A stretch of DNA of 64,000 nt, taken from the NCBI GenBank assembly GCA_030740155.1, contig JASLXV010000032.1, positions 64,001 through 128,000 of the forward strand, given 5' to 3'. Made by a program: the position numbers and the translations under genes. Below are positions 1-64,000 of this stretch, one piece after another. The stretch comes from Dehalococcoidia bacterium (GTDB lineage Bacteria; Chloroflexota; Dehalococcoidia; Lucifugimonadales; UBA3495). Each line of letters starts with the position of its first letter. Position 1 is the stretch's first letter. The notes under the pieces are model-generated. The model was not told the origin of the DNA and searched no databases. It was given only the letters and a program-made list of their open reading frames with translations.

Positions 1-867
1 CCGATGCGTCGCCGGGGATGGTTTGCGGGCCGCACCCGGAAGCAGTGCCACTCTCCGGCGGACAGGGGAGGCCCGAAGCCGGACCGAGGCAGCGGATGCT
101 CCTGGCTTCCGGCGGCGGGGGACAGCCCGGACAGTATTACAAGCCAGGACTCGAGGGCCGGAACCCGGTCTTCGACGGGCACCCGCCGGGCGGCCCGTTG
201 CAACGCGGCGTAGGAAGCCCGCGCCGCCAGTTTCAGGAACGGCTGCTGGTTGTTCCGGTACCCCAGCCCCTCCAGTATCCCTTCGTACAGCGTCTGGTCC
301 GGCTCCTGCTCCTTCAGGAAGGTCTGAAAACCGGCGCTCTTCAGGAGAAACCGATGGTCACCGGCCCGGTCCAGGAGTTCTCCCAACGCCGGTGGCGTGC
401 CGGGCCGCGGGTACCCCTGGCTTTCGAGTAGCGGCCACAGGCTGGGGGCAGGCCGGGCGCCCGGGGTCCCCTCCCTCCAGCAGGGCTGCCAAACAGACCA
501 CGGGGGCTTGCTGCCCGCTCTGCAGGCTGGTGACGGATGAGTCCACCTCGAGTGCGGCATGCAGGACGACCCCGTTGTAGTTGGGGTCCTTGCCGTGGCC
601 GTGGCTATCCCAGTCCCGTTGGCGAAGGTGAATCTCCACGTCCCCCTGGACCAGGCCCAGGCCCTCGATCTCGAGCAGGGCGTTCCGGAAGTCGGGCCCG
701 GCGGAATGGCCGGCGCGCCCGGGGTAGACCACCCGCACCCTGGCCCCGCCGCCGGTGCGGAGCCAGGCCTGCCGGGCGGCCCGTTTCCGCCAGAGGTCGG
801 CCAGCAGGCGCTCCGGGATGGCGTCTTGGCGCTTCCTCTTCCCGGCCGGGACGCGGGACGACGGCAT
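1..867 (-). pseudogene. DUF2851-family protein, frameshifted near 445-475 (pseudogene or sequencing indel); 3' end outside window
   Basis: N-part has YPGR..GPDF.NA..GDVEIH..DW..HGH..DPNY..VVLH. Another minus frame continues PSLWPLLESQGYP..LDRAGDHRF..QTLYEGILEGLGYRNNQQPF..W..FRVRPANHPRRRI to position 1. ATG 867 follows GAGG. Confidence 0.75.
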
Positions 868-1141
868 CGTCCTCAAGGTTGAGTCACTGTTCACCGTTGG
901 CGCCCTCGCCTCGCTCCGAGTTGATACCAAAATAGCACAGGCCCATAGTATTTGTCACCAAAACCCTCGGAAACGTCCCGGAGACGGCAATCCACGAGGA
1001 GGCACTTCCGGGAGACGAGGCTTTCCTGAAATGACGGCGCCCGTGACGGAGGCTGGGGCAAACCTGGCGCCGGGGCCGGCAAGCGGTTAGAATTCCAAGC
1101 GGGAAGATTGAACGGGAAGATTGAAAAGGAGGCCGGCCGCC

Positions 1142-1870
1142 GTGACGGAGCCGAAGCCCGCCGGAGGGTCCCTGACCCTGACCTACTACGGCCACTGCGC
1201 CTTTCTGTGGCAGACCGCCCAGGGGCTGCGGGTGCTGGCCGATCCCTACCGGAACCGCCACGACCGCTACTGGTTCACCCGCCGGTTCCCCCGGGTGGAA
1301 TGCGACCTGGCCCTGATAACCCACGCCCACTTCGATCACGATGCCGCCGATCGCCTGTCCGAGACCACCTCGGTGCTCCGGATGCCGGGGCATTTTCAAC
1401 ACCGGGATATGTCCATCCGGGGTATCCGGGACATCCACGCCGGCCGCTCCGGGCGGCTCAACATGCCCAACGTCATGTACCGGCTGGAGGCCAACGGCAT
1501 TAGCTTCCTCCACCTGGGGGACAACCGGGTTGACATGCTTCCCGCGGCGCGCCAGGCCATAGGACAAATCGACGTGCTGCTAGTCACCGTGGACGATTCC
1601 TGCCACCTTCTCAGCTACCAGCAGGTGGACTCTTTGATCGCTGAGCTGAACCCCCGAATCGTCGTTCCCATGCACTACCTGATCCCCGGGCTGATCCCCG
1701 AGTCTACTAGCCTACGGTCCCCCGACGGCTGGCTGGCCACCCAGTCCGAGGTCCGGCGGCTGAACTCCCACAGTATCACCCTGTCCCCCGGGGACCTGCC
1801 CGGAACCACCCAGGTCTGGGTCTTCGAGCCCTCTCCGGAGTCGCTGACCGCGCCGACGGTTCAGGCCTGA
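1142..1870 (+). CDS. MBL-fold metallo-hydrolase (Lactamase_B_3-like)
   Basis: GHCAF, ADPY, THAHFDH, HLGD and PMHY motifs; GTG 1142 follows AAGGAGG. Confidence 0.85.
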   Translation: MTEPKPAGGSLTLTYYGHCAFLWQTAQGLRVLADPYRNRHDRYWFTRRFPRVECDLALITHAHFDHDAADRLSETTSVLRMPGHFQHRDMSIRGIRDIHAGRSGRLNMPNVMYRLEANGISFLHLGDNRVDMLPAARQAIGQIDVLLVTVDDSCHLLSYQQVDSLIAELNPRIVVPMHYLIPGLIPESTSLRSPDGWLATQSEVRRLNSHSITLSPGDLPGTTQVWVFEPSPESLTAPTVQA

Positions 1871-2054
1871 GGAAATCGGCGCTCCCGGCAGGCGGTTTGG
1901 GCGTCCGGCGTGGGACCCGCATCAACCATATTCCCGTTTCTTGAGGTGGTATCGCTAACCCTCTGGCTGTGGCGGCAACCCCTGGCCTTCTTTGGCCGAG
2001 CTATCGCGTTAGCTCTACTTCCCCTCTCTAAGCCTGACGTTCGTCAGGAGACCT

Positions 2055-2915
2055 TCACCCCGAGTCCATACCGTAAAAGAAGTCGGCATCCACCTTCTCC
2101 CCGCCCCGGACCGGGGGGAAGGCCCGGATGTACTGTTCCTTACCCAGGATGCCGGCCGCGACCTCCCGGGGCACCCGGTTGTAGGGCCAGTCCGGGCCCG
2201 TCTGGGTGCGGTGGCAGAGGATGGAGGCGATCTTGGTCTCCAGGTGGCCGGCCAGGTCCAGCTCCACGTGGATCTCCTCCGGGGGGCTGCCGTGCTCCGC
2301 CTGCTCCGGCGGGGGCAGGGGTACGTCGAGCCCGGCTTCTCGCAGCTTCAGGGCCCATTGGGTGCGGAACCCCTGGGGCCGGGTGCAGTAGAAGAGACGA
2401 TCGGCCGCATGGTGCCCCTGGCCGCCCGTTAGGATGGAGGGGAAGGCCGCCGGGTCGGAGGCCAGCCGGAAGGCTTCGGTGGCGTGACGGCACACCGCGA
2501 TGTGGTCGGGGTGGCCAGACAGGCCCCCTGGCTCGAAGGTGAGCACCACCTGGGGCCGGAAGCGGCGAATCTCGGCGACGAGACGCTCCACCACCTCGGC
2601 GGCGGTGGCGTTGATGTAGGCGTTGGGGTGCCCGTTGGAGGGGGTACCGGGCATTCCCGAGTCGCGGTAGCCCAGGACCTGGTTGCTCGAAAGGCCCAGG
2701 ACCCGGACGGAGCAATCCAACTCCTGGCGCCGGACGGAGGCCAGGGTCTCCCGGGTGGCCGCGCCCTCCTCCCGGATCTCCCCTTCCTCACCCAGGGTGG
2801 CGGTAATCAGGCGGATATCCACGCCCCGGGCCGCGTGGGCGGCCAGGGCTCCCCCAACGGGGAAGGCCTCGTCGTCGGGGTGGGCGAAGCACACCAGCAG
2901 CCGAAAGCCGGGCAT
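2055..2915 (-). CDS. PIG-L/LmbE family deacetylase (MshB/Mca-like)
   Basis: AHPDDE, T.GEEGE, YRDSGM, GHPDH and H.TQ motifs; ATG 2915 follows AGGAGAGG. Confidence 0.9.
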   Translation of the reverse strand: MPGFRLLVCFAHPDDEAFPVGGALAAHAARGVDIRLITATLGEEGEIREEGAATRETLASVRRQELDCSVRVLGLSSNQVLGYRDSGMPGTPSNGHPNAYINATAAEVVERLVAEIRRFRPQVVLTFEPGGLSGHPDHIAVCRHATEAFRLASDPAAFPSILTGGQGHHAADRLFYCTRPQGFRTQWALKLREAGLDVPLPPPEQAEHGSPPEEIHVELDLAGHLETKIASILCHRTQTGPDWPYNRVPREVAAGILGKEQYIRAFPPVRGGEKVDADFFYGMDSG

Positions 2916-3309
2916 AGAACCTCTCCTGCGAAGCCCCCGCCGCGCCTCTGGCGCCCTTGGCTGCCAGGCAACTCTCCCGGTTCCGGTCCCGGAGGGCCGC
3001 CGGGCCATGAACCTCCGGTTGGCGGTCACATTTCCCGGTCCCACCGGGCGGTCGGGCGGGATGGGGTACGGCCGGGTTTCTGATAGAGGACTTTTATTGG
3101 ACGGCGTCCGGGGACGGCGACCGGTGCTCCTCGCCCTCGGTTGACGGAATCGTCCCGCCGGCCCCTGACGCCAGTGTACGGGGAGCTACATGGGTAGTCA
3201 ACGGAGGTAGTCAACGGAGCCGGTTCCGGCGGCTACCCACTTCCCATCCGATGGCTATCGTACCCATATCGAGGCACGGGCGAAGTCGCGGGACCGGCCT
3301 CCACTCTTT

Positions 3310-3400
3310 CGTCTTTCCGGCGCAGGCCGGAATCCAGATAAGCTCCGCCTGGTTCCCGCCCCCGGATCCAGTCCGGGGCCGGCTCTTCGGCGGGATGACG
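3310..3400. repeat. CGTC-type REP-like palindromic element
   Basis: cgtctttccggcgcaggccggaatccag ... ggcgggatgacg with internal ccccggatccagtccgggg; related to 50858-50924. Confidence 0.6.
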
Positions 3401-3855
3401 GGCCGGGTATCAAGCCGTTGGCGGAACACCGGCGCCCGGTCAACTTGATGCTGATACATGTCATCCCGAGCGAACCAAGGTAGGACATACCGCTAGAACC
3501 GAGTTACCTGAGTAACAGACCGGAGTTCACTGCGGAGCCGGGGAGTTCAACGGAGCATCGAGCGGCCAGAGAGATGAAACGAACGGTTTTCGCGGCCCGG
3601 AGTCCCGGGCAGCGAGAGTCGGCGGGCTGTGGTTTTAGGTGAGACGGCCCGGAACCCCGTTGGGAGATGGTGGTGGGGTCTTGGACGCCGGGGGGAGGCC
3701 GCCGCGCCGGCGGGTAGTGACACCCGGCCCCCGGATACTGCGGTCCCTCCGGAGATATCGGCCGGAGATATCGAGAGGTGGCGGTCCGCGGTTCTACCGG
3801 CGGGCTGTCGATGCAGCCTCCTGGTCGGGCGGGCCGGCCGGCCCGGTAAAGGGGC

Positions 3856-3999
3856 CTAGTCGGAGGATGGCAGCTTCCGGGGTTGCTGCAACTCCATCTC
3901 GGCTTCACAGCAGTGGATTACTCCCTCACCGTTCTTGGTGCACAGAACACTGCTGCCGCATTCGGCGCAGACGTACCGCTTGCCTAGCTGGTTGGCCAT
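3856..3999 (-). CDS. Desulforedoxin-like small metal-binding protein (47 aa), not in ORF track
   Basis: MANQLGKRYVCAECGSSVLCTKNGEGVIHCCEAEMELQQPRKLPSSD*; CxxC-x15-CC; GGAGG RBS upstream. Confidence 0.85.
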   Translation of the reverse strand: MANQLGKRYVCAECGSSVLCTKNGEGVIHCCEAEMELQQPRKLPSSD

Positions 4000-4049
4000 G
4001 GGTCAGTCCTCCAAGGAAACGGGTCCGCGGCCGCCGAGGGGTCGGCGGA

Positions 4050-4169
4050 CTATTTCTTGATTTCCATAACCTGTTTGCAACAGGCGATTGCGCCTTCGCC
4101 ACCCTTGGTCACGATGAACTCCGCGCCGCACTGGGCGCATACGTAGCGCTTCCCGGTCTGGTTAGCCAA
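4050..4169 (-). CDS. Desulforedoxin-like small metal-binding protein (39 aa), not in ORF track
   Basis: TTG start; MANQTGKRYVCAQCGAEFIVTKGGEGAIACCKQVMEIKK*; CxxC-x15-CC; AGGGGG RBS upstream. Confidence 0.85.
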   Translation of the reverse strand: MANQTGKRYVCAQCGAEFIVTKGGEGAIACCKQVMEIKK

Positions 4170-4332
4170 GTAGTCAGCCCCCCTATCCGCGAGACACCTC
4201 GCACTTCGTCAGCCCATTATAGACAACAGGCCCTTGGGATTCAACTCACGCCCGCGGACCCCCTAGGAGCGGCTCCCCGGGCCCCTGCCTTTACCTTCAT
4301 GGAGACCGGAAATCGGGAACGTAGACCGGGAA

Positions 4333-5598
4333 TCAGGAACCGGCCGCGCCGCCGTGACCCGCAGTGTCCAGGTGGGGCATGGACATGACCGGGGTGCGGT
4401 TCTGAAGGTATTCTTCGGTGACGAAGGGCGAGCCGAACCCGAAACCCTCGGCGCACTCCCGCACCACCTCCAGGACTTCGGCGCGCAGGGTCAGCGGCGC
4501 CGGCTCCACTCCGCCCTGGATGATGCTGCGGATGAAGGTCCCGGAGAGGTCCTGTTTCAACTCGCGGTGGCCGCACAGCCCTTCGTAGGCGACCCCGGCG
4601 CACACCGGGCAGTACCACCATTCGAGGGTGAGCACCGACCTAATGCCCAGGTCGGGCAGGCTGTCGAATACCTGGTGGGCGGCGTAGGTGTCGTAGTAGC
4701 TGCCGACTCCCGCGTGGTCCCGGCCGAACATGTGGTGGGTGCAGCCCAGGTTCTTGCGAACCAGGGCGTGGAAGACGGCTTCACGGGGTCCCGCGTACCG
4801 CATATCCCACAGCAGGACCGAGGTCAGATGGACGTCGGGACGGAAGAAACCGGCTTCCCGCAGCCGGTCGTGGGCCAGGACGATGGCCTCGTCGATGAAG
4901 TCGCCCGTCTTCTTCTCGCCAACCACGGCGCTTACCAGGACCCCGTCGGCCTGGGCCGCCAGGAACGCCCCCTTCATCAGCCACTCGTGGCCTGAGTGGG
5001 GAACATTGCGGGTCTGGTGGGCCACGACCCGGTTCCAGTCCCGCTCGGCCAACGCCTGGCGGAGCTGGCGGGGCGTGTGCCAGAACCGGTCGAAGGGCGG
5101 GTTGATCACCGGCGGGTTGACCAGGGTCACCGGGCCGCCCAGGAACCGCTCCTGGTAGGCATAGGTGCGCTGGACCCCAGGGTGGGCCGTGTCGGTGGTC
5201 CCGTAGATCTGCCGGGCCAGGTACTCCAGGTCGAGGGTGAAAATCTCTTCCACGTCCAGCACCGCCAGGGGCTCTCCCTGGTAGGTCAAGAGCAAAGAAT
5301 CTCCCGTTTTCGTCCCCAGGCCGTCCAGCTCTTCCTGGGAGATGTCGAAGACGATCGGGATGCTCCAAACGTAGCCGCTGGCGAGGGTCATGTCCCGGGC
5401 CACCGCGTCCACGTCCGCCCGGCCCATGAAACCCTCGAGGGGCGAGAAGAACCCGTAGGCAAGGTTGAGCACCTCACGGGCCACCTGGTCTCGTACCGCC
5501 AACTGGGGCAGGCCGCGAATCCTCTCCCTCGCTTCCTCGGGCGCTATGACCCGGGCCACCAGGGTTCCTCCATGGGGCGACAGGGCGTTATCTACCAA
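4333..5598 (-). CDS. sat: Sulfate adenylyltransferase (ATP sulfurylase)
   Basis: PHGG.L, FSPLEGFM, QTRNVPHSGHE, MRYAGPREAVFHALVRKNLGCTH, GRDHAGVG and a CPVC..CGH zinc site. Confidence 0.95.
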   Translation of the reverse strand: MVDNALSPHGGTLVARVIAPEEARERIRGLPQLAVRDQVAREVLNLAYGFFSPLEGFMGRADVDAVARDMTLASGYVWSIPIVFDISQEELDGLGTKTGDSLLLTYQGEPLAVLDVEEIFTLDLEYLARQIYGTTDTAHPGVQRTYAYQERFLGGPVTLVNPPVINPPFDRFWHTPRQLRQALAERDWNRVVAHQTRNVPHSGHEWLMKGAFLAAQADGVLVSAVVGEKKTGDFIDEAIVLAHDRLREAGFFRPDVHLTSVLLWDMRYAGPREAVFHALVRKNLGCTHHMFGRDHAGVGSYYDTYAAHQVFDSLPDLGIRSVLTLEWWYCPVCAGVAYEGLCGHRELKQDLSGTFIRSIIQGGVEPAPLTLRAEVLEVVRECAEGFGFGSPFVTEEYLQNRTPVMSMPHLDTAGHGGAAGS

Positions 5599-5643
5599 TT
5601 CTCAATCCTTTCCCGCAGTTGTGTGAAGTCTGGCCAAGGGCTA

Positions 5644-5672
5644 ATTTTGCCTTTGCGAGTCCAGCGTGTCAA
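5644..5672 (-). promoter_or_regulatory. Putative sigma70 promoter of sat
   Basis: TTGACA-17 nt-CAAAAT on minus strand; a TATAAT at 5691-5696 on plus may serve the divergent gene. Confidence 0.5.
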
Positions 5673-5755
5673 CTGAGATAGCCGGGGGGGTATAATACAA
5701 GCCGCCCAAACGACCGGCCCGAATTGGGCCAAGGACGGGTTCTTTAGGAGGGGCT

Positions 5756-5793
5756 TCTGGGGAACCCTTTCTTGCAAGAAAGGGTTCCCCAGA
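5756..5793. repeat. Perfect 38-bp palindrome with imperfect outer arms
   Basis: tctggggaaccctttcttg|caagaaagggttccccaga. Confidence 0.85.
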
Positions 5794-5827
5794 CCCTTCC
5801 CAAAGAAACTCAGGCTGGAGGTTTAAG

Positions 5828-6292
5828 ATGCGGATCGAACAGAAGATAGCGGACATGGGACTGGAGTTGGCCGCGCCGAGCGCCCCCATCGCCAACTTTG
5901 TCCCCACGGTGCGGACCGGGAACCTGCTGTTTGTGTCGGGTCATATCCCCAGATTGCCCGACGGCTCGGTGCTTCATCCCGGCAAAGTGGGTCGGGAGCT
6001 GTCCGTCCAGCAGGGGTACGAGGCGGCCAAGCTGGCCATGGTGAACTGCCTGGCCAGCATCAAAGCGGCCCTGGGCGATCTGGACAAGGTGCGGCAGGTG
6101 GTCAAGCTGCTGGTGATGGTCAACGCGTCTTCCGAGTTCGACCGGCAATTCCTGGTGGGCAACGGGGCCTCCGACCTGCTGGTGGAGCTGTACGGAGACC
6201 AGGGGCGCCACGCCCGCTCCGCCGTGGGGATGGGCAGCCTGCCCCGGGGGGCCTGCGTGGAGATAGAGATGATCGTCGAGGTGGCGGATTAG
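5828..6292 (+). CDS. RidA/YjgF family protein
   Basis: GNLLFVSGH, NGASDLL, HARSAVG, LP.GACVEIE. Confidence 0.9.
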   Translation: MRIEQKIADMGLELAAPSAPIANFVPTVRTGNLLFVSGHIPRLPDGSVLHPGKVGRELSVQQGYEAAKLAMVNCLASIKAALGDLDKVRQVVKLLVMVNASSEFDRQFLVGNGASDLLVELYGDQGRHARSAVGMGSLPRGACVEIEMIVEVAD

Positions 6293-6309
6293 GCGCCGGT
6301 TCAGTTGAT

Positions 6310-6376
6310 TGTCATTCCGAGCGAAGGGAGGAATCTCAACGTAAGCAAGAGATTCCTCCCTTCGCTCGGAATGACA
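6310..6376. repeat. REP-like inverted repeat (28-bp perfect arms) between convergent genes; may also terminate transcription
   Basis: tgtcattccgagcgaagggaggaatctc-11 nt-gagattcctcccttcgctcggaatgaca. Confidence 0.85.
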
Positions 6377-6461
6377 GCCCTGGGGGAACCGGGCCGCCTG
6401 AGCACGGAGCTCTGGGCGCCAAGCCGGAGGCGGCACCCACACTTGACCGCTGACCGCTCGC

Positions 6462-8204
6462 CTACGACTGCCGGTAGCGGTTGACGATGGGCAGGCGGCG
6501 GTCTTTGCCGAAGGCCCGGGGGGTTATCTTGACCCCCGGCGGCGCCTGGCGGCGCTTGTACTCATTGCGGTCGACGAAGGCGATCACCTGGCTCACCACC
6601 CGGGGGTCGGCGCCCATGGCCACCATCTCCTGGTAGCTGCGGTCCTCCTCCACGTAGGCCTTGATCACCGGGTCCAGCACTTCGTAGGGGGGCAGCGTGT
6701 CCTCGTCCAGCTGGTTCTCCTTCAGTTCAGCGGAGGGCGGTTTATTGATTATGGCATCGGGAATCGCCGGAAGGGGCGTTCCATGCTGGTTGCGCCAGCG
6801 GCAAAGACGGTAGACCAGGGTCTTGGGTACGTCCTTGATGATCGCGAAGCCGCCGGCCATGTCCCCGTAGAGGGTGGCGTAGCCCATGGCCATCTCGCTC
6901 TTGTTGCCGGTGGCCAGCACGATCCAGCCGAACTTGTTGGAGATGGCCATGAGGATGTTGCCCCGGATTCGGGATTGGATGTTTTCTTCGGCCACGTTGG
7001 GATCGGTGCCCCGGAAATAGGGCTCGAGCATGCCCTCGAAGGCCAGGTGAGCCTGCTCAATGGGCACCGTCCAGAGGTCGATGCCCAGGTTGTCGGCCAG
7101 CTCCTTGGAATCGCTGATGCTGCCCTCCGAAGAGAACCGGGAGGGCATGGTGATACCGACCACGTTGCCCGGTCCCAGGGCGTCCACGGCGACAGTGGCG
7201 GTAAGGGCCGAGTCCACCCCACCCGACAGCCCAATCAGCGCCTTGGTGAAGCCGGATTTGCGCAGATAGTCCTTGGTTCCCAGCACCAGGGCGTTGTAGA
7301 CTCCCTCCACTTTGTCCATGGTCGGGGCCAGGGATGTTTCGGCCAGAGGCGGGCGCTCCCTGGGCTGGTGATCGGAAACGTGAATCACCTTGGAGTTGCC
7401 GATCTCCCGCAATATCGTCGGGTCTTCCTTGCGAGGGCGTGGGTCGCGCAGCCGGGAGCGGAAAACCGCATCGATGTCAAGGTCGGCGGTAATCAGCGAA
7501 TCCCGGAACGCGGGACCCCGGGCCACCGGCTCTCCGGCCATGTCGCAGACCAAGCTGGCTCCGTCGAAGACCAACTCGTCTTGGCCGCCGACGATATTCA
7601 GGTGGGCCACGAAGACCTCGTTGTCCGCGGCCCGAGTAGCGATCATCTTCTCCCGGTAATCGCGCTTCCCGGAGTAGAAAGGCGAGGCGTTGATATTCAC
7701 GATGAGTTCGGCGCCCGCCTCCCGCTGCACCGCGATGGGGCCTACCGGGTACCAGGCGTCCTCGCAGATGTTCACGCCGATGCCGACGCCGTTGATGATG
7801 TACACTGGGCAGGTATCACCCCGGCGGAAGTAGCGGTCCTCGTCGAACACGCCGTAGTTGGGGAGGTACATCTTCTGGTAGCTGTCGATCAGCTTGCCGT
7901 CGTAGCCCAGGGCCGCGGCGTTGGAGATGTCGGCGCCCACCTGGACGTATCCCACCACCACGGCGAGGCCCCGGGAGGCGGCAACCACCTTCTCCATGGC
8001 CGCCACGTTGTCTCGCAGGAAGGAAGTCTTGAACAGCAGGTCCTCCGGGGGATACCCGGTGGTGGCCAACTCCGGAAAGGCGACCATGTCGGCCTGGACT
8101 TCCCGGGCCCCTTCAAGGGCTTCCAGCATCAGCGCGGTGTTGCCGGGAATGTCTCCGACGGTGGGGTTGATCTGGGCCATGGCCAGCCGAAAAGTACGCG
8201 GCAT
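6462..8204 (-). CDS. nadE: Glutamine-dependent NAD+ synthetase
   Basis: Nitrilase domain (FPEL..GYPPEDL, LPNYGVFDE.RYF, ICED) plus synthetase domain (GLSGGVDSA, ENIQSRIRG, TGNKSE, YGDMAGG, PPSAEL, EYKRRQ). Confidence 0.97.
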   Translation of the reverse strand: MPRTFRLAMAQINPTVGDIPGNTALMLEALEGAREVQADMVAFPELATTGYPPEDLLFKTSFLRDNVAAMEKVVAASRGLAVVVGYVQVGADISNAAALGYDGKLIDSYQKMYLPNYGVFDEDRYFRRGDTCPVYIINGVGIGVNICEDAWYPVGPIAVQREAGAELIVNINASPFYSGKRDYREKMIATRAADNEVFVAHLNIVGGQDELVFDGASLVCDMAGEPVARGPAFRDSLITADLDIDAVFRSRLRDPRPRKEDPTILREIGNSKVIHVSDHQPRERPPLAETSLAPTMDKVEGVYNALVLGTKDYLRKSGFTKALIGLSGGVDSALTATVAVDALGPGNVVGITMPSRFSSEGSISDSKELADNLGIDLWTVPIEQAHLAFEGMLEPYFRGTDPNVAEENIQSRIRGNILMAISNKFGWIVLATGNKSEMAMGYATLYGDMAGGFAIIKDVPKTLVYRLCRWRNQHGTPLPAIPDAIINKPPSAELKENQLDEDTLPPYEVLDPVIKAYVEEDRSYQEMVAMGADPRVVSQVIAFVDRNEYKRRQAPPGVKITPRAFGKDRRLPIVNRYRQS

Positions 8205-8364
8205 AAGCACCCCATGAAACGTTGTACGCGAGTATACATACTGCAACTGCAGTTTGCCAATGATTGTCCCGTCCCCGCCTTCAGGCCGGCCTCTTGACCG
8301 GCCGGCCCGGGAGCGACGGTTCGATGCCGGCCCCGAGTGGCTGTTTCCTGAAGCCGCGGCCCCG

Positions 8365-9672
8365 ATGACGGGCGCGCCGTTGGGGGGCCGGCTGGCCCGG
8401 ACATTACCCTTCTACTACGGGTGGATCGTCCTGGCAGCAACCGGAATTACGAGCCTCTCCACCAGGCCGCTGATGGCCGTGAGCACATTGTCCGTGTTCG
8501 TGGTGCCGATGACGGCCCACTTCGGCTGGTCCCGAGGCCTCTTTTCCGGTGCGGTCAGCCTGGGTGGCCTGGTCGCCGTGGCCATATCTCCCTTCGTGGG
8601 ACGGTGGATCGACCGGTACGGAGCCGGGCCGGTTCTGGCGGTGACCTCTCTGGTGGCGGGAGGTTGCGCCATCGGCCTGGCCCTAATCGGCCAGGTCTGG
8701 GCCTTCTACGCGCTGTATGTGCCGGGGCGGGCGGTCTTCGCCGGCCCGTTGGAGTTGAGCACCACGACGGCCGTCAGCAACTGGTTCCTGCGCCGCCGGC
8801 CCCTGGCCCTCGGCTTCTTTGGTGTGTCTCAAGGCACCGGGCTGGCGCTCATGCCGCTGGTTGCTCAGGCTATTATCGGCGGCTGGGACTGGCGGGTGGC
8901 CTGGGCTTCCCTCGGTATATACACGATCTTCGTCGGCGTGCTGCCGCCGCTCTTGCTCATCGGGAGGCGGCCCGAGGACATGGGGTTGGAAGTTGACCCC
9001 GCCTCGGCGGACGCCCCGGGACCGTCGGACCGCGCCTCCGTCGCCGGGAAGGAGGCGAGCGCCGCATCGGCCGAAGTCCACTTCACGGTGCGGGAGGCCA
9101 TCCACACCCGGGCCTTCTGGTTCTTGGCCGCCTTCTCCGCCGCCGGGTTCATGGCCCAGGCCGGGGTCGCCCTTCATCAGGTGCCCCATTACGTGGACCA
9201 GGGCGTGCCTCCTTCGTCGGCGGCCTTCCTGGCCAGCACCTTTGCCCTGTTCATAGTTCCGGCCGGACTGATCTGGTCCCCGTTGACGAGACGGGTCCCG
9301 GCCCGCTTCCTCCTGGCCTGCGCCGGGCTCAGCGTTGCCCTGGGAGCGCTGACAACCGGGCTGACCGGGACGATGGGTTGGGGACTGCTGGCTTCCGCCG
9401 CCCTGGGAAACGGGGTAGGAGGTATGCTCTTTCTGCTCCGGCTGACCTGGGCCGACTACTACGGACGGAGACACCTGGGCGCCATCCGGGGCTTGACGCT
9501 GCCGGTCCAGGTTGGAGGCCAGGCGTTCGGGCCGGTCCTGTCCGGGTTCATCTTCGACGCCACCGGCAGCTATCGAGCGGCATTCTTCCTGTTCGCCGCC
9601 GGCGCATTACTCGTGTCGTTGGCCGTGCTTGCCGGTACCCCGCCGAAGAGACCGGCCCCGTCGCCCCGGTGA
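8365..9672 (+). CDS. MFS transporter (OFA-like); start uncertain (8254-8365)
   Basis: FYYGW, GRWIDRYG, W.DYYGRRHLGAIRG; about 12 hydrophobic segments. Confidence 0.88.
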   Translation: MTGAPLGGRLARTLPFYYGWIVLAATGITSLSTRPLMAVSTLSVFVVPMTAHFGWSRGLFSGAVSLGGLVAVAISPFVGRWIDRYGAGPVLAVTSLVAGGCAIGLALIGQVWAFYALYVPGRAVFAGPLELSTTTAVSNWFLRRRPLALGFFGVSQGTGLALMPLVAQAIIGGWDWRVAWASLGIYTIFVGVLPPLLLIGRRPEDMGLEVDPASADAPGPSDRASVAGKEASAASAEVHFTVREAIHTRAFWFLAAFSAAGFMAQAGVALHQVPHYVDQGVPPSSAAFLASTFALFIVPAGLIWSPLTRRVPARFLLACAGLSVALGALTTGLTGTMGWGLLASAALGNGVGGMLFLLRLTWADYYGRRHLGAIRGLTLPVQVGGQAFGPVLSGFIFDATGSYRAAFFLFAAGALLVSLAVLAGTPPKRPAPSPR

Positions 9673-9899
9673 GGCTGAAACGGGGGTGATCCCGAGCGGG
9701 GTGTGCCCTGACCGGTTTCGGTCGGCCATTGTGTATACTAAGGCGTCTTGTTTCAGCCATTGCAACAAACCCCTCTGGCAACCGGCGGGTGGAAAGTGCA
9801 GTCCGGCTCGGGCAACGGCTCCGCTCGACTGAATTTCCGGCAGGCGGACGACGGGCTGGGACGTGGTGGGGGCGGCATCGCTCTGGCATTGAGGCTCAG

Positions 9900-11216
9900 G
9901 TGATAGGCGACCGGAGCCGCCGGAGGCTGGCCCAAGCGGTGCCTTTCTACTACGGCTGGATCGTCCTGACCGCGACTGCCCTCACCAGCTACTCTTCCAG
10001 GCCGCTGATGGCCGCCACCACGCTGTCGGTGTTCATGGTGCCGATGACCGAGCATTTTGGGTGGTCGCGGGGTCTCTTTGCTGGAGCGCTCAGCCTGGGC
10101 GGTCTGTGTGCCGTCGCCATTTCGCCGGTCGTGGGCAAGCTGATCGACCGTTACGGGTCCGGGGTGGTGCTGGCGGCCAGCGCGGCGGTGATTGGCTCCT
10201 GTTCCGTCGGTCTCTCCACCGTCAGCCACGTTTGGGCCTTCTACTCCCTGTACGTGCCGGCGCGAGCCCTGTTCGCCATACCGTTGGAGCTGGGCACGGC
10301 GACGGCGGTGAGCAACTGGTTCCTGCGCCGCCGGCCGTTAGCCTTGGCGGTTTTGAGCGTCACTCAGGGCACGGGGCTGGCGGCCATGCCCCTGATCGTT
10401 CAGGGCATCATCGGTGGCTGGAGCTGGCGGGTGGCCTGGGCGTCTCTGGGCCTGTTCACCATTACCGTAGCCGTGCTCCCGTCACTGTTGCTGATCGCCA
10501 GGAGGCCGGAGGATATGGGACTGGAGGCCGACCCCCGCCCGGCGAGGGCCGTCCTGCCGGTCGGAAGCCCTGCCGGCATTAGGCCGGCCGCCGGTGCGGC
10601 CCGCGCCGAGGCCGACTTCACGGTGGGCGAAGCCCTGCGCACCCGGGCGTTCTGGGCTTTGGCGGCCTTCGGCGCCGCCGCGTTCGTGGTGCAGGGAGGG
10701 GTTGTTCTGCACCAGGTGCCGCACTTCATCGACCAGGGTCTATCGGCGCCCGCGGCCGCCCTGACGTCCAGCACCTTCGCCTTCTCCCAGGTCCTGGGTG
10801 GGCTGGTATGGTCTATTTGGGCGAGACGCGTGCCGACCCGATTTCTTCTGTCTTTGACCGGCTTCTGCATCACTTTGGGGGCCATGGGGACCGCGGCAAG
10901 CGGGTCGTTGGGTTGGGGAATGGCGGCGGGCTCCGCTCTGGGGATTGGGATAGGCGGGGTCCACTTTCTACTCCGGCTGGTCTGGGCCGACTACTACGGC
11001 CGGACGAACCTGGCCAGCATCCGGGGCTTGACCCTTCCGGTCCAGATCGCGAGCCAGACGATCGGGCCGATCACCTCGGGGTACATTTTCGACACCACCG
11101 GCACCTATCGGTGGGCCTTCTTCGGATTCGGCTTCTTCGCATCCCTGGGCGCACTGCTGGTCCTGGCCGCCACTCCGCCAAAAAGGGTGCAACACAACGA
11201 TCCAAGGCTCCGCTAG
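9900..11216 (+). CDS. MFS transporter, tandem paralogue of the preceding gene
   Basis: Same motifs (FYYGW, GKLIDRYG, WADYYGRTNLASIRG); GTG 9900 follows GAGG. Confidence 0.88.
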   Translation: MIGDRSRRRLAQAVPFYYGWIVLTATALTSYSSRPLMAATTLSVFMVPMTEHFGWSRGLFAGALSLGGLCAVAISPVVGKLIDRYGSGVVLAASAAVIGSCSVGLSTVSHVWAFYSLYVPARALFAIPLELGTATAVSNWFLRRRPLALAVLSVTQGTGLAAMPLIVQGIIGGWSWRVAWASLGLFTITVAVLPSLLLIARRPEDMGLEADPRPARAVLPVGSPAGIRPAAGAARAEADFTVGEALRTRAFWALAAFGAAAFVVQGGVVLHQVPHFIDQGLSAPAAALTSSTFAFSQVLGGLVWSIWARRVPTRFLLSLTGFCITLGAMGTAASGSLGWGMAAGSALGIGIGGVHFLLRLVWADYYGRTNLASIRGLTLPVQIASQTIGPITSGYIFDTTGTYRWAFFGFGFFASLGALLVLAATPPKRVQHNDPRLR

Positions 11217-11341
11217 ATTTATCCGAAAGCGCGGGCCCGACGAATGCGTTGGCCCGTAAGATCGACCTTGCAGCCGGCGGTCATGAACCCCTGTTTGGAG
11301 CCACCCTCAATACCGTTTCGGTTAGGCCATTCCGTGATGGT

Positions 11342-12553
11342 TCAACCCTGCACCACTCCGGCACGGCCAAGCTGGCTGATCGCTTCTTCGCCGTAGCCAA
11401 GCTCCCGGAGCACCTCGCCGGTGTGTTCGCCGAGGAGAGGGGCATGGGTGCGGGCGGTCATTGGAGTCTTGCTGAGCTTGATGGGCAGCCCGAAGAAGGT
11501 GCTGGCGCCCATCTCCGGGTGCTCCAACTCGAACACCAGCCCGTTGTCCCGAAGATGGGTGTCTTCGGTGCATATCTCCTGGAAGTTGCGAGCGGGCACC
11601 ACCCACTGACCGTGCTCCCGGAGCAGCGGTATCCACTCGTCCCGGGTCTTCTGCAATAGAGCGTCCCGGACGATGGCCTTGAGTTCTACCCGGTGCTCCC
11701 AGCGCCGGTCCATGCCGTCAAACCTGGGGTCTTCGAGTAATTCGGGCTGGCCGATGGCTCCGCAGAACAGCTTCCAGGGCTCATCTCGCGAGGTCGAGAT
11801 GGCCATCTCCTTGCCGTCCTTGGTCTCCCACACGCCGTAAGGGGGCACGGAATGGGGTGACCCAGTCTCGGCTTTGGGGGGAATCACTTGGGTTCCCATG
11901 TAGAGGGAGACCTGCTGGGGAAACAAGGCCATGAGGGAGGCGAAAAGCGAGGTCTGCACCTCCTGGCCCTCGCCGGTCTTCTCCCTGGCGTGCAGGGCGG
12001 CCAGCACGCCAAAGGCGGTGATTATGCCGGTCACCGCGTCCGCGATGGCGTCGCCCGCGGGCACGGACACCCGGTCGGAGTATCCGGTGATGCTCATGAG
12101 GCCGGTCATGGCCTGAAGTTGGAGGTCTTGTCCGGGCAGGTCCTTGTAAGGCCCCTTGTCGCCAAACCCGGTAATGGAAGCGTGGACGAGCCTGGGGTTG
12201 ATCGGACTCAGCTGCTTATAGCTGAGGCCCAACTTTTCGACGGTCGTCGCCCGCAGGTTTACGAGCAAGACGTCGGCCCGCTCGACCAGCTTGTTGATGA
12301 TGAGGCGGCCTTCTTCGGTGGACAGGTCGACGGCGATGGCACGCTTGTTCCGGTTGACCGACATGAAGAGATAGTTTAGCTTGCCGTCCTTCATAATCGT
12401 CGGCGGGCCGGACCTCATCCGGTCTCCATGGCCGGTGGCTTCCACCTTGATGACCTCGGCGCCCATGTCGCTGAGCCACTGGGCGCAGTACGGACCAGCG
12501 TACATGTGGGTAATGTCCACCACCCTGATGCCGTCCAAGAGTCCTTCACTCAT
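11342..12553 (-). CDS. CaiB/BaiF family III CoA-transferase
   Basis: LDGIRVVD..AGPY..L.DMGAEVIKVE, NRNKR, SITGFG..GPY, catalytic D in AIADAVTG, APLLGEHT. Confidence 0.93.
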   Translation of the reverse strand: MSEGLLDGIRVVDITHMYAGPYCAQWLSDMGAEVIKVEATGHGDRMRSGPPTIMKDGKLNYLFMSVNRNKRAIAVDLSTEEGRLIINKLVERADVLLVNLRATTVEKLGLSYKQLSPINPRLVHASITGFGDKGPYKDLPGQDLQLQAMTGLMSITGYSDRVSVPAGDAIADAVTGIITAFGVLAALHAREKTGEGQEVQTSLFASLMALFPQQVSLYMGTQVIPPKAETGSPHSVPPYGVWETKDGKEMAISTSRDEPWKLFCGAIGQPELLEDPRFDGMDRRWEHRVELKAIVRDALLQKTRDEWIPLLREHGQWVVPARNFQEICTEDTHLRDNGLVFELEHPEMGASTFFGLPIKLSKTPMTARTHAPLLGEHTGEVLRELGYGEEAISQLGRAGVVQG

Positions 12554-13115
12554 TATCAAAACACCTTGCCGTTGCGCCGGGATTCCCCCGATCGAATTGG
12601 GTGCAGAGAGGGTGCACCGGTTACTGGCTGACCATAACACCGGCCTTTTGCGCCGTCAATCTTGATTCGGCCCCGAGGCAATGTTGGCCGTGCGATCGCC
12701 CTACATCGCCGCCGTGCCGGCATCATAGGACCTCTGCGATAACGGGATGAATCTGGGGTCGTACTACCTGCGAGAGGGGAAGCGGCGTGAGCTATTGGCG
12801 TCGACCCCCGCCCGAAACCAACTGGTGAAGGTGTAAATCCGGGCTTGGACCGAACCACCGCCCGTCAGGCGCGGGACCGATGTCCGGCTATCTGCGCCGG
12901 TTTACAAGATTGGGGCCCTGATCTTGCGAGTATCAGAGCCTCGAGCGCCGGTAGGCGAGGCCCAGTCGCCAGGATCGGATTTGGCGGCACATCTAGAAGT
13001 GGCTAGGCAGGAAGCCGCCGGAGGTTGGGGTTAGAGTATACTGGCAACTGTTCGCGCATCATATCGCTGGGGCGGTGTCATACCGGATTCAGGGCAGCGC
13101 CCGGGAGGCTGAGTC

Positions 13116-14510
13116 ATGGCAACAGCATCAAAAACGCGCACCGACGAGGTGGTAGCTCTTTGTGGTTGCTCTTTGACACACGGGCCCGGTGGTTCTGAGG
13201 AACTTTTTCAGATGGGTTTGGATCTAGACCCGGACTTTGTTGCTCAGGACGCCGGTAGTTGCGACTGCGGTCCGGCGTTCCTTGGTTCCGGAGAGCCAAT
13301 GGGTACGCGCATTGGGCTCAAACAATCCTTGGACATCATGGTTCGTGGCACCCGGGCCAAGAACATACCTTTGATCATCGGATCGGTGGGGATTGCCGGG
13401 GCGTGGCCCCAGGTTCTCCTGTTTCGGGACATCATCGAAGAGGTGGCCCGGGAACAGGGCCTCCACTTCCGAATTGCTCTTATCAACTCCGATGTCGACA
13501 AGGGGTGGCTAAAAGGGAAGGTACGCGCCGGGAAGGTGAAACCGCTGGCGGTCGTGCCACCTCTGACTGAAGGCGAAGTGGAGCGCTCGTGCCGGATCGT
13601 AGCGATGATGGGAGTGGAGCCGATCATCCAGGCGTTGGAGGGTGGGGCCGACGTGATAGTTGCCGGCCGGTCCAGTGACTCGGCCCTATTCGCCGCCATT
13701 CCAATCATGCGAGGATTCGACCCCGGGTTTGCCTGGCACGCGGGTAAGATTATCGAGTGTGGCGCGTTGTGCACGCAGCCGGTGGAGGGCGTGACCACTT
13801 CTGTTTTGGCTCGTATCCGGAAAGACCACTTCGTTATCGAGCCCACCCACCCGGAGGGGCTGTGCACCGTGCCGCGGGTCGCCGCCCATACTCTCTATGA
13901 AAACCTCGACCCATATCTGATGCCGGAGCCGGGAGCAATCACGGACGCGTCGGAATCCGAGTTTGAGCAGGTACGCAACGGGGTCAAGGTAAGCGGAAGC
14001 CGGCACATCCCCCAACCCTACACCGTCAAGCTAGAGGGGGCAGAGATGGTCGGGTACCGAACGATCACCATCGCTTCGATAAGAGATCCCTACTTGCTGA
14101 GCCGGATAGATGAGTTCCTGGAGCGAGGAGAGGCGTACGTTCACCGTGGGGTGGCGGGACTGGGCATCTCCTCCGACGACTACAAGTTCTTCTACAGGGT
14201 CTACGGGAAAGGCGACGAAACCATGAGGCCATGGAACCTCAAGGAGGTGGCTACCTCACCCAGGGAGGTGTGCATCATCGGAGAGTGCATCGCCAAGACC
14301 CAGGAGATGGCCAAGACTGTGATGAATTTCGGGCACCTCAGTCTGCTCCATCAGCAATTTCCGGGGCAACTGTGCTCGGCGGGAAGCGCGGCTTTCCCTT
14401 TTTCTCCCCACGATATCGATATGGGTGCGGCGTACCGGTTCAATATATGGCACGTCGTGGAGCTGGACGATCCCTTGGAGACGTTCTCCATCGAGATGGT
14501 GGACGTGTAA
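13116..14510 (+). CDS. AtuA/DUF1446 family protein (copy 1)
   Basis: DAGSCDCGP..LG, IIGS.G.AG, MG.EP, ADVIVAGRSSD, WHAGKIIECGA, HTLYEN.DP, YTVKLEG. Confidence 0.88.
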   Translation: MATASKTRTDEVVALCGCSLTHGPGGSEELFQMGLDLDPDFVAQDAGSCDCGPAFLGSGEPMGTRIGLKQSLDIMVRGTRAKNIPLIIGSVGIAGAWPQVLLFRDIIEEVAREQGLHFRIALINSDVDKGWLKGKVRAGKVKPLAVVPPLTEGEVERSCRIVAMMGVEPIIQALEGGADVIVAGRSSDSALFAAIPIMRGFDPGFAWHAGKIIECGALCTQPVEGVTTSVLARIRKDHFVIEPTHPEGLCTVPRVAAHTLYENLDPYLMPEPGAITDASESEFEQVRNGVKVSGSRHIPQPYTVKLEGAEMVGYRTITIASIRDPYLLSRIDEFLERGEAYVHRGVAGLGISSDDYKFFYRVYGKGDETMRPWNLKEVATSPREVCIIGECIAKTQEMAKTVMNFGHLSLLHQQFPGQLCSAGSAAFPFSPHDIDMGAAYRFNIWHVVELDDPLETFSIEMVDV

Positions 14511-14586
14511 GCTGCGGAGAAGCCCGTGAGCCTACGTGCCCACCCCGCGTATGTCGAAGCCGGGAAGGGCCGAAAAGGATGAAAAG

Positions 14587-14901
14587 ATGTCCAAGAAGCT
14601 AGGAGAGATCACCAGAATTCTACGCAGCAAGAACGCCGGAGCATTCTACGTGACCTTTGACATTATCTTCGACAACCGGGAGAGCTTCGACGAGGTAGAA
14701 GCCACCGGGGTCATCAACGAGGAGCTGTTTGCCCGTTTGTACGGCGTGCCCAAAGAGCAGTGCAAGCTGGTCACGTTTCCTCGCGCATCGGCCTTCAAAT
14801 GCAGTATGCCCCGTCCAATGCCCGCGGGAGACATCGGAGATACCGATGTCTACGGTTGTCAGTGGCACACCCCGCTGCTGGACGTCGAGATTCCCATCTA
14901 A
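14587..14901 (+). CDS. DUF4387 family protein (copy 1)
   Basis: LRSKNAGAFYVTFDIIF, GD.GDTDVYGCQWH.PL. Confidence 0.88.
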   Translation: MSKKLGEITRILRSKNAGAFYVTFDIIFDNRESFDEVEATGVINEELFARLYGVPKEQCKLVTFPRASAFKCSMPRPMPAGDIGDTDVYGCQWHTPLLDVEIPI

Positions 14902-14916
14902 CGGCTGAAGGGCGCC

Positions 14917-15030
14917 TCAGGTAAACCGGTCCGGCCGGTACCCGCCCAGCATCTCCACCGTGGCGCCCTCGACGATCCCCAGGGTGGCCGGTTCCCCCAT
15001 CGGAGGGACCGGGGTGACGCCGCTGGCGTC
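14917..15030 (-). pseudogene. Remnant: C-terminus of a DAO-family FAD oxidoreductase
   Basis: Minus frame reads GVTPVPPMGEPATLGIVEGATVEMLGGYRPDRFT*, resembling the HSGVTLAP..G..A..I..G....L..YRP.RF tail; no N-terminal part. Confidence 0.45.
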
Positions 15031-15120
15031 TGGCAAAGCTTGAGGGTTTCCCCGGTGCGCACGTAGGCAAGGGCGTGGAATTGGCTTCGCTCTCGACCCC
15101 GGCGCACCGGGTTGTCTGGC

Positions 15121-15990
15121 TTAACCGAGGTGTCGATGGACGAACGCGCTCATCTGCTCGAGTGCCTGTTTGGCAACCGGCGAAGAGAGATCTCGCAGCA
15201 GACCCTCGCCCTCCCCCTCGAAGACGGTCACGTCGATCTGGCCGCCAGCCTTGCGGTACTGCCGGACGAACTCATCGCGATCTGGGGCCGGATGCGCCTC
15301 CTCGTAGCTGCGTGATACCCACAACGCGGGCGGCAGGGCCGTGCGTTCTCCACGGTCGAGGATGCGGGCCGGGGCCGCCTCGGCCATGGCCTCTTCCGTC
15401 TGCCAGTACTGGTCATGCATGGGCACCACCCGGTCGGCCAACCCCGCGGGCGGGGTGCAGTCCTGTCGCAGGCCTTTGGCATAGTGATAGCGCCCCAGCG
15501 GGTCGATCACGGGAGAGCACAGGATCACGCAGCCCAGGGCGCCATCCACCGCCGCGGCGCCTGCCGGGAGTGACAGCGCAGCGTAGCGTGGATCGTCCGG
15601 GCGCATGCCGATCAGCATAGCCTGGTGTCCACCACTGGAAGTGCCCATGGCGCCGATCCGGTCCGGGCGGCCGTTCCACGCGGCGGCCTGGGTCTTGCAC
15701 CAACGAATCCCGTAGTGGATGTCGGCCAGAGAGGCCGGGTACGATGCTTCCGGCGGCACTCGAAAATCCAGTGCCGCCACTATCACACCATTCTTGGCCA
15801 GCGCTTCGTTGGCCGCGTCGCCGTTCTGGCGATTTCCCCGGACCCAGGCCCCGCCATGCAACTCGACCATGATTGGGAACGGTCCGGTGCCGCGTGGTCT
15901 GAAGAGACGCGCCAGTAGGGGTGTAGCGCCATGACGGAGGTATTCTACGTCCAAGACGTCGATTTCATACGTTTGCGTGCTGGCAGTCAT
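15121..15990 (-). CDS. Alpha/beta hydrolase (HSL/Aes-like)
   Basis: HGGAW, DFRVPPE..YP..L.D, GTSSGG. Confidence 0.85.
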   Translation of the reverse strand: MTASTQTYEIDVLDVEYLRHGATPLLARLFRPRGTGPFPIMVELHGGAWVRGNRQNGDAANEALAKNGVIVAALDFRVPPEASYPASLADIHYGIRWCKTQAAAWNGRPDRIGAMGTSSGGHQAMLIGMRPDDPRYAALSLPAGAAAVDGALGCVILCSPVIDPLGRYHYAKGLRQDCTPPAGLADRVVPMHDQYWQTEEAMAEAAPARILDRGERTALPPALWVSRSYEEAHPAPDRDEFVRQYRKAGGQIDVTVFEGEGEGLLRDLSSPVAKQALEQMSAFVHRHLG

Positions 15991-16229
15991 ACGAAACTCC
16001 TCTTCTTAGTGGGTCATAGGTATTGGTGGCTTAGATTACAGGCTGCGGGCCTCTCCGTCAAGACGACGAGTTGACTCACGGTAGGTTGAAGATTGTAATC
16101 TCGGGCCATCGCTTCTTGACGGCCTCCAGGAGCCCTTCCACCCGGTGGGCATCGTCCAGCTCATTTCGTCGGATATGCGGATGTGGGTCACCGCTTGCCC
16201 CGCCTTGGGTGTGGACCGGCAACAATCCG

Positions 16230-17060
16230 CTAGCGGTTCTGGAAATTTGCCACCCGCTTCTCGGCGAAGGCCTTGGGTCCTTCCAGCGAATCTTCCATCC
16301 CCCGCAGGTTGTATTCCAGCGCGGCAGCGAAGGCTTGAGCTTCCGGCGTGCTCATGGAATAACAGCGGTGAACGAGTTCGTTGAAGTTACGCACCGAACG
16401 CGGCGCCATCCTTCCGATCGTCCGCGCCCAATCGATGGCCTCGTCCATGAGCCGCTCCTTCGGTACGACTTTATTCACCAGGCCGACCTCATAGGCCCGC
16501 TGAGCCGTGAACCTGCGATCAGCCATGATGCAGAACTCCAGCGCGGTCCCAATTCCCACCAGCCGCGTCAGTGTGGATACAAAGCCCGCTCCCTGGTTCC
16601 AGCGCGCCTCGGCTATGTTCATCTCGGCATGTTCCGCGGCGATCCGGAACGTGCAATGTTGGGCCACGGACCAACCTCCGGCAATCGCGTAGCCGTTGAT
16701 AGCAGCGATGGTCGGCTTCCAACAGCCAAGCTTCTCGCCGATGGGGACCACGGTTTGCCGGCGATGTCGATACGGGGCGTCTCCGCCCTCCTCCTCTAGC
16801 TCCGCGCGAATTTTCAGATCCTGCCCTGCGGAGAACGCCCGGTCGCCGGCCCCGGTCACGATAGCGACCCAGCAGTTATCGTCATCCGCGAAGGTCGTCC
16901 ACGCTTCCACCCAACGCTTCGCCATCCCCGGATCGCTGGAATTCAGGCGGTCCGGACGGTTCATGGTGATGATTGCGATTCTTCCGTCGTCTATGGTCTC
17001 GTACAATAGCTCCTGGTGCGGCCAACCGGCCAGTGGCGTCCTGACGACAGGCTCCGACAT
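16230..17060 (-). CDS. Enoyl-CoA hydratase/isomerase family protein
   Basis: MNRPDRLN, TGAGDRAFSAGQDL, KPTIAAINGYAIAGG, EGPKAFAEKR; ATG 17060 follows GGAGG. Confidence 0.92.
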   Translation of the reverse strand: MSEPVVRTPLAGWPHQELLYETIDDGRIAIITMNRPDRLNSSDPGMAKRWVEAWTTFADDDNCWVAIVTGAGDRAFSAGQDLKIRAELEEEGGDAPYRHRRQTVVPIGEKLGCWKPTIAAINGYAIAGGWSVAQHCTFRIAAEHAEMNIAEARWNQGAGFVSTLTRLVGIGTALEFCIMADRRFTAQRAYEVGLVNKVVPKERLMDEAIDWARTIGRMAPRSVRNFNELVHRCYSMSTPEAQAFAAALEYNLRGMEDSLEGPKAFAEKRVANFQNR

Positions 17061-17144
17061 TCCTGCACCTCCATATTTGGCTTCTGTCACGAGGCGGCCG
17101 GGACTCCCGAGTCCGACGAGTTCCGGCCTGCCCGGATGCCGTGG

Positions 17145-17173
17145 ACTATAGAACGGCACACCGAGCGCGTCAA
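17145..17173 (-). promoter_or_regulatory. Putative sigma70 promoter (copy 1 of duplicated module)
   Basis: TTGACG-17 nt-TATAGT. Confidence 0.65.
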
Positions 17174-17564
17174 CCGTCCTCACATTCAATCAATTGCCGA
17201 TTCTCACGGGATGTCCATCTCCCGGCCGAGCGCAAGAGCCCGGGGCCGCCTGCCACTGTCCAACGCTATCCGCGAATAGTGGTGGCGATTTACCAGCGGA
17301 ACACTCGGAGCACGGCGGGGTCCTCGCTGGGATTGGCCCCAGTCCCGTCCATCTGATGGGGTCCACCTCAGTCCCGGTTCGTCCGGCTCGGCTTCAAACC
17401 GTACATCCGGGAGGGTAGACCTGCGCCCGAATGACGTGCGCCGGGCCATCCGGGCGGCCAAGCTCGGCGACAGCCCGGAGGAGGTCGACCAGTTTGAGGG
17501 CGAGGTGCAAGAGATGACAGATGGCGATGACGGGTGTGGTGGTGGGAATCATCTCTAGGCAAAG

Positions 17565-18242
17565 CTAGCGCCTCTTGTTGATCATCAGCACCACTGGCTG
17601 ACCAGACTCTTGGGCGATCTCCCTGACTGCCGGGCGGCGCAACTCGGGTAACGCCTGCCGCACCACGTAGACCGCCGTCCTCATGAACACCACCGTGATC
17701 AGCAGGCCCACGGCCAGGTCTGGCCACATGGAGCCGGTGGCAAAGACAGCGGCGGCGGCCCCCAAGACTCCCAGGTTGGCTATGATGTCGTTGCGGGAAC
17801 ACAGCCAGGTAGAACGCATATTTAGGTCATCATTGCGGTGTCGCGTCAGCAGGAGCAAACAGGTGACATTGGCCGCCAAAGCCAGCGCTCCGGTAAGTCC
17901 CATCAACCGGAAATTTGGGACCTCTGGCGAGATGAGGTGATAGCCCGCCTGGGACAGCACCATCAAACCAAAACCCGCCATGATGACGCCTTTCATCAAG
18001 GCCGCGCCGGCCCGCCAGCGAGTGCTGCGGCCCACCACATACAGGCTGAACCCATAGACCAGGGCATCCCCCAGCATGTCCAGGGAGTCGGCCAGCAAGG
18101 CCGTGGAACCGGCCAGCAGCCCGAGAATCAGTTCCAGGCCAAACATGCCTCCGTTGATCCCCAGAACGATCCACAGAGTCCTGGATTGGCGGACCCGTAG
18201 CGCCTCCAGTTCACAAGCTTTGTCCTGACAGCAGCTATCCAT
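17565..18242 (-). CDS. Cation diffusion facilitator-type (Co/Zn/Cd) cation transporter, short form
   Basis: N-terminal DSCC..C, STALLADSLDMLGDA, DLNMRSTWLCSRND, WPDL. Confidence 0.88.
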   Translation of the reverse strand: MDSCCQDKACELEALRVRQSRTLWIVLGINGGMFGLELILGLLAGSTALLADSLDMLGDALVYGFSLYVVGRSTRWRAGAALMKGVIMAGFGLMVLSQAGYHLISPEVPNFRLMGLTGALALAANVTCLLLLTRHRNDDLNMRSTWLCSRNDIIANLGVLGAAAAVFATGSMWPDLAVGLLITVVFMRTAVYVVRQALPELRRPAVREIAQESGQPVVLMINKRR

Positions 18243-18369
18243 CGGCTCCCGTCCCTTTACCGGCCTCCTGCGATCTTGAGATTCCCCAACAGCGGCGGCT
18301 CAATGCCTCAGCTTGTATTCCCCGAATCAACCTGATCAACCTGAACTTGCGCCCTCTTGGATGGCTCGG

Positions 18370-18398
18370 ACTATAGTACGGCGCACCGAGCGCGTCAA
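18370..18398 (-). promoter_or_regulatory. Putative sigma70 promoter (copy 2 of duplicated module)
   Basis: TTGACG-17 nt-TATAGT. Confidence 0.65.
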
Positions 18399-19232
18399 CA
18401 GGCATCCGATTCGCCGAAGTGGCCGATTCTCCTGAGGTAGCTAGCTCCTGCCCCGCGCGAAGAATCCGGAATTGCTTGCCGCTGCCCAACACGACGGGCG
18501 AATGGAGTTGGCGAGAATCCTCATAATGCTCCGGCAGTCCTTCGCAAGTTATGCCCGAGGTCTCCGAGGACGAGCAAGCGGAACCCGTTCGATCCGGTGG
18601 TTCGATCCAAGATCATGAGGACCGGCGGTCGATGGGCAAGCGCCTCGCGTCCTGGCAGGTCGGCATCGGCAATCCAGTTGAAGTCCGGCGGTGCGGAAAC
18701 TCGAGCGGCTCCCGGTCAACGATCCTCTAATCGTGTTACCGAAACCCTTTACTTATTGCCGAGTGTCAAATGAAGATAACCGGAGGCGGCTCTACGCATT
18801 ACCGGAAACGAGGGTCCTATTCACTCGCGGCAAGTGGCCAAGAAAGACTGAAAAAGTACGAAGTTTGCCAAAGAAACCGGCAAGTCAGCCGCCCATCGCG
18901 GCGACGCTGGGACTTGACGACCGATGGGTCTTGGATTCAAAGTGATGCCGACACTCCCGCTCGCAATTCCGGCTAAGAGGGGCAAATGGGGGATTTGTTC
19001 CATGGACCAGCGTTAAGGGGGACATCGATGGCTGGCCGGGAGCCCGCGCCCCGGTTAGACTCGAAGAAGGGCCTGTAGCTTGGGAAATCAAAGGGATTCT
19101 TAACGGACGGTAACGCGCATGCCGAAGCGTCGGCGCCGGACCAAGCGGCCTAAGGGTTGAAGCAGCGGTAAGCACCTAGCTGGTGTCGCGACCACAAACC
19201 AAACACTTGTGAACCGGAAAGGGGGAAATACG

Positions 19233-20087
19233 ATGGCAACTCGGACCACCACAATTGACTCACAAGTACATGCTTTCGAACGGAATCGTCCCGAGCGTCC
19301 TTGGATCGGATTCTTAACGGGTCCGGATGAGGTCACCGGCGGCGACATGGTGGCGGCGATGGACGCGGTCGGCGTCGACGGGGCCGTGCTGGTTTCGCCA
19401 TTCAGTTTGTATCGCTACGATCCCAGCTACATACTCGAGGTATACGCGACACATCCGGGCCGCTTCGGCTTGATCAAACCATTCGATCCGCGGTCGAAAA
19501 CGGTCGCCGACGAAATTGCCGAGTGGGCGGGGACACCAGGGGTGGTCGGGGCCCGCATGATGCTCACGGCCCAGGAATTCGAAGCGGACGACCCGGGTCT
19601 CAATCGGATACTCGACGCCGTTGCCAAAGCCGGCATTCCGGTGAATGTCATGTGCTCGGGCAAACTGCCTCTCTTCCGTGAACTGGCACGCCGCCATCCG
19701 GACACCCGGATGGTGGTCGATCATGTGGGTCTGATCCAACCCTTCGAGCCACCGGTGCCGCCAGAACCGTTCGGCGATCTGGCCAATGTGCTCTCGCTGG
19801 CGGCATACGATAACGTGGCCATCAAGATATCCGGAGCCTGTACCCTGTCCCATCAGCCCTTCCCGTACCCGGACATCTGGGAGCCTCTGGGCAAGGTGTT
19901 CGACGCGTTCGGTCTCGACCGATGCATGTGGGGCACCGATTGGACCCGGGCGGTGGAGTTCTTGACCTACGAGCAGGGCGTTGAGGCGTTTCGGGTCACG
20001 GACCGGCTCTCGGAATCGGAGCGTTCCACGCTCATGGGCGGGACCCTCGCGAAGATTTACAACTGGTCGCCGGAGACGGGCGGGTAG
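19233..20087 (+). CDS. Amidohydrolase family 2 protein
   Basis: IDSQVH, VVDHVG, NVAIKISG, FG.DRCMWGTDW. Confidence 0.9.
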   Translation: MATRTTTIDSQVHAFERNRPERPWIGFLTGPDEVTGGDMVAAMDAVGVDGAVLVSPFSLYRYDPSYILEVYATHPGRFGLIKPFDPRSKTVADEIAEWAGTPGVVGARMMLTAQEFEADDPGLNRILDAVAKAGIPVNVMCSGKLPLFRELARRHPDTRMVVDHVGLIQPFEPPVPPEPFGDLANVLSLAAYDNVAIKISGACTLSHQPFPYPDIWEPLGKVFDAFGLDRCMWGTDWTRAVEFLTYEQGVEAFRVTDRLSESERSTLMGGTLAKIYNWSPETGG

Positions 20088-20184
20088 TCTGGTATTCGAT
20101 GTCGCTCAGTTGATACCCTGTTTCGTGGGTCCAGACCGGATGGTCACGATATGCCGATCCCATTCGTCGCTACTGGAGGCAGTT

Positions 20185-20565
20185 ATGAATAAACGACAAT
20201 TGGCTGGGGTGATCGTCGCGCTGATGACACACTCTCGAACAGATCGAGGAATGAGATTGACCGAGTTTCGAACTCGGTGCATCCCTGCGGGCGAGATACA
20301 CGAACTCGTTACCACCGACCAGTCAGATGCGGTACTCGGAGACCGGATAGATCGCGTTGGCTACCTGGGTTTCGCGGAAATTGCCGTCGGGGGAGTTATG
20401 GAGGTTGGTGATCCGGTTCGTATTGCCGGCACTCAGATCGGCCGGTTGCTTGGATTTGATGATACGCACTACCCCAACCACTACAACGTACTTATTGCGA
20501 CAGACCGGCTTCTCACCGCGGAAGACATTCACTTGAAAGTAGAGAGCCCGATTACCTTCGGTTGA
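20185..20565 (+). CDS. Small conserved protein (DUF6917-like)
   Basis: RGMRL..RTRC...GEIHEL, DRVGYLGFAEI, GFDDTHYPNHYN; GGAGG RBS. Confidence 0.65.
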   Translation: MNKRQLAGVIVALMTHSRTDRGMRLTEFRTRCIPAGEIHELVTTDQSDAVLGDRIDRVGYLGFAEIAVGGVMEVGDPVRIAGTQIGRLLGFDDTHYPNHYNVLIATDRLLTAEDIHLKVESPITFG

Positions 20566-20817
20566 GCTGCCTGCAAAACCAGCCGGCCGCGGAAAGCGGT
20601 GACGATTGGCCCGCGGCCATGATGGGTGCGAAGAGGGACTCCCGCTTGACTTGGTCCCCAACCCGGTCCAACCGATGGGGGCCATTTCAAGCTTCGGATA
20701 CAGTTAGCCGGTTTTCTGACACCGGTTCCAAGGTTGTCCGCCTTGCAAGCGGATGGCCCTGACCGGCAATTCCACCCGTTGTCTCAGCTTTCAGAGGCTT
20801 GGGAGCGTTGGTATCCA

Positions 20818-21408
20818 ATGAATGAGCCCGAGGTCACGATCATCCAACCCGGCTACTCCGAGCGGGTTGGCCCCTCTCAGCACCGCGCCGACGGCACCAT
20901 CACGCTTATCAAGGGTCCGACCAACATCATCGTGGATACCGGGGGACCGTGGGACAAACAGGCAATACTCGAAGCCCTGCGGCGGGAGAGCCTTCATGCC
21001 GCCGACATACAGTTAGTAGTCTGCACCCACGGGCACTCGGACCACACCGGCAACAACAACCTCTTCCCGAATGCAACGCTGATTCTGTCGTACGACGTGT
21101 GCAAGGACGGCCTGTACACGTTCCACGATTTCGCCCACGGCGACACCTACCCGGTGGATGAGCATACCGAGATCATCCCAACGCCCGGCCACACGACCCA
21201 GGATGTGAGCGTGATCGTCAGGACGAAGCAGGGGGTAATCGCCATCGTCGGGGACCTGTTCGAGTGTGCCGAAGACCTTCAGGATGAGAGCTTGTGGCGC
21301 TCGTTTAGTGAGATGCCCGAGACGCAAAGAGCCAACCGCGCCAGGGTCGCCGGTCTCGCCGACTTCATTGTGCCCGGGCATGGGGAGATGTTCCGGGTTC
21401 GAAGTTAG
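20818..21408 (+). CDS. MBL-fold metallo-hydrolase, MBLAC1-like
   Basis: VDTG, THGHSDHTGNNNLF, TPGHT..DVSV, GDLFE, IVPGHG. Confidence 0.85.
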   Translation: MNEPEVTIIQPGYSERVGPSQHRADGTITLIKGPTNIIVDTGGPWDKQAILEALRRESLHAADIQLVVCTHGHSDHTGNNNLFPNATLILSYDVCKDGLYTFHDFAHGDTYPVDEHTEIIPTPGHTTQDVSVIVRTKQGVIAIVGDLFECAEDLQDESLWRSFSEMPETQRANRARVAGLADFIVPGHGEMFRVRS

Positions 21409-21480
21409 TCTACCTTCGTGGGGGCCGCCGGCGCGCCCGCTAACCGCGGCTTGGCTTGCTCAGGACCAGGCCAGCACCAG

Positions 21481-21640
21481 CGTACCATCGTAGACCAAGA
21501 CGAAGCCATCCGCGTCGATCCTCAGTTTCCGCGGGTGTATTTCAACCGGGCCGACACCCGCATCCACCTGGGAGATCACGAACGGGCCATACAGGACTAC
21601 GACGAGACTGTCCGGCTCAATCCACAGTCCGACGCTTACA
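21481..21640 (+). pseudogene. TPR-repeat gene remnant
   Basis: DEAIRVDPQFPRVYFNRA...LGDHERAIQDYDETVRLNPQ; about 1.5 TPR units, no clean start. Confidence 0.55.
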
Positions 21641-21846
21641 CCGCCACGGGTCCTCCAATACAATCTGGGCCGGTCCCGGATTCAAGGCTCCGGCGCAAAG
21701 AGTCGGCGAAACCGGGGTTTGAAGGAGAAAGTAGTGCACATCGGGTTTGCGGAGGAGAACCTGGCCGCCAATATTCAGGCTTTTCGCAATCGGTCCAGGG
21801 TCAGTCCGGCCTTCTCAGAGCACCGGGGACGGATCGTAGGATCAGA

Positions 21847-23154
21847 ATGAGAAGCAGTTTTCTGTTTGCCGCGCTGGTGGCCGCCATGGCAGCAGCCTTG
21901 GCAGCCTGCGGCGTCTCGGCGACCCAGACCGCCATCCTGCCCACGTTGCCGCCGATCCAGTTGCAGGCTGCCCCGGCGGTGACCCAGGCGCCGGTTTCCA
22001 CTCTGGCGCCCATCTCGACCCCCACCCGGGAGCCGACCGCTACACCCAAACCAACCGCCACACCCGTGCCAACATCCACACCCAGACCAACGTCCACACC
22101 ATCGCCCACGAGGGTGGTTACGCCCGTGGAAAACCCAACCCCCACGGTCAACCGCGAGGGGTCATGGGCTACCCCAAATCTTGAGGTATCGGTGGTCCCC
22201 GCCGCGCTGAAAGTAGGTGAAACTGCGACCGTCACTGCCCGGGTAACTGGGCCGGGAGGCCTTCCCAATTACTACCTGAACTTGGACCCAAAATTCTTCA
22301 AGATCAAGACCGGCGACTCGTCTACGGAGTGGACCGTCGAGGCGGTTGCGATTGGGGCCACGTCGATTTCTGTGAGCATGACCTATGAAACCCAGGTCTG
22401 CCTCGACGGAAACTGTTTCTTCAATTTCACTGGTACCAGCTCTCCGTCCGTGACAGTCACCGTGTCAGCGGGGGAGAAGGTTACCGCTGGCGGCCCCGGC
22501 GAAAGGCCGAAAGATACTGCTGTCGTGGAGGAGTCGTGGCCCGCCCCGGTGCTCGAAATATCGGTGGTCCCCGCAACCTTGCGAATAGGAGAAACCGCGA
22601 CCGTTACGGTCAGGACGACCGGCCGCGGAGGCTTTGCCGAATACTACCTGGACTTGGACTCAACCTTTCTCAAAGCCAACTCTCCCAACCAGGTTCTCCA
22701 CAATACGTATGACGAAATTCCTCAATGGACCATCGAGGCGGTGAATATTGCGACCACATCTTTGTCGGTGAACCTGCACCACCGAACGAAAATATGCCTT
22801 GACGGGGATTGCTATTTCAATATCATCGATACCCGCTCGCCGTCCGTGGTAGTCAAGGTGGTGCCAGCTGAGTCCGCCACCTACACGCTGCAGACTTCTG
22901 TCGATCCATTTTTCTCGGGCGGCACGATCACCCAGGATCCGTTGCCGGCATCCGACGAAACCTACCTGGCCGGAACCGTGGTGACATTGACTGCCTCCCC
23001 GTCCGGCCATAAGGCCTGCAACAGCACGCCATACTGGAGCTTCGTGGGTTGGACCGGAGCCCTTCAGGGTTCCACGCCGGCGGTTGAAATCTCCATGGAT
23101 TCGAGCAAAACGGTGAGTGCGGTCTTCAGGGAATTCTTTCCGCCGAATTGTTAA
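21847..23154 (+). CDS. Surface lipoprotein: PT-rich stalk, two tandem beta-rich repeats, C-terminal divergent InlB B-repeat-like domain
   Basis: Lipobox LAAC; PTATPKPTATP; repeated SW..P.LE.SVVPA.L..GETATVT...CLDG.C.FN...SPSV.V.V; YLAGTVVTLTASP...F.GWTG...MDSSKTVSAVF. Confidence 0.75.
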   Translation: MRSSFLFAALVAAMAAALAACGVSATQTAILPTLPPIQLQAAPAVTQAPVSTLAPISTPTREPTATPKPTATPVPTSTPRPTSTPSPTRVVTPVENPTPTVNREGSWATPNLEVSVVPAALKVGETATVTARVTGPGGLPNYYLNLDPKFFKIKTGDSSTEWTVEAVAIGATSISVSMTYETQVCLDGNCFFNFTGTSSPSVTVTVSAGEKVTAGGPGERPKDTAVVEESWPAPVLEISVVPATLRIGETATVTVRTTGRGGFAEYYLDLDSTFLKANSPNQVLHNTYDEIPQWTIEAVNIATTSLSVNLHHRTKICLDGDCYFNIIDTRSPSVVVKVVPAESATYTLQTSVDPFFSGGTITQDPLPASDETYLAGTVVTLTASPSGHKACNSTPYWSFVGWTGALQGSTPAVEISMDSSKTVSAVFREFFPPNC

Positions 23155-23241
23155 TCGCGATCTTCTCGCCATCTCCGCGCTCTCCGCGGCAATTCGACGG
23201 GTTACCTGCATGACGCGGGTTGGGTTGCCCGCTAACGGTAG

Positions 23242-24453
23242 CTAGAGGGTGGCCACGCACCGGGCCGGGTCGGATTCCTCCAGTACCTGGGGACGGTGCC
23301 CGGTGTGGATGTAGTCGGCCACCAGCTTGCCCGCCATGGGGCCACGGCCAAAGCCCGAGGAGGCCAAGCCCCCCACGATATAAAGGTTGTCGATCTGGGG
23401 GACCTTACCGATTAAGGGCGTTCCATCCAGAGAAAAGGGCATCAGCCCGGCCCAGGTCTGCTCGATGGGAAGCCTTCGCAACATGGGGATCACTTCTCCG
23501 GCCTGCTCCCGGTTGACTTCGATTCCGGCGGCTTCCGGCACCCGCTTGAACCCGACCAGCTGCCTATCGCCACCGAAAATTACCTCGCCGCTCCTTGTTT
23601 GGCGTCCGTAAAGGTGTCTGGTCAGCCGGGTATCGGCCCCGTGGGTCAGGTCCGGGGGAGGCGCGCCGGCGTTCCCTTGGTCCCGCTGCTTGTGCTCGCC
23701 GTCCCAACAGAGGTCCGATTCGGTGGAGCTGATCGTATGGAACAGGCAGGGGGGTACGCTGGGCGTGGACCACATCTGACCCCGCACCGGGACTATCGGG
23801 ATGTGGAGGCCGAGCATGGCGCCCAGGGGCCCGCACCAGGCGCCCGCCGCCAGGACCAGGACTCCGGCTTGAAACTCCCGGCCCGACGCGGTTACACTCC
23901 AGCTTCTCGCCCCCAGACTCCGGAGGGCGGTTACCTCATGGCTGGTGAGAATGCGGGCGCCGCTCCTTTCGGCCAGGGAAGCAAAAGCCCGGGTCGCTTT
24001 CACCGGGTCCGCCTGCCCGCGATCCGGTGAGTACATGAAGCCCAGCAACGCCGGATTCGACTCGGGCTCCACCGCCAGGGCTTCCCTGGGGCTGAGCAGT
24101 TCAACCGTGCAACCCTGGGAACGGAGTCTCAGCACCTTGTCCCGGAGATACTCGTACTGCTCGTCGGTGTGAATGGCCTGCAGGCGCCCCGACTGCCGAA
24201 ACTCGATGGGGTAGCCCAGGTCTATCTGAATAGTCTTGAAAAGCTCGAAGCTTCCCATGGTCAGGAATGCTTGGAGGTCTGGGTAGTTGCCCCAACCGGC
24301 CCCGCCCAAGCCTCCGGCGTTGACCCCGGAAGCCTCGCAAGCGACCGCTCCCCGCTCCAGCAAGGTGACCTGGTGCCCCTGCTGGGCTAGGTAGTAGGCC
24401 GTGGAGGCGCCAGCGATACCGCCGCCTATGATCAGCACATCCGCTTCCGGCAT
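23242..24453 (-). CDS. FAD-dependent oxidoreductase (DAO / glycine oxidase / sarcosine oxidase beta family)
   Basis: IIGGGIAG, ASGVNAG, AAGAW, PVRGQ, WAGLMPFSLDGTP.IG, GFGRGP. Confidence 0.92.
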   Translation of the reverse strand: MPEADVLIIGGGIAGASTAYYLAQQGHQVTLLERGAVACEASGVNAGGLGGAGWGNYPDLQAFLTMGSFELFKTIQIDLGYPIEFRQSGRLQAIHTDEQYEYLRDKVLRLRSQGCTVELLSPREALAVEPESNPALLGFMYSPDRGQADPVKATRAFASLAERSGARILTSHEVTALRSLGARSWSVTASGREFQAGVLVLAAGAWCGPLGAMLGLHIPIVPVRGQMWSTPSVPPCLFHTISSTESDLCWDGEHKQRDQGNAGAPPPDLTHGADTRLTRHLYGRQTRSGEVIFGGDRQLVGFKRVPEAAGIEVNREQAGEVIPMLRRLPIEQTWAGLMPFSLDGTPLIGKVPQIDNLYIVGGLASSGFGRGPMAGKLVADYIHTGHRPQVLEESDPARCVATL

Positions 24454-24847
24454 GGACCCTCCTGCTGGGTTTGAATAAATATAAGGCCGCAAGCCTGCGT
24501 TGCACAACCCCATTTGAAGACAAAGAATGCCGGCGGTAGCGCCGGGAGCCTGAAGCATTGTACAGGTCTTCTGGGTGCTGGTTATGGCAAGGCGTCTGGT
24601 GCACCGCCGCCGGAAGCGATAGAATCTCTACCTACGTGGGGGGTGATGTGAGGCACCCAGCGGCCAGAGAGAGGATGAATCACCGGCTCTTTCAGACTCC
24701 CACCTGCTCGGGTGGGTGGGAAAAACCAGCGTTGGTTGGTAGACTGGGTAGTAATCGGATCCCGCTTGCCGCCCCTTGGCATGACTCGAAAGCCGTCCGC
24801 CGGCCGGCCTCTCCCGGAGACCGGCTCACGCACCATCCTGTCGTAAG

Positions 24848-25960
24848 GTGACCGCCATGACCCAGGAGCCAGGGCCCCGCCGAAAGCACCCGTACTTCAT
24901 GTATGACGCCATCCAGCGTCAGCCCGAGGCCATGGAAGAGATGTTGCGCATGCATGGCACTCGCGCCCAGGAGGTGGCGGCTGTGATCGCCGGGAAACGG
25001 CGCCTGTACCTGGTGGGCATCGGGACCTCCTGGAACGCGGCCCTGGTGGCCCAGCATTGGCTTCGCCGGTTCGTCGGGCGGTCGGTGGAAGTCGTGGCCT
25101 GGCACTCGTTCGAGTTCTGCTCTTATCCGCCGCCCTTGAACGACGAAGACGCCGTCATCGTCATCAGCCACCGGGGAGCGAAGACCTACTCCTTCCAGGC
25201 GTTGGAAATGGCCAAGGCCGGCGCCGCCTACACCGTCTCCATCACCTCTACCGACGCCGGGCCGCACATCCGGGTGGCCGACGCGGTGTTGCATACCGTG
25301 GAGCAGGAGCGCTCGGCCGACACCATAAGCTATACAGCGGCGTTGACGGTCCTGGCGCTGCTGGCCACTGCCCTGGGAAGCTGGAAGGATGGCGGTGAGG
25401 AGTTGCCGCTTCTCCGGGCCCAGCTCGAGGAATTGCCCCAGAAGATGACCCAGGTGCTGACCCGCCAGCGCGCCATGCAGCAGGCCGCACGGCGGTTCAG
25501 GAGCCGGAGCCGTTTTGTCTCCGTCGGCTGGGGGCCCAACACGGCCACCGCCTACGAGTCGGCGCTGAAGATGCAAGAGACCAGCGCCACCGACAGCGAG
25601 GGGATTCAGGTGGAGCAACTGCTGCACGGCCCGTTCTGCTCCGTTGACCAGAATTGCCTGGTTACCCTGATCGCGCCTCCGGGTCCCGGCTACGGGCGGG
25701 CCTTGAACATCGCCCGGGCCTCCCTGGAGGTGGGCGCACCCGTTTGGGCCTTGGTGCAGGACGGTGACGTGCTCCTATCCGATCTGGCCACCGAGTCCTG
25801 TAACCTGCCGTCAGTCCCCGAGTTCTGGAGCCCTCTGCTCTACGTGCTGCCCTTGCAGCTCTTCGCCTACAACCTGGCGCTGGTGAAGGGCACCCATCCC
25901 GACCTGTTCCAAGAGGACAACGCCAGGCAGGCCGCCGCTCGTCGGCACTACGAGCTGTAG
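24848..25960 (+). CDS. SIS-domain sugar-phosphate isomerase/deglycase (GlmS-C/FrlB-like, no glutaminase domain)
   Basis: I..QP, GIGTS.NA, ISHRG, AYESALKMQE, EQLLHGP, LQLFAY..A. Confidence 0.85.
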   Translation: MTAMTQEPGPRRKHPYFMYDAIQRQPEAMEEMLRMHGTRAQEVAAVIAGKRRLYLVGIGTSWNAALVAQHWLRRFVGRSVEVVAWHSFEFCSYPPPLNDEDAVIVISHRGAKTYSFQALEMAKAGAAYTVSITSTDAGPHIRVADAVLHTVEQERSADTISYTAALTVLALLATALGSWKDGGEELPLLRAQLEELPQKMTQVLTRQRAMQQAARRFRSRSRFVSVGWGPNTATAYESALKMQETSATDSEGIQVEQLLHGPFCSVDQNCLVTLIAPPGPGYGRALNIARASLEVGAPVWALVQDGDVLLSDLATESCNLPSVPEFWSPLLYVLPLQLFAYNLALVKGTHPDLFQEDNARQAAARRHYEL

Positions 25961-26086
25961 GCCGAAACCCGGCCAACCAGCATTCAGCGGTGACCGGTCA
26001 GCCGGAATGGGCTCACCCGGATCCATGGCATTGAGATGATACCCGACGGTCGGCAGCTATCAGTTGCCGCAAAAGGAGTACCGAGA

Positions 26087-26464
26087 ATGGCGTCGACAGA
26101 AGAAGCCCAGACATTCCTCGACAAAACGGGACCGGGCCGGGGTTACATGCTGGAGATGCACCGGATCATGGCGGCAGCCGACCTGGAGTGGGCCCAGAAA
26201 TTCAATGCGTTCATCGAGACCACGTACACCGGCCAGCGGCTTCTGGACCGCAAGACCAAGGAACTGCTTCAGATCGTGGTGGAGGTAGCCTTGCGGGCCG
26301 ACGTGGAGCATATCCAGGCCCACATGAAAGTGGCGCTGCGGGAGGGAGCCACGCCCCGGGAAATCCTCGAAGCCATGGAGACGGTTGTCGCCCCCATGGG
26401 CGCCCTGGCCTTCCGCCGGGGTCTCCAGGCCTGGGCTGCGGAGACGGGCCTTCACGGGGAATAA
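26087..26464 (+). CDS. Carboxymuconolactone decarboxylase (CMD/AhpD-like) family protein
   Basis: LDRKTKELL, H..VALREGATPREILE; AAGGAG RBS. Confidence 0.82.
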   Translation: MASTEEAQTFLDKTGPGRGYMLEMHRIMAAADLEWAQKFNAFIETTYTGQRLLDRKTKELLQIVVEVALRADVEHIQAHMKVALREGATPREILEAMETVVAPMGALAFRRGLQAWAAETGLHGE

Positions 26465-26479
26465 CCGGAATAACGGCGG

Positions 26480-26687
26480 GTAGGGGCGCAATATATTGCG
26501 CCCCCACGAGTTTGATCCGGAGCGACCGATGCGTTGGGTGCCCACGGGTCCGTGGCAGGTGCGCGATGAATTGGTCTCCACCGGTGGGGAGCACGCGATT
26601 GATTGGTCCTCACCGGTGCGGGTAAGGGCGCAATATATTGCGCCCTTACGGGTCCAGGCAGGGTCGCCCGATACATTGCGCCCTTAC
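26480..26687. repeat. Cluster of GTAG-type REP-like palindromes
   Basis: gtaggggcgcaatatattgcgcccccac (26480), perfect gtaagggcgcaatatattgcgcccttac (26622), partial copy near 26670. Confidence 0.75.
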
Positions 26688-26689
26688 AT

Positions 26690-27472
26690 TTATCGCTCCC
26701 GGACCACCGGGTTCCGCAGGACCCCGATTTCGCTGATCTCAACCTCGACGATGTCGCCGTCCTTCATGTTCTCGCCGGCCCCCTCGGTGCCCATCCAGAG
26801 GACGTCGCCGGGGTGCAGGGTGAGGTACCGGCTCATCGCACTGATGTAGGCTCGCACCCCGAAAATAGCGGTGCCCGCGACATACTCGATCGCCACCCGC
26901 CCGCTGAGAGTGACCTTGACGCGGAGGGCATCGGGGTTCAGGCCCGTGACGATCCAGGGGCCCATGGGCTTGAAGGTGTCGGTATTCTTGGCCCGCCACA
27001 GGGTCCGGTCGCCTCGCTGCCAGGTGCGCTCGCTGACGTCGTTGCCGATGGTGTAGCCGAGCACGTAGTCCAGGGCCTCTTCTTCGGTGACGTTCTTGCA
27101 CGTCTTGCCGATGACCGCCACCAACTCGCCTTCGTACTGCACCTTCTCCGTCGCGTCCTTGGGTATGATGATGGGCTCATCCTGGGCGATCAGCGCATTG
27201 GCCGCCCGGTAGCCTACGTCAGCTTGCTTGGGCAGGTTGGGTTGGGTGCCCACCTGCTGGGCCGCCCAGGTGACGTGCTCCGGGTAGTTGATCCCGGCGG
27301 CGTAGAACGTGGGAGGAATCACCGGGACCTCCAGCTTAACCGAGCTGAGGGGCTGGGAGTTGGAGGTCCGGGTGTAGCTATCAAAAGGGCTTCCTTCGAC
27401 CTCGATGACGGTATCGCCCTCGATGATGCCGTAGACCACCTTTTCCCCAGTCTTGAACCTGCACCATTTCAT
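26690..27472 (-). CDS. Fumarylacetoacetate hydrolase family protein
   Basis: GINY.EH, YEGEL..VIGK, GYTIGNDVSER, RAKNTDTF.PMGP, TLHPGD...GT. Confidence 0.93.
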   Translation of the reverse strand: MKWCRFKTGEKVVYGIIEGDTVIEVEGSPFDSYTRTSNSQPLSSVKLEVPVIPPTFYAAGINYPEHVTWAAQQVGTQPNLPKQADVGYRAANALIAQDEPIIIPKDATEKVQYEGELVAVIGKTCKNVTEEEALDYVLGYTIGNDVSERTWQRGDRTLWRAKNTDTFKPMGPWIVTGLNPDALRVKVTLSGRVAIEYVAGTAIFGVRAYISAMSRYLTLHPGDVLWMGTEGAGENMKDGDIVEVEISEIGVLRNPVVRER

Positions 27473-27760
27473 GGCCCATCCTCCTGAAACGACCTTTTCG
27501 GTCCCCGAGTCTGGCCTAGATTGTCACATCAAGCCTCCCAGGGGTCAAGCGGCCCGGCCACGGATAGCAGGACCGGTGGAGCATGCCCCGGCCAAGGCAG
27601 GTGAATACTGGCTAAGGTCGATGATGTTTACTGTGGGAAGGAAGTAATGGACGTGCTCTCCGGTTATCACGGAGAGCCCAGATAGCGGCCCTGGTTTGCC
27701 CGAACGCTTGGCGTATGCTAGGCTCCCCTGGCTGCTTCGATTACAGCTGGGGGAGACACG

Positions 27761-28528
27761 ATGAGACTGCAGGGGAAAACGGCCTTGATCACCGGGGCCA
27801 GCCGGAACATCGGCCGGGAGGTGGCCCTGACCTTTGCCCGGGAGGGCGCCAACCTGGTGCTGAACACCCGGAGCAGCCGGAACGAGTTGGAGGCGGTGGC
27901 CGCCGAGTGCCGCGAAATCGGCGTGAGTGTCCATACCGTCGTGGCCGACGTTTCCGACTCGGGCCAGGTCTCCCGCATGGTGGAGGAGGGCGTCGCCGCC
28001 CTGGGCAAGATCGATATCCTGGTCAGCAACGCCGCGGTCCGGCCCCACAAGCCGGTCCTGGAGGTCTCCGACGAAGAGTGGCGCCAGGTGTTGGGCGTGA
28101 ACCTCGACGCCACTTTCTATCTGTGCCGGGCCGTGTTGCCCGGCATGATCGACCGCCGGTCCGGGAGCATCATCGCCCTGGGCGGCCAGGCGGCCATCAC
28201 CGGCCGTCCGGGCACCGCCGCGGTGACGACGGCCAAGACCGGCCTGCTGGGGCTGATCCGGGCAATCGCGGCGGAGATGGCGCCCCATAATATCCGGGCC
28301 AACCTGGTGAACCCGGGCTCCACCGATACCGAAAGGCGGCATCCCGGCTGGTATCCGGAGTTTAGAGATGTGTCCCGGGGTTCGCCGGAGCACCTGAAGG
28401 CCCTGCCCATGGGAAGGCAGGGCACGGTCCAGGACATCGCCAACGCCTGCCTGTTCTTTGCTTCTGACGAGTCGGCCTACGTCACCGGCGACCGGCTCAA
28501 CGTGGTGGGAGGCCGGTACATCGTCTAG
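27761..28528 (+). CDS. SDR family oxidoreductase (atypical active site)
   Basis: TGASRNIG, ILVSNA, NLVNPG, TG..L.V.GG; YxxxK reads VTTAK. Confidence 0.9.
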   Translation: MRLQGKTALITGASRNIGREVALTFAREGANLVLNTRSSRNELEAVAAECREIGVSVHTVVADVSDSGQVSRMVEEGVAALGKIDILVSNAAVRPHKPVLEVSDEEWRQVLGVNLDATFYLCRAVLPGMIDRRSGSIIALGGQAAITGRPGTAAVTTAKTGLLGLIRAIAAEMAPHNIRANLVNPGSTDTERRHPGWYPEFRDVSRGSPEHLKALPMGRQGTVQDIANACLFFASDESAYVTGDRLNVVGGRYIV

Positions 28529-29529
28529 CCGGCGGCCACCTGCTGCCAGACCAGCGTGGCCGCCCCCACCAGACCGACCGAGTCTCCCAACCGGCTGGCC
28601 ACCAGGCGGAAGTCTTTGTGCCGCTCGCTCATGGCCCGTTGCTCGATCAACGAGTGAATCCGGGGCAGAAGCTCCAGCTCAGTGAGACCCGCCGTCACGC
28701 CCCCGCCCAGGACCAACAGGTCCGGGTTGTACAGGTGCAGGGTGTTGGCGAGGCCCGCGGAGAGCGCCTGGACCATCTTTTCCAGTATGTCCTTGGCCAG
28801 CCCATCGCCCTGGGACGCCGCCCGGAATACGCCCTGGGAGTCGATTGACTCGAGGTCCCCGGTGGCCAGAACGGACCCCGCCGACCCGGGCTCGGCCAGG
28901 CGGGTCCGGGCCGCCAGGGCGATGGCGGTGCCCGACGCCAGGGATTCCAGGCATCCCCGGTTGCCGCACTGGCAGCGGGGCGCCTCACCGCTCAAGTCGA
29001 TTGCCATGTGGCCGATCTCGGCGGCTAGGCCATTGGCGCCCAGGAACATCTTGCCCCGGTCGACCACGCCGCCCCCGATGCCGGTGCTGACCGTCAGGTA
29101 CACCAGGGTCCGGGTCGGGGTCCCGTCAGCCGCCGGCTCCTGGCCCGCCCCGCAATGAAACTCCCCCAGTGCGGCCAGGTTGGCGTCGTTCCCAATCCAC
29201 ACCGGATGACCGAACATGGGCTCCCAAAGCGCTTTCAGGGAGATGCCGTCTAGCTCGGGCAGGTTGGGCGGGTCGTGCAGGGTCCCGGTCGCGGCGTCCA
29301 CCGGGCCGGCGGCGGCGATCCCCACCCCGGCGACCGGCCGGCCGGCGCACCACTCTATCGCCTCACGGAGCAGACCCTCAGCCGACTTCAACAGCCGGGC
29401 CTGGCTGGCCTTCTGGGGGCTGGCCACCCGCGACTGCCACCAGATCTTCCCGTCTCGAGCGATGGCTGCCGCCCGGGTCCAGGTGCCGCCCCAGTCCATC
29501 GCTACCGCCAGTTCCGGCGACTGCGTCAT
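28525..29529 (-). CDS. ROK family sugar kinase (glucokinase-like)
   Basis: DWGGT, NDANLAALGE, STGIGGG, EIGHM, CQCGNRGCLESLASG. Confidence 0.92.
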   Translation of the reverse strand: MTQSPELAVAMDWGGTWTRAAAIARDGKIWWQSRVASPQKASQARLLKSAEGLLREAIEWCAGRPVAGVGIAAAGPVDAATGTLHDPPNLPELDGISLKALWEPMFGHPVWIGNDANLAALGEFHCGAGQEPAADGTPTRTLVYLTVSTGIGGGVVDRGKMFLGANGLAAEIGHMAIDLSGEAPRCQCGNRGCLESLASGTAIALAARTRLAEPGSAGSVLATGDLESIDSQGVFRAASQGDGLAKDILEKMVQALSAGLANTLHLYNPDLLVLGGGVTAGLTELELLPRIHSLIEQRAMSERHKDFRLVASRLGDSVGLVGAATLVWQQVAAG

Positions 29530-29712
29530 ATTCTCCCCACTCTGGGCGCAAGATTGCTAGTTTTCATGATAGCAGTTCACCGCTTGGTTCGCGAAGCCGC
29601 CCAAGACGAGGTGATTCGAGGAGGTTTATCCTAACAGTTCCGAAAGGGCTGCTTCCAAGATTGCGCCACGATGTTTTGGCCGGGGGTGCCGGATGCGGAG
29701 GCCTCGCCGCCG

Positions 29713-30345
29713 TCAGTCCCGGCCGCCGCCGGAGCCGTCGCCGCCGCCAGTGCCGCCGCCGGAGCCGCTGCCGGTTCCACGGGCAGGCTCCGCGGCCAGC
29801 AATTCGTCCAGGGCCGCCCGCAACGAGGCGGCGTTCATCGGCCCCACGAATTTCTTCACCAAAAGCCCGCCGCCGTCGATGAGGAATTTCTCCGGAATAC
29901 CCCTGACGCCATAGTCGATGGCGATGGTCCCCCTGGCGTCGATGCCGTTGGGGTAGGTGACGCCGTAACGCTCCAGGTAGGCCTCGGCGTCATCCCTGCG
30001 GTCCCAGATGTCGACGCCGATGAATTCAACGCCTCGATTCCGGTATTCCAGGTATGCCTGGGCCAGGATTGGGGCCTCCTTGCGGCAAGGGGGGCACCAA
30101 GACGCCCAGAAATCAAAGAGCAGGACGTGGCCCCGCAGGCTGGACAGGGTCACCGTGGAGCCGTCGAGCAACTCCAGGGAGAACTCTGGGGCGGCGTCAC
30201 GATCGACCTGGATTTCGCCGTAAGCATTGTTGACTCCCAGGCCGCCCGGGCTGCCGCCCGACTCGACCAACGCCCAGGCCAGCAGCGCAATCAATCCCAA
30301 CACCGGGATTGAGGAGCCCAGCAATATCCAGCCTCGTTTGCTCAA
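29713..30345 (-). CDS. ccmG: TlpA/CcmG thiol-disulfide oxidoreductase
   Basis: N-terminal TM; FWASWCPPCRKE; YGVRGIPE; in ccm cluster. Confidence 0.85.
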   Translation of the reverse strand: MSKRGWILLGSSIPVLGLIALLAWALVESGGSPGGLGVNNAYGEIQVDRDAAPEFSLELLDGSTVTLSSLRGHVLLFDFWASWCPPCRKEAPILAQAYLEYRNRGVEFIGVDIWDRRDDAEAYLERYGVTYPNGIDARGTIAIDYGVRGIPEKFLIDGGGLLVKKFVGPMNAASLRAALDELLAAEPARGTGSGSGGGTGGGDGSGGGRD

Positions 30346-31625
30346 CTCTCCAACTCACTCTCTTTGCCGTCTGGCCGCTCCCGTTCTCCCGGCGGCGCTT
30401 GATCCTCCCCGCCCTTGGGCTGAGGAGTCTCCAATATCCGGTTCTTCAGCCGGTCTCGCTGGGGCCGGTATTCCTCCTCCGGCAGGTCCCCTCGCTGGAA
30501 CCCCTCGTCGAGGGCCGCTATCTCGTGGATCAGGGAGGCTCGCTGTGGCGGCTCCCGGCCGATCCCCTCGGGGGCGGCTGCCACGGAGGGAACGGCCCTC
30601 CGCGAAGCGCCGGTTATCCCGAGCAGCAACAGGATGGCCAGGACCGCGCCGGCGGCCCCAGGCACGGCCGCCCGCCAGAGGGCGGCACTGCTGGCCGATT
30701 TGCCGAGACGCGTCGCCAGACCGGGCTCGGGAAGGTTCGACAGCTCCAGGACCAGGTCCTGGCCGATCTGGAAATCCCTACCCTGCCAGACCCGGTAGAA
30801 GGACCCTTCGATGTTTACCGTTGGGGCCGGTTCCAGAGGAGCGACCTGGATCGAAGCCATCTGCTCGGGCACCAGCACCTGGAATAGGGCCGATCCCTGG
30901 ATAAAGCTCTGCCGGTAGGAGGCCCGGTCACCCCGGTAGGAAAAGCGGAAAGAGAAGTCGACCGCGTGTTCTCCGGGGACCACGGCTGAATCGATGGCGA
31001 ATCCGGTGCCGGTGGGCAGGATATCTCCACCGGGCAGGTCCGACTGCACGCTGAGGTCCTCGGCCAGGGGCGGCAGCGAGAAGCCCAGGAAGCCCTCCCC
31101 CCCCACCTCCACGGGACCGGGCAGGAAGGTGCGGTCGCTCGGGTTTTTCAGTCTCACGAACTCGAAGGCCGATATCTCCCGGTTCTTCTCATCTACACCG
31201 GCGATCAGCAGGGCCTGGAGGCTCACCGTCAGGACTGACGGGTCCTGGGTCGTCTCGTACACGGTGAGCCGGACCTCATCAACCAGTTCATTCGGGCCCA
31301 GCTCCTCGGTATAGAACACTCCTTGGTAGTCTACGCTGAGGAGGTAGCGCCCTCCTTCCAGCAGGGGCACCTGGTCGAAACGAAAGCTGGCGCCATCGCC
31401 GATCGTCGTCTGGTCCGCCGTTCTCAGGTTTCCCGCCTGGTCGGAGGCCAGCAGGAATACCGGGAGGTCCGGAGGGGTTGCCGCGCCGCTGGTGCCGTTG
31501 GACACTGTTCCTTGGATCGTGATCGTTTCCTGGGCGTTGCTCGTGTCCGGACCTCCCGCCGCGAGGGCCAGGGTCAGAGCCGTGATCAGCACGGCCAGCC
31601 GTATGCCCAACCGCCGGCCCCTCAT
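30342..31625 (-). CDS. Secreted, membrane-anchored protein with carboxypeptidase-regulatory-like beta domain (ccm-cluster associated)
   Basis: Signal peptide, I.GTV.NGT, C-terminal TM then IAALDE.F..G.L.EEEY...R..LK; ATG overlaps upstream stop (ATGA). Confidence 0.7.
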   Translation of the reverse strand: MRGRRLGIRLAVLITALTLALAAGGPDTSNAQETITIQGTVSNGTSGAATPPDLPVFLLASDQAGNLRTADQTTIGDGASFRFDQVPLLEGGRYLLSVDYQGVFYTEELGPNELVDEVRLTVYETTQDPSVLTVSLQALLIAGVDEKNREISAFEFVRLKNPSDRTFLPGPVEVGGEGFLGFSLPPLAEDLSVQSDLPGGDILPTGTGFAIDSAVVPGEHAVDFSFRFSYRGDRASYRQSFIQGSALFQVLVPEQMASIQVAPLEPAPTVNIEGSFYRVWQGRDFQIGQDLVLELSNLPEPGLATRLGKSASSAALWRAAVPGAAGAVLAILLLLGITGASRRAVPSVAAAPEGIGREPPQRASLIHEIAALDEGFQRGDLPEEEYRPQRDRLKNRILETPQPKGGEDQAPPGERERPDGKESELES

Positions 31626-32068
31626 GCTGAAGCTGGATCCGAGGGGCCGGACTTTTCGCCGCACTCGGGGCAGGCGCCGCTGCCCGGCGCCGAAGCCGCT
31701 CCGCAGCCGGGACAAGGGCGTGAGATTCCACCGGATCCCCATAGTTCCGACCGGGCTGCCAGTACTTCCTGCTCCAACGCCCAGTCGGGATCGCTTTCCC
31801 GCTCCTTCACCACTTGCCGCAGCGCGGTGGCGGCCTGGAGGCGGTAACCCTGAAGCTGTTCCCGGTATAGCTGGTCCGGCACCTGCCCCAACTCGTGCTC
31901 CAGCCGCAGGATGCGAATGGCCTCGTAAATGGCCTCCAACTCCGGCGCTTCCTGATCCACTGCAACCACCGGACCCTCACCCCAATTCCTCGAACGAGAC
32001 TTGAGGAACGGGAAGGCCACTATGGCAACGCTGAACACGGCCAGGGCAGCGCCCAATACCAATCCCAT
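31622..32068 (-). CDS. CcmI-like small membrane protein with C-terminal zinc ribbon
   Basis: N-terminal TM, IYEAIR.L.LEHELG....Y, CPGCG...CPECG. Confidence 0.7.
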   Translation of the reverse strand: MGLVLGAALAVFSVAIVAFPFLKSRSRNWGEGPVVAVDQEAPELEAIYEAIRILRLEHELGQVPDQLYREQLQGYRLQAATALRQVVKERESDPDWALEQEVLAARSELWGSGGISRPCPGCGAASAPGSGACPECGEKSGPSDPASA

Positions 32069-32245
32069 GCTGTTAGCCTGCTTTCACTATCGAATGTTGA
32101 GCGGTCAGTAACTAGCTTTCAGCTGTCAGCCCTTTTCTGGCCGAAGGCGGCCGAACGGCAATACGCGAGAGAGGGCCTCCCGCTGTAACGCCGGCCGTCC
32201 CACCGGCCTTCAACCTGGCGGCCGACCGCTGCTCACCTGCGAGCC

Positions 32246-34243
32246 TCACGCCGTGGTGGGCCTGGTGGCCGCCGGGACTCGCCCCGGTGCGGGCTCCCGG
32301 GACGGCGCCCGGCGGCGCTGGGGCCATAGCGCGACCACGGTGCCCGCCACGAGCACCGGTCCCGCCACCCACATCCACCAGATGAGCGGGTTCACCAGGA
32401 CCCGGAACCCAACCATTCCGTTGGAGAGGTTCTCACTGGGAACCACGTACAGGTCCTCCACCGGAGTCGACCGGATGGCGGCCCGAGTCGACGCCATGCT
32501 GAAGGCGGGGTAGAAGGCCCGGGCCGGCCGCATGATCGTCAACAGCTTGCCGTCCCGGTAGACCTCGACTTCGGACACAAACTCGGTGCGATTACCCTTT
32601 TCCTCTTCCTGCGTGCCCAGGTACCGTAGCTCGTACTCCGCAATGGTCAAGCTATCGCCGGGGGCCAGCACCGCGTCTCGCTGGGTGTTGAAAAATGTGG
32701 TGCCGACGATGCCCAGCGCCAGCATTACCACCGATAGATGGACGATGTACCCGCCATACCGGGGCCGGTTGGCCGCGAGGAGACGGAAGAACGCCGTTGG
32801 GTAGCTCTCCCCAGACGAGCGGTGCCTGACACGAGTACCCCGGGACCACTCCAGAAGTATGCCGGCGGTCACCAGCGCTCCCAGACCGAATCCCGTGAGC
32901 GGGTACGCCTGCCGCACGCCCAGGGCCAGCAGCAGCACCACCAACGCCACGGCGATGAGGCCGGGCAGGAGCAGTGCCCGGCGGACGCTGGCCGGGGTCG
33001 CCCGGCGCCAGGGCAGCAGGGGGCCCACCCCCATCAAGAAAAGCAGGCCCAGCAGCAGCGGCCCGTTCACCTGGTCGTAGAAGGGGCGGGCCACGGTGAT
33101 CTCCTCGCCGATGGCCAGGCGGGATAGCAAAGGGTAGACAGTGCCCCAGAGGGTGACGAAGGCGATGGCCAGCAACAGGAAGTTATTGACCAGGAAGGCC
33201 GCCTCGCGGGACAGCATCGAGTCAAGTTTCTGGGCACTCTTGAGCAGCGGATAGCGCCAGAAGAAGACGGCGAAGGGCACCAGCACGCCCACGGCCAAGA
33301 AGACGAGGAAGATCCACCCCAGGGTGGAGGCCCCGAAGGAGTGCACCGAGGCGACCTGACCGCCCCGGTTCATGAACATGCCGTACAGGGCCATGCCGAA
33401 GGACACGTTAATCAGCACGATATTCCACATCCGGAACATCCCCCGCCGCTTTTGCACCATGATGGAGTGGACGAATGCGGTCAGGGCCAGCCAGGGCATC
33501 AGTCCCGCGTTTTCCACCGGGTCCCAGAACCAGAACCCGCCCCATCCCAGAATGGTGTAGGCCCACCAGGAGCCCAGCAGCAGGCCGCTCGCCAGCAAGA
33601 CCCAGGACACGATCCCCCACAAGCGGCCCTGGTCCACCCACTCGTCCCCGCTCTTGCCGCCTAATTGGGAGCCCAGGGCGAAGGCGAAGGGCAAGGTGAT
33701 GCCGATCAGGCCGGCCATCAGGGCTGGGGGATGGAAGAACATGCCCACATGGGTCAGCAGCGGGTTGAGGCCCTCGCCGTCGGCCGGGATGAAGGGCAGC
33801 TTTTCGAAGGGGTTCGCCATGAACGCCGTCACCGCCAGGAAGAACGCCAGAACCAGCATCAAGATCGCGGTGGTGTAGGGCAGGGTGTCGCGGACTTTCA
33901 CCGGCGCCCGCCAGATGGCGATGCCCGACATCGCCGACAGCACGAAGGCGATGAAGAGCAGCGACCCCTCGTTGCCGGCGTAGAACGCCACCCAGGTGAA
34001 GCGGCCGGCCATCGCCAGATCGCTGTGGCGGGCCACGTAGGCTATCTCGAAGTCCCGGTTGATGAATGCCGACACCAGGCTGAGGGTCGCCACCAGGAGC
34101 ACCAGGACCGTCAGGTATGCGGCACTTCGGGAACTCTGGATCAGGACTGGAACACCCCGGACCTGGCCCACCAAAGACCCAATGGCGGCGTAGGCCGAGA
34201 GAGCCAGCGCCAGCAGTAAGCAGATTGCGCCTAGATCAGCCAT
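32246..34243 (-). CDS. ccmF: Cytochrome c maturation heme lyase CcmF
   Basis: AGNEGSLL, GLNPLL, HPP, WAY..LGWGGFWFWDPVENA, SVHSF, EDLYV, NPLI.WMW. Confidence 0.95.
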   Translation of the reverse strand: MADLGAICLLLALALSAYAAIGSLVGQVRGVPVLIQSSRSAAYLTVLVLLVATLSLVSAFINRDFEIAYVARHSDLAMAGRFTWVAFYAGNEGSLLFIAFVLSAMSGIAIWRAPVKVRDTLPYTTAILMLVLAFFLAVTAFMANPFEKLPFIPADGEGLNPLLTHVGMFFHPPALMAGLIGITLPFAFALGSQLGGKSGDEWVDQGRLWGIVSWVLLASGLLLGSWWAYTILGWGGFWFWDPVENAGLMPWLALTAFVHSIMVQKRRGMFRMWNIVLINVSFGMALYGMFMNRGGQVASVHSFGASTLGWIFLVFLAVGVLVPFAVFFWRYPLLKSAQKLDSMLSREAAFLVNNFLLLAIAFVTLWGTVYPLLSRLAIGEEITVARPFYDQVNGPLLLGLLFLMGVGPLLPWRRATPASVRRALLLPGLIAVALVVLLLALGVRQAYPLTGFGLGALVTAGILLEWSRGTRVRHRSSGESYPTAFFRLLAANRPRYGGYIVHLSVVMLALGIVGTTFFNTQRDAVLAPGDSLTIAEYELRYLGTQEEEKGNRTEFVSEVEVYRDGKLLTIMRPARAFYPAFSMASTRAAIRSTPVEDLYVVPSENLSNGMVGFRVLVNPLIWWMWVAGPVLVAGTVVALWPQRRRAPSREPAPGRVPAATRPTTA

Positions 34244-34294
34244 GGGGAATGAAGCCTGCCTCCTTTTTGGCCTGCCAGACCGGCGAAGCCGCGG

Positions 34295-34933
34295 CTAGCG
34301 CTCGCCTTCCGGTTGAGAATCTTCGCCCCGAAGGGGTCCTACGCCGCCGGCGCCCGGGTTGGATGCAACTTGGGTCTCGCCGCCACTCTCGGACATCATG
34401 GAGGCCGGCCGGCGCCCGGAGGGTCCTTCGCCGTTCAGCAGGCCCAGGTCCCGGTCTACGGTCTCCAGGAAAGGCTCCAGGCCGTCTTCCGGTGACGGCC
34501 CGGCAGCGGGCTTTCCACCACCGCCGGCCGCCATCGACCGGAGAATCGCCAGCGCGCCCACCAGCGCCGCCACGACCCCGGCCACGGGCAAGATCCAGGC
34601 CAGCAGGTTAACGCCGGACTTGGGTGGGGCGGCCAAGACACCGGGCCCGTAACGGTCGACGAAGAAGTCCAGGATTTTAGCGCGGCTGGAGCCATGGGAC
34701 AGCATCTCCCGTACCACTCCGCGCATCTGCCGGGCCAACTCCACCTGGGCCTGGTCGATGGTCTCGGCCGGGCAAACCGGGCACATCAGGCTCCGGTCGA
34801 TGGCCTGGGCTTCTTCCTCGTCGTAGGGCAGGACCTGGGCCAGGGCGGTGCCTCCGCTCAGCAGCAACACCGGGAGCAGCCCCGCGATAAGCGCCAGGGA
34901 CCTAGGCCAGTTGGATGGCAATCGAATGCCCAT
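34295..34933 (-). CDS. ccmH: Cytochrome c maturation protein CcmH
   Basis: LMCPVC, A.QMR..V, FVDRYG..VL..P, W.LP. Confidence 0.9.
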   Translation of the reverse strand: MGIRLPSNWPRSLALIAGLLPVLLLSGGTALAQVLPYDEEEAQAIDRSLMCPVCPAETIDQAQVELARQMRGVVREMLSHGSSRAKILDFFVDRYGPGVLAAPPKSGVNLLAWILPVAGVVAALVGALAILRSMAAGGGGKPAAGPSPEDGLEPFLETVDRDLGLLNGEGPSGRRPASMMSESGGETQVASNPGAGGVGPLRGEDSQPEGER

Positions 34934-35505
34934 ATACCAGTCCCAGTTGGGGGTCTCGGCGGGCCGGGCGGTCCCCCGGGTTCTTGACGGAGACCGGCGA
35001 CGCGGGCCGGTGGTTGAGGAATGGGGTCCGGGCTTGAGCCTCCCTTCCCGGTCGGCCATGGAGCCGGACCAGGACACCCTGCGTCGGCTCCCCTTGGCGG
35101 TGGGACAACGGCGAGGGCAAGGTGGAGGGAAAACCCGTCTCCCAATCGACCGGCGTCCCGTGGCAGTGGAGGCCACGGGCTTCAAGCCCGCTGAAGTCTG
35201 GCGTTGGCGTGGCGGGTGGTGGGCTCAAAATCCCTTGAAGTCGGAGGCAGCAACCCGGCTTGCGGAAATCATCAGGAGTAGCTGGTTCATTGCTGCTGTT
35301 GAGGATCGATGATGTGCTTCGCCGCGGCTCTGAGGCCCGACGACGCGGGACACCACCACTCCGCTAAGGATAAACCCCTCGATGCCCCGATTGTCAATGG
35401 CCGTGTACGTGCGGCGTAGGGACAACCGGGGCGTGGCTTACTCGAGACAGCGCCGTCACCGGTGCCCGTCTTGAGACCCCGGTATTCTCCCACGGCCAGA
35501 CGGCG

Positions 35506-36486
35506 TTACGGGGTAACCACGAAGTCTCCGAACATGGTGAAGTTGTGTCCGGGGAATGTACACACGAACTGGTAGGTGCCCGCCGCGGGGGCGTCGAAGC
35601 TGACATCTCCCGTGGCGCCCGCGTTTAGCACCTTGGTGTTGGCGATAACGTCGGCGTCGCCGGGCTGTACCCAGTCGTTGCCGGGACCGGCCGCGGTGCC
35701 TCGGGAGGAAACGGCGTCTTTCGTCCCGGCTTTCACGATCACCACGTTATGCTGATTGATGCCGGAGACGTTATCGAAGCTCAGGACCACCTCGCTGCCG
35801 GCGGCGACCTCTAAAGCGTCTTTGTCGAACTGGAGCGCGTCCCCGTTGACGCTGATCTCCAGGGTGCCGGCCGCTGATGAGTCATCGGGCGGCTGTGTCG
35901 GCGGAGGTGTGGCCTCTGGGGTCGCGGTCTCGCCAGCCGCACCGGTCATACCTGCCGACGTCGGGGCCAGCGTGCTGGTGATGTATTCGACAATGGCGGT
36001 TTGTTCGCCAGCGGTCAGCAGCTTGCTGAAGTTCGGCATCGCGACAACGCCGGAGCGCATGAAGCCCAGGATGCCTCCGGGGCCGATGGCCTTGGCCTGG
36101 TCGGAGGTCAGGTCCGGGCTGACGGCGGCCTCGTAGCCGTAGGAGTTGACCAGCGTTTGCAGCACCGGCCCGTCGCCCTGGCCGGTCAGGCCGTGGCACA
36201 TCGAGCAGTTGACCATGTACAGGTGCCGCCCGTCGGTGAACGACGTGGATTCAGGACCGGGATACCAGGCCACGGAACTCGCCGGCGCACTCAACCGGGG
36301 TGGCTCGTGAGACTTGTAGGTCTGCTGGTAGTGCATCTCGTAGAAGATGTCCAGGGGATAGGCCCCCTGGCTGCACCCGGCGGCTACCAGGCCCAACAAG
36401 AGAGCCAGGCCGAATAGGTAGCCCCGGACCCTTCGACGGCCGGCGCTACGGGGTTGATTCGGTTGTGTCGTTCGCTGATTGCTCAT
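35506..36486 (-). CDS. actE: ACIII subunit ActE (monoheme cytochrome c lipoprotein) fused to an auracyanin-like cupredoxin domain
   Basis: Lipobox AAGC, EMHYQ, CSMCHG..G.GDG, AMP Met ligand, PT linker, then HNVVIV...CTFPGH..TM type-1 Cu site. Confidence 0.88.
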   Translation of the reverse strand: MSNQRTTQPNQPRSAGRRRVRGYLFGLALLLGLVAAGCSQGAYPLDIFYEMHYQQTYKSHEPPRLSAPASSVAWYPGPESTSFTDGRHLYMVNCSMCHGLTGQGDGPVLQTLVNSYGYEAAVSPDLTSDQAKAIGPGGILGFMRSGVVAMPNFSKLLTAGEQTAIVEYITSTLAPTSAGMTGAAGETATPEATPPPTQPPDDSSAAGTLEISVNGDALQFDKDALEVAAGSEVVLSFDNVSGINQHNVVIVKAGTKDAVSSRGTAAGPGNDWVQPGDADVIANTKVLNAGATGDVSFDAPAAGTYQFVCTFPGHNFTMFGDFVVTP

Positions 36487-36500
36487 TCCCGTGTGAATCC

Positions 36501-37010
36501 CTAGGTTTCCCGTACCACGTCTACGGCACCCGCTTGGGTAAGTATGCCGGACACCTGCGGCAGCTGTTCCTCTTCGGCGTTAACTAGGACGCCGATGTAG
36601 CCCTCGGTGATGCGGGTGTCGTACAGGCCAAGCTTAAACTTGGGCAACCGGAACTCGAAGATAATCCCGAGCACGGTGAACATTATGGCGCCCAGCATGG
36701 TGGTCTCGTAGGTTACCACCGCCATCGGTGGGAGGGATAGGATGGGCTTGCCCCCCTGCACCAGGGGGTAGGCCATCTGGGTCATGGAGGTCAGGATGAT
36801 ACCCGCCGTCAATCCGATCAACGCGCCGACAAAGGGGAAGATGTACAGCCGGTGGGGCTCAGGCCGTTCCCCGAAAGCCCCTTCCGGGTAGGGGGCGTCG
36901 GTCAGGAAGTCGTAATCATTGGGCGATATGTTCGCAGCCTGCAGGGCATCCCCCGCTTCGGCAGCGTAGTTTGCATCTTCAAAGAGCCCCAGTATCGGCC
37001 GTCTCGCCAT
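36501..37010 (-). CDS. actD: ACIII subunit ActD (DUF3341)
   Basis: GLF, PYP, YPL.QGGKP..S.PP..V.TYE.T.L, YD.RI.EG.IG. Confidence 0.88.
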   Translation of the reverse strand: MARRPILGLFEDANYAAEAGDALQAANISPNDYDFLTDAPYPEGAFGERPEPHRLYIFPFVGALIGLTAGIILTSMTQMAYPLVQGGKPILSLPPMAVVTYETTMLGAIMFTVLGIIFEFRLPKFKLGLYDTRITEGYIGVLVNAEEEQLPQVSGILTQAGAVDVVRET

Positions 37011-37079
37011 CTCTTTATCCTCCCTTCATCCCCGCTTCCGGCCACGCTCCCATAGGAGAGTGCCTCGGGGTGAAAGCCG

Positions 37080-38471
37080 TTAATCCTCTCGAAATACCGC
37101 GGGCACGGTCCGGCGCCCAATCTTGAACTCGGTCTTCAGGATGTCCCCTTCTTTTATGTCGTAAAGCGGTATCAGCGGGACCACTTTGCTCAGCAGCAGG
37201 ACCAGCATGGCCACCATGGCGAAGGTCGCTCCGATGATGACGGCCTCTACCCAGGTGGGGCGGTAGGTGTACCAGTCGAAGGAGAACATCTGCTTCTGCG
37301 CCAGTCCGGGCACGAAAATCAGGAACCTCTCCAGCCACATGCCGATGTTAACCGCGATGCAGGCGATTGACATAATCCACAGGTTGCGGCGGGCGCCCTT
37401 GTTCAGCCACAGACTCACCGGCAGGAAGTAGGTCAGTATCACAAAGGCGATCATCCACAGGTTCCAGGGCGGCTGGGTAAACTGGAAGCTGCGCAGCGCG
37501 ATCTCGTCAGCCTCCCGCCCGTAGAACCCGAAAACCACTTCCATCACGAAGAAGTAGAACCAGCCGGTGGCCACCACTATCAGCAAGCGTCCCAGGGCGT
37601 CGATGTGCTCGTGGCGGATGTAAGACTGCCACCCGTAGGCCCAGCGCAGCAGTATCATCACGAAGGTAACCGCCGAGACTCCCGAGTGGACGGCGCCCAC
37701 CACGAAGTAGGGGGCGAAGATTGTCGAGTGCCACGACTTGACCGACACGGCCATGCCGAAGTCCCAGGAGACTATGCTGTGGACCGACACGAACACCGGC
37801 AGTATCAGCGCCGACAGCAGCACTCCCGCGATAATCTGAAGCTTCCATTGGCGCGGGTTGCCCTGCCAGCCCATGGCCAGCACCCCGTATATCTTGTGGC
37901 TGATCCCGGTGGTGCGGTCTCGAAGCACCGCCAGGTCGGGGAGCAGCGCGACCATAACGAACAGGATGCTGGAGGTCAGGTAGGTGAATATGGCGCTGGG
38001 GTCCCACACCAGGGGCGACCGGATGTTGGGCCATACCCCGCGGGCGATGTCGTAGGGAACGAAGGGCACGGTGTAGACCCAGTAGACCAGGCGCCAGGGA
38101 CGACCGCTGTGAATCAGCGGCATCAGCACCGCGGTCATCAGCGAGAAGACTGTGAGCACTTCGGCAGCCCGGGTGGCCGGCCTCCGCCACTCGGCCTTGG
38201 AGAGCCGTAGGATGGCGGACAGCATAACGCCCGCATGGCTGATACCGATCCAGAAGACGAAGTTGGTGATGAAGAATCCCCACATCACCGGCCGGTTCAG
38301 CCCGGTCACTCCCAGGCCGCGGTTGATCATGTAGCCTGTGGCGCCCAGGGCGATCAGGACGATCATACCCAGGATGGCGATCGTAAACCAGAACCACTTG
38401 GGCGTGAACAGGATCGATCGCAGTAGGTCCGCGTTAACCTGTTTTGCCGATAGGACTCTACCTTCCTGCAT
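37080..38471 (-). CDS. actC: ACIII subunit ActC (NrfD/PsrC family quinol-binding subunit)
   Basis: GLGVTGL..PV.WG..ITNFVFWIGISHAG, WRRP.TRAAE, HSGRPW, SPLVWD, VSVHSIVSWDF, WHSTIFAPYFV.GA.HSG, GMWLERF. Confidence 0.93.
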   Translation of the reverse strand: MQEGRVLSAKQVNADLLRSILFTPKWFWFTIAILGMIVLIALGATGYMINRGLGVTGLNRPVMWGFFITNFVFWIGISHAGVMLSAILRLSKAEWRRPATRAAEVLTVFSLMTAVLMPLIHSGRPWRLVYWVYTVPFVPYDIARGVWPNIRSPLVWDPSAIFTYLTSSILFVMVALLPDLAVLRDRTTGISHKIYGVLAMGWQGNPRQWKLQIIAGVLLSALILPVFVSVHSIVSWDFGMAVSVKSWHSTIFAPYFVVGAVHSGVSAVTFVMILLRWAYGWQSYIRHEHIDALGRLLIVVATGWFYFFVMEVVFGFYGREADEIALRSFQFTQPPWNLWMIAFVILTYFLPVSLWLNKGARRNLWIMSIACIAVNIGMWLERFLIFVPGLAQKQMFSFDWYTYRPTWVEAVIIGATFAMVAMLVLLLSKVVPLIPLYDIKEGDILKTEFKIGRRTVPAVFRED

Positions 38472-38574
38472 GGAAGCTCCTAGACGTTTTGTAACCCATC
38501 AACCATTTGTCCGAGGCGTTCCCCAGTCCTCTCCCCGCCGGCCCTCGAGGGCCGCCGGATGACTGCCGGGCCGC

Positions 38575-39981
38575 CTATTCAGGTTTGGCCAACACCAGGT
38601 AGTGGCCGCGTATAAAGGTGCCCATCCGCTGATACATGGTGCCCTCTTTGACCTCCCAAGTGGAGAGAATCGGTATCAGCCGCGTTGCCGCTAGGTAGAA
38701 CAGGGCAGCTCCTCCTATCCCGCCCAGGATCATGAACACGTCCCAAACGTCGGGCCAGACTGCCGCGGGCACGTGGGACAACCCCAGGTTGTATATGTCC
38801 CCCGCATTGAACGACCCGACGAAGGTCCGGATGTTGAAAAGTAAAGCTCCCACCAGGGCGGACAGGCCGGCCAGCGGCGCTCCCCAAGCTCTCCGGCGCA
38901 CCGGGTTCCACAGCAGGATCAAGAGGGGCAGGGCGAAGCTGAATATGAAATTGGCCAAGAACACCCAGCCGTAGGCCTCGAAGAACAGGTACTTGAGGAT
39001 GTTCTGCTCTACCTCCAGGCGGCCAAACCAGTAGGTCACGCCGAAGGCGAAGACCATGTAGCACCACAGCAGGGTGAAACCCAGGAGTATCTTGCTGGCC
39101 GACCAGAAGGGCGACACGCCGATGTACTCCTGGTAGCCTCCCCAGCGGCGCAGAATGAACAGTATCACCAGGATCATGCCCAGGGATGACTGAAAGCTGG
39201 TGAGCGTGTATATGACCGGGAAAATCGAGTCTTTCCAGCCCGGTATCAGGCTCTGGCCGAACTCCGTGCTGATGATGAAGTGGATGTAAAGCAGGAACAT
39301 GAAGTAGAACCCGCCCAGCATGGCCAGCGCGGCCTTCTGGGTGATCCACTGCCGCTTGGTGCCGTACCAGTGTCCCGCCAGGAGCGAGTACACCTTCCGG
39401 CGAAGCCCGGTGGACGACAGCCGGGCCTCCGCCATGTCGGGCATCGCGGAGAACCACAGGATGGCCAGGCCCAGAATGGCCAGGAAGATCACGCCCAGCA
39501 GGTCCCACACGTAGGGAGCGCCGACGGGCACTTCAAACCAGAGGGTGCGGCGTACCTCCATCTGCTCGGGCCCGGAGCCGGGGTTCTTGATGGGTGGCAT
39601 CACCAGCATCAACGGGATGAACATCAGGAGGGTGAAGATGCTCACCACGGAGAACAGCTCCGCTATTCGCGAGAGGGGGCGTCTCCAGTGGCTCTTGGTG
39701 AACCGGAAAGCGACCGCCGCCAACGGAGCGGTTCCGGTAACCATGAATACAAACGAGAAGACGGCGGCGTAGTAGCCCCAGGGCCCATGCTCGCTGAAAC
39801 CATCATCGATGACCCGGACGATGAAGCCGGTGATCCCCAACACGAGCAGCATGGCCGAGATGGTCATGGCGATCGCCAACCGGTCGGGCAGGACGAAGGT
39901 CTTGCCCAACAGGTCCTTGGTTACCTTGTTCGCCTCGGGGAAGACCCATACTCCGGCGTTATGATGTCCGTTAACCGCCAT
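38575..39981 (-). CDS. actF: ACIII subunit ActF-like NrfD paralogue
   Basis: Colinear with ActC (WG.Y, WRRPLSRIAE, P.VWD, PGWKDSIFP) but lacks HxGRPW. Confidence 0.75.
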   Translation of the reverse strand: MAVNGHHNAGVWVFPEANKVTKDLLGKTFVLPDRLAIAMTISAMLLVLGITGFIVRVIDDGFSEHGPWGYYAAVFSFVFMVTGTAPLAAVAFRFTKSHWRRPLSRIAELFSVVSIFTLLMFIPLMLVMPPIKNPGSGPEQMEVRRTLWFEVPVGAPYVWDLLGVIFLAILGLAILWFSAMPDMAEARLSSTGLRRKVYSLLAGHWYGTKRQWITQKAALAMLGGFYFMFLLYIHFIISTEFGQSLIPGWKDSIFPVIYTLTSFQSSLGMILVILFILRRWGGYQEYIGVSPFWSASKILLGFTLLWCYMVFAFGVTYWFGRLEVEQNILKYLFFEAYGWVFLANFIFSFALPLLILLWNPVRRRAWGAPLAGLSALVGALLFNIRTFVGSFNAGDIYNLGLSHVPAAVWPDVWDVFMILGGIGGAALFYLAATRLIPILSTWEVKEGTMYQRMGTFIRGHYLVLAKPE

Positions 39982-40780
39982 GGGCGTTATCCTTGCTCAA
40001 AGGAAATTGATCGACCTTCTTCAGGTATATGACGTTGGGTTTGGTGCCCATCTCTTCCAGCAGACGGTAAACCCGGGTATCGCCCGGATCCAAATGCTCT
40101 CCCCTCTTCCGGGCTTCGATCTGCTCGTTGGCCTCCTTGAAGCGCTCGTGGACCGGCCCGGTAATGTCCCCCTGGTCGGCGAAGGTCAACGCGTTGGTGG
40201 GGCAGGCCGCGACGCAGGCGGGCAGAAGGTTGAGTTCCGCCATCGCCGCATGGTCCAGCGTCCTCCGTTCCCGTCTCTCTACCGTTATTTCGGCCCGGCG
40301 GATCCGTTGGATGCAGAAGGTGCATTTCTCCATGATGCCGCGGCTTCGCACGGTGATGTCGCTGTTCAGTTGGTGTCTCATCCGTTCCGGCCACACCGGC
40401 TCCCACCAGTTGAAGAACCGGGCCTGATAGGTGCAGTTGTTGGCACAGTAGCGGGTGCCGACGCACCGGTTGTAGACTTGAACGTTGAGCCCTTCATCAT
40501 TGTGGTAGGTGGCGTACACCGGGCACACCGGTTCGCACGGGGCGTTCTCGCAGTGCTGGCACATTATCGGAATGAAACGGGCCTTTACGTTGGGGAACTC
40601 CCCTTCCCAGTACCGCTCGATGCGGATCCACTCGAAGGACCTGCCCTTCTGGAAGTAGTCCCTTATGTTGATGGGCAGGTTGTTCTCCGCCTGGCACGAC
40701 ACCACGCAGGCTTGGCACCCGGTACATTGGTCCAGGTCCACAACCATGCCCCATTTGTGATCGATCCTAGGTGTAACCAT
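39971..40780 (-). CDS. actB2: ACIII iron-sulfur subunit ActB2 (4Fe-4S dicluster)
   Basis: DLDQCTGCQACVVSC, CQHCENAPCEPVCP, CVGTRYCANNC, MEKCTFC, PACVAACP. Confidence 0.9.
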   Translation of the reverse strand: MVTPRIDHKWGMVVDLDQCTGCQACVVSCQAENNLPINIRDYFQKGRSFEWIRIERYWEGEFPNVKARFIPIMCQHCENAPCEPVCPVYATYHNDEGLNVQVYNRCVGTRYCANNCTYQARFFNWWEPVWPERMRHQLNSDITVRSRGIMEKCTFCIQRIRRAEITVERRERRTLDHAAMAELNLLPACVAACPTNALTFADQGDITGPVHERFKEANEQIEARKRGEHLDPGDTRVYRLLEEMGTKPNVIYLKKVDQFPLSKDNAHGG

Positions 40781-40871
40781 ATTCCACCCGGCTCTCAGCC
40801 GTCAGCGTTTAGCCATCGTCTTACGGGCATCCAGCCCGTTACTATCAGTACTCGTGCGCTACTCGGGCGCG

Positions 40872-43178
40872 CTACTCAGGCGCGATGGTATGAATAATCC
40901 GCTCACCGTGGGTATTGCCTACTTCCACCGCCCGGACAATTCCCTCGAACTTGGCTATCTTAACCCTTTCTCCCGTGGGGGTCACGGTCACCCGGGTATT
41001 GGCCCACGCCAGCGCCCCGGTCCCGTCAACCTGGCTCGGCTCCAAGATGTCCATGATGTTCGCGCTTTCTTCCTCGGGCCGGTCCGTGGCGTACTCGGAC
41101 CCGTTGCGGCGACCCTGGCCAAGGGGCACGGAGATCGTGCCGGGGGGCACTGCCGGAGTCAGGTACACCATCGCCCGGATGGAGCCCTTGGAAGACTCGA
41201 TGCGGACGACGTCGCCTTCCTTGACCTTCAGCCCTTTGGCGTCATGATCGCTGATCTCCACCCAGGTCTGCCAGGCGACGGTCGACAGCGGGTCGGGCGT
41301 CCCCTGAAGCCAGGGCAGGTGGGCATGGCGGCCGTCCAACAGCGTGTTATGGGCGAAGGGCGTCAGGTAGAACGTGCCGGCGCCCAGGCCCTTGCCGGGG
41401 AACTGGGGCTCCGCCGCCTTGTCCGCGATGCCGCCGAGGAGGCCCTGTTTCGCGTTAATCGCTCCCGGTCCGGCGGTCCCTTCGTCCCACCAGCCGCCGC
41501 GTTGCAGCAGCCTGGTCCAGAACTCTCCGGAGGAAGCGGCCTGGATCGAACCCCGGTTGAGGGCGAAGAGGGCGTCCGAGCTTTCCTTGAGCATCTGTTG
41601 GTAGCTGGGCCAGGGCAGGCTGGCGTCCTTGCCCAGCTCCTGGGCCACGTTCAGAAGAAGGTCCGGGAAGCTCCGGGGGTCCAAATCATGGAGAGGGTTG
41701 ACCACCGGTTGCTGGAACCCGACGACTTCGTAGCCCGGACCCGGCTCCGGGATGTCGGTGCCCCAGTCCTCGAGATACACCCGGTCGGGCAGGACCAGGT
41801 CCGCCATGATGCTGGTCTCGTCCAGGAAGGGCGAGAAGCTGACGATGAACAGGTCGCTGGCACCGGCGATGGCGTCCTTCAATCCGAGGGAGGCGGGCAG
41901 GCCGTGGACCGGGTCCGCTTGATGCAGCAGCAACAGCTTGGTGGCGCCGGTCCGCAGGCTATCGACTTCGGTTCTCCACTGGGACAAGGTGGCCGTTTCT
42001 CCGGCCGCCGGCGCCTCATCCAGGGGGCTGTTGGGATTGAACCTGATGCCACCCTTGGCGCCCACGCTTCCCACCAGGTAGTTGAGGGCGTAGATGGCCT
42101 CCAGGTTGAACAGGCCGTTTGTGTGGGCCCCCGCCGATCCTCCGCCGATGGCCAGGCTGGGGCTCCCACCGGCGAACTCCCGGGCCAAGCTGCGGATGGT
42201 GTCGACGCGAGCCTGGTCTCCGATGATCTCGGCGAGGAAAACCTTGTCGGCAACGACCTCGGGCCGGAAGGCTTCGAGTGCCGCTGCTCCCTTGCCGCCG
42301 GTCAAGGCCCCGACGTTCACGCCATCTGCCTGCAGGCCCTCGGAGATGATGACGTAGGCTAGGCTCAGGGCCAGGTGTCCTTCCCAGCCGGGCCGGATGG
42401 GGATCCACCGGTCGGCGTTCGCCGCCGTCATGGAGAAACGGGGGTCGACGTGATAGAAGGTCCCTCGCTTCCGCCCCTCTCCCTGGCGGAACTGGCCGTA
42501 GCCCTGGTTCCAGCGGGTGGGTGACACCCAGGTGGAGAGGAAATCGGCGCCGAAGGTCAGCAGGAACCCGGCGTTTTCGATGTCGAAGTCGGGCAGCAGG
42601 TCCTGGCCGAAGACGTTCTTGACCGCGGTGCGGTAGGTGTTGTCGTCCAACGCCTCGAAGCCAAGGTGCCGTCCACCCACTTCCTTGGAAAAGCGGCTGA
42701 CCACGGTAGCCAGGTGACCGCGCAGGGGCTCGGTAACCGCCAGCATCCCAGCGCCCCGTTCGTCCAACTTCTGCCGGAGGGTGTCCATGGCGCTGGCCCA
42801 AGAGACCGGCGTGAACTGGCCGGAACCTCGGGGCCCGCTGCTCTGCATGGGACCGGCGACCCGGTCCGGATGGTACAGAGCCTGGAGGCCGGCGTCGCAC
42901 CGGGCGCTCTGCTTCCCCAGGTTAATGGGGTAGAGGGGGTTGCCCTGGATCTTCTTAGCCCGGCCTTCCATCACCCGAACCAGGATGCCCTCTCCGGTTG
43001 GGCAATTGCGGCAGAGGGTCGCGTACCAGTTATCGGACCCCTTTACCAGGTCTTCGGGCAGCATTGCCGGGCTCTGAATATCCAGTTCCCCGTGACGGAT
43101 TCCAAATCCTTCACAGGCTACCGCCCCAACGGCGGAGATACCGGCCCACGCTAGAAAGTTGCGCCGCGTCAGTTTCAT
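40872..43178 (-). CDS. actB1: ACIII ActB1 molybdopterin-oxidoreductase-like subunit (Tat substrate)
   Basis: TRRNFL Tat signal, GRAKKIQGNP.YP, YHPDR, FGADFL.TW, ADLVLP, PWLQ..PDP...W.TWVE. Confidence 0.88.
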   Translation of the reverse strand: MKLTRRNFLAWAGISAVGAVACEGFGIRHGELDIQSPAMLPEDLVKGSDNWYATLCRNCPTGEGILVRVMEGRAKKIQGNPLYPINLGKQSARCDAGLQALYHPDRVAGPMQSSGPRGSGQFTPVSWASAMDTLRQKLDERGAGMLAVTEPLRGHLATVVSRFSKEVGGRHLGFEALDDNTYRTAVKNVFGQDLLPDFDIENAGFLLTFGADFLSTWVSPTRWNQGYGQFRQGEGRKRGTFYHVDPRFSMTAANADRWIPIRPGWEGHLALSLAYVIISEGLQADGVNVGALTGGKGAAALEAFRPEVVADKVFLAEIIGDQARVDTIRSLAREFAGGSPSLAIGGGSAGAHTNGLFNLEAIYALNYLVGSVGAKGGIRFNPNSPLDEAPAAGETATLSQWRTEVDSLRTGATKLLLLHQADPVHGLPASLGLKDAIAGASDLFIVSFSPFLDETSIMADLVLPDRVYLEDWGTDIPEPGPGYEVVGFQQPVVNPLHDLDPRSFPDLLLNVAQELGKDASLPWPSYQQMLKESSDALFALNRGSIQAASSGEFWTRLLQRGGWWDEGTAGPGAINAKQGLLGGIADKAAEPQFPGKGLGAGTFYLTPFAHNTLLDGRHAHLPWLQGTPDPLSTVAWQTWVEISDHDAKGLKVKEGDVVRIESSKGSIRAMVYLTPAVPPGTISVPLGQGRRNGSEYATDRPEEESANIMDILEPSQVDGTGALAWANTRVTVTPTGERVKIAKFEGIVRAVEVGNTHGERIIHTIAPE

Positions 43179-43200
43179 CGGATGAGAACCTTGCTTGTAA

Positions 43201-43842
43201 TCACTTGTGGCACACCGTGCAATCGGTGGGGACGTTGTTCTGCCGGTGGCAGTCCAGGCACGTGCCCATCTTCAGCGATTGGAACCGCTTGGGTTTGACC
43301 TTGGTCATGGCGGCCACGTCGCCGTGGCACGTGGAGCAGACCGCCTGCACTTTCTGTTCGCTGGGGAGGTCCGACGTATCCTGCTGAGTGAAGAACCGGA
43401 TGTGGGCCTCATGGACGAAGCGCACGTGGTCGGGCATCCGGTGCACCCGTTCCCAGTTGATGGGATCGCCGTCAGCGAAGCTCTGGCTGACCTTGGCCAT
43501 CTCCGCCAGGTTCACGTTGGTCAGGCCCACCAGATTCTCGTCGGCGATCTGTTCGTGGCAGAACATACACTGCTCCACCGCGGGTACGGTGGCGGCGGTG
43601 CCCTTGGTCACGTTCCGGTGGCAAAATTCGCACTGGATGCCCGCTCCACCTGTCTCGACAGTTCCCGCGTGGACCGTGTGGGGGAAGGCCACGGGCTGAG
43701 CCGGAGCGTTCCCCAGGCCGAAGGGCGGGTTGGAAAACCAGGAAATGAGCACCACGACGATCACGAAGCCGACTATGAGCGTAACTCCGGCGCTCACCAC
43801 GCCCAACGCCAGCATCTTTCCGCTCAGTCCCATCGGCAGCAA
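43201..43842 (-). CDS. actA: ACIII pentaheme cytochrome c ActA
   Basis: N-terminal TM; QPVAFPH..H; five CxxCH motifs (CEFCH, CMFCH, CSTCH, CLDCH, CTVCH). Confidence 0.92.
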   Translation of the reverse strand: MLPMGLSGKMLALGVVSAGVTLIVGFVIVVVLISWFSNPPFGLGNAPAQPVAFPHTVHAGTVETGGAGIQCEFCHRNVTKGTAATVPAVEQCMFCHEQIADENLVGLTNVNLAEMAKVSQSFADGDPINWERVHRMPDHVRFVHEAHIRFFTQQDTSDLPSEQKVQAVCSTCHGDVAAMTKVKPKRFQSLKMGTCLDCHRQNNVPTDCTVCHK

Positions 43843-43941
43843 AATCCGTCTGTCAATTCAGTAATCCAATCCGATTGAATTCGTTTCGGGCTGCTTATCG
43901 GGCCGCTTTACTTGGAAGAAGCCAGGCCCGGCCCGCCGGGG

Positions 43942-44238
43942 CTAAATCAAGTACCGGTCCCAGAAATTGTCCACTTCCAGCGTTTGGTCGATACCCAGGA
44001 CCAGAATGGTGACAGCGACGAGCAACACCAGAAACGCGAACCCGGTCAGCGGAACTCTGAACCGGTGGGCCGTCTGAGGTAGTTGGCCGGTCATTATCAG
44101 GGATGGTATCAGCGCGTGGGCGACCAGCATCGTAATCGCGAACGTGACGATCAAAGGAACATAAGTCCAGAACAACTGAAGCCAAATATGGATGTCGTTC
44201 CAATTGGCGTTGGTCAACGCTTTGGGATCGTCAAACAT
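43942..44238 (-). CDS. Small two-TM membrane protein heading the act operon
   Basis: MFDDPKALTNANW..LVAHALIPSL..TG.LP..R..L; lies between a putative promoter and actA. Confidence 0.6.
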   Translation of the reverse strand: MFDDPKALTNANWNDIHIWLQLFWTYVPLIVTFAITMLVAHALIPSLIMTGQLPQTAHRFRVPLTGFAFLVLLVAVTILVLGIDQTLEVDNFWDRYLI

Positions 44239-44302
44239 CTTGAGTGCTGCACCGCCAGGGGCTTGGTTTGGGGCAGGACGCGCCTCAACGGAAGCCAGGT
44301 GA

Positions 44303-44331
44303 AAAATATCACAGCACCCTATGAGTGTCAA
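44303..44331 (-). promoter_or_regulatory. Putative promoter of the act operon
   Basis: TTGACA-17 nt-TATTTT on minus strand. Confidence 0.5.
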
Positions 44332-44484
44332 GGGGATGGCAGCGCCAATCTCTCCCGCCAAGGGTCCAACCGGCGTGGCTGCAACACCAGGCGGTGGCGC
44401 CGCAAACCGAAAGAGTAGGACCTGCTTGCAGTATTATTTCGGAGCAATAATCTCCGTGGCGGGCGCTTCGTGAACGCAATTCAG

Positions 44485-44513
44485 TTGACTGGCATCTGGC
44501 GCAGATTTATAAT
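44485..44513 (+). promoter_or_regulatory. Near-consensus sigma70 promoter
   Basis: TTGACT-17 nt-TATAAT. Confidence 0.7.
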
Positions 44514-44611
44514 ACAACTCCGGGATTGGGTTGCGGAATTGGGGTATGGAACTTCTCGCTAGAATCCGGGCACGGTCTTTTCGGGCCGTTCACCTGGGAG
44601 GGAAGGAAAAC

Positions 44612-46363
44612 ATGGGTTGGTTCTCTATACTCAAGATCGGCAAGCGCAAGTCGCGGCCGGATCCTCCGGAGGATGACTCGGGCGAATTTGAAATTGAACT
44701 GGATGCGACTACCGCAGACACCCCATCTCCGTTGGTGGACGAAATCGGCAGTATTGAGACTGCCGCCGGGGGATCGCCGTCGAGCGGGGAACCTGATTTG
44801 GGAGGGCCGCCGGAGGATGAACCGGAGGATGAAGATGAGGATGAGGATGAAGAAACGGTGACGGCAGGATCTGATCAGGAGCCGCCAGCGGCGGGATCGC
44901 TGGCTTCCAGGACTCCAAATCCAAACCTACCGCAAATGTACAAGACGTGGGTTGAGCTTGAAGAAACTATAGGCACGGCCCGAGACGGGATGGAATCGAT
45001 GCTCGCCAACCGAAATATGGCGTCGGCATCGAGAGAGGTGGCCCGGGAGACTCTGGAACAGGCCGAAGCGGCCTGGGAAGAGGCCCGGCGTCTGGGAGAC
45101 GTGACCTGGCGGGCCTTTGACCAGGGTTTCACCGCTAACCTGCCCGGCATCGCGGAACGGTTGAGGACCATCAAAGAGGTCGACGAGGCCCGAAGAGCCC
45201 AAGCTGATCTGCGATGGGCCAGCCAGGAAGCGGCCTGGAAAGAGGCCGACGGGGCCCGGCAAAAGGCCACGGCGGGGCTCCTGAAGGCGATTGCCTCCCT
45301 CGCGGCCGCGGCCGTCCAGGTAGAGGGAGATGAGGGAATCGGGCAATCTGTCCGCCTTCGCCGAATCTCTCAGAAAATCCGCATTGGAGGACTTGACGGG
45401 CGCCCAAGCCATACGCGACGAACTGGCACTTTTGGGGCAGAGGGCCCTGGACGAATTGAAGAAAGACCACCTCTCGGCAGAAGCATTTCCGGAAGTGAGA
45501 ATGATGCCCAAGCCGGCCGGATCAAGGCCGGAAATCCAGGGGGAACCCGTCGCTCCTCTCCCGGCGGAGCTGGACGATTCCCCTGACGTTCCCCCCGACG
45601 TTTCCGATGAGGATGACACCCCTCCCAGCACTGGGGGAAAACGGCTGCGGCGGAAGCCTGAGACCCTCGAAAAGCCGGCTGCCGCCAAAGTGGAACCCCC
45701 GGCCCCCCCGGCGGGGGAAAACGGGGGAAGTGTCCCGGCGGCCACGGAGCGGGCCGAGGCTATAACCCCACCGAAGGTGGTGGAGGCCGGAGCAGGTCCG
45801 CCGCTGTCGGCAGCCGAGCAGCTCCGGAGGGAATTCGCGGCGGGAGCCCACCCACCCCGGTCCCCGGAAAGCGGGGCCCCGGTCTCCCCAACCGGGGGGC
45901 CGGTCACCGGGTGGAGCCGACGCAAAACGCTCCCGGAGCCGCGGCGGAAGAGCTGAGAGTAGAGATGGCGGCCCCGCGGCCCCCGGTGGCGGGTGTCCAG
46001 CAGCCGGGCGGAGTAATTCCCATGCCGGCCTCCGTCGACCCGGCCGTTTCCGAGGCTGGGGTTGCGGGACAGCCCGCTGCGGCAGCCCCCGGGCCGGAGA
46101 CGTACACGGGGCGTCTCTACCTGATGTTCCCGTCAACCCTCGGGCAAGATGACATCGGGTCCGTTTGGGAGATCCTGGAGGCCGTGGCCGCGGGCAGCAT
46201 CGTGGAGAACCGGCTCATTTCCAGGGAGGCCGGAATTCAGTTCACCCTCGACCTTGGCAGCAAGCTGTTTACGGTGGAGGACATGCGCAAGCGAATGCTG
46301 GGAGCCCGGCTGGAAGCGCTCGGGCTGGATCGGCTGAGGGTTGACTGGCCACGCGTCGGCTAG
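44612..46363 (+). pseudogene. Acidic / coiled-coil / Pro-rich hypothetical protein split by two frameshifts (~45325, ~45897)
   Basis: Three overlapping plus-strand ORFs (44531, 45330, 45911) join end to end; AAEQLRREFAA and AAEELRVEMAA repeat across the second junction; ATG 44612 follows GGAAGG. Confidence 0.6.
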
Positions 46364-46402
46364 CACGGGGTCAGCCCGGCTACGGCCGGCGGGGGAACGT
46401 CC

Positions 46403-47317
46403 TCAGGCTCCGGGAGGGTTGCGCCGGTACCAATCGATTATCTGGGAGCCGGTGGCGGACCACACTCCCTGCCGGCGAGTCATGTATCCCAGGGCATCGT
46501 CCAGGTAGCCGATTCGGAAAGGCTGGCCGATGAGCCACGGGTGAAGGTTCACGGTCAGCACCCGTCCGTTCTGCTCTCCGTCCCGGTACATCGTGTCGAA
46601 GCACTCTTTGAGCGACTCCCCGTACCGGTCGATGGGGACGTGCCGGGTCCACAGGGCCTGCACGTCGTCCAGGTCCACCATGATGGGAAGCGCGAACAGC
46701 TCACCCGCATCACCCTTCATGGGATAGGGTTGCTCGTCGTTGCCCCAATCGCAAACGTAGCCGATTCCCGCCTGGGCCAGCAACTGGGGCGTCCTGGGTG
46801 ACTCCCCGTATTCCGGCCCCAACCAGCCGGTTGGGGCCTTACCGGTGGCCTGCTTGAGGGCTTCCACCGAGGTCCGGATGTAGCTCCGCTCCTCCTCTTC
46901 AGGCATCTGGCCGGTGATCATCCGGCTGACCGATATTCCGTGGCCGATGATCTCGCATCCGCGCTCCAGGCAGTGGCGGACCAGGTACGGATAGTTCTCC
47001 GCGGTCTTCACATCCATGGCCACCGTGGCCTTGACGCCATGCTTTTCCAGGGCATCAAGGACTCGGAAGATGCCGACGCGATGGCCGTACTCACGGTGGG
47101 TCAAGCGGGGGAAGTCGGGGAAGGGGCGGGGAGCGATTCCCCCGGCCAGGACGGTGGTGATGCTGCCCTCCGGCGGGTACCACTCCATGTGTTCCAGGTT
47201 GACGATGACGCAGAGGGCGAGCCTCGCGTTATCCGGCCAGCGCAGTACCCCCCGGCTGGGGAAGGGAGACCAGTCATAGTGTTCGTGGTCCATCCCGAAA
47301 CGGCGTTGAGCGGGCAT
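46403..47317 (-). CDS. Polysaccharide deacetylase / PuuE-like amidohydrolase (paralogue B)
   Basis: WPDNARLA, REYGHRVGIFR, IIGHG, GWLGP, DW.NDEQP, LHPWLIGQPFRI. Confidence 0.88.
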   Translation of the reverse strand: MPAQRRFGMDHEHYDWSPFPSRGVLRWPDNARLALCVIVNLEHMEWYPPEGSITTVLAGGIAPRPFPDFPRLTHREYGHRVGIFRVLDALEKHGVKATVAMDVKTAENYPYLVRHCLERGCEIIGHGISVSRMITGQMPEEEERSYIRTSVEALKQATGKAPTGWLGPEYGESPRTPQLLAQAGIGYVCDWGNDEQPYPMKGDAGELFALPIMVDLDDVQALWTRHVPIDRYGESLKECFDTMYRDGEQNGRVLTVNLHPWLIGQPFRIGYLDDALGYMTRRQGVWSATGSQIIDWYRRNPPGA

Positions 47318-47493
47318 GGCGGCACCTCTCTCCTGTGCGGCTGCCTAATCGGCGAATAGTCAGACGGGTCCTGGTTCCCAATTGGGACCCTCTCCTCGCT
47401 TCCCGGTCATGGAGAAGGCGGGAGCCGGGCTGAAAACGAGTCATGCGCCCTTTGGGTTCGGGTGGCGGGCGCCGAGGCTCCGAGGGACCTTGC

Positions 47494-48402
47494 CTAGGCC
47501 TTGAACTGCCGGGCGTGCTCCACCGCCTGGTCGTAGTAGTTGGCGATATAGTACTCGGCGATATCGTCGGCGGTGGTCTGCCACACCCCGTCGTGGGACA
47601 TGATGTAGCCCAGAAGATCATCCAGGTATTTGATCCGGTGGGGCTGGCCCATGACGTACGGGTGAAGGGCGATGCACATGACGCGGCCGCTCTGTTCACC
47701 CTCTTTGTAGAGCTGGTCGAACTGGTCCTTGCAGATCCGGGCGAAGTAGTCACCTTCGTAGTTGGCCCGGAACAGGGGTGCGTCGTTCAGCTCGACGGAG
47801 TAGGGCACCGAAACGAGCGTTCCCGACTTCACCCGGATGGGCACCGGCTGGTCGTCGTGCATCCAGTCGGTGTGGTAGATCAGGCCGGCCTCGGCCATCA
47901 GGTCGGGGGTGGCCTCGGTGTCCGAGACGGCCGGCCCCAGCATGCCCTTGAGCTGTTTTCCGGTATGCTTCCGCAGGGTTTCGATACAGTCCCGGTAGAA
48001 CTCCCGTTCCTCCTCCTCCGTATAGGTGTTGAGGTAGCGGGTGTTGTAGATGCCGTGGCTCATGAAGTCCCAATCCCTCTCGACCATGGCCTTGGCGACT
48101 TCCGGGTAGTGCTCCAGCACCGCCATGTTGAGGGAAACGCAGCACCGGATCTGGTGGCGGTCCATGACCTCCAGCATTCGCCAGAAGCCCACCCGGTTCC
48201 CGTAGTCGCGGTTTGAGTACTGCTGGACATCGGGATAGGGGGTGCGGGGCCAGGGGTCTCGCTTCCCGTCATAGTCGGGGAGATACTCGTAGTGCTCGAC
48301 GTTGGGTGAGACCCACAGGGCCACCCGGGCGCCGTTGGGCCACTCCAGGCGCGGCCTCTCGATGATGGGGCTGTAGTCCACCCGGTCAGGGGGCAGCGGC
48401 AT
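47494..48402 (-). CDS. Polysaccharide deacetylase / PuuE-like amidohydrolase (paralogue A)
   Basis: WPNGARVALW, RDYGNRVGFWR, MSHG, DW.HDDQP, PYSVELND, LHPY..GQPHRI. Confidence 0.9.
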   Translation of the reverse strand: MPLPPDRVDYSPIIERPRLEWPNGARVALWVSPNVEHYEYLPDYDGKRDPWPRTPYPDVQQYSNRDYGNRVGFWRMLEVMDRHQIRCCVSLNMAVLEHYPEVAKAMVERDWDFMSHGIYNTRYLNTYTEEEEREFYRDCIETLRKHTGKQLKGMLGPAVSDTEATPDLMAEAGLIYHTDWMHDDQPVPIRVKSGTLVSVPYSVELNDAPLFRANYEGDYFARICKDQFDQLYKEGEQSGRVMCIALHPYVMGQPHRIKYLDDLLGYIMSHDGVWQTTADDIAEYYIANYYDQAVEHARQFKA

Positions 48403-48419
48403 GGGAACCCACCTCCCGT

Positions 48420-49232
48420 TCAGATCATGATGTTCATCTGGGCTACGATCGCCTCACCAAGGGCCCGGTCCCCTCGAATCTTCACCTTGCCGGAACCGAT
48501 CACCTGGGCAGGCTCCCAGCGGCCGCAGCCCAGGCACGCGAAGGTCTCCGCTTCCATGGTCAGGGACACCGTGGGCCGGGCCGGCGCCTGATCCAATTCC
48601 CGGGCGCGGGTCCCTTCCACGCCCACGGGCACGATGCGCCCCGCCGGCCCGGTGATGTCGAACACCACCGTGGCGCCGTCAGGGGTTTGGGCCTTCTTGG
48701 CTACCACATAGGGCATGGCCATGGCCACCCGGCCCACGGAGTGCTCGGCCACCGGCCCTGCCAGGTTTCCGGCCCGTCCCAGGGCGCGACGCATGTCCTG
48801 CTCGTGGACCCAGGCATCGAAGATGCGTATCCGGATAAAGTCGCGCATGGGCGCCCGGCCGATGGGCGTGTCAGTCTCTGCCTCGAATTCATCCGGCGTC
48901 AAGGCCCGGAGAAGCTTCAACCGCTCGGCGGTTGCCTCTTGGAACTCCTCCAGCACCTCGGCCCCGGTCCGGGGGCGCCGCCAGTCCACCACCACCTCGT
49001 TTCTCCGGCCCGTGTCGTTCTTCACGTGGCTCATCTCGGGTGGTGTGTGGTCTGGGGCCGGCCGCCCCAGCAGTCGGCACTCGGAACCGGCCAGGTGCGA
49101 GAGTTGGTCCTGCACCGACCAGCCGGGGCAATCGGTTGGCGTCTTCCAGTCCCGTTCGGTAAAGGGAGAGCAGAGGCCGGCGATGGACTGCCAGACCTGC
49201 TCCATGATGTCGACGAGTTCCTGGTCCGTCAT
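48420..49232 (-). CDS. Mycothiol-dependent maleylpyruvate isomerase (MDMPI/DinB-like) family protein with SCP2-like C-terminus
   Basis: PTDCPGWSVQD..SHL, R.FD.WVHEQD.RRA. Confidence 0.88.
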   Translation of the reverse strand: MTDQELVDIMEQVWQSIAGLCSPFTERDWKTPTDCPGWSVQDQLSHLAGSECRLLGRPAPDHTPPEMSHVKNDTGRRNEVVVDWRRPRTGAEVLEEFQEATAERLKLLRALTPDEFEAETDTPIGRAPMRDFIRIRIFDAWVHEQDMRRALGRAGNLAGPVAEHSVGRVAMAMPYVVAKKAQTPDGATVVFDITGPAGRIVPVGVEGTRARELDQAPARPTVSLTMEAETFACLGCGRWEPAQVIGSGKVKIRGDRALGEAIVAQMNIMI

Positions 49233-49289
49233 ACGCGCAATCCCTCCGTGAATCAGCGTGGCCCAGAGGGGAATCCGGATCTTGTTTGG

Positions 49290-49793
49290 CTACGTGCCGC
49301 CCGTCTGTTCCCGCTCGATCCTGCGGCGCTCCCGGTTGGTGATCAACCGCACCGCTTCGTGCGCGCCCATGCGGCCCACCGGGCCGGAGGCGTACATGGA
49401 GCCCAGGACCACGCCGCCGCGTCCCAGCAGGAACTCCGCCGGCTGAATGGAGCCGTCGTGTTCTTCACCCCACCAGGCGCCGGCCAGATCGCCGTCCTCC
49501 CTGGTCGCGCCGTAGGCCATGTTGAAGCTGAGGCCCTTCCCCGCTACCTCTTTGGCGTGTTCCAGCGAGTCGGTGCTCACGGCGTAGATCGTGGCATCCA
49601 GGGCATCCAACTCGGGCTTCTTCGCTTCCCATTCGGCCAACTGCCGATGGCAATAGGGTCACCAGTGGCCCCGGTAGAAGAGGACCGCGGTGTAGCGGCT
49701 CGGCGCGTCGGCCGGGATTTGAATCGTTCCTCCGTCAATCAGCTTCAAGGTCAGCTGCGGAAACCGGTCGCCCTGTTGTAGCATTTTGCCCAT
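49290..49793 (-). CDS. Peroxiredoxin-like (AhpC/TSA) selenoprotein, Sec at codon 45 (UxxC)
   Basis: MGKMLQQGDRFPQLTL..VLFYRGHW-TGA(49659-49661)-PYCHRQLAEW..AVSTD..QPAEF..Y.SGPVGR; frame is open on both sides of the TGA. Confidence 0.88.
49629..49650 (-). promoter_or_regulatory. SECIS-like hairpin
   Basis: CCA-TCGGC-AGTTG-GCCGA-A-TGG; loop starts 16 nt after UGA with G at loop position 2. Confidence 0.6.
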
Positions 49794-49993
49794 AATAACC
49801 TCATGCATCGGTGCGTAGCCGGATCATTGGCGAAAGGGGGCCGGCGCCGTGGGGCTATCATACTGACTGGACTACCCATTGGCAACACTGGGGCAATACT
49901 GGTTTTGCACCGGCATTTCGCGGTTTGCGTTGACGGGCCCCACCGCCTGGGATAAGCTGCGGCTGGCATAGGCGGCCACGAAGGAGGTGCAAG

Positions 49994-50830
49994 GTGCGGC
50001 GGATCACCGATAACGTGTTCGTGGAGACCCAGGTCAGGGGCTGCAATCACGGGTTCGTGACGACTTCCGACGGTATCGTCATGATCGACAGCCCTCAGAA
50101 GCCCAGCGACGCCCTGAAGCTGAAGGCGGAGCTGGCCACGCGGGGACGGCTTCGCTACATCATCAACACCGAGCCCCACGGCGACCATTGGACCGGAAAC
50201 GCTTTTTTCGACGCTCCGGTCGTCGCCCACGAAGGCGTGAGAACCCGCATGCTCGCCACCGATATGGCGAAGCACCTGGCCTGGGTGGCTGATATGGGGC
50301 CCGAAGAGCCCGGCCTGCTCCAAGGTTACGAGGCCAACGCCCCCGTCATGACCTTCCACAGCGGAATGAACCTCCACGTGGGAGACCACACCTTCCAGAT
50401 GATCCACATGCCCGGCCACACCCTTTATCAGGCGGCCATTCTGATCAAAGAGGAGGGAGTGGTTTTTACCAGCGACAACATTTTCCACAAGGTGCACACC
50501 TGGTTGCAGGAAGCGGACCCGGACCGGTGGCTGGCGTCGCTGGAATCGCTGCGGAAGCTGGACGAGGAGATATTCGTGCCCGGCCACGGGGATCTGTGCG
50601 GCAAAGACTACCTGGACGAGCAGGGCTCCTTCGTCTTGGAATGGAAGGAGTACGTCAAGGACGCCGTCGACCGGGGCATGACCAAGGATGAGGCGGTGGC
50701 CGGCCTCACCAAGATGACGGACCGGTACCCCATGGACGTGGAGCAGGAGGGGATGGCCCCCGGGGTGATGCGGAGGAACGTGGCCAACTTGTATGACGAC
50801 CTGACGGGCGCCTGGTCCCCTCCGGGGTAG
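49994..50830 (+). CDS. MBL-fold metallo-hydrolase (cyclase-like)
   Basis: INTEPHGDHWTGN, PGHT, FTSD, VPGHG; GTG follows AAGGAGG. Confidence 0.88.
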   Translation: MRRITDNVFVETQVRGCNHGFVTTSDGIVMIDSPQKPSDALKLKAELATRGRLRYIINTEPHGDHWTGNAFFDAPVVAHEGVRTRMLATDMAKHLAWVADMGPEEPGLLQGYEANAPVMTFHSGMNLHVGDHTFQMIHMPGHTLYQAAILIKEEGVVFTSDNIFHKVHTWLQEADPDRWLASLESLRKLDEEIFVPGHGDLCGKDYLDEQGSFVLEWKEYVKDAVDRGMTKDEAVAGLTKMTDRYPMDVEQEGMAPGVMRRNVANLYDDLTGAWSPPG

Positions 50831-50857
50831 CGTGGCTGGAATGCTGTCTCGTATCTT

Positions 50858-50924
50858 CGTCTTCCCGGCGTAGGCCGGGAACCAGCCCCCGCATCTCTGG
50901 ATTCCGGCCTACGCCGGAATGACG
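50858..50924. repeat. CGTC-type REP-like inverted repeat
   Basis: cgtcttcccggcgtaggccgggaaccag ... ctggattccggcctacgccggaatgacg. Confidence 0.75.
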
Positions 50925-50998
50925 GTGTTTCTGAGGGTCCTATCGCTTTGAGATTGTCGTAGGTCAGGGGCCGGAACCAGATAAGCTCTCGACCGGGT

Positions 50999-51694
50999 CT
51001 ATTCCTCTGCCGGGGGCTCCTCCGGGGGCTCTTCGGGAGTCTCTTCAGGTTCTTCCTCGGAGGGAATTTCGGAGGGCATCTGCTGCCGGGCGATCCAGTT
51101 CTGCAGCCACTTGCGAAACTCGTCGAGCGCCGGCGGGGAAACGTAAAACACCTCGATATCCGCCGGAAACTGAATCTGGTGCCGCTCGCTCACCAGGAGC
51201 AATCCGGCCTCGTCTTCCCCCAGGGTGGAGTCGATCTGCTTCGCAATGTGATCGTAGCGGCTCCGGTTGCTCTCGGCAAACCACTCCTGGAGCTTTTGCG
51301 CCACCGTTCCGCTGATGAGGGGCAGCATCAGGCATCTCTGGAGGTCCAGAATTTCCGCCAGCAGGCCCGTATCCTCGGTGGCCTCTAGCGTAGCGCCGGA
51401 CTCACACTTGGCCTTGACGAACTGGTGGCTCCGCAGGTCCATTCTTTCCAGATGGTCCAAGCCTTCCTGGCCACCAACGGGTACGCTTTCGTGATACAGG
51501 TGGCGCAGGCCGCCCAGCGCCGACTCCAGCGAACTCACCTGGGTCTGCATCTGGTCCCAGTACTTGGCCAGGGCGGCCACGCCATCCCGCGCCTCGTCGG
51601 GCGGCCCGAACATCAGGGGAACCAGCAGCAGCTTCCTGCGCCCCTGATACTGCTCGGCGGCGGGCCGGGATATCCGGCCTATCTCCTGGGCCAT
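50999..51694 (-). CDS. Hypothetical protein with acidic Pro/Glu tail
   Basis: MAQEIGRISRP.. follows GGAGG; protein-like composition; tail EEEPEETPEEPPEEPPAEE. Confidence 0.7.
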   Translation of the reverse strand: MAQEIGRISRPAAEQYQGRRKLLLVPLMFGPPDEARDGVAALAKYWDQMQTQVSSLESALGGLRHLYHESVPVGGQEGLDHLERMDLRSHQFVKAKCESGATLEATEDTGLLAEILDLQRCLMLPLISGTVAQKLQEWFAESNRSRYDHIAKQIDSTLGEDEAGLLLVSERHQIQFPADIEVFYVSPPALDEFRKWLQNWIARQQMPSEIPSEEEPEETPEEPPEEPPAEE

Positions 51695-51920
51695 CTGGCC
51701 ACCTCCGGATTCGCGGGCAACGGATAGGGGCCGCCGGGCTGCCGGACGGAGTTGCACCCACGGCCGCCGTCCAGTATAACCCATGACCTGCGGCAGGCTA
51801 CTGCCGCGCCGCCCCGGTATGCAGCGGTTCCTCCATAACACTGCCGTAATACTTTTCATGACATGCTGGTTTCGTTGGCAACCCGTACCAGACGGCCTCT
51901 GGTGGTGAGGAGGGTCGAAA

Positions 51921-52514
51921 ATGAACTGGCTGGATTTGGCTATACTCGGCAGTATCGCGATCGGGGCCTTGATGGGGATGTGGATCGGAGTGATACGGGC
52001 CGCGTTTACCGCCGCCGGGGTGGTTTTGGGAATCCTGATGGCCGGGCACTTTAGAGGCAACGTGGAGGCGCTGGTTGCCGGCCACGTTGCCAGCGATACC
52101 CTGATAACCGTGCTGGGCTATGCCATCATCATCCTGGCGGTTGCCGGCGGGGCCGTCATCGCGGTAACCATTGTGCGCAAGCTGGCTTCGATGCTGCTTC
52201 TCGGTTGGGCGGATCGAGCCGGCGGCATGGCCTTGGGCCTGGTGGCCGCCACCTTGGTCTCGGCGGCGGCTATCGTGGGCCTGGTGGGCCTGGCCGATAG
52301 CTACGAACTTCCCCGCGACGGGGTGGCCGGGACCGTCTTGGAGAACACCCCCTGGCTGGACGAGGCGCGGGAGGGACTGCGGAAGTCTCTCGATGATTCA
52401 GTGATGGTGTCCGTGCTGGCCGGCGTGACGGATACCGTTCCCATCGGCGCGCTGGCTCGAGTAACGTCAGAACCCGCGGGGGCCGGCCACAGCCTGTGGC
52501 CGTTGGTCCAGTGA
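51921..52514 (+). CDS. cvpA: CvpA family membrane protein
   Basis: MNWLD...G...G..R, LGWADR.GG..LG. Confidence 0.8.
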   Translation: MNWLDLAILGSIAIGALMGMWIGVIRAAFTAAGVVLGILMAGHFRGNVEALVAGHVASDTLITVLGYAIIILAVAGGAVIAVTIVRKLASMLLLGWADRAGGMALGLVAATLVSAAAIVGLVGLADSYELPRDGVAGTVLENTPWLDEAREGLRKSLDDSVMVSVLAGVTDTVPIGALARVTSEPAGAGHSLWPLVQ

Positions 52515-52614
52515 GCGCCGGGCGGGATTGCTCATCCGGCTGACGGGCCTGGTGCTGGAAGTAACCGCGCGTATCATCCGCCCGCCCGAGCATGCCGGAG
52601 GGCGCGATGCCGCT

Positions 52615-52670
52615 GGTTCGACAAGCTCACCACGAACGGGAAAGCTCCGTTCGCCCGGAGCGGTTCGAAG
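52615..52670. repeat. REP-like element (ttcgacaagctca...aacgg type)
   Basis: ggttcgacaagctcaccacgaacgg...ccgttcg between convergent genes. Confidence 0.5.
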
Positions 52671-52708
52671 CACCGGGTCCGGCCTGTTTTGAAATCTTCG
52701 GATCGGCC

Positions 52709-53539
52709 CTAATCCAGGCTGTCGATGAACCGGAGCGTCTCCTCCACACAGCGGTCGGGCATCAGTAGCTGGATGCCGGCGGCCACATTGGGAAAGACGA
52801 CGAGTCCCCGGCAATCCGGGAGTTGGCTTCTGATGAAGAGTTGGTCGTCGATTGGAGAGTTGGCGCTCTTGTCGCCGGTCATGAGCAGCGTCGGGGCCTG
52901 AATCTTGGAGAGCGCCCCGGACACGTCGGCCGTCTGGACGATGTAGTGAAGCCCTACTGCCACTTCATGGGGCGTTTTCGAGTGCTCGTCGAGGTGCCAC
53001 TCCAGCATCTTGGGGTCGGCCAGGTCCATATCCATGCGGTTGGGCCAGGTGTTGATCAGCCACTGCCGAAGCCCCAGCTTTTCCACGCCGTCCGCCATCG
53101 AGGCGGTTCCCTGGACGTAGAGCGACCTGGGCTTGTCCAAAATCTTGTACGGGGAGTTCACCAGGGTCAGGCTCTTGATGCGCTCGGGGTGGTTGATGGC
53201 GAAAACCATCCCGATGGTTCCCCCTGATTCGAAGCCGATCCAGTGGAACTTCTTGATGCCCGCGTGGTCGGCGATGGCCAGGGCGTCCTCGGCCAGACGT
53301 TCGGCCGTCCAGGGCGTTCCGGCGGGCGGCACCTGGGAGTGGCCACAGCCCCGGCAGTCGTTTCTGATCACCTTATACTTGCGCGACAGGCCGGGCACCC
53401 ATTGAATCCACCACTTCATGCTCCGGGCGTAGCCGTGGTGCATGAAGATAGCCTCGTCGGTCTCCGGGGCCCACGGGTCTCTGAAATCATCCACGTGGTA
53501 GTGAAGCTCCACTCCATCGTCGGTCGTTACTTTCGGCAT
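52709..53539 (-). CDS. Alpha/beta hydrolase fold protein with degenerate triad
   Basis: HHG, DCRGCGHS, HPERIKSL, I.APTL..GD. Confidence 0.85.
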   Translation of the reverse strand: MPKVTTDDGVELHYHVDDFRDPWAPETDEAIFMHHGYARSMKWWIQWVPGLSRKYKVIRNDCRGCGHSQVPPAGTPWTAERLAEDALAIADHAGIKKFHWIGFESGGTIGMVFAINHPERIKSLTLVNSPYKILDKPRSLYVQGTASMADGVEKLGLRQWLINTWPNRMDMDLADPKMLEWHLDEHSKTPHEVAVGLHYIVQTADVSGALSKIQAPTLLMTGDKSANSPIDDQLFIRSQLPDCRGLVVFPNVAAGIQLLMPDRCVEETLRFIDSLD

Positions 53540-53743
53540 CGGCCCAAACCTCCAAGGGGAAAGAGTTCCTTCCGGCCAGGGTAGATATTAGGGCCTATCC
53601 GGCCGGTTGACAACCGTTGCCCAGGCCGGCACCCGTGGGGCCGGGGCCGCCGCGCTAGCCGCACCTCGCGTTTTCCTACTCTAGTGTTACCTATGCCCCC
53701 GGTCTGGATCTAACCCATGTGCCCGGTTGCGCCGGAGCCTGCT

Positions 53744-53810
53744 CCCTCACCCTGACCTCGATAGATCGAGGTCTTCCCTCTCCCTCAGGGAGAGGGACCG
53801 AGGGTGAGGG
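53744..53810. repeat. REP-like element (ccctcaccc...ccctctccc..gggagaggg type)
   Basis: ccctcaccctga..gacctcgatagatcgaggtc..ccctctccctcagggagaggg..gggtgaggg, nested palindromes. Confidence 0.65.
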
Positions 53811-53930
53811 CAAAAGGCCGTCCGCCTACTGTGGCGGGGTATTGAATCGTGGGGTACAATTGGCCCCAGCCGGGTTCCGGCAACTATTCGAAAAGGCGAT
53901 ATTGGCGAAACCGGTGGCAGGGAGAGGACC

Positions 53931-54899
53931 ATGGCTTTGGGATCGCAGCAACTGCTAGAAATGTACCGGAAGATGGCTACCATCCGTGAATTCGACCGGA
54001 AGGCCGTGGAGGAGTTCCACCATGGCAACATTCCGGGGGTGGTCCACGCCTACATCGGCGAGGAGGCGGTGGCCGTTGGGGTGTGCTCCGCACTGCGCCT
54101 GGAAGACCGGATCACCAGCACCCACCGGGGACACGGCCATACCATCGCCAAGGGCGCCGACATCAAGCTGATGATGGCGGAACTGTTCGGGCGGAGCAAC
54201 GGCTACTGCCACGGCAAGGGCGGCTCGATGCACATCGCCGACTTCAGCGTGGGCATGCTGGGGGCCAACGGCATCGTGGGGGCAGGATTGCCCATCGCCA
54301 CTGGGGCGGCCCTGGCGGCCCAATTGGAAGGCGGCGACCGGGTGGCGGTGTGCTTTTTCGGCGATGGCGCCTCCAACGAGGGATCTTTTCACGGCTCCTT
54401 GAACCTGGCATCCATCTGGAAGCTGCCCATCATCTTCCTGTGCGAGAACAACGGATGGGCCGTGTCCGTGCCGGCCTCATATGGCCTGTCGGTGGAAGAC
54501 GTTGCGGTGCGGGCTTCCGCGTACAGCCTGCCGGGCGTGACGGTGGACGGCACCGACGTGCTGGCGGTACATGAGGCGGTCCAGCAGGCGGTGCAGCGGG
54601 CCAGGGCCGGGGATGGGGCCACGCTGGTCGAGTGCAAGACCCACCGCTGGCGTATTCACTCGGAGCAGCGGGGAGACCCCCAAGACCCCAGACCCGAGGA
54701 GGCCCGCGATGCCGGACCCCAGAGAGATCCCATTGAATTCTTCTCCGCCCGGCTGGTGGAGCAGGGAGTGGCCACCATTGCCGGCCTCGAACAAATAAAC
54801 CTAGAGGTTGAGGCCCACGTGGCGGAGGCCGTTGATTTCGCCAAGGCCAGCCCGTTGCCCAAGCCGGAGGACGCGCTGCTGGACGTGTTCGCTCCCTAG
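53931..54899 (+). CDS. TPP-dependent dehydrogenase E1 alpha subunit (AcoA/PdhA family)
   Basis: GEEAVAVG, STHRGHGH, GKGGSMH, GDGA..EG...LN....LP.IF.CENN. Confidence 0.93.
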   Translation: MALGSQQLLEMYRKMATIREFDRKAVEEFHHGNIPGVVHAYIGEEAVAVGVCSALRLEDRITSTHRGHGHTIAKGADIKLMMAELFGRSNGYCHGKGGSMHIADFSVGMLGANGIVGAGLPIATGAALAAQLEGGDRVAVCFFGDGASNEGSFHGSLNLASIWKLPIIFLCENNGWAVSVPASYGLSVEDVAVRASAYSLPGVTVDGTDVLAVHEAVQQAVQRARAGDGATLVECKTHRWRIHSEQRGDPQDPRPEEARDAGPQRDPIEFFSARLVEQGVATIAGLEQINLEVEAHVAEAVDFAKASPLPKPEDALLDVFAP

Positions 54900-54952
54900 A
54901 CAGGGCGGAGCCGGGGACGGCAACCCTATCAACCGAATTCGAGGGTGAAACC

Positions 54953-55918
54953 ATGAGAGAAATCACCTACACGGAAGCCTTGATGGAAGCCTTTCGCGAG
55001 GAGATGCGCCGTGACGAGAAGGTGTTCCATCTCTGCGGGGGCTTGGGGGCCCTGGCGGGGCTCATCCCCGAGTTCGGCCAGGCGCGGGTCCGGGTCTGTC
55101 CCATCTCCGAGGAGGCCTACGTGGGAGCGAGCATCGGCGCCGCGGGCAGCGGCTTTCGTCCAATTGTCAGTCCGGGGATGATGACCTTCGCTTTCACCGC
55201 CATGGACCAGATAGTGAACCAGATGGCGAAAATCCACTACATGTTTGGCGGGCAGGCGACATTTCCCATCGTGTTCCGGGCCAACACCGGGGGCGGCCGG
55301 TCCGCCGCCGCCCAGCACTCGCAGAGTCCCCACCCGATGTTCATGAGCCTGGCCGGGCTAAAACTGATCATGCCCTCCAACCCCTACGACGGCAAAGGGC
55401 TGATGAAGAGCGCCATCCGGGACAATAACCCCGTGGTGTTCTTCGAGGACCAGATGATGGATCTGGGGGGAATGACCGGCCCGGTGCCCGAGGAGGAGTA
55501 CACCATACCCATCGGCGTGGCCGACATCAAGCGCCAGGGTAAAGACATCACCGTGGTGGCCATTTCCAAGATGGTGCGAGAGTCCCTCGCCGCCGCCGGG
55601 GAGTTGGCGAAGGATGGGGTCTCGGTGGAGGTGGTGGACCCCCGGACCCTGGTTCCCCTGGACCGGGAGGCGATCAGAGCGTCGGTAAGGAAGACGGGCA
55701 GGCTGGTGGTCGTTGACGAGGCGTGCATCACCTGTAGCGCGGCCGCCGAGATCGCGACGGTGGTCACCGAAGACCCGGCTACCTTCCGCGCGCTGAAGGC
55801 CCCTCCCAAACGGGTCTGCGCCCCCGACGTTCCCATCCCCTACAGCCCGATCATGGAGAAGTTCTGCATCCCGGACCAGGCGGACATTATTCAGGCTGTC
55901 AAAGAGGTCCTGGCCTGA
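54953..55918 (+). CDS. TPP-dependent dehydrogenase E1 beta subunit (AcoB/PdhB family)
   Basis: PISE, DQIVNQ.AK..YMFGG, AAQHSQ, D.KGL.KSAIRD.NPV.F.E, DPRTLVPLD. Confidence 0.92.
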   Translation: MREITYTEALMEAFREEMRRDEKVFHLCGGLGALAGLIPEFGQARVRVCPISEEAYVGASIGAAGSGFRPIVSPGMMTFAFTAMDQIVNQMAKIHYMFGGQATFPIVFRANTGGGRSAAAQHSQSPHPMFMSLAGLKLIMPSNPYDGKGLMKSAIRDNNPVVFFEDQMMDLGGMTGPVPEEEYTIPIGVADIKRQGKDITVVAISKMVRESLAAAGELAKDGVSVEVVDPRTLVPLDREAIRASVRKTGRLVVVDEACITCSAAAEIATVVTEDPATFRALKAPPKRVCAPDVPIPYSPIMEKFCIPDQADIIQAVKEVLA

Positions 55919-56034
55919 ACCGCAAGCTGAGGTTCTTTCCGGAGGGGCTCGGTGGACACCGGCCGCGTTCTTGCCACCGTTGCCCCGTTGGTTCACTATC
56001 TTCACGGCGGGAGACCAAATGATCGTGATCGGGC

Positions 56035-57291
56035 ATGACGATTAAAGACACGACGCAGCCCCAGCCCCAATCTGACGAAGACCGAGACGTTCGCCTGCGC
56101 GGCGGATTCATCGTCTCCGGACTGGCGAGCGGGCACGCCCCGTTCCACTGGTTTCTACAGAGCTTCGTCGTCGTGCTGCCGGAAATCCAGAGTGCTTTTC
56201 AGCTCAGCGCCGTTGGAGTGGGCGCTATCCTCACCGTCCGGGAGCTGGCGTCGGGGATCGTGGCCCTGCCCGGCGGTGTGGTGGTGGACATTCTTCGGAA
56301 GCACTGGGGACTGGTTCTGGCGGCCTGCATCGGAATCTTCAGCCTGGGCGCCTTCGCCATGGGCCTGTCTCCGGCCTATCCGGTATTGCTAGTCGGAATT
56401 GCTCTCGTGGCGATGTCCCACTCTATCTGGCATCTGGCGGCGGCGAGTTCAATGTCGTATCACTTCGCCCAACGTCGCGGCCTGGCCTTATCCTTTCACG
56501 GCGTCGGCGGCAGTATCGGAGACGTGGCGGGGCCGGTGGTCACCGGGACGTTGCTGGCGGTGCTGAGCTGGCGCGGCATCCTCAGCGTGTACGCCGTGGT
56601 GCCGTTCTTCATGGCATTCATGGCGTATTGGGCGTTCCGGCGTTTGGGAAAGAATGCCAAAGGGGTCGTGGAAAGCGGCCCTGATCTCAAGGTGAGGGCC
56701 CGGGTTGAGGTGACCAAGCGCCTGTTCAAGAGCCCCGTGCTGTGGGGGATCACGCTGGTCAAGGGGTTGCGGGGAATGGCGCTGGTGGGGCTGGTCACCC
56801 TGCTGCCCCTTTATCTGGATAACGACCTGGGGCTGAGCTCGTTCAGCCGGGGGATTCACATCGGGCTGCTGATAGCTATCGGATTGGTGGCCAAGCCGGT
56901 GGCGGGCTACATCTCGGACCGGGTGGGCCGAAAGCAGGTGCTGGTGCCGGGCCTGCTGTGGTCATGCGTCATCTGCCTTCTGATCATACCCTACGGCGAC
57001 GGACTGGCGCTGACCGTCCTGGTCGCCCTACTGGGCCTGTTTCTGTACCCGGATCAGCCGATACTGACGGCGGCAACCCTGGACATCGTGGGTACCGACG
57101 TTGCCTCCACCGCCCTCGGGATGATGGCGTTCATCGGGTTCCTCCTCAGCGCGGTATCGGCGCTGATAGTCGGGGGATTGTATGAGACCTGGGGTGTCGA
57201 CCCGGCGCTCTTCTACATCGCCACCCTGTTTGCCCTGGCGGCTACCGTGTTTGGGCTAGTGCGATTGACCCCTATTGACCGAGGTCCATGA
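56035..57291 (+). CDS. MFS transporter (FSR-like)
   Basis: About 12 hydrophobic segments; RRGLALSFHG.GG, GYISDRVGRK. Confidence 0.88.
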   Translation: MTIKDTTQPQPQSDEDRDVRLRGGFIVSGLASGHAPFHWFLQSFVVVLPEIQSAFQLSAVGVGAILTVRELASGIVALPGGVVVDILRKHWGLVLAACIGIFSLGAFAMGLSPAYPVLLVGIALVAMSHSIWHLAAASSMSYHFAQRRGLALSFHGVGGSIGDVAGPVVTGTLLAVLSWRGILSVYAVVPFFMAFMAYWAFRRLGKNAKGVVESGPDLKVRARVEVTKRLFKSPVLWGITLVKGLRGMALVGLVTLLPLYLDNDLGLSSFSRGIHIGLLIAIGLVAKPVAGYISDRVGRKQVLVPGLLWSCVICLLIIPYGDGLALTVLVALLGLFLYPDQPILTAATLDIVGTDVASTALGMMAFIGFLLSAVSALIVGGLYETWGVDPALFYIATLFALAATVFGLVRLTPIDRGP

Positions 57292-57485
57292 TTCGGGCCA
57301 ATCGCGCATCATTCCCTGACTGAATCTCACCTTCCCTCCCACCCGCCTCAAAACCTCTTTCCCGAGCAGGGTGAACCTTCTCATGAAGAATGGGCGGTCC
57401 GACGGGTTGATTCTGAGGGTGGCTGAGAATCGCCGGAAGGCTGGGGACCGATTAGCAAATGGCGAGGACGCCGGTCCCTGACGCT

Positions 57486-57803
57486 TCAGGGAGCCCAGGG
57501 CACCTCGATCTCCAGGAGGGGCGCGTACTGCTGGCCCCCGAAGATGTCGCTGTCCTCCAGGTCTCCCGAGAACACCGGCCTGGGTATGCTGAACTTGATC
57601 GCCAGGGCGTTGTCACAGTTGAAGAAGAGGACCTCTTCCTCCGGCTGCCGGTACATCCGGGCGACCAGCCCCTTGTTCAGCACCCCCGAGTCCCGGACCC
57701 GGGTGTAAACCTCCGGGTCATCGAACATGATGTCAAAGGTCAGCACGAAGGGGCCGGCATTCTTGCTGCGCACCAGCTTGGTCACTTCCCAGAGCTTGGG
57801 CAT
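57486..57803 (-). CDS. DUF4387 family protein (copy 2)
   Basis: VRSKNAGPF.LTFDI.F, AIKFSIPR, DIFGGQQYAPL. Confidence 0.9.
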   Translation of the reverse strand: MPKLWEVTKLVRSKNAGPFVLTFDIMFDDPEVYTRVRDSGVLNKGLVARMYRQPEEEVLFFNCDNALAIKFSIPRPVFSGDLEDSDIFGGQQYAPLLEIEVPWAP

Positions 57804-57871
57804 AATCGAAACCTCCGATTACTGATCCCTGCGTGAATTGCTAAACATTGCCAGTGGCCGGGCAGGACCGG

Positions 57872-59242
57872 CTAGACCCGGACCAACTCGGTCGAGAACA
57901 TTTCGTAGGGCGTTTCCGGCTCCACCACGTGGTTCAAGTTGAAGCGGTGGACCGGGCCGCGGTTGAGCACGGCGGGGCTGTAGGGGTAGGCCAGGGCCGT
58001 GATCAGGCCGTGCCACTCGGGAACCGGGTTATGCACCGCCAGATGCTGGCAGCTGTCGGCGATGGAGGTGGCCAGGTCCTCGGTTGGAGCGGTTACCTCG
58101 ATGAAGATGCACAGCTCGTGGGCCAAGTGGGTCGAGGGTTCCAGGGGCCCCATGGTGCCGTTGCGGCCGTACACCCGGAAGAACACGGAGTAGTCCCGGT
58201 CCATCTCCAGCCCGCCGAAGGCGTCCTGGATTCTGACGGCCAGCCGCTGCTTCAAGTTGTCGAGCCAGGAATCGACCTGCCGGATGATGATGGGGTCCCG
58301 GATGCTGCCGATAACCACGCTCTGGTATCCCGCCAGCTCAACTCCCTCCAGTTTCACCGTGTAGGTTTTCGCCGGCACCCATCCGCAGCCCGAGACCTTC
58401 ACCGCCCGGCCGGAAACCGCCTCGTAACGGGCATCGGTGGTGTCGAGCATTCCAGAGGCTTCGTAGAGGTGAAAGGGGTCCGCGTTCTCGTACAGGGTGT
58501 GGGACGCCACGCTCTGCGGGGTGCACCAAAGCTCTTCACCGGGCGGTTCCACGATGAAGTGGTCCTTGCGGATGGTGGCGAACATGCAATCGGGGGCCCG
58601 GCGAATGGCGGCGCAGGCCGCGCCGCATTCCAGGGTTTTGGCGGCGTGCCACACCGGGCCTTCGGCGAAACCGCGGGCCATGGGAATGGCGGCGAAGAGG
58701 GAGGTATCGCTGGACCGGCCGGCCAGGACCACCTCGGCCCCCTCCTCCAGGATCTTGGCGATGGGCTCGGTCCCCATCATCCCCACGATGTGGACACTGT
58801 TGTTGATCACCTCGTCGTTGATGGGCGGCGCCGGTTGGAGGGCGTGAATCTTTCCGTCGGCCAGTTTGCCTTTGAGGTATTCCCGGTCCTGCTCGGAACG
58901 AATGATCCCCAGCCGAAATCTCAGGTCATCCTCCCTGGCGATCTCGGTGATTACGTCCAACGTCCACTGGAGGTTGAGGTCCCCGCCGCCGGAGCCGGCG
59001 GAGCCGATGATCAGCGGGATCGCGGCCCGGCGGGCGGCCAGCAGCATCAATCTTATGTCGCGCTTCACCGCGGATTTGGGGAAGTGGCACTTCCCGGTGG
59101 CCAGGGCGTCGGGGCCTCCGTCGGTGGAGCCGGCATCACAGGCGATGAAGTGAGGCTCCCACTCCATGGCTCGGTGCAGGGACTTCTCCGCATAACCGGA
59201 GCCGAGCATACCAGTGGGCGCCAGGGCCCGAATCTCGTCCAC
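57872..59242 (-). CDS. AtuA/DUF1446 family protein (copy 2)
   Basis: TGMLGSG, DAGSTDGGP, IIGSAG, AGRSSD, WHAAK.LECGA, HTLYENADP, YTVKLEG. Confidence 0.9.
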   Translation of the reverse strand: MDEIRALAPTGMLGSGYAEKSLHRAMEWEPHFIACDAGSTDGGPDALATGKCHFPKSAVKRDIRLMLLAARRAAIPLIIGSAGSGGGDLNLQWTLDVITEIAREDDLRFRLGIIRSEQDREYLKGKLADGKIHALQPAPPINDEVINNSVHIVGMMGTEPIAKILEEGAEVVLAGRSSDTSLFAAIPMARGFAEGPVWHAAKTLECGAACAAIRRAPDCMFATIRKDHFIVEPPGEELWCTPQSVASHTLYENADPFHLYEASGMLDTTDARYEAVSGRAVKVSGCGWVPAKTYTVKLEGVELAGYQSVVIGSIRDPIIIRQVDSWLDNLKQRLAVRIQDAFGGLEMDRDYSVFFRVYGRNGTMGPLEPSTHLAHELCIFIEVTAPTEDLATSIADSCQHLAVHNPVPEWHGLITALAYPYSPAVLNRGPVHRFNLNHVVEPETPYEMFSTELVRV

Positions 59243-59424
59243 GGCGGACCTCCTCTGGGAAGAGTGGGGCCTGGGAATCCAGCGGTTATCGTGACGCTCG
59301 CGGGCCCGGCCGACGGCCCCTTGAACTGGAGGTTACTTCGAGGCCGTGGGGGTGTCAAGGATGGCTGGTAAGTGGAGCGGGCACACCGGCCAGGGCCGGG
59401 GATGCCGGGAGGGGTAGCGCCGGT

Positions 59425-60435
59425 TCAGCCGGGCCCCCAAACCTTTTCAAATAGCTTGAGCCAGTTCCCGCCCAGTACCTTGGTCACATCTTCCGTCCGG
59501 TACCCTCTTTTGAGCAGCGCTCCCGCGACGTTTGACAGCTTGTCCGGCGTCTCCATGCCCTGGGGATGGACCATGGGATCGGGGTAGGTAACCGGGCGCT
59601 CCCGGAACTTGGTCCCTTGTTGGGCGTACAACCAGCGGAAGAACGCCGCCGGTTGGTCCTGGGTATAGTCAGTTCCAATCCCCACGTGATCAATGCCAAC
59701 CCTCTCGACCAGGTCGTCGATGGCGTCGACGTAGTCCTCAAGGGTAGACTCGAAGGTCTTGGGAAGGAAGGGCGGGAACGCGTTGGCGCCGATGACGCCT
59801 CCCCGCTCCGCGATCAGCTTCAGGGCGTCATCGGTCTTGTTGCGCACGTGCTTGTAGAAGCTCCGGGCGTTGGAATGGGTGCAGGACACGGGCTTTTCCG
59901 ACCGCTCGGCGGCGTCGAGGGTAGTGCGGTCTCCCACGTGAGACAGGTCGATCAGGATGCCCAAGCGGTTCATTTCCTTGACGGCGTCCAACCCGAAATT
60001 GCTCAGGCCGTCGTCGGTGCGTTCCAGGCAACCGTTGCCCAGCAGGTTGCGCTCGTTGTAGGTAATCTGGATTATCCTCACGCCCAGGGCGTGAAACAGG
60101 GCAAGCCGGTTCAGGTCATTCCCGATGGGCGAGGTATTCTGCCACCCCAATATGACGCCGGTCTTGCCTTCCTTCTTCGCCCGGGTGATGTCCTCCACCG
60201 ACTTCGCCTGGAGGAGAACATCGCCGTACTCTTCGAAACGGTGTATCCAGGCCGTGATGTTGTCCATCGTCTCCTGGAAGCCTTCCCAAACGGCGCAGGT
60301 GGCATTGATGGCGGTGACGGCGCCGGCGTGCAGGCTGCGGTAAACGGCTGGGCTGTCCCATTGGCTCACGTTCAGCCCGTCGATGACGATCGCCTCGTCG
60401 TAGGTTCGCTGCGCGGATTCGGCTTTCTCCATCAC
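59425..60435 (-). CDS. Membrane dipeptidase (peptidase M19) family protein
   Basis: GVRIIQITYN, IDLSH, THSN, H.RNK.D, GIDHVGIGTD, LGGNW. Confidence 0.9.
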   Translation of the reverse strand: MMEKAESAQRTYDEAIVIDGLNVSQWDSPAVYRSLHAGAVTAINATCAVWEGFQETMDNITAWIHRFEEYGDVLLQAKSVEDITRAKKEGKTGVILGWQNTSPIGNDLNRLALFHALGVRIIQITYNERNLLGNGCLERTDDGLSNFGLDAVKEMNRLGILIDLSHVGDRTTLDAAERSEKPVSCTHSNARSFYKHVRNKTDDALKLIAERGGVIGANAFPPFLPKTFESTLEDYVDAIDDLVERVGIDHVGIGTDYTQDQPAAFFRWLYAQQGTKFRERPVTYPDPMVHPQGMETPDKLSNVAGALLKRGYRTEDVTKVLGGNWLKLFEKVWGPG

Positions 60436-60944
60436 TGGCGCTCCTTGCCAAAGAGTGTTCCGCCATCGCGGGCGCCGCCAGATATCACTCGGGGAATAGC
60501 CCGCGGGCTGAAGCTGGGACTTTCAGGTTGGTTCAGGGGTGCGGCACCGGTTTTGGATGGACTGGTTGAGCAGAATGGGGGCGAATCCCGGCATCTTGGC
60601 GCCGGGACCCGCGGGTCCCATGCTAACCTCATGCAAGTGCTTTGGCAACAAGGTGTCCCGGGCGCTGCGCTCAAGCGGTATCAGGGCGCTATTGGGCAAA
60701 TCAGAGGCTGGTGTCGTGAAGTAGCGGCGGATTTCAAAACGGCCTGACACCTCTGGTGGTGCTCCTTGAGACCGGGCGGCCTGAAGACCGCAAGGCCGGA
60801 CCGCCTTTCAGTCAATCTGGAGTGTCGATGTCTCGGCCGGTCCTTTCTAGCGAAGTCCACCCAAAAGGGCAGGTCAGGGTGCGGACCTCCCCGGTACCGG
60901 CCCGGGCAGCGTCACGTCCGGATGGCGCCCGCGGGCGGTGAGGC

Positions 60945-61373
60945 CTACCGCCGCGGCTTGCCCCGCAGCAAAGGCTCCATGGTGCGAATCAACTCCGATA
61001 CTTTGCAGGAGACCTCGACCAGGAAGTCGTCATCAAGAGGTTGCAACGGTAGGGTCTCGTGGACCCGGGTCCAGCCCCGGCCCCATTCCTCGAATTCCAT
61101 GCCGGCTCCCAGCGAGGACTGGATGTCCTCCCGGTGCCGGCTCAGCAGCTCCAGGTGGCGCAGGTTACTCTCGGTTGCGCCCTCGAAGTGGAGCCCCAAC
61201 TCCACCTGCCCCCTTCGCTTCTGGACCCACACTTCGTAGTGGACGGTGGGGTTTTGGTAGTGAAGCTTTATCAGGGTTGTCGACGGGCCGGTTACGTCGA
61301 ACCCGCTCAGCCCCGGTGGCAGTTGCTGGCGGATCAGGTCAGCCAGGGTTTCAAGGAACTCTCTGGTTTTCAC
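60945..61373 (-). CDS. Hypothetical protein (possibly DUF4268-like)
   Basis: GTG follows AAGGAGG; HYEVW, ELGLHFE, EEW..GWTR. Confidence 0.6.
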   Translation of the reverse strand: MKTREFLETLADLIRQQLPPGLSGFDVTGPSTTLIKLHYQNPTVHYEVWVQKRRGQVELGLHFEGATESNLRHLELLSRHREDIQSSLGAGMEFEEWGRGWTRVHETLPLQPLDDDFLVEVSCKVSELIRTMEPLLRGKPRR

Positions 61374-61467
61374 GTCGAGTGGCCAGCCTCCCTTAAAACA
61401 CCGGGCCGGAAAACACCGGGCCGGAGAATGCCGGGCCGGGCAGATTGGACCGGGCAACCGGCACCGC

Positions 61468-62091
61468 TCACCGGGCCGCCGCGCCCCAATGGTCATACGA
61501 GCTGACCTCGGAGAGGGGCTTGCGCTGCGCCGGGCCGAAGGAGCCAAGGGGATAGCCCAGGGGAATGCAATAGACGACCTGGACCGTGCTGGGAATCCCG
61601 AACAGCCCGTGCACCCGCTCTTCCACCTGGGGGTGCAGCGTGGTGATGGTTCCCCCGATTCCCAGTGCCCGTGCCGCCAGGAGCAGGTTCTGGGCCGCCG
61701 GAATGGTGGAACCCGCGGGTCCCGGCCCTCGGCTGGTGGCGCACAGCAGGACGATGACCGGGGCTGCTCCGATCTCGTTGGAAAGCCTCATGGCCGATCT
61801 CTTCGAATTCTTGCCCGGCGGAATATCCTCGGGGCCGTTGATCCCCTCGTCCTTTCGCTTGGCCCACCACGCCTCGCGATAGAGGACGCCCAGCTGGGCC
61901 CGCAGGTCCGGGTCTCTCACCACCAGGAAATGCCACGGCTGGGTGTTGCTCCCGCTCGGGGCCCTGGTTGCCGCCTCAAGAATGTCCTGTAGGTCGGCAT
62001 CGGAGATCGGGACGGCCCTCATGCGCCGGATCGCTCGTTGCGTGAATATGGCTTCCCCCAACGGCATTGATAGGCGGCTCGCCGTGGTCAT
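61468..62091 (-). CDS. Nitroreductase family protein
   Basis: RAIRR, RAPSGSNTQPWHF, AAQNLLLAARALGIG, IPLGYP. Confidence 0.92.
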   Translation of the reverse strand: MTTASRLSMPLGEAIFTQRAIRRMRAVPISDADLQDILEAATRAPSGSNTQPWHFLVVRDPDLRAQLGVLYREAWWAKRKDEGINGPEDIPPGKNSKRSAMRLSNEIGAAPVIVLLCATSRGPGPAGSTIPAAQNLLLAARALGIGGTITTLHPQVEERVHGLFGIPSTVQVVYCIPLGYPLGSFGPAQRKPLSEVSSYDHWGAAAR

Positions 62092-62353
62092 GTTCTGTCC
62101 TCCTAGCTTGGTGCGGGAATACTCCCGCTATGGCTTCGGCCCAGCCGGGTCCGCCGGGTCCGGTCGATGCCCGTGACGCTCAAAGTGTAATTCGGCCCCC
62201 GCTCCCGGTCAACGGCGGCGGAAAGACCGGCCGGGTTGACGGGGCCGGCCCGTGGGAACAGCCCTTGACAGGGACAAATGAGGCGCTCTACCCTAGCTTA
62301 ACCGGGCGGCGCCACGGACCGGGCCGGCCCGTAGGTTAGGTAGGAGGGCGACC

Positions 62354-62914
62354 ATGAAGGTGTTGCTGCCGAACACCACGTTCCTCAACGACATTACCAA
62401 GATGGCTCCCAGGCCTTCTTCGTTGAACGAGAAGGTTGTGGGATTTCTGGATGGGTGGGGTTGCCGCCGTGAGGACGGCACCTTCGGGATGTACCCGCTC
62501 ATGGAGGAGATGCGCCAATTGCTGGAGGAGCGGTACGAGTTGGGGGGCCACATCTGGTTCCACAAACCGAACATCTCCAAGGTGGCGCCTCCGGAGCAGA
62601 TGCAGGCCCTGATCGAACAGGCCGACGTGATAATCAACGGGCAGTGCGCTTGAGGCTCTTGCACTTCGGCGTCCGTGCGCGACGCCATCGATCTGGAGCA
62701 GCAAGGCAAGCCCACCGTCACCGTTACCCACGACAAGTTCGAGCGGGCCGCCCGGGCCCATGCCAAGAGCTTGGGAATGCCGGACCTTAATCTCTTGATC
62801 GAACCGGCCCCCAAGGGGGGCAACATCTCCACCGATGTCAGGGACATCGCCGAGGCCAACCTGGACCTGGTCATCCGGGCGTTGACATCGTCGGAAGAAA
62901 GCGAGATCCAGTAG
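62354..62914 (+). CDS. UGSC-family selenoprotein (186 aa, Sec at codon 100)
   Basis: ORFs 62354-62653 and 62675-62914 share a frame across one TGA (62651-62653): ..INGQCA-U-GSCTSASVRDAIDLEQQGKPTV..F..AA..LGMP; AGGAGG RBS. Confidence 0.9.
62668..62686 (+). promoter_or_regulatory. SECIS-like hairpin
   Basis: GGCGTC-CGTGCGC-GACGCC; stem starts 14 nt after UGA, G at loop position 2. Confidence 0.6.
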
Positions 62915-62942
62915 ACTTGACTCTTCACCGGGACTTTCACTG

Positions 62943-64000
62943 ATGGCTGAGCGCTATTCGTCGCCCGCCGCGGACATCACCGACTACTGGGAGTTCTTCG
63001 AGCTGGCCCTGAGCCGGGGCTGGACCGACGGCCTGCCCGTCTGTCTTCCGACGGAGGACCGGGTCGGCGCCGCCATCGAGTACCTGGGCCGCGACCCCCA
63101 GGAATCCCTCGGCGTCATCGAGCCCCAAAAGGGGGTCGCCACCGTCGAGCAGGTGGCCATCAACTGCGTAATGGCCGGGTGCACCCCCCAGATGGCGCCG
63201 GTGGTCATCACCGCCATCGAGGCCATGCTGGAGCCGGAGTTCAGCCTCCACGGCGTCCAATCAACCACCAACCCTTGCGCCCCCCTGGTCATCGTCAACG
63301 GTCCCATTGCCCGCGACCTGGGATTCAACGTCCAAGAGGGGGCCTTCGGGGGCGGGTCCCACGCCAACGCAGCCATCGGCCGGGCGGTTCGTCTGGTGCT
63401 GTGGAACATCGGCGGCGGCATTCCGGGGATCACGGACATGTGCACCCAAGGCAGCCCAGCCAAATTCGCATTCTGCGTGGCGGAGAACGAAGCGGCCAGC
63501 CCCTGGACACTGCTGCATGAAGAGCGGGCCGGCCTGGACCGGGACCAGAACGCGGTGACGGTCTTCGCCTGCCAGGCCCCGGACCCCGTGTTCGTGCCGG
63601 GCAACACGGACCGCATCCTGAAGCTGCTGGCCTACTCCCTGCCCACGGTGGGCATCAACATGTTCCACACGGCGGGACAATACCTGATATCGTTCAGCGG
63701 CAAGGTGGCCCAGGAGTTGGACCGGGGCGGCTACTCCAAGGAAGCCCTGAAGGAGTGGCTCTGGAAGTACGCCGGGTACAACGTGGGGTGGCTGAAGCGC
63801 AGCGGGATATTGGAGGAGGGGGAGGGCCACATGTACTACTGGGGCCATGGCGTGGCGGACCCGCCCAACCTGTCCAATCTCCCTGACGATGCGATCGTCC
63901 CCATGGTGGAGACGCCGCAGGACATCCACATCGCCGTGGTGGGAGGCGAGTCCCAGTGGTGGGCCGGCCTCTCCGCCGGGTGGGGGTCCTACGGCGGGTA
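62943..64000 (+). CDS. Uncharacterised 'GWTDGLP' protein, partner of the UGSC selenoprotein; truncated by window end
   Basis: Open from ATG 62943 to 64000 (352 codons): GWTDGLPV.LPT..RV, ATVEQVAINCVMAGC, VQSTT, VNGP, ANAAIGRAVRL...NIGG, D..TQGSP.K, AENE..SPW, I.VVGG. Confidence 0.85.
   Translation, partial: MAERYSSPAADITDYWEFFELALSRGWTDGLPVCLPTEDRVGAAIEYLGRDPQESLGVIEPQKGVATVEQVAINCVMAGCTPQMAPVVITAIEAMLEPEFSLHGVQSTTNPCAPLVIVNGPIARDLGFNVQEGAFGGGSHANAAIGRAVRLVLWNIGGGIPGITDMCTQGSPAKFAFCVAENEAASPWTLLHEERAGLDRDQNAVTVFACQAPDPVFVPGNTDRILKLLAYSLPTVGINMFHTAGQYLISFSGKVAQELDRGGYSKEALKEWLWKYAGYNVGWLKRSGILEEGEGHMYYWGHGVADPPNLSNLPDDAIVPMVETPQDIHIAVVGGESQWWAGLSAGWGSYGG

Follow-up and report, generated by a model that had tools for sequence, protein, structure and literature searches.

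In alternative complex III (ACIII), electrons from quinol oxidised at ActC are reported to pass through a [3Fe-4S] cluster and the five haems of ActA to ActE (PMC8552683, PMC7439408), which in Roseiflexus bears a lipid anchor on Cys33 (PMC7439408). The role of ActE is debated: the subunit is described as dispensable in Flavobacterium, whereas it has been proposed as the electron exit in Rhodothermus and in Roseiflexus (PMC8552683). Roseiflexus ACIII reduces the blue-copper protein auracyanin in vitro, with auracyanin or cytochrome c551 given as alternative acceptors, and known auracyanins are reported to have midpoint potentials of about +205 to +246 mV (PMC10873879). For Chloroflexus aurantiacus, auracyanin A has been put forward as the carrier between ACIII and cytochrome c oxidase (PMC9316378). 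The original prediction for the DNA analysed here took auracyanin to be a separate protein in phototrophic Chloroflexus and Roseiflexus; in Roseiflexus, this separate protein is already membrane-tethered and is described as swinging on a tether of its own (PMC10873879).

We analysed a window of 64,000 nucleotides from a Dehalococcoidia genome bin (93.7% complete, 7.65% contamination), in which a single open frame at 35506-36486 on the minus strand translates into a protein of 326 residues. Every element named in the original prediction, namely a lipobox cysteine, an ActE-type monohaem domain, a linker and a cupredoxin with its ligand set, is present. The signal peptide (residues 1-37, 36376..36486) comprises a basic stretch and a hydrophobic helix, modelled as helical over residues 15-38, with VAAG preceding Cys38 (36373..36375) in the lipobox LVAAGC38. 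This cysteine, the predicted lipid-anchor site of ActE, is conserved in at least 90% of 43 fused and 49 head sequences, and the lipidation enzymes Lgt and LspA were both found in the host genome. The ActE monohaem head (residues 38-175, 35962..36375) contains EMHYQ at residues 50-54 (EMHY, 36328-36339), CSMCH at residues 94-98 (36193-36207) and an AMP motif, with Met150 (36037-36039) axial by homology. HMM scans of both halves, as had been proposed, returned Pfam Cytochrom_C/CBB3 at residues 83-172 (E 2e-9) and Copper-bind at residues 210-324 (E 1.8e-10). A profile of the head matches each of the four ActE chains with solved structures (6f0k_E, E 7.9e-15; 6btm_E, 6lod_E, 8k9e_E), although generic class I cytochromes equal or beat these chains by E-value, and the modelled head aligns in fold with solved ActE chains over 126-176 columns; Cys38, the CxxCH motif, Met150 and the position of the gene after actD together identify it as ActE.

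The head is joined by a Pro/Thr/Ala linker of 30 residues (176-205, 35872..35961), GETATPEATPPPTQPPDD, to an auracyanin-like type-1 copper domain (residues 206-326, 35509..35871), all on the minus strand. In an AlphaFold2 model from 43 naturally paired sequences, the copper domain is confident, the ActE head moderate and the linker predicted to be disordered (pLDDT <50 at 176-205, whole-chain pTM 0.42); across 52 fused proteins the linker is 17-37 residues long (median 29), without conserved sequence. The predicted copper ligands H246 (35749-51), C309 (35560-62), H314 (35545-47) and M318 (35533-35), found in HN ... CTFPGHNFTM, are conserved in 53, 53, 53 and 52 of 54 fused domains respectively, the outlier being P0082, whose domain is decayed. 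GC3 is nearly equal in the two parts (0.83 in the ActE head, 0.82 in the copper part), and both are net acidic, at about -4 and about -9. No promoter or terminator consensus was found at 35100-36600. In two RNA runs, both from one study, contigs extend across the fusion gene and cover the act region without 28656-33303; these contigs carry neither strand nor level.

The fusion of ActE and the copper domain in one frame is genuine. In four runs from three studies, none of them marked as a potential source of the genome, single contigs run from the head through the linker into the copper domain without the stop or frameshift that was looked for in the linker: they contain no indel, and their sole difference within the gene is one synonymous change at 36010. 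A merger of two genes by sequencing or assembly error would be in keeping with the commonness of both halves as free versions and with the contamination of the bin, but the same fusion occurs in nine further genomes and about 50 protein clusters, and the bridging contigs refute such an artefact, the probability of which we regard as negligible. At least half of the sampled words are contained in 16 of the 24 listed runs, 14 of these 16 being labelled seawater or marine.

As originally predicted, the fusion gene is the last of an act operon, read as actA-B1-B2-F-C-D-E on the minus strand from Pfam and chain matches, after which come ccmH- and ccmF-like genes. Next to the fusion gene lie actD (36501..37010; PF11821, E 1.5e-27) and actC, encoding the quinol-site subunit (37080..38471; 6f0k_C, E 2e-79), in which H121, S152 and D157 align with His139, Ser164 and Asp169 of R. 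marinus (6f0k_C), residues taken from the quinol-site list given for that protein in PMC8076601. A second NrfD-like subunit (38575..39981; PF03916), read as actF, matches ActC and ActF chains weakly (E 2e-13 to 3e-6), the ActC chains better than the ActF chains, and its gene stands before actC. ActB is split into actB2, an iron-sulfur part with Fer4 families and cysteine motifs (39971..40780), and actB1, a molybdopterin-oxidoreductase-like part with a twin-arginine signal (40872..43178; ActB chains 6btm_B, 6lod_B, 6f0k_B and 8k9e_B, E 8e-29 to 5e-21). The product of actA (43201..43842; 8k9e_A, E 1.3e-22) has five CxxCH motifs and matches all four solved ActA chains, 6btm_A only at 253-407, and it lacks the sixth-haem domain that F. 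johnsoniae has at the N-terminus. With a pentahaem ActA, ActB as two genes (B1 and B2), an ActC quinol site, ActD and ActE, this is a complete act operon, predicted to encode an alternative complex III acting as quinol:acceptor oxidoreductase. The same order, as far as each locus extends, was observed in 21/21 loci, nine fused and 12 unfused.

Further genes around the operon are shared among these loci. A hydrophobic ORF of 139 residues without a Pfam match (43942-44361, minus strand) stands before actA, is present in 20/20 loci reaching that far (32-71% identity) and is possibly an extra ACIII subunit. After the operon, 29713-35185 (minus strand) holds CcmH-like, CcmF and thioredoxin/CcmG-like genes together with two unannotated membrane ORFs, and ccmH and ccmF occupy this place in 21/21 compared loci. 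Many genomes of the order contain two to five ActE-like matches each, a hint that one genome may hold several act-like operons.

Among PDB sequences, the C-terminal half matches auracyanin A best (2aan, E 3.8e-24), and Foldseek places 2aan (TM 0.88) and 6kol (TM 0.86) at ranks 1 and 2 for the copper domain. Its ligand loop, C-x4-H-x3-M, has the spacing of auracyanin A, and its identity is 42-43% to auracyanin A, to the second G441 copy and to a Roseiflexus-like copy. The proposed cupredoxin phylogeny, a quick tree over 120 columns, placed the Dehalococcoidia-type copper domains in a clade apart from C. aurantiacus auracyanin A with its relatives and from Roseiflexus auracyanin; it left the named types A-D unassigned, type A alone being identified, through an identical PDB sequence. 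By sequence and fold, the domain is thus auracyanin-like, without assignment to a named type. It is not a separate protein with an N-terminal membrane tether of its own, its predicted anchoring being through ActE, nor does it fit a cyclic photosynthetic carrier, as PF00124 is without a match in the 93.7% complete genome. The sole copies in this genome with their own signal and cysteine are two free cupredoxin lipoproteins, on contigs C52 and C82, which are 75% identical to the fused domain.

Searching Chloroflexota for the same domain order, as had been suggested, showed the fusion to be rare. Among the matches listed, full-length matches occur in 10/201 genomes of the family and 6/27 genera, a further 163 matches in the family search all scoring under the single-domain entries, and distribution is patchy within genera (3/5 genomes of g26, 1/4 of g11). 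In 400 genomes of the phylum, no match beyond the family spanned both domains among the matches listed, which comprised all but the 15 weakest. A different cupredoxin has entered the same position in genome G037, which belongs to another family of the same order: on its contig C1, a divergent ActE is followed by a Pro-rich linker and a short plastocyanin-like cupredoxin (L243:5715-6803, minus strand). Since this cupredoxin can hardly be aligned with the auracyanin-like fused domain and the protein is the sole full-length match among 301 genomes of the order, we read it as an independent fusion. Among the 120 of 615 matches listed in a protein search, 51 are ActE with a copper domain and 30 are oxidase subunit IV with a copper domain, and in a profile search, one cluster alone among the best 150 matches from 1.84 billion representatives covers the whole fusion.

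All 32 ActE-fused copper domains fall into one clade together with nine other entries (SH-aLRT 99; 115 entries, 120 columns), a clade that excludes both the subunit IV copies and the free copies of the host genome. On the ActE-head tree, fused and unfused heads are interleaved, with six changes of state; the test does not reject a single origin with four subsequent losses (p-AU 0.47, for a group named after the tree had been viewed). Two unfused g26 genomes, G069 and G107, have linker-like Pro/Ala/Thr-rich remnants directly after the actE stop (loci L138 and L139), which suggests from sequence that the copper domain has been lost there. No free cupredoxin gene adjoins unfused actE in 70/70 loci, with flanks of up to 10 kb, and a search for longer ActE proteins with additional domains, which gave six matches only and is weak evidence, found none. 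The ActE-copper fusion is a real, conserved and lineage-restricted ACIII variant of a family that appears to be SAR202-type, judged from its class, habitat and aerobic gene content. No title or abstract in our literature search dealt with an ActE-cupredoxin fusion, nor with a carrier tethered to subunit IV in Dehalococcoidia; the main ACIII surveys may list such variants.

The position behind the ActE head is also taken by haem. A second cytochrome c follows the head in the cluster representatives P0131, P0133, P0171, P0182 and P0189 and in the act operon of G040. We surveyed the oxidases of 38 hand-picked family genomes, comprising the 10 fused genomes and their close relatives without the fusion, with each of the 27 genera represented at least once, and found CoxI in 37/38 and subunit IV in 36/38. 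Subunit IV carries one or two copper domains in 15 genomes and a cytochrome c in 15, is short or bare in six and was not found in two; by motif, P0269 and P0270 have three copper domains on this subunit. These cox operons (L204-L239, for example G004:C1:1656000-1665500 and G003:C2:316000-325000) encode a caa3-type oxidase whose subunit IV has a leashed carrier predicted to be periplasmic, and the carrier adds to the haem fused to CoxII in all 29 genomes with the CoxII gene in the stretch (of 30). P0190 combines CoxII, cytochrome c and a copper domain in one protein, and the cox operon of G010 and of G025 is directly followed by a free cupredoxin gene. The slot is exchangeable on ActE as well as on oxidase subunit IV, at either end of the chain, and the leashed carriers of subunit IV may be a bigger finding than the ActE fusion.

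Among the 10 ActE-fused genomes, subunit IV bears copper in five, is bare in three (the source genome included) and is uncallable in two, and it bears haem in none; these genomes are related, and the counts are not an independent statistic. Mutual exclusion of the two copper fusions is rejected, both being present in five genomes. ActE-linked copper stands beside subunit IV copper in five genomes and beside subunit IV haem in 0/15. We tentatively propose, as a possibility that we hold with some doubt, that swappable flexible arms with haem c or blue-copper heads make up the chain between ACIII and the oxidase in this family, and that copper lineages would run a copper-to-copper relay. If true, this would amount to an iron-sparing, plastocyanin-like swap in ocean heterotrophs.

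The source genome has an oxidase with a YSHP motif, which we take to denote an A2-type haem-copper oxidase; its CoxII, with the CuA fragment at C54:116906-117652, is without cytochrome c, and its subunit IV frame is only 69 residues long, so that by sequence this predicted aa3 oxidase is without a carrier of its own. The ends of contigs C54 and C48 hold two similar, non-identical copies of the coxA end together with the beginning of the gene for subunit IV, which represent either a duplicated cox operon or contamination of the bin. The original prediction noted no photosynthesis genes in the window, and this now extends to the whole 93.7% complete genome, in which no match was found to a reaction centre, to the cytochrome b of a bc complex or to a multicopper NirK/oxidase. 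Read by eye, the genes at C13:3740-14049 form a cluster for an Nxr/Nar-like molybdoenzyme of periplasmic type, which also encodes mono- and di-haem cytochromes and a membrane subunit that looks like bd-type subunit I; at C87:1-3636, another NarG-like gene follows that of a cytochrome c. A haem-copper oxidase is present in nine of the 10 fused genomes; the tenth, G086 (91% complete), is without a CoxI match.

Taken together, we consider the copper domain to be probably a swinging one-electron shuttle between the ActE haem and CuA of the aa3 oxidase, acting directly or via the two free cupredoxins. The ActE haem would pass its electron to the leashed copper domain within the same chain, provided that the domain binds copper as its ligands predict, and the arm would then swing to CuA, the putative acceptor, or to the free cupredoxin lipoproteins, filling with copper in place of haem the role proposed for the mobile sixth-haem domain of Flavobacterium ActA. 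This proposal draws on ligands conserved in 52-53 of 54 fused domains with the loop spacing and fold of auracyanin A, on the Roseiflexus biochemistry and the C. aurantiacus auracyanin A proposal, on the exchangeable slot at ActE and subunit IV and on P0190, on an oxidase without its own carrier in a genome where the bc complex, reaction centre and multicopper NirK/oxidase were not found, on the independent G037 fusion and on the variable linker predicted to be disordered, which fits a swinging arm. The original prediction of a tethered auracyanin-like acceptor leading probably to a terminal oxidase agrees with the subunit IV copper fusions of relatives and with the carrier-less oxidase of the host. 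Its expectation that the fusion would support an ActE-auracyanin interaction is borne out in that the link is confirmed, but this is not revelatory, as transfer from ACIII to auracyanin had already been shown in vitro.

Several observations speak against the shuttle. The fusion is absent from 191/201 family genomes, half of the 10 genomes that have it already bear a copper domain on subunit IV, and the ActE head and the copper domain are both net acidic. By the Roseiflexus values of about +317 mV assigned to ActE versus +232 mV for auracyanin (PMC10873879), transfer from ActE to copper may be uphill by about 85 mV, and in F. johnsoniae, ActE is reported as dispensable for transfer to aa3 (PMC8552683). 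Nxr/Nar-type clusters with c-type cytochromes also offer other partners. The copper domain could exchange electrons with ActE and have as its other partner Nxr/Nar-type cytochromes, a peroxidase or periplasmic dehydrogenases feeding electrons in, which we judge rather unlikely: the C13 cluster, with its two c-type cytochromes and bd-like subunit, and the NarG-like gene of C87 provide candidates, a suggested role of ActE is to conduct electrons away from the ACIII-aa3 supercomplex (PMC8552683), and the fused genome G086 is without a CoxI match. However, a haem-copper oxidase is present in all fused genomes but G086, the domain recurs, outside ActE, on oxidase subunit IV (30 of the 120 matches listed), and the free copy in G010 and G025 sits just behind the cox operon.

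Inference from fusions is weakened by the promiscuity of the copper domain, which is appended to DctP, protein kinases, trypsin, a cyclophilin and NHL-repeat proteins (P0135, P0145, P0149, P0151, P0157, P0165, P0187, P0212 and P0271-P0274) and also to a di-haem peroxidase. Such fusions to many unrelated surface proteins would be expected if ActE were a mere lipid anchor for a cupredoxin serving a general carrier pool or as a copper buffer, without privileged transfer, as would the two free lipoprotein copies of 75% identity in the same genome, the repeated loss with linker-like remnants in G069 and G107, and the lack of a docking-specific surface signature in a comparison of fused and subunit IV copies. 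Yet these odd fusions are single clusters, whereas the ActE fusion recurs in 51 of the 120 matches listed and in six genera; the ActE-fused domains form one sub-lineage, and an unrelated cupredoxin and a cytochrome c took the same slot, all of which makes a mere anchor decidedly improbable. The original prediction had proposed a hard-wired quinol-haem-copper wire that may define a distinct ACIII subtype. A copper domain that is a fixed seventh cofactor, rigidly docked in a supercomplex, would suit the covalent nature of the fusion, the known ACIII-aa3/caa3 supercomplexes (PMC8552683) and the one cluster, from the 150 best matches in 1.84 billion representatives, that covers the whole fusion, but a linker of 17-37 residues with neither conserved length nor conserved sequence, modelled as disordered with a low pTM from 43 paired sequences, argues against hard-wiring. 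Similarly, the case for a subtype is weak, as the operon is otherwise the same in 21/21 loci, fused and unfused heads are interleaved on the tree and the domain is patchy within genera, so that we give this rigid arrangement very little credence.

Returning to the swinging shuttle, a specialisation of surface charge on the ActE-fused copper domain was considered and rejected. Arg262 is present in 53/54 ActE-fused domains, where 53/89 subunit IV copies have Asp; the opposite swap occurs at 279, so that we read the pair as an internal salt bridge, and the net charge of both groups is alike, at about -9 to -10.

Both partners and the idea of a tethered carrier are already known. The single-chain ActE-auracyanin is a small, predicted two-centre protein in which haem-to-copper transfer could be measured directly, and it would place auracyanin-family proteins in the oxygen respiration of non-photosynthetic marine bacteria. 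Haem and copper heads on leashes at ACIII and subunit IV further suggest how bacteria described as monoderm retain carriers at the membrane.

In comparison with known systems, the fusion likely acts like ACIII with auracyanin and like the mobile-haem arm of Flavobacterium. The complexes of Roseiflexus castenholzii (6lod/6loe, with 6kol) and Chloroflexus aurantiacus (8k9e, with auracyanin A 2aan and B 1ov8) share with the operon described here the ActA-E core beside a second NrfD-like subunit, read here as ActF, a monohaem ActE whose lipid anchor is here a predicted one, and a type-1 copper domain of the same fold, at 42% identity to auracyanin A. Here, however, the putative acceptor and ActE are one chain instead of separate proteins, ActB is split, the gene read as actF stands before actC, no reaction centre was found in the host, and the copper domain falls outside the auracyanin A/B and Roseiflexus clades. 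F. johnsoniae ACIII (6btm) likewise has a one-electron carrier tethered to the complex and proposed to swing between ActE and aa3 (PMC8552683), but there it is a haem c at the N-terminus of ActA, whereas here it is a copper domain at the C-terminus of ActE. Di-haem ActE variants likewise extend the C-terminus of ActE by one more redox domain, which holds haem instead of copper. In caa3-type oxidases, cytochrome c is fused to CoxII, which likewise tethers an electron donor to the oxidase; the Dehalococcoidia family hangs an extra copper or haem carrier on subunit IV besides the CoxII haem. Finally, cyanobacteria interchange plastocyanin and cytochrome c6, copper and haem carriers with the same job, and there the swap is regulated, whereas in this family it is genetic.
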